A stretch of DNA of 11,908 nt from Octopus sinensis (Eukaryota). The notes under the pieces are model-generated. The model was given only the letters and a program-made list of their open reading frames with translations, was not told the origin of the DNA and did not search any database. The stretch covers positions 1-11,908 of the forward strand of contig NW_021826801.1 in assembly GCF_006345805.1 (NCBI RefSeq), in the 5' to 3' direction. A program made the translations under genes and the position numbers. Positions 1 to 11,908 of the stretch are shown piece after piece. The stretch's first letter is position 1. The number at the start of each line of letters is the position of its first letter.

Positions 1-124
1 GTTGCTTTAAAGGTCGTCGTTAAAGATTTTTACTTTAAGTAATTCAGATAAATCACATTTAGTAAATTAAAAATAATTTATTTTTCAATAATTTTTGATT
101 ATTTTAAAAATAAAACTTATCTAA

Positions 125-430
125 ATGGAGACAAATTTGAATCCATTTTAGAAAATTCGAATTCAATTTTCACAAGTTCCATTTTCTGCACAATCCAATT
201 GTTCTTATTGGCCAGAGATTTGTTGAATAGAATAAAAGAACGGGTGATTCCTTCAATTCAAGACTTTTATTCTTTGAAAGCAACATTCAAATCTCATCAC
301 CCAGTAGACACCAAGTAGTCTTAATTCCCAGATTGAGACCAAAATGACAGTCGAACGTGTCACATTGCTCGAGTTTGTCATTCTTTGAGGAGGGATTGTT
401 CGTAGACTACCAGGCTAATGGAATGCCATA
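125..430 (+). other. DUF1908-like N-terminal region of the MAST kinase
   Basis: [35 protein letters not shown] resembles the recalled MAST segment FIHHQIVELARDCL..ITSRYFLEL; R.TRLMEC near 405-428 resembles RPARLLECL. Confidence 0.6.
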
Positions 431-2669
431 GTTGGCCTGTTTTTAATGTCTGGAAATTTTGTCTCTTCGGAAAAAAACGCATTTAGTTGACTTGAGTATA
501 AATTGAAACAAACACGGGAAAAATATTTGAAGAACATGTCTTGGGGATGGGACCCGTCGGCAGTGTGGTACCCTATGACGAACCGACTTGTCGTTCAGGA
601 TCCACGTGAAAAGTGATTTTGAGGAAATAAAGACGCTAGCAGAGGGGCTTACGGTTTGTCGGAATAATATTTGTAAGGATTTTATACTCGTGAACCCGTC
701 AAAAGTGGCTTAACTTTGCGATGAAAAAGATTAGGAAAAGTCTGTTGGGTTACGTTATCAAGTCGACCAAGTCTTCACTGAGAGACATTCTCAAATTCAA
801 CGACAATCCGTTTGTGGTCATTTGTTCTGCAGTTTTGAAACTGCGGTTGGTGAGTGGTGATATTGGTAGAGACATTTATGTATGGTAATGCAGATGTGGA
901 GGGTGGTGACTGTGCTGCACTCCTCCAAAAGGTTGGCTCGTTTCCCTTCGATTTGAGTCGGTTGGTCGTCTTTGTGACTGTTTTAGAATATATGTGGCCG
1001 AGACTACTCTCGCATTGGAATACCTCCACTCCTATGAAATCGTCCACAGAGATCTGAAGCCGGACAAGTTGTTGTTTGAGATTACCGTAGTCTGCTGATT
1101 ACTGCAAAGGGACATATAAAACTGACTGATTTTGGACTGTCCAAGATTGGGCTGATTAACAGCGCCATCGTCCAGAACTGTCAGGAGTTTAAGGACATGC
1201 AAGTGTTTGGGACACCGGAATATATTGCCCCCGAAGTGATACTTCAGACAGGATATGGTTGAGGACTTGCTGTCTGACCAATTCAGGAAAGCCGGTCGAT
1301 TTGTGGTCACTGGGGATTATTCTTTTCGAATTTCTCGTGGGGACTGTTCCGTACTTTGGAGAAACTCCCGAAGAACTGTTTTTCCATGTCGTCAATGGTT
1401 GTTTATTCACGTGATGAGTAGAAATATTTGAGTGGCCTCCGAGGCTAATCTGCGCGTGGAAGCAGTGGATATTGTCAACCGACTGCTTCAGCATGACCCA
1501 GTAAAGAGGTTGGGCACTGCCGGACTTGACGAGGTCAGAACCATTTTTAATGTCCAAGATCAAAGAACACTCTTTCGTCGTTGGATTGGAGTGCACTTTT
1601 GTGTCAGAAGGTGAGTTATATTCCCAGTATCAGTGAGGACGATGACGTCAGTTTCTTTGATGGTGCCGACTATTACGTAATCCATAGATCGATCCGACCG
1701 TTTCTCCAACCACGGATCGAATGAGAGTGATGAAGTAACGTCAGACATGTTCAGTTCATTCTTATCTCTATCGCCACTGTATGTAAGTCTGAACATAAAC
1801 TCAAACGTGGGTCGATTTGTGCCATGTTTAGGAGTCGGGTTCGTTCTACAGATATTCCGGCAATCGAGTCCCCCGACGAGTATCTCTTGACCAATCAAGT
1901 CACCCAGTTGACTCTCCTCTCAGTTTTTGCAATTCCTTCGACACCTCCGTCAGTTCTTGCTGTGTGTTAATTAGTTGGGAGATGAGACTCCGAGTGCCAT
2001 AAGATCTCCGTCGACAATATATTGGGACACCGGAAAAAGTTACGGTTTCCCCGATTCCATCTTTCAAAATATCGTCAATCATCAACCCAGAGAGGGAGTG
2101 TAAAAAACTGTACTTTGGTTATTTATATTTTAGCATTGAGTCAGGTCTTCAGTTTTCGTAAAACAAGTCCTTCCACTGCCTCCAACACCTCAAAGACGAA
2201 AAACGTTTCCAGTCCGCGTATGAATGTGGTCATTCACCGTGGACTGTGGGGATTTGGCTTTCGTGTTTTGGCCCTCCCTAAACGCTCGTCTGAATATCTT
2301 AAGCACGTGATTGATGTTGACTAATATGTATAATATGAGTAGTCTGTGAGTGGACCGGCTGTTGATGTTGGTCTTAAAGTTGGGACTGTCATAACGCATA
2401 TCAACGTGACGGACATTACTCGATGTCCCATGTTGATGTTGTAACGTATTTTGATGAAGAATGGTCCTGTGGTTGGTCTATGTTGTGACTCTCAGTTGAG
2501 TCTGTCTATAATCGAGAAGCATAATTCGAGGAGGAATCATTTATATCTTTCTAACAGGTTATCAGTTCATTTCGGAGATGTGAAATCAAGTCGTCGAACG
2601 TTTCCGCTCTTCGAAGGAGGGTTGGAACTATTTGGGTCACTCCTGTGGTATTCTGCTTTATGGAACTGA
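125..2669 (+). CDS. MAST: Microtubule-associated serine/threonine (MAST-family) AGC kinase with C-terminal PDZ domain; multi-exon, about a dozen apparent 1-2 nt indels
   Basis: Hand-spliced translation gives LARDLL..DFYSL and R.TRLMEC (DUF1908-like), [152 protein letters not shown], then a PDZ. The start (ATG at 125) needs a +1 T correction. The end is the nearest in-frame stop and is uncertain (true end could be about 2550). Confidence 0.85.
601..1705 (+). other. AGC kinase catalytic domain plus AGC C-terminal tail (MAST type)
   Basis: Gly-loop GAYG, beta3 lysine (FAMKK), [20 protein letters not shown] and DLWSLG are all present. Hydrophobic-tail segment DDVSFFD. Confidence 0.92.
654..2495 (+). 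other. Series of 13 tiny GT-AG spliceosomal introns
   Basis: 654-677 (24 nt), 846-869 (24), 961-986 (26), 1068-1090 (23), 1258-1286 (29), 1398-1421 (24), 1534-1558 (25), 1663-1687 (25), 1807-1831 (25), 1949-1974 (26), 2110-2133 (24), 2316-2342 (27), 2472-2495 (24). Removal rejoins conserved motifs exactly (KPDN|LL, GYG|KPVD, LSR|IYVAE, FFD|DRSDR). The three linker introns (1807, 1949, 2110) and 2472 are less well constrained. Confidence 0.88.
2215..2520 (+). other. PDZ domain of the MAST kinase
   Basis: [15 protein letters not shown] (GLGF-type loop), [26 protein letters not shown], then SHVDVV..LMKNGPV after indel correction. Confidence 0.8.
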
Positions 2670-3240
2670 CAGTTTGATTTCAAAGTTGGATCATCCGTCT
2701 CAGATTTGTCATATTCTGAACCAAAACTTATTGCTGAACCTAAGATTGATGAAACGTCGTACTGCTGTGATGATTCCAAGCACTCTTGCTAATAGTATTG
2801 TATATATGCTTGCTTCTACTATTTCCTCTATGTGCTAGAGCTAGTTCTTATTACTAACCTCCACCAACTGCTTTTATTTATTTTAGAAAGAATGCTGTTT
2901 CAGTCTTGTTTATTTTAGTTCTCTATTGTTGGCATGAAATTATATTGCAATCAAGTTTCTGCAACGACATATAAACTATAATTCCATTAGTGCCTCACAT
3001 CTATCATTATCTTGAGGTCTTCGACATCTTTAGTTTGGTAATTGTTTGAACTCCAGTGAGGGCACTACGTGGGCGAACTATTTTCAACGTGTTTCGTAAA
3101 ATTCTTTTATGGTAATATTTGCAGGCGTGTTCTGCTCTGTTATTAACATTCAAAATAGAGTAGTAAGTGTGCTATTTCTTCCACAATGTTGGATTAGCCT
3201 CTTTCATTTTCATATTTTTCCAAAAAATAACTGGCATTTT
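2567..3240 (-). CDS. Possible convergent tiny-intron gene, unknown function
   Basis: Protein-like stretches (NIVEEIAHLLLYFE; KDVEDLKIMID; EEIVEASIYTILLARVLGIITAVRRF; [15 protein letters not shown]) separated by candidate introns 2976-2998 (23 nt), 2841-2868 (28 nt, GTTGGT donor) and 2716-2739 (24 nt). No continuous frame can be built without indel corrections. Confidence 0.35.
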
Positions 3241-3357
3241 CGAATTTATTTAAACATAATTAATTCTTTTGAATATTATCTTTTATTCTTTTGACTTTTA
3301 CAAAAAGGATTAATCATCCAAGATGGTATTTTTATTTTTTTTAAACGGAATTGTTTA

Positions 3358-3548
3358 TTACGAAAAAAAGAATTCGGTCAAGTGTTCGAAAGCTTCATGG
3401 ACGGGAATCCGACGCGATCGAGAAGAATTAGAGCGTACTATCGCAAGGGATATCCGCTCGAAAAACCATCTTGATTCACGGGCGTCGCCTGTGATAGCAG
3501 ATATGCGGGACCCGATTCCTGAGCGAAGCTGATTGCCTTACTAATCAA
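3358..3548 (-). mobile_element. 3' remnant of a CRE-like non-LTR retrotransposon (end of REL endonuclease region)
   Basis: LISKAISFAQEIGSRISAITGDARESRWFFERISLAIVRSN...LTEFFFS* (one indel) fits the recalled CRE-type ending ELG.RI...TGD.RE..FL.QRLS.A.QRGN. An A-rich tail follows. Confidence 0.55.
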
Positions 3549-3789
3549 GAATATTTGGAATTTATAATTCAAGAATGTGACAGGTAAGAGGCGGAACCAC
3601 GCCGGAGCCGAAACCAAGTTGTTATTTTAATAAACAATAATTTTTTTGATTTAATTTTCATTGGAAAATCATAATTCGTTAATTAAATTAATTAAATATC
3701 AATAATTAATTATAAATAAATCGCATGTTACAATGGTTTTTATTGGATTATCAAAAGAAATGCTTCAAAAATTAAAATTTATAAAAGGA

Positions 3790-3818
3790 CTAGCCGGCAG
3801 CTCGCTTCGCTCACCGCG
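3790..3818 (-). other. Helitron 3' terminus (subterminal hairpin plus CTAG)
   Basis: Minus strand reads gcggtgagcgaagcgagctgccggCTAG|t, about 90 nt downstream of the helicase stop. Confidence 0.8.
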
Positions 3819-3905
3819 ACCTAGCTCCTGCGGAGGGCCTGTTTCATCAAACAACTATAAGTTTATGTAGATGTATAAAACTACCTGGTTTAATGTAACC
3901 CTATT

Positions 3906-4088
3906 CTATCGCTGTTGATAAACGATGTTTGTCGTCCGTCCTTCCTTGGCATATATGAATAAATTTTCTCTTCTGCCTACCCTCGAGCATCCCACATACA
4001 GCTGTCCATGTGAAAAGCACTCACTCTCTAAAAATAACCCAACTACCTTTAATGACTGTCCCTGGGCCTTGTTATTGTCATTGCACAC
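3906..4088 (-). pseudogene. Helitron PIF1-like helicase, C-terminal fragment
   Basis: AMTINKAQGQSLKVVGL.L...CFSHGQLYVGCSRV (one indel); PIF1 helicase motifs V-VI typical of RepHel proteins. Confidence 0.9.
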
Positions 4089-4180
4089 TTTTTTTTTCAT
4101 TTTTGGGGTTTATTTTTTTTTATATTTAATTTTTTCATTTTTCCTTTGTAATTTCCTTTTTTTCTTTTTTGTTTTTTACT

Positions 4181-4264
4181 GGCGGAAATGGGGCAGGGGG
4201 AGATGCGGCAGGCGGAAATGCGGCAGGCAAGAAAGCGACACACAAAAAAGCGACACACAAAAAG
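4181..4264. repeat. Short motif arrays: 3 x 15-nt ggcggaaatgcggca (degenerate) and 2 x aaagcgacacacaaa
   Basis: Direct reading of 4181-4225 and 4232-4264. Confidence 0.8.
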
Positions 4265-4455
4265 ATTTAATTAATTACCTTATTAAGCTGACCGTTTTTT
4301 CTTCAGCTTCGTTTTTCCTCCTTCGGTTATCTATTTAAAAAATTATTTTGATAATAAAAAAGTTTAGGAAAAGAGGCATACCGAAAATAAATTCTATCTT
4401 TACGAAAAACTCAAGTAATAGTTAATATTTTTACGCAAATTCTTCTGATTGCGCT

Positions 4456-4658
4456 GTCAATGGTGGTAAATTGTGTTAATGGTTGTGCTAATGTGGTTTC
4501 AACTATCAAAGTGTTTTTCAAAATCTGTTAATTGCACACTCTATTCAAGTCGTGCGTCAATTGGTGGTAAATTGTGTTAATGATTGTGCTAATGTGGTTT
4601 CAACTATCAAAGTGGTTTTTCAAAATCTGTTAATTGCACACTCTATTCAAAGTCGTGC
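4456..4658. repeat. Tandem duplication, units of 100 and 103 nt
   Basis: 4456-4555 versus 4556-4658 differ by one substitution and three run-length indels. Confidence 0.95.
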
Positions 4659-4866
4659 AATCTGTGATTGCACATTCTGTCAAAGTCAAATATGATAATA
4701 GCTTTAATTTGATTCATGGTCGATAATGATATATGCATTTAATTTTAAAGAGAAAAACATAGGATGAATGAATTTCTTTATCGCGAATAATTGGGAGTTC
4801 ATCATTGTTAATATTCTCGCTGTCGTTTTCATCAAGGATATTTTAATACGTGAGATTTTTGCCTTG

Positions 4867-5284
4867 AAGGTTTTAATGGACCTCATCATGAATGTCGAGG
4901 ACATTCGCGTTGTTCATTTTAATCAAAATGCAGAAAAATAATTTTTTGATTTTTTGGGGGAAAAGGTTTTAAGGACTTCATCATGTAAGTCGAGGACATT
5001 GTAGTTGTTCATTTTAACCAAAATGCAGAAGAAAATTTTTTGATTTTTTGGCGGGAGGTTTTAAGGACCTCATCATGTAAGTCGAGGACATCGTAGTTGT
5101 TCATTTTAACCAAAATGCAGAAAAATTTTTTTAATTTTTTTGGGGGGGAAGGTTTTAAGGACCTCATCATGTAAGTCGAGGACATCGTAGTTGTTCATTT
5201 TGACCAAAACGCAGAAAAATTTTTTTTATTTTTTTGGGGGGGAAGGTTTTAAGGACCTCATCATGTAAGTCGAGGACATCGTAT
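4867..5284. repeat. About 94-bp minisatellite, about 4.4 copies
   Basis: Unit aaggttttaaggacctcatcatgtaagtcgaggacatcgtagttgttcattttaaccaaaatgcagaaaaa(T-run)..(G-run); starts near 4867, 4963, 5055, 5149 and 5243. Confidence 0.95.
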
Positions 5285-5305
5285 TGCCAATTTGAAGTTG
5301 GGTTG

Positions 5306-5371
5306 CACACACAGACAGACAGACAGACACACAGACAGACACACAGACAGACAGACAAGACACACACACAC
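5306..5371. repeat. Mixed (ACAG)n/(AC)n microsatellite
   Basis: cacacacagacagacagacagacacacagacagac... next to the putative Helitron 5' end. Confidence 0.95.
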
Positions 5372-5399
5372 CATACCATTTTATTATTAAGACTATCAA

Positions 5400-6135
5400 A
5401 GAAAGAACGGTTTCGCATCAGAAGCTTCTCAAAGATTTTGCAATTTGACCGAGAAAAAGAAAAAGTCTTTATTTTAGAAAAAGGGAATTTTTGAGGTTCT
5501 TTGCTACTGAAGAAGCTGAATTAAAGATGAAAACTATTGAGGTAAACTTATTGATTAGAATTTTAAGGCTGAGCACAATTCTAACCATTTTGGTAGAAAT
5601 AAGCTTCTTAGTCTATTATCATCTAAAATACAGTCCGACCTCTAATTGGGGCGCACCTCCAGGGTTGGGGCACCTCTTTTTTGGGGAAAACTCTGTTTTG
5701 GGGCATTATAAATATAAAGAGATGGATATCATCAACCAGCGAATCAAACAATCACTTCGAGCAATATCATAAAATACTGAAAAAAATTGTTTATGACTAT
5801 AACATGGCCGTACATGAAACAACTCGACATAAACCTCTTAAGGTGTTTATGCGCGTTGGACATATGGATTCAAAAAGTGCGGATCTAATTGAAGCGCTTT
5901 ATCAATTCGAGGGAGATGACGAAAACGAGGAAATAGATTATAAAGTCATTGAAAATCTCAAAAAAGCGGGAGAAAAAATGAGTAAAAAAAGAAGATGGAA
6001 ATTTGACGAAGAAGATATTGAAGTGGAAGACTCAGTAATTTTGAGAAACGACATCGATGCAAACAGCAGAAAGTTCCTTATATGACGGAATATCTGCCAA
6101 AAAATATACCGTCACTGAAAAAATGGTTATTTTTG
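5400..6135 (+). mobile_element. Degenerate Ginger/KRBA2-like integrase (DDE transposase) relic, copy 1
   Basis: N-terminal LRFFATEEAELK..HNSNHFGRNKLLSLL (integrase zinc-binding H..H half), then LKKIVYDYNMAVHETTRHKP (end of RNase H-fold core) and a C-terminal VILRNDID..YDGI segment. Most of the core is absent. Confidence 0.65.
5631..5680 (+). mobile_element. Solo Tc1/mariner-pogo-like terminal inverted repeat interrupting integrase copy 1
   Basis: TA|CAGTCCGACCTC start with the internal motif ttgggg(cg)cacctc repeated twice. No partner end seen. Confidence 0.4.
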
Positions 6136-6760
6136 TTCTATCAAAGATGGAGTTCGCTCCCGAGGAAGTAGAAGAAAAAAACTGTTTATTGAAAATCTCC
6201 ATTTAAAAAATGGACATCCAGGTCGAGACAAACTGCTTTTTCTCCTTAAAGATACTGTTTATGGATCTTGTAGGAATGAGGTAATGTCAGTTCTCAAATC
6301 ATGCTGCCAATGTAACATGACACTACGAAGCATATTCCATTCAACATTTTTATGGGAGTGGGATATGAAAAAAAACTAAATGATTACATTATGCAGTCTT
6401 TATTGGCTTTTAACTAGTAATTTTTTTTTTCGAAAAGAGCTTATGGGGCATAACAGTGATGATACAGAAAAAGAGGATTTGGAAAATGACAGTGATGACG
6501 AACTTGAGAAAAAGAGAAAGGAAGCTTTCAAAAACATTGTCTCTTGCGGTATAAAATGAATAAAAAAAGAAAATGGAAAAACGATGAGGATGGGCGATCT
6601 TGTACTTCTACGTACAGATAATGACACCAATCGGCCAAGATATCCGTTATATGACGGAATTGATTCCAGCAAACACAAGATCATCAGTGTGAAAAACGAT
6701 CAGTATTTTTTAGAAGGAGAAAATGGTGAGATTGTACCAAAAAAGTTTATTTTTTAACTT
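6136..6760 (+). mobile_element. Degenerate Ginger/KRBA2-like integrase relic, copy 2
   Basis: FIENLHLKNGHPGRDKLLFLLKDTVYG...VLKSCCQC (complete H2C2) joined directly to HDTTKHIPFNIFMG, then GDLVLLRTDND..YDGI, collinear with copy 1. Confidence 0.7.
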
Positions 6761-6839
6761 TTAGAAACGAAAAGATTTTATAATAATTGATGAAACAGAT
6801 ATCCGAAGGAAAAGTTTTGTAGTGATTCTAATTGGAAGC

Positions 6840-7180
6840 ATTCGCTTTCCAACAAAAACAGGGCTGACGGATCGTTCCTTAAGTTCGTGGAATCTAGAAG
6901 AAGGAAATGTTCCGGGATCCTGAGAAGCCTTATACGCTTCCATCTCTCCCCAGACACCTTATCTTCATCTATAAGGCGACTGTAGAACCAGTCCTTATCT
7001 ATGGACATGAAGGTTGGTACCCTACAGACGAGAGAAATCGCATAATCACCAAACTGGAGAAAACAAAGCGCTTTGCGATTAAACTGGCGTATAAGCTACG
7101 GCTTGATCAGGATCTCCCAGAGAGCTAGACGAACAAACTTAAAACATTCGGCAAGTCCTCTGCTCATTGCAAAGGGCATG
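6840..7180 (+). mobile_element. Non-LTR (LINE) reverse transcriptase, post-palm/thumb fragment
   Basis: KCSGILRSL...IFIYKATVEPVLIYGHEGWYP...KLEKTKRFAIK fits the LINE pattern IYK..V.P.L.YG...W.P...KLE..QR.A. Clade not assignable. Confidence 0.7.
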
Positions 7181-7506
7181 AGAAGTGAAAAGGAAAGCAA
7201 GGAGGAGGCATTCGGTGTCTCGATTTTAAATAAAACCTTTTCTAATAACTATTCTCTTTCGGTTGCTAAGTTAATAAAATCTGTTCTGTTCTTCTGATCA
7301 TGTATAGTTTTGGTAAGATACCTTCCATTACAATGTTCTGAACTCCGTGTTCTTTTTTTATTTGTATTCATCTTTGTCGTTCGTGTCAAAGATGTTTAAC
7401 AAATGATTAAAGATGATTAATGTAGATCATCACCCCGGACGATATAAACGGGCCGGACGCTATAACACACCACAATTATTGTTATAAATTTTTGAAAAGT
7501 GGCTCA

Positions 7507-7578
7507 TGTCTGGACTGTGACATCAATTTTGAAACAAATGTCAAATTTTCCAAACATCAAAAAGATAGTTCTCGATGC
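7507..7578 (+). other. Isolated zinc-finger-like coding fragment
   Basis: CLDCDINFETNVKFSKHQKDSSRC = C-x2-C-x3-F-x5-F-x2-H-x6-C, just downstream of a TIR-like motif at 7431-7466. Confidence 0.35.
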
Positions 7579-8426
7579 CAGAAAAAATGCATTAACTTGT
7601 AAAAATCCACCTTTTTGTGATGTTGGTGCAATGCGATATAGCAAGAGAGTAGACACGCAGAAAAACAGAGAGTATCAAAGACTTCATTTTACTAAATGTC
7701 TCCTACTGATAAATTTTAGTTTTATTTGGTCCTTTTTTAATTCTTCGTGATTTTTAATAGATTTCTTTTGATAGATAAATCAAAATAAAGATGGAGTAAA
7801 CAAATTCAAAAAGGTATAAAAAAACAATATAAAAATGTCAAATTATAAGAGATTGAGTTTGAAGGAATAAAATCAAAATAAATGATAAAAATGATAAAAT
7901 TTCAAATTCTGAAATCAGGAAATGAAAGTTCATAATGATTTATTCCTTACAAATCAAATTAAATAAGAATGTAGCAACAACACATAAACTACTAACCAAC
8001 TAAGCCAACCACGTGTATCAGCGTGTTATAATTTATTAGGCTTACCTTTAAAAATAGGTTAACCATAGGTAATAATTTTAATTTTTTTTATATTGGAGAG
8101 CCTCAATACATCCGTCCCCTCTTCCACGTGCAAACGACATTATGAATGTTTGAACATGAAAACTAATACGATTCCTAAAAATTGGTTTTCTCTTATTATT
8201 GATATTATATTTTTAATTTTTTATGGCCTTCAACACACTATTGTTTAAATATTTAACTCCACTTCAGCGGAAAATAGCATCTTAGAATATCCGCACCCTG
8301 CTGAGAATAACAACAGTTATATGATAAGTATGGCAACCAAAAGTCATTAAAGTCATATCAAAAAAGAATTGTTAGTTTATTATTTCCATCATTTTAAATT
8401 ATATTATCACTCCAGCTCGCTGATAT

Positions 8427-8843
8427 TCACTCTCTTCTCTTGGAAGAAGAGCATATTTTCAGCTGCCTCTTACTCCCCATTACCACATCTGATTCAACCA
8501 TTGCATCTTCTTTAGCATTCATTGGGTTGTCTTCACCTTTGCATGCCATCTCCACATACCGGTTGGAAGCAGAAGCGTATTCTTCACCAGATACCTTCAT
8601 TCCGTGCTTGTGTTCGATCATCATACTCTCGAGCGTTCTTTTCAGTACAACGGATTGGATGTATTTCCTCGTTCCTGCTTCAATAGATAGTTTCTTCATA
8701 TAATTTTTGAAGCATTTTGAGACAACTCCATCCCATGTCATAACCTCAGGAATTATTTTTACTTGACAGCTATACAGAAGCGAAAGCTCGCTTGCCAGTA
8801 GATCATACTTGTGACACTTTTCAACCTCCACTTGCTTGATGCG
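8427..8843 (-). mobile_element. 5'-truncated REL-type (R2/R4/NeSL group) non-LTR retrotransposon, C-terminal endonuclease region
   Basis: KQVEVEKCHKYDLLASEL....VKIIPEVMTWDGVV...YIQSVVLKRTLES: E.EK..KY..LA.EL..IIP motif that follows the PD-(D/E)xK core. Confidence 0.8.
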
Positions 8844-8845
8844 AA

Positions 8846-9467
8846 AAACTTAAAGAATATTTCAAAGGGAGTCAAATATTTTTAGTAATAGACGAAACCC
8901 AACATTCTTTAAAAATATGTGAACATTATTGCTGGGAAGATTGACAACCCAACCAATATTTATTTAATTGACTGTATTTGTGTTGAGACGTGTGATGCAA
9001 GTTCAATTTGTCAAACAATTGATGATTGCTTACGAAATTACCAAGTTGGGAGAAAAAACTTTGTTTTGTTGTTAACTGATGCTGCACCGTATATGATGTC
9101 AGCCGCAACTAGCATACGTATAATTTATCCGAATATGATTCACCTTAAAGCGAAGGAATAAAGAAATGTGAAGATAATTTTTATACTGTTAAAGATGCTA
9201 TTCAATGTATTAATTCTATCGACTTTGGGGAAGATCCATGTGAGATTGCACAATATTTAAAAAAAGAACAAATTCAATGCCATGGAATAGCATTCAAGAA
9301 GCTAATTTGAGAAATTTTCTTCTTGAATTATTCGTGTATTTATGGAAATGTCCGGGAACCACATTATCTGTCGAAAGAAGTTTCTCGATGCTAAATAAAC
9401 TTTTAGCAAAAACTTAAAGGATGAAAATATTAAACCTTATTTAATGTGTTATTTTAATAAATTTTAA
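8846..9467 (+). mobile_element. hAT-superfamily transposase relic (CGGBP1-like / DUF659 type), internally deleted
   Basis: IFLVIDET (first D), LLTDAAPYM (second D), SVERSFSML (E, dimerisation region). The sequence jumps near 9145 from YPNMIHL to the C-terminal region, losing the CxxH motif and insertion domain. Confidence 0.8.
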
Positions 9468-9481
9468 TTCTTAATGATATA

Positions 9482-10934
9482 CACCCCTCGTCACCGAAAA
9501 CCGGACAAGCCATTTTTTATGATTTTATTAATAAATACGAAAATCAAAAACTTACGCTTAATATTTTTACTTAATAATAATAATTGTGTAATAATTATTA
9601 ATTTTACTATTTTAGAACTAATATTTAAAGCAGAATTTCAATTACTTAAGACATGTAAAACCGGACAAAACTTTTATAGATCTAAAAGTCGTTGAAAAGA
9701 AGCTAAAATGTATAGTCAAAGAAGAAGTCACCTTTCAAATTTCCTGAAAGGACAATTATTGCATTTTATAATCATAATATGACTTATCGAATGATTTCTG
9801 CAAGTATAGGAGTCCCAAAATCAACTGTATCAGATGTGATTCAGAAATTCAAAAAACTGGATCAATTAACATACATCCGGGAACTGAAAGAAAGAAAATA
9901 TTGATAGAGGAAGAAATTTTGATTTTAGTAGAACTATCAAATAATACCCCTCATAAAAGTGCCAAAACTCTTAGCATCGAAATTAAAACTATGTTCAAAA
10001 AAAAATTTTAACAAGAATAGTATCTCGAATTTTAAATAAGAAAAGATTATATGGCCGAGCTGCTAAAAGAAAACCTCCTTTATCCACAAAAAATATAATT
10101 TTAAGACGTGAAATTACGAAATCATTTTTAAGCATTTCCGACGAGACATGGAAGTCGGTAATTTTTACTGATGAATGGTCTTTTGATATTTTTAATGTCA
10201 ATAAGCATCAAATAGTGTATAGAGAAAATGGTTCTGCATACAAAAATGCAATATTATCCCAACTGTAAAATTCGGTGGTGGAAAAGTAATGGTCTGGGGC
10301 AGTTTCTCGTATAACGGAGTCGGTAATTCTTGTTTTTTATTGATGAAATTCTTTATAGCGCAAAATATATTAATATTTTATCTAATAATATATTCGAATG
10401 TGCCAAAAAATTCGGGATAGACTCATTTATTTTACAACAGGATAATGCACCTTGCCATAAATCTAAAATGATACAAGATTATATAAAGAAAAAAACATTA
10501 TTTACTTCAATGGCCTGCTCGATCACCGGATCTAAACCCGATAGAACATCTATGGACAGAAATGCAGAGAGAATTATCAAAAAATGTAGTCAAAAACAAA
10601 AATGAAAAACGTTATAAAATTTTCAGTGCAAATGTGGACATATTAACTACTAAATGACTTGTTTTTATTTTGTCCGGTTTTACATGTCTTAAGTAAATTG
10701 AAATTCTGCTTTAAATATTAGTTCTATAATAGTATAATTAATAATTATTACACAATTATTATTATTAAGTAAAAATTTTTTTTTTTGAAAAACACTTTGA
10801 TATTTTTTTTTTTTTTGACAAACCAACCAATAATACAAGTTAATTAATTAAATATTAAGCTTAAGTTTTTGATTTTTCATATTTAATTAATAAAATCATC
10901 AAAAATAGCTTGTCCGGTTTTCAGTGACTAGATG
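9482..10934 (+). mobile_element. Tc1-family transposon with long IR-DR-type terminal inverted repeats
   Basis: TA|CACCCCTCGTCACCGAAAACCGGACAAGC at left. Left TIR 9482-9670 matches the reverse complement of 10668-10934, and each TIR carries outer and inner AAAACCGGACAA repeats. The right TIR has an insertion of about 80 nt and a degenerate tip. Confidence 0.9.
9708..10646 (+). pseudogene. Tc1 DD34E transposase (frameshifted, C-terminus shortened)
   Basis: HTH GVPKSTVSDVI, WKSVIFTDE, TVKFGGGKVMVWG, FILQQDNAPCH, WPARSPDLNPIEHLW. D-E spacing is 34 after restoring two homopolymer bases. Confidence 0.92.
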
Positions 10935-11019
10935 AAAAACTAAAAATAAGCAAATCTAAATATGTAAACACCATTTTTATTTGGAATTGTCACCTGCATC
11001 TAGGATGAGGTAAAAAATT

Positions 11020-11908
11020 GTTGAAAAAAACTGGCAACTCATGAAAAAAGAAAAGAATTCCGGAGGGACAATGTGTGTTTTGAACTTAACCGAAGGCAGT
11101 TTTACAGAAACTTGACTGAGAAAAAGAAAAATACGCAGTCTATGTTTGACCAGAGTCAGTGTCTCTCATTTCCGGATTGGAGCAAAACGCAAAAAGTCTG
11201 CAACTAATCTTGAAGGGTTGAGTGGCAAAGCTAAGCTGCTTGACGGAATTGATGGCTATCGTTACCTTGAAGTATTGGAAGACAAGGTTAGCAGGTTCTG
11301 AAGAATGACACGATGAACTCAATATCAAATCCAGTCGAGAAGAGATTTAATAGTCTGGCAGACTCGAAGCTGAATTCTGAAAATTTTTTCAAGCCTGTCA
11401 ATGAGCATGCATTATCGCTGTATAATTTCTACATCGGGCTCATTGATATCGAACCATGCGAATTTGAGAGCATCGACAAGAATGTGCGCAAGATTTTGAT
11501 ACGCCACCAAATACCATGAAATCTGGAAACAAACATAGACTTTATCTTTCAAGAGACCGACTAGGAAGAGGATTGGTTTCTGTGGTGCATAAAACCGAGC
11601 GAATGCTTCTTGAATTCCTCAAGGACATTAGATGAAGGCTTCCTATTGTTTGAGGAGAGAAGCAATCCTGAAGGCCGTCAGATTCAAGAAAACTCATATG
11701 CCCACTATCAAGGAATTCCTATGCAGAAAGTATCATTTGCAACTTCGGAAAGCCTCAAACTGAATGTTCTGAAGGATTTGCAAGGAAAGCACTTAATTTA
11801 AAGATATGAAAAAAGCCGCTTCACTAGATTTTGTTTAATTGCTATAATGATTTGTACGTGGATCTGAAGAATCGTCCTGGTGGTTATCTCATGAGAACAA
11901 CTCTCCAA
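11020..11908 (+). mobile_element. REL-type non-LTR retrotransposon relic with RT core deleted; runs off the window
   Basis: HEKRKEFRRDNVCFELNRRQFYRNL (pre-RT region) joined at about 11172 to GLE..KKSATN...YRYLEVLEDK (last RT motif), then KLNSENFFKPVNEHALSLYN and RLYLSRDRLGRGLVSV. Confidence 0.8.

What the first reader, a model, noticed from the sequence alone, without database searches (positions are those of the whole stretch)
654..2495. Intron-dense animal kinase gene in which every intron is only 23-29 nt
Seen: 13 GT-AG introns of 23-29 nt separate exons of about 80-180 nt, and eight of them fall inside the kinase and tail and restore conserved motifs exactly. Known: introns this small are below the roughly 40-70 nt minimum of most animals and are reported mainly from dicyemids, some other reduced parasites, Paramecium and nucleomorphs. 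The MAST-plus-PDZ architecture is metazoan-type. Inferred: the host keeps a high intron density but has a spliceosome adapted to ultra-short substrates. This is the strongest candidate for an unusual system in the window.
Basis: partly seen in the sequence, partly recalled or inferred. Interest (0 to 1): 0.8.

Follow-up and report, generated by a model that had tools for sequence, protein, structure and literature searches.

The report
Dicyemid-type kinase gene, tiny introns
This is a MAST-type protein kinase gene whose introns are only 23-29 bases long, a known trait of dicyemid parasites of octopus, and the copy here carries about a dozen one- or two-base frameshifts that are most likely long-read sequencing errors.

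Summary
The tiny introns are real. Ten GT-AG introns of 23-29 nt (mean 25.1) are fixed by homology to MAST kinases and MAST PDZ domains. Three sit at the same position and phase as 82-822-nt introns of a fish MAST gene. Nine of ten carry a branch-like TRAY motif 7-10 nt from the 3' end, and seven begin GTTG.

Splicing alone does not restore the reading frame. At least 12 one- or two-base frameshifts remain, with no in-frame stop and all catalytic motifs intact. Repeats in the window show the same excess of single-base deletions, so I read them as long-read indel errors. A young pseudogene is the rival.

The host is most likely a dicyemid. The window's repeats match, at 92-98%, contigs of the Octopus sinensis GenBank assembly. 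At least two of the four contigs sampled carry tiny-intron genes of their own (SLC12, Ric8), so they look like parasite contaminants.

Ultra-short introns in dicyemids have been described since 2007, and in myxobolid myxozoans in 2026. The finding is genuine but is an instance of a known genome-wide trait.

The parts
536..2672 (+). MAST-type serine/threonine kinase gene: short N-terminus, kinase domain, AGC tail, linker, PDZ domain, short C-terminus. About 1.78 kb of exons.
   Evidence: Three-frame translation, spliced alignment, reconstruction, Pfam. The ATG at 536 and the stop at 2670-2672 are inferred.
615..1600 (+). Protein kinase domain. In the frameshift-corrected reading it keeps GxGxxG (SRGAYG), AMKK, ERDIL, HRDLKPDN, DFG and APE.
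   Evidence: Pkinase E=2.6e-54, residues 17-281. About 60% identity to vertebrate MAST1/3 fragments.
2241..2510 (+). MAST-type PDZ domain.
   Evidence: PDZ E=3.3e-6. Best solved-structure hits are the PDZ domains of MAST3, MAST2 and MAST4.
654..677 (+). Intron 1, 24 nt, GTTTGT...TAAG, in the last Gly codon of GAYG.
   Evidence: Same codon as a 90-nt fish MAST intron; the phase is blurred by a neighbouring frameshift.
846..869 (+). Intron 2, 24 nt, phase 0 (FETA|RHLC). It has an in-frame TGA if retained.
961..986 (+). Intron 3, 26 nt, phase 2 (DLS-R-IYVAE).
1068..1090 (+). Intron 4, 23 nt, phase 2, splitting the Asn codon of HRDLKPDN.
   Evidence: Same position and phase as an 822-nt fish intron.
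1258..1286 (+). Intron 5, 29 nt, phase 1 (GY-G-KPVD).
1398..1421 (+). Intron 6, 24 nt, phase 1, just before IFEWP. It has an in-frame TGA if retained.
   Evidence: Same position and phase as a 166-nt fish intron.
1534..1558 (+). Intron 7, 25 nt, phase 0 (GLDE|IKEH).
1663..1687 (+). Intron 8, 25 nt, phase 1, after SFFD in the AGC tail.
   Evidence: Same position and phase as an 82-nt fish intron.
2316..2342 (+). Intron 9, 27 nt, phase 0, inside the PDZ domain (HVID|SVSG). It has an in-frame TAA if retained.
2472..2495 (+). Intron 10, 24 nt, phase 0, inside the PDZ domain (NGPV|LSLS).
565..598 (+). Possible extra intron of 34 nt (or 568-598, 31 nt). It would join the ATG exon to the kinase exon without a frameshift.
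   Evidence: Candidate list and reconstruction. Inferred only.
1807..2133 (+).
   Evidence: No homologue of this stretch exists in the libraries. They lack GTTG and a TRAY at 7-10. The codon-usage scan was inconclusive.
636..893 (+). Cluster of seven 1-2-nt frameshifts, at about 638, 680, 693, 750, 784, 822 and 891.
   Evidence: Homology jumps between frames with no intron in between, for example [12 protein letters not shown] in one frame and [13 protein letters not shown] in the next.
1438..1578 (+). Two frameshifts, at about 1439 and 1577.
2421..2445 (+). Two frameshifts inside the PDZ domain, on either side of MSHVDVV.

Best explanation
The window is a repeat-rich stretch of the nuclear genome of a dicyemid, a roughly 30-cell parasite of cephalopod kidneys. 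It most likely comes from a long-read assembly of the parasite, or of its octopus host with parasite DNA co-assembled.

It carries a MAST-family kinase gene (kinase, AGC tail, PDZ; no DUF1908 domain seen) broken by at least 10 and probably 13-14 ordinary U2-type GT-AG introns that have shrunk to 23-29 nt. Several are ancient introns still at their ancestral positions.

Each tiny intron packs the three usual signals end to end: a 5' site (mostly G|GTTGKT), a branch-like TRAY with its A 7-10 nt from the 3' end, and (T/C/A)AG. Most would shift the frame or bring in a stop if retained, so they have to be removed.

The 12 or more 1-2-nt frameshifts are most likely uncorrected long-read indel errors and not biology.

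Shown: gene identity, intron boundaries and their conservation, motif enrichment, shared repeats with tiny-intron contigs, and the deletion bias. Inferred: actual splicing, the dicyemid identity, and that the frameshifts are errors.
For: - Gene and introns.
- Three introns match fish MAST introns in position and phase, and a fourth lies in the same codon.
- TRAY at 7-10 nt in 9/10 (P=6e-10) and GTTG in 7/10 (P=9e-6) against decoys.
- Intron lengths of 25.1 +/- 1.8 nt fit Dicyema (26.2 +/- 1.9, PMC2222250; median 27, PMC6543705).
- Window GC of 35% and its heavy load of transposon fragments fit D. japonicum (GC 36.7%, repeats 48.9%, assembly partly PacBio/Falcon; PMC6736024).
- A transposon ORF at 8427-8831 has only three homologues, all labelled Octopus sinensis.
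- Window repeats match those contigs at 98% (3786-4085), 92% (3389-3542) and 90-94% (4178-5392).
- Two of those contigs carry SLC12, Sin3 and Ric8 genes packed closely, with 28-, 27- and 25-nt GT-AG introns. The spliced products give single unbroken Pfam matches.
- O. sinensis is the host of D. japonicum (PMC6736024).
- Error reading: gaps between the window and the loci are 15 deletions against 7 insertions in the window. Duplicated copies inside one octopus-assembly contig differ by 28 single-base indels against 20 substitutions. The gene has no in-frame stop in about 520 codons and all kinase motifs are intact.
Against: - No sequence from a named dicyemid could be compared, so the host rests on indirect evidence.
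- The published 5' logo for D. japonicum is 'GTa' (PMC13644364), while 8 of 10 introns here have T at the third position.
- The frameshifts cluster: 7 fall in 638-891 and 2 in the next 770 nt of the gene (about 600 nt of coding sequence). A uniform error rate would not give that.
- A 405-nt transposon ORF at 8427-8831 is intact.
- No transcript evidence is available.
- The loci fetched from the contigs with the 98% match (L001-L003) showed only transposon genes.
Confidence: 0.8

Rival explanations
1. The frameshifts are real. This is a recently disabled MAST copy (a pseudogene) lying among transposons in a dicyemid genome, and its tiny introns are relics.
For: - At least 12 frameshifts, so no reading through is possible.
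- They cluster in 638-891.
- The setting is rich in transposon debris.
- No DUF1908 domain or upstream exons are seen.
Against: - There are no in-frame stops and all catalytic motifs are kept. Neutral decay with this many indels should also have produced several stops.
- Non-coding repeats in the window show the same excess of single-base deletions.
- Related contigs show indel-dominated differences typical of unpolished long reads.
Confidence: 0.17
2. The host is another animal with ultra-short introns, such as a myxobolid myxozoan or an undescribed lineage, and not a dicyemid.
For: - Myxobolids have median intron lengths of 22-27 nt (PMC13644364).
- The GTTG 5' bias does not match the published D. 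japonicum logo.
- No named dicyemid sequence was matched.
Against: - The window shares repeats at 92-98% with contigs of an octopus assembly that carry tiny-intron genes. Octopus is the dicyemid host, while the myxosporean myxozoans described in that paper alternate between annelids and fish.
- H. salminicola has a GC of 29% and myxozoans are described as having few transposons (PMC13644364).
Confidence: 0.04
3. Dicyemid DNA carrying this gene was transferred into the octopus genome and is now decaying there.
For: - The flanks match repeats on contigs labelled O. sinensis, at up to 98%.
- The loci fetched from those particular contigs showed only transposon genes.
- The gene is frameshifted.
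Against: - Other contigs with the same repeat families are gene-dense and have tiny introns of their own, so they are parasite-type and not octopus-type.
- 14% of that assembly is unplaced and its duplicated-BUSCO rate is high at 5.2% (PMC10700109), which fits co-assembled parasite DNA.
Confidence: 0.03
4. The short segments are not introns. They are chance GT...AG strings, or insertions that are translated.
For: No transcript data were available.
Against: - 4 of the 5 introns whose length is a multiple of three carry in-frame stops, and the other 5 introns shift the frame.
- Conserved positions and phases.
- Strong motif enrichment.
- GT-AG scored best of 11 dinucleotide pairs.
Confidence: 0.01

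Closest known systems
Ultra-short spliceosomal introns of dicyemids (Dicyema acuticephalum, D. japonicum, Dicyema sp.)
   Same: GT-AG introns in a narrow range around 26 nt, high intron density, ancestral positions kept, and a repeat-rich genome of about 36% GC (PMC2222250, PMC6543705, PMC6736024). Association with an octopus host.
   Different: No direct sequence match to a named dicyemid was possible. The 5' site here is mostly GTTG, while the published genome-wide logo is 'GTa'. This copy is frameshifted.
Ultra-short introns of myxobolid myxozoans (Henneguya salminicola, Thelohanellus kitauei, Myxobolus)
   Same: Median intron length of 22-27 nt, reduced splice signals, and A residues upstream of the 3' AG (PMC13644364).
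   Different: The myxosporeans described alternate between annelids and fish, and the genomes are lower in GC and poorer in transposons. Nothing links the window to them, while its repeats tie it to an octopus assembly.
Tiny introns of Paramecium and other ciliates, and of chlorarachniophyte nucleomorphs
   Same: Intron lengths of 15-35 nt with GT-AG ends.
   Different: These are not animals. A MAST kinase at 60% identity to vertebrates with a MAST-type PDZ domain points to an animal host, and standard stop codon use is consistent here.
MAST kinases (human MAST1-4, Drosophila drop out)
   Same: An AGC kinase domain most similar to MAST, the AGC tail, and a downstream PDZ domain whose best solved relatives are MAST PDZ domains.
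   Different: No DUF1908 domain within the window. The whole protein would be only about 590 residues, against 1300-2600 in vertebrates.

Membership tests
MAST kinase family | AGC-type kinase domain most similar to MAST kinases | tested here: met
   Pkinase E=2.6e-54. The named top hits are MAST1/3/4 at 54-60% identity, against 41-48% for fungal, plant and choanoflagellate kinases.
MAST kinase family | PDZ domain C-terminal to the kinase | tested here: met
   PDZ E=3.3e-6. Best solved-structure hits are the MAST3, MAST2 and MAST4 PDZ domains.
MAST kinase family | N-terminal DUF1908 (PF08926) domain | tested here: not met
   tblastn with nine DUF1908-bearing homologues found nothing upstream of position 600. 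The domain could still lie beyond the 5' end of the window.
MAST kinase family | Intact open reading frame | tested here: not met
   At least 12 frameshifts remain after the introns are removed. Probably sequencing error.
U2-type GT-AG spliceosomal introns | GT at the 5' end and AG at the 3' end, at boundaries set independently by protein homology | tested here: met
   10 of 10. GT-AG scored best of 11 dinucleotide pairs.
U2-type GT-AG spliceosomal introns | Positions and phases shared with orthologous genes | tested here: met
   Three exact matches and one same-codon match to a fish MAST gene.
U2-type GT-AG spliceosomal introns | Branch-point-like motif upstream of the 3' site | tested here: met
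   TRAY with its A 7-10 nt from the 3' end in 9 of 10, against 7% of decoys. The motif was chosen after looking at the sequences.
U2-type GT-AG spliceosomal introns | Removal from the mature mRNA | not testable with these tools
   No transcript data were available.
Dicyemid nuclear genome | Intron lengths tightly clustered around 26-27 nt | tested here: met
   25.1 +/- 1.8 nt for 10 introns, against 26.2 +/- 1.9 (PMC2222250).
Dicyemid nuclear genome | Physical association with a cephalopod host | tested here: met
   Repeats match contigs of the O. sinensis assembly at 92-98%, and those contigs carry tiny-intron genes. This evidence is indirect.
Dicyemid nuclear genome | Sequence identity to a named dicyemid genome or transcriptome | not testable with these tools
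   No dicyemid sequence is within reach. Library searches found no protein from the same species.

The most novel reading that the evidence does not exclude
The window is true octopus chromosomal DNA into which a piece of dicyemid genome, tiny introns included, was transferred from parasite to host and is now decaying by frameshifts.
Probability: 0.03. Interest if true: 0.75.

Novelty: new member of a known kind. Interest (0 to 1): 0.3.

Why it matters
- It adds a clean, homology-anchored example of how small a working animal intron can be. Ancient introns of 82-822 nt in fish are cut to 23-25 nt here, yet still carry a 5' site, a branch-like motif at a fixed distance, and AG.
- The fixed spacing (branch A about 13-19 nt from the 5' end and 7-10 nt from the 3' end) could be tested in splicing assays.
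- The practical by-product may matter more. Contigs in the public Octopus sinensis assembly, and RefSeq proteins named after it, appear to belong to its dicyemid parasite. That can mislead work on cephalopod genes and transposons.
- The phenomenon itself is already well described, so the finding is not a new system.

Tried and rejected
- Exact look-ups of window ORFs found nothing. They may have failed partly because the translations included stop codons or non-ATG starts.
- An exact 26-mer from the kinase gene was absent from the viral, metagenome and prokaryote collections.
- A search with the linker plus PDZ found no hits. An exhaustive search with exon 2136-2315 gave one weak low-complexity hit. 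So no independent copy of the gene was found to check the frameshifts.
- The protein search appears to return only proteins up to about 1.75 times the query length. Full-length MAST proteins were therefore never listed.
- Reading the frameshifts as extra introns fails, because both frames carry MAST homology right up to each shift. The one exception is the first shift, which a 31/34-nt intron at 565/568-598 can explain.
- Ciliate-style stop-codon reassignment or Euplotes-type +1 frameshift sites: the sequence context does not fit.
- A codon-usage scan could not settle the linker reading frames.
- Rfam and tRNA scans of the window found nothing.
- Pfam on transposon ORFs in the window gave only weak hits, to a Tc1/mariner HTH domain and to DUF659.

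Full report
**What is there**

Three-frame translation of 500-2900 shows MAST kinase motifs spread over all three frames. A search with a draft kinase sequence returned MAST1/3/4 fragments at 54-60% identity from vertebrates, Drosophila, a rotifer and nematodes. Fungal, plant and choanoflagellate kinases reached only 41-48%. The gene is therefore of animal type.

I ran a spliced protein-to-DNA alignment of my own, allowing GT-AG introns and frameshifts. It placed seven introns in the kinase domain. Inspection of the AGC tail and the PDZ region added three more.

The frameshift-corrected, spliced product scores Pkinase E=2.6e-54 and PDZ E=3.3e-6. The PDZ domain's best solved relatives are the PDZ domains of MAST3, MAST2 and MAST4. 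No DUF1908 domain was found upstream.

**Are the introns real?**

Ten introns are fixed by homology: 654-677, 846-869, 961-986, 1068-1090, 1258-1286, 1398-1421, 1534-1558, 1663-1687, 2316-2342 and 2472-2495. Their lengths are 24, 24, 26, 23, 29, 24, 25, 25, 27 and 24 nt (mean 25.1, SD 1.8). All are GT-AG.

- Five have lengths that are not multiples of three. Four of the five that are multiples of three contain in-frame stops. Retaining almost any of them would wreck the protein.
- In a control, GT-AG gave the highest alignment score of 11 dinucleotide pairs and needed no inserted codons.
- I mapped the introns of a fish MAST1-like gene (P0010 on L007) and of a rotifer gene, then aligned the proteins.
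- Three window introns match fish introns in both column and phase: HRDLKPD|N in phase 2 (23 nt against 822 nt), before IEWP in phase 1 (24 against 166), and after S(Y/F)FD in phase 1 (25 against 82). A fourth lies in the same Gly codon of GAYG. About 0.07 exact matches are expected by chance.
- Against 202 same-length GT...AG decoys from the window, the real introns are enriched for a TRAY motif with its A 7-10 nt from the 3' end (9/10 against 7%, P=6e-10). They are also enriched for a GTTG start (7/10 against 10%, P=9e-6). I chose the TRAY motif after looking at the sequences, so that P value is generous.

Removing the introns does not open the frame. Homology jumps between frames with no room for an intron. 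For example, [11 protein letters not shown], then [12 protein letters not shown], then [13 protein letters not shown], then LFCSFETA lie in alternating frames within 130 nt.

I count nine shifts in the kinase region, two in the PDZ domain and at least one in the linker. One more apparent shift near 604 can instead be explained by a 31/34-nt intron at 568/565-598.

The linker has no homologue in any library, the three lack GTTG and a well-placed TRAY, and codon statistics were inconclusive.

**Errors or pseudogene?**

- There is no in-frame stop in about 520 codons, and every catalytic motif is intact.
- In alignments of the window's non-coding repeats to related loci, gaps are mostly single-base deletions in the window. 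There are 15 deletion events, 11 of them of one base, against 7 insertions.
- Two near-identical copies inside one related contig differ by 28 single-base indels against 20 substitutions. That is the signature of unpolished long reads.

I therefore favour sequencing error, at about 0.7 within the main explanation. The clustering of seven shifts in 638-891 and an intact 405-nt transposon ORF elsewhere keep the pseudogene reading alive.

**Whose genome?**

- Exact and homology look-ups found no copy of the gene.
- A transposon ORF at 8427-8831 has only three homologues in the protein library. All are 'uncharacterized protein [Octopus sinensis]', on contigs of assembly GCA_006345805.1.
- The window shares several repeat families with about 110 kb sampled from those contigs: 98% over 3786-4085, 92% over 3389-3542, 90-94% over 4178-5392, and weaker matches elsewhere.
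- These contigs are not octopus-like. The sample holds Sin3, an SLC12-type transporter, Ric8, Fis1, HORMA and other cellular genes. Sin3 and SLC12 lie 2.7 kb apart.
- SLC12 (L005) has 28- and 27-nt GT-AG introns and Ric8 (L004) a 25-nt one. The spliced products give single unbroken Pfam matches.
- O. sinensis is the host from which D. japonicum was sequenced (PMC6736024).
- Only 86% of the O. sinensis assembly is placed on chromosomes, and its duplicated-BUSCO rate of 5.2% is the highest among octopus assemblies (PMC10700109).

The simplest reading is that the window and these contigs belong to a dicyemid. One weak point remains: the loci I fetched from the two contigs with the 98% match (L001-L003) showed only transposon genes.

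**Comparison with what is known**

- Dicyema genes have introns of 26.2 +/- 1.9 nt at conserved positions (PMC2222250).
- Dicyema sp. has a median intron length of 27 nt (PMC6543705).
- The D. japonicum genome is 36.7% GC and 48.9% repeats, and was built partly from PacBio RS II reads (PMC6736024).
- A 2026 paper shows the same intron size range in myxobolid myxozoans, with reduced splice signals and A residues upstream of the AG (PMC13644364).

The window fits the dicyemid picture on every point I could test, with one exception. Its 5' site is mostly GTT(G), while the published logo is 'GTa'. Two of the three introns I found on the octopus-assembly contigs start GTG or GTA, so the GTTG bias may be local or a small-sample effect.

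**Verdict**

Noticed in passing
L004 (VCDQ01009738.1, 40688-61380) and L005 (VCDQ01013470.1, 131379-152074) of GCA_006345805.1: Contigs of the public Octopus sinensis assembly carry closely packed Sin3, SLC12 and Ric8 genes. SLC12 and Ric8 have 25-28-nt introns. These contigs look like co-assembled dicyemid DNA, and RefSeq names proteins on contigs of this set (P0121-P0123) as octopus proteins.
   Followed up: partly
window 536-700: The MAST gene seems to start only about 25 codons before the kinase domain, with no DUF1908 domain. That would make a 'mini-MAST' of about 590 residues, unless the 5' exons lie beyond the window.
   Followed up: partly
window introns listed in 'parts': 8 of 10 introns have T at the third position and 7 of 10 start GTTG, usually after an exonic G. 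This differs from the 'GTa' logo published for D. japonicum.
   Followed up: partly
window 636-893: Seven of the nine kinase-region frameshifts fall within 260 nt. That is more clustered than a uniform error rate predicts (binomial P of about 0.001, my own calculation).
   Followed up: no
window 9487-10931: A Tc1/mariner-like element with long terminal inverted repeats made of several segments (about 9487-9670 and 10668-10931; 84-nt arms 96% complementary, 29-nt arms 100%). Between them lies a degraded transposase (weak HTH_Tnp_Tc3_2 hit).
   Followed up: partly
window 4866-5283 and 5306-5370: A 94-nt tandem repeat (4.5 copies) followed by an (ACAG)n microsatellite. The same array occurs at 90-94% identity on octopus-assembly contig VCDQ01002631.1.
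   Followed up: partly
window 3786-4109: A fragment 98% identical to a sequence in L001/L002. The minus strand reads like the C-terminal end of a Pif1/Helitron-type helicase (GQLYVGCSRV...). Those loci also gave Pif1_2B hits.
   Followed up: partly
window 3361-3542, 5627-7130, 8427-9420, 11000-11908: Fragments of other mobile elements: the 3' end of a LINE (92% to an 829-residue reverse transcriptase ORF in L005), integrase-like pieces, a reverse-transcriptase C-terminal ORF, and hAT-like pieces. About three quarters of the window is repeat debris. Family names rest mostly on resemblance, since Pfam support was weak.
   Followed up: partly
L001 vs L002 (VCDQ01002631.1): A tandem duplication of about 13.6 kb whose two copies are 99.3% identical and differ mainly by single-base indels. 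This suggests these contigs escaped short-read polishing.
   Followed up: partly

What the first reader, a model, noticed from the sequence alone, without database searches (positions are those of the whole stretch)
846..2495. Non-standard 5' splice-site preference: GTTG instead of GTRAG
Seen: donors read GTTTGT, GTTGGT, GTTGGT, GTTGTT, GTTGAG, GTTGTT, GTCAGA, GTGCCG, GTGGGT, GTCAGT, GTACTT, GTTGAC, GTTGGT. Seven of 13 are GTTG, 8 of 13 have T at +3, and only one has A at +3. A candidate intron of the neighbouring gene also starts GTTGGT. Polypyrimidine tracts are weak (e.g. gatgagtag, attggtag), while TRAY branch-like motifs (ctgac, gtgac, ttaat, gtaat) sit a few bases before the AG. Known: the donor is read by the U1 5' end and the U6 ACAGAGA box, which normally favour +3 purine and +4 A. 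Inferred: this lineage may have compensatory changes in U1 or U6, or may define introns mainly by length and branch point.
Basis: partly seen in the sequence, partly recalled or inferred. Interest (0 to 1): 0.7.

Follow-up and report, generated by a model that had tools for sequence, protein, structure and literature searches.

The report
GTTG-start mini-introns in a kinase gene
A MAST-type kinase gene from an animal with 23-29 base introns, probably a dicyemid parasite of octopus, starts most of its introns with GTTG instead of the usual GTAAG; the bias is real in this gene, but nothing here shows it holds for the whole genome.

Summary
The gene on the + strand (about 537-2800) encodes a MAST-family kinase domain plus a PDZ domain.

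Protein homology forces nine introns of 23-29 nt. Seven of the nine begin GTTG and none has A at +3. Only 9.5% of exonic GT sites are followed by TG, so P is about 2e-6. The other four proposed introns cannot be verified. One of them has a canonical GTAAGT alternative at 1783.

Eight of the nine introns carry a TRAY branch motif. Its A lies 15-20 nt from the 5' end and 7-9 nt from the AG (shuffle P < 5e-5). There is no polypyrimidine enrichment.

The coding frame is broken about 13 times by missing bases. Repeats in the window show the same deletion bias against near-identical 'Octopus sinensis' contigs. The window is therefore an unpolished long-read assembly, not evidently a pseudogene.

Repeats match only Octopus sinensis contigs, and O. 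sinensis is the host of Dicyema japonicum. Published dicyemid donor data show only 'GTa', the weakest 5' signal known, so GTTG is not an established lineage trait.

The window holds no snRNA gene, and I found no other sequence from this organism. The U1/U6 idea is untested.

The parts
537..2800 (+). MAST-family Ser/Thr kinase gene (kinase domain plus PDZ). The 5' limit is the first ATG before the kinase domain and the 3' limit is approximate. The frame is broken about 13 times by missing bases.
   Evidence: best database hits are MAST kinases at up to 62% identity. Pfam Pkinase E = 2.5e-52 covering profile positions 9-262 of 263. HRDLKPDN, DFG, APE, the FAMKK lysine and the ERDIL glutamate are all intact.
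609..1662 (+). Kinase-domain coding region (exons 678-845, 870-960, 987-1067, 1091-1257, 1287-1397, 1422-1533, 1559-1662)
   Evidence: Spliced alignment to the MAST3-like protein P0007, score 819
2226..2519 (+). PDZ-domain coding region, split by two introns
   Evidence: Best PDB matches are the PDZ domains of MAST3, MAST2 and MAST4; Pfam PDZ E = 4e-7; spliced alignment
846..869 (+). Intron, 24 nt, phase 0, GTTGGT...GTGAT...TAG. A canonical GTGAGT 4 nt downstream (850) is not the homology-consistent donor.
   Evidence: joins FCSFETA to RHLCMVM; branch A at position 15, 9 nt from the 3' end
961..986 (+). Intron, 26 nt, phase 2, GTTGGT...GTGAC...TAG
1068..1090 (+). Intron, 23 nt, phase 2, GTTGTT...GATTAC...TAG. 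It has no exact TRAY; TTAC puts an A at position 17.
   Evidence: joins HRDLKPD-N to LLIT
1258..1286 (+). Intron, 29 nt, phase 1, GTTGAG...CTGAC...CAG
   Evidence: joins QTGY-G to KPVD
1398..1421 (+). Intron, 24 nt, phase 1, GTTGTT...GTGAT...TAG
1534..1558 (+). Intron, 25 nt, phase 0, GTCAGA...TTAAT...AAG
1663..1687 (+). Intron, 25 nt, phase 1, GTGCCG...GTAAT...TAG
2316..2342 (+). Intron, 27 nt, phase 0, GTTGAC...ATAAT...TAG, inside the PDZ domain
   Evidence: the best model needs no frameshift. The alternative 2328-2350 scores lower and needs one.
2472..2495 (+). Intron, 24 nt, phase 0, GTTGGT...GTGAC...CAG. It has no in-frame stop. An in-frame alternative donor, GTGGTT, lies at 2469.
   Evidence: Removal restores the canonical PDZ spacing KNGPV-LSLSI
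654..677 (+). Probable intron with an uncertain donor (GTTTGT at 654 or GTCGGA at 658)
   Evidence: an intron is needed between GAYG and the beta-3 strand, but neighbouring frameshifts prevent a unique boundary
1783..2133 (+).
   Evidence: there is no homology constraint, the frames do not close without a further frameshift, and none of the three has a TRAY at the usual place

Best explanation
These are genuine GT-AG spliceosomal introns of the ultra-short class (23-29 nt). They interrupt a functional MAST-family kinase gene of an animal with miniaturised introns, most probably a dicyemid parasite of octopus. The gene sits in a long-read assembly that has lost about 0.7% of its bases.

The G|GTTG(G/T)T bias at the donors is real, not a composition effect. 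The likely working model is a minimal intron architecture. Most of the recognition information lies in four things: the GT and AG dinucleotides, a TRAY branch site at a fixed distance of about 17 nt from the 5' end and 6-9 nt from the AG, and a narrow length window. Pairing of +3/+4 with the canonical U1 5' end contributes little. U at +3 and G at +4 are then tolerated or mildly preferred by this organism's machinery.

Shown here: the intron positions, the donor bias, the branch-motif placement, the lack of a pyrimidine tract, and the assembly-error origin of the frameshifts. Inferred: that the introns are spliced as modelled, that the source is a dicyemid, and that the bias extends beyond this gene.
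For: Nine introns are forced by homology, and their removal joins conserved kinase and PDZ motifs exactly.

7/9 start GTTG against a 9.5% background (P = 2e-6). Intron-shaped decoys elsewhere in the window start GTTG only 2/26 times.

TRAY has its A 15-20 nt from the 5' end and 7-9 nt from the AG in 8/9 introns; no shuffle out of 20,000 reached 8. Pyrimidines are not enriched.

Canonical-U1 complementarity barely distinguishes true donors from 117 exonic GT sites.

At 846 homology requires GTTGGT although GTGAGT lies 4 nt downstream. That donor would make a 20-nt intron, shorter than any verified one.

All catalytic motifs are intact, and Pkinase matches full length.

Every frame break is most simply read as missing bases. 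Against near-identical repeat copies the window lacks single bases 12 times versus 3 in the other copies, and 9 of the 12 are at homopolymers.

Only dicyemids and myxobolid myxozoans are known to have animal introns under 30 nt, with no pyrimidine tract and A residues as the likely branch point (PMC13644364). The window's repeats match only Octopus sinensis contigs, and O. sinensis is the host from which D. japonicum was collected (PMC6736024).
Against: This is one gene with nine introns, and there is no transcript evidence.

Published dicyemid data do not show GTTG. 41 D. acuticephalum introns gave the weakest 5' signal known (0.5 bits) and no branch signature (PMC2483917). D. japonicum logos reduce to 'GTa' (PMC13644364). 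If the source is one of these species, this gene is an outlier, and the model does not explain why.

The species of origin was not established.

Three intron-shaped GT..TRAY..AG decoys lie inside conserved exons (1139, 1509, 1627). The proposed signals alone therefore do not fully specify the introns.
Confidence: 0.5

Rival explanations
1. The whole lineage has re-tuned 5' splice-site reading. For example, a U1 5' end changed at the two positions that normally pair with +3/+4, or a changed U6 ACAGAGA box, would make G|GUUGGU the cognate site.
For: The consensus seen here is -1 G 7/9, +3 U 7/9, +4 G 7/9, +5 G 4/9 and +6 U 5/9. That is what a U1 with two substitutions would pair with. True donors fit this variant consensus far better than decoys do, but that test is circular. 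A bias this strong in a randomly sampled gene is more likely if the preference is broad.
Against: No snRNA gene is available. The U1 5' end is almost invariant in eukaryotes (general knowledge). Published dicyemid and myxobolid logos show 'GTa' and very low 5' information (PMC13644364, PMC2483917). Two verified introns of this same gene (GTCAGA, GTGCCG) do not fit.
Confidence: 0.12
2. A sampling or selection effect. The organism's donors are nearly unconstrained after GT, and this gene drew GTTG often by chance. The reader noticed it because it looked odd.
For: Dicyemid 5' sites carry almost no information beyond GT (PMC2483917). Only one gene is available.
Against: P = 2e-6 against the local background, and about 3e-5 after allowing for all 16 dinucleotides. 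Even at a genome-wide GTTG frequency of 25%, 7/9 has P about 1e-3 (my own calculation, no tool call). -1 G and +5/+6 GT also lean the same way.
Confidence: 0.2
3. Gene-specific regulation. This kinase gene keeps deliberately weak, unusual donors so that its introns are retained or spliced under the control of a dedicated factor, as with regulated non-consensus 5' sites in yeast meiotic genes.
For: The bias appears gene-wide while the published genome-wide logo differs. Three of the four introns whose length is a multiple of three carry in-frame stops, so retention would be non-productive (read from the sequences).
Against: There is no expression data. No such mechanism is known in these animals. 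Two introns of the gene do not share the motif.
Confidence: 0.1
4. The locus is not expressed at all. It is either a decaying pseudogene or a fragment of parasite DNA (or a chimeric join) inside a host-octopus assembly, so the 'donors' are relics under no present constraint.
For: There are about 13 frame breaks. The gene lies next to repeats up to 98% identical to Octopus sinensis contigs. No transcript-derived protein closer than 62% identity is in the database. No DUF1908 domain was detected upstream within the window.
Against: The breaks are mostly read as missing bases, several of them at homopolymer or dinucleotide runs, and they occur at the same rate as in the flanking repeats. There is no nonsense substitution, and all catalytic motifs are intact. 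Relic status would not create a GTTG bias; it would erode one.
Confidence: 0.08

Closest known systems
Ultra-short spliceosomal introns of dicyemids (Dicyema japonicum, D. acuticephalum, Dicyema sp.)
   Same: Metazoan genes with intron density kept and introns of about 25 nt (mean 26.2 nt, median 27 nt; PMC2222250, PMC6543705). GT-AG ends and no pyrimidine tract, with A residues near the 3' end as the presumed branch point (PMC13644364). Repeat-rich genome of about 37% GC, host Octopus sinensis (PMC6736024).
   Different: Published donors carry almost no information beyond GT ('GTa'; 0.5 bits) and no branch-site signature (PMC2483917, PMC13644364). Here 7/9 donors are GTTG, none has A at +3, and 8/9 introns have a well-placed TRAY.
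Ultra-short introns of myxobolid myxozoans (Henneguya salminicola, Thelohanellus kitauei, Myxobolus)
   Same: Median 22-27 nt, reduced splice signals, and a branch-like A run whose distance from the AG grows with intron length, which implies a fixed distance from the 5' end (PMC13644364).
   Different: The donor logo is 'GTa'. The hosts are fish and annelids, whereas this window's repeats tie it to octopus.
Tiny introns of ciliates and of the Bigelowiella nucleomorph
   Same: Length-restricted introns of 15-35 nt with little sequence information (PMC2483917, PMC13644364).
   Different: Their 5' sites are GT(A), and they are not metazoan. This gene is a metazoan-type MAST kinase with a PDZ domain.
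Canonical metazoan U2-type 5' splice site (AG|GTRAGT)
   Same: GT-AG ends, -1 G in 7/9, and +5 G/+6 T kept in the three GTTGGT sites.
   Different: +3 is a purine in only 1/9, +4 is A in only 1/9, and there is no polypyrimidine tract.
U12-type (minor) introns
   Same: The branch site lies very close to the 3' splice site and there is no polypyrimidine tract.
   Different: The defining /RTATCCTY donor and TCCTTRAY branch box are absent from all nine introns (sequences).

Membership tests
U2-type GT-AG spliceosomal intron | GT at the 5' end and AG at the 3' end; removal restores a continuous conserved reading frame | tested here: met
   9/9 introns; spliced alignments
U2-type GT-AG spliceosomal intron | Branch-site motif (yTRAy) upstream of the AG | tested here: met
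   8/9 with TRAY, branch A 7-9 nt from the 3' end; shuffle P < 5e-5
U2-type GT-AG spliceosomal intron | Donor complementary to the U1 5' end (GTRAGT) | tested here: not met
   +3 purine 1/9 and +4 A 1/9. Pairing score 4.8 vs 4.2 for exonic decoys, p = 0.05
U2-type GT-AG spliceosomal intron | Polypyrimidine tract before the AG | tested here: not met
   5-8 pyrimidines in 12 positions, close to the 55% T+C of the intron interiors
U2-type GT-AG spliceosomal intron | Actually removed from the mRNA | not testable with these tools
   No transcript data. No same-species protein or contig was found.
Ultra-short animal introns (dicyemid / myxobolid type) | Introns mostly under 30 nt in a narrow length range, in a metazoan gene | tested here: met
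   23-29 nt, n = 9, in a MAST kinase gene
Ultra-short animal introns (dicyemid / myxobolid type) | 5' signal reduced to GT(a) | tested here: not met
   0/9 A at +3; T 7/9 at +3 and G 7/9 at +4, against 'GTa' in PMC13644364
Ultra-short animal introns (dicyemid / myxobolid type) | The source organism is a dicyemid or a myxobolid | tested here: inconclusive
   Repeats match only Octopus sinensis contigs, at up to 98%, and O. sinensis is the host of D. japonicum (PMC6736024). No direct taxonomic marker was found.
U12-type intron | /RTATCCTY donor and TCCTTRAY branch box | tested here: not met
   Absent from all nine intron sequences
MAST (microtubule-associated Ser/Thr kinase) family | AGC-type kinase domain followed by a PDZ domain | tested here: met
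   Pkinase E = 2.5e-52 and PDZ E = 4e-7. Best hits are MAST kinases and MAST3/2/4 PDZ structures.
MAST (microtubule-associated Ser/Thr kinase) family | N-terminal DUF1908 domain | tested here: inconclusive
   Aligning the last ~35 residues of DUF1908 (from P0090) to 1-720 gave only noise upstream of 540. The domain may lie outside the window or be lost.

The most novel reading that the evidence does not exclude
The source organism, an octopus-associated animal with miniaturised introns, uses G|GUUGGU as its cognate 5' splice site. Either its U1 snRNA 5' end has changed at the two positions that read +3/+4, or it selects donors without U1 pairing, by a ruler from the branch site. This would be a natural re-coding of the most conserved RNA-RNA contact in splicing.
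Probability: 0.1. Interest if true: 0.8.

Novelty: new variant of a known kind. Interest (0 to 1): 0.45.

Why it matters
Introns under 30 nt test how little sequence a spliceosome needs. Published work on the two animal lineages that have them reports almost no 5' information beyond GT. This gene shows a sharp non-canonical donor (GTTG, never A at +3) together with a precisely placed branch motif.

If that held genome-wide, the organism would read its 5' splice sites differently from all characterised animals. The co-evolution of U1/U6 with splice sites would then be directly testable.

If it does not hold genome-wide, the locus is still a clear worked example of minimal intron architecture. 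It is also a warning that this assembly carries about 0.7% deletion errors, and repeats that are either host-derived or contaminant.

Tried and rejected
1. Looking for the same organism elsewhere, to build a larger intron set. All attempts failed:
- exact look-ups of two window ORFs;
- a protein search with the kinase domain (best hit 62%);
- a search with antisense and species-specific ORFs, which would hit only the same locus (no hit);
- a JGI metagenome scan (best hit 65%);
- exact-DNA scans of prokaryotic genome contigs and viral contigs.

2. Looking for snRNA genes in the window and in about 100 kb of related octopus-assembly loci. Only a sub-threshold mir-202 match and tRNAs turned up.

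3. Checking intron-position conservation in metagenomic MAST loci. Those genes were intron-poor, so the comparison was uninformative.

4. Looking for a DUF1908 exon upstream. Only noise.

5. Resolving the linker introns (1783-2133). No model closes the frame without assuming another deletion.

6. Ideas rejected:
- U12-type introns (no defining boxes);
- a composition artefact (exonic and intronic backgrounds of 8-10%);
- homopolymer errors creating GTTG (the errors seen are single-base deletions, about 0.7% per base);
- the donor at 850 (GTGAGT), because it destroys the RHLCMVM hinge motif;
- the 'neighbour gene' GTTGGT intron (it lies inside a continuous retroelement ORF).
Full report
WHAT IS IN THE WINDOW

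Positions about 537-2800 on the + strand encode a MAST-family protein kinase. The three-frame translation shows the kinase motifs: SRGAYG, FAMKKI, ERDIL, HRDLKPDN, TDFGLSK and IAPEV. It also shows a PDZ domain ([14 protein letters not shown]...), all split by very short GT..AG segments.

A database search with the joined exons returned MAST kinases only, with a best identity of 62%. Pfam gives Pkinase E = 2.5e-52 over the full profile and PDZ E = 4e-7. The closest solved structures to the PDZ part are the MAST3, MAST2 and MAST4 PDZ domains.

The rest of the window (2900-11908) is transposon debris. It holds a Helitron-type helicase tail, a 95-nt tandem repeat, integrase pieces, LINE reverse-transcriptase tails, a hAT fragment and a Tc1/mariner copy with inverted repeats. 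GC is 0.43-0.46 in the gene and 0.24-0.39 elsewhere.

THE GENE MODEL

I wrote a protein-to-DNA aligner that allows GT/GC-AG introns of 15 nt or more and frameshifts.

Against a MAST3-like protein it places seven unambiguous introns in the kinase domain: 846-869, 961-986, 1068-1090, 1258-1286, 1398-1421, 1534-1558 and 1663-1687. One more lies near 654/658-677, and its donor cannot be fixed. Against MAST PDZ sequences it places 2316-2342 and supports 2472-2495.

Each secure intron sits between exactly abutting conserved residues, for example HRDLKPD-N|LLIT, QTGY-G|KPVD and FFD|DRS. Lengths are 23-29 nt.

The linker between the kinase and the PDZ domain (about 1700-2225) is unconserved. The frames do not close without a further frameshift, and none has a branch motif at the usual place. 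A textbook GTAAGT at 1783 is an equal-phase alternative to the 1807 donor.

THE FRAME BREAKS ARE ASSEMBLY ERRORS

The alignments need about 13 frameshifts: at about 614, 633, 682, 696, 748, 780, 820, 894, 1439, 1577, 2418 and 2444, plus at least one in the linker. The aligner reads nine of the twelve located ones as missing bases, and the other three (614, 682, 2444) can also be read that way. Several sit at homopolymer or dinucleotide runs.

There is no nonsense substitution, and every catalytic motif is intact.

An independent check comes from repeats in the window that are 88-98% identical to copies in Octopus sinensis contigs. There the window lacks single bases 12 times, against 3 for the other copies, and 9 of the 12 are at homopolymers. 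The rate is about 0.7% per base in both the repeats and the gene.

The window is therefore an unpolished long-read consensus. The gene is probably intact in the organism. Such errors cannot turn GTAAG into GTTG.

THE OBSERVATION

Restricted to the nine homology-forced introns the pattern is stronger: 7/9 GTTG, 0/9 A at +3, and -1 G in 7/9. Three are GTTGGT and two are GTTGTT.

The background is 11 of 116 exonic GT sites followed by TG (9.5%). Intron-interior composition gives 8.3%, and the window at large gives 6-8%. Binomial P = 2e-6 and Fisher P = 1.2e-5.

Of 26 intron-shaped GT..TRAY..AG matches outside the gene, two start GTTG.

8/9 introns carry T[AG]A[CT] with the A 15-20 nt (mostly 17) from the 5' end and 7-9 nt from the 3' end. 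None of 20,000 shuffles reached 8. The ninth intron has TTAC with an A at position 17.

Pyrimidines are not enriched before the AG.

The GTTGGT at 7013, the likeliest site of the 'candidate intron of the neighbouring gene', lies inside an uninterrupted retroelement ORF.

HOW IT PROBABLY WORKS

Pairing to a canonical U1 5' end hardly separates real donors from 117 exonic GT sites (mean 4.8 vs 4.2 paired positions, p = 0.05).

At 846 the donor that preserves the RHLCMVM hinge motif is GTTGGT. A perfect GTGAGT lies 4 nt downstream, but it would give a 20-nt intron with the branch A only 11 nt away, shorter than any verified intron.

Together with the fixed branch position and the narrow lengths, this points to a minimal architecture. 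GT, a TRAY branch site at a set distance, AG and a length window carry the information. Positions +3/+4 are not read by canonical U1 pairing.

Three exonic decoys fit the same shape (1139, 1509, 1627), so something more must contribute. The GTTG preference may be part of it.

Whether U1 or U6 has changed cannot be said. Neither the window nor about 100 kb of related loci contain an snRNA gene.

WHERE IT COMES FROM

A LINE-tail ORF (8427-8831, minus strand) hit only three proteins in 5.8 billion, all annotated as Octopus sinensis. The contigs carrying them share at least five repeat segments with the window, at 68-98% identity.

No annotated octopus MAST protein is close to this gene, so the gene itself is not an octopus gene.

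Among animals, introns under 30 nt are known only from dicyemids and myxobolid myxozoans (PMC13644364). Dicyemids live in octopus kidneys, and D. japonicum was collected from O. sinensis. Its assembly merged Illumina with PacBio RS II contigs, has GC 36.7% and is 49% repeats. Its authors state that octopus cells could not be fully removed (PMC6736024).

The most economical reading is dicyemid DNA. I could not decide among three explanations for the shared repeats:
- the O. sinensis contigs are dicyemid contamination;
- the window's right half is host DNA or a chimeric join;
- transposons have moved between host and parasite.

COMPARISON WITH WHAT IS KNOWN

Ultra-short animal introns, their missing pyrimidine tract and an A-rich branch region at a fixed distance from the donor are all published (PMC13644364, PMC2222250, PMC6543705).

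A GTTG donor is not published. D. acuticephalum introns (n = 41) gave the weakest 5' signal known, 0.5 bits, and no branch signature (PMC2483917). D. japonicum and myxobolid logos are summarised as 'GTa' (PMC13644364). So GTTG is not an established trait of the presumed lineage.

Three options remain: this gene is an outlier, the source is a species with different preferences, or annotation-based logos blur a real signal.

A 7/9 draw has P about 1e-3 even if GTTG made up a quarter of all donors (my own calculation, no tool call). A preference broader than this one gene is therefore plausible, but it is unproven.

VERDICT

The snRNA half is untested, and the claim about the lineage is open and in tension with the literature.

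I rate it a possible new variant of a known kind (ultra-short introns), of moderate interest. It becomes high interest only if a genome-wide logo or an altered U1 confirms it.

Noticed in passing
window 600-2500 (for example 633, 696, 748, 780, 820, 894, 1439, 1577, 2418, 2444) and 3786-5283: The sequence has lost single bases at about 0.7% of positions, often at homopolymers. This shows as about 13 frame breaks in an otherwise well-conserved kinase gene, and as 12 one-base gaps against 3 when the window's repeats are aligned to near-identical copies. It is the signature of an unpolished long-read consensus.
   Followed up: yes
window 3389-3542, 3786-4085, 4178-5333, 7394-7498, 8541-8843, 10246-10548 vs L001-L006 (GCA_006345805.1 contigs VCDQ01002631, VCDQ01003741, VCDQ01009738, VCDQ01013470): The window's repeats are 68-98% identical to repeats in contigs of the Octopus sinensis assembly. 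They include a Helitron-type helicase tail at 98%. The LINE-tail ORF has no other protein relatives in the database. The kinase gene itself has no close octopus relative. This is either dicyemid contamination of the octopus assembly, host DNA or a chimera in a parasite assembly, or transposon exchange between host and parasite.
   Followed up: partly
window 846-855: Tandem donors GTTG|GTGAGT. The canonical GTGAGT at 850 is bypassed by the homology-consistent model. Using it would shift the frame, lose the RHLCMVM hinge motif and give a 20-nt intron.
   Followed up: yes
window 748 and 780: Two frame breaks (-1 and -2 bases) sum to 3. Frame 2 (first base 481) therefore stays open across 706-870, while the conserved QVDQVFTER motif is readable only in the other frame between the two breaks.
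   Followed up: partly
Neither version has a well-placed TRAY.
   Followed up: partly
window 846-869, 1398-1421, 2316-2342, 2472-2495: Three of the four introns whose length is a multiple of three contain an in-frame stop codon. Retention of those would truncate the protein. Only 2472-2495 could be read through.
   Followed up: no
window 9480-10930: A Tc1/mariner-type transposase remnant, frame-broken, is flanked by long near-perfect inverted repeats (about 9595-9660 and 10660-10730) that differ by a single T in a homopolymer. An outer pair of inverted AT-rich segments suggests a nested insertion.
   Followed up: no
window 4856-5283 and 5310-5360: A tandem repeat of about 95 nt is followed by a (CAGA)n-like microsatellite. 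The same arrangement recurs in the Octopus sinensis loci next to the LINE, so it is probably part of one composite element.
   Followed up: partly
L001-L003 and L004-L005: The Octopus sinensis loci are themselves large segmental repeats: blocks of roughly 7-13 kb at 97-100% identity, about 13.6 kb apart on one contig and also found on another.
   Followed up: no
window 1-536: I detected no N-terminal DUF1908 exon, which MAST kinases normally have. The kinase domain is preceded by an ATG at 537 and AT-rich sequence. The gene may be N-terminally shortened, or it may continue beyond the window.
   Followed up: partly
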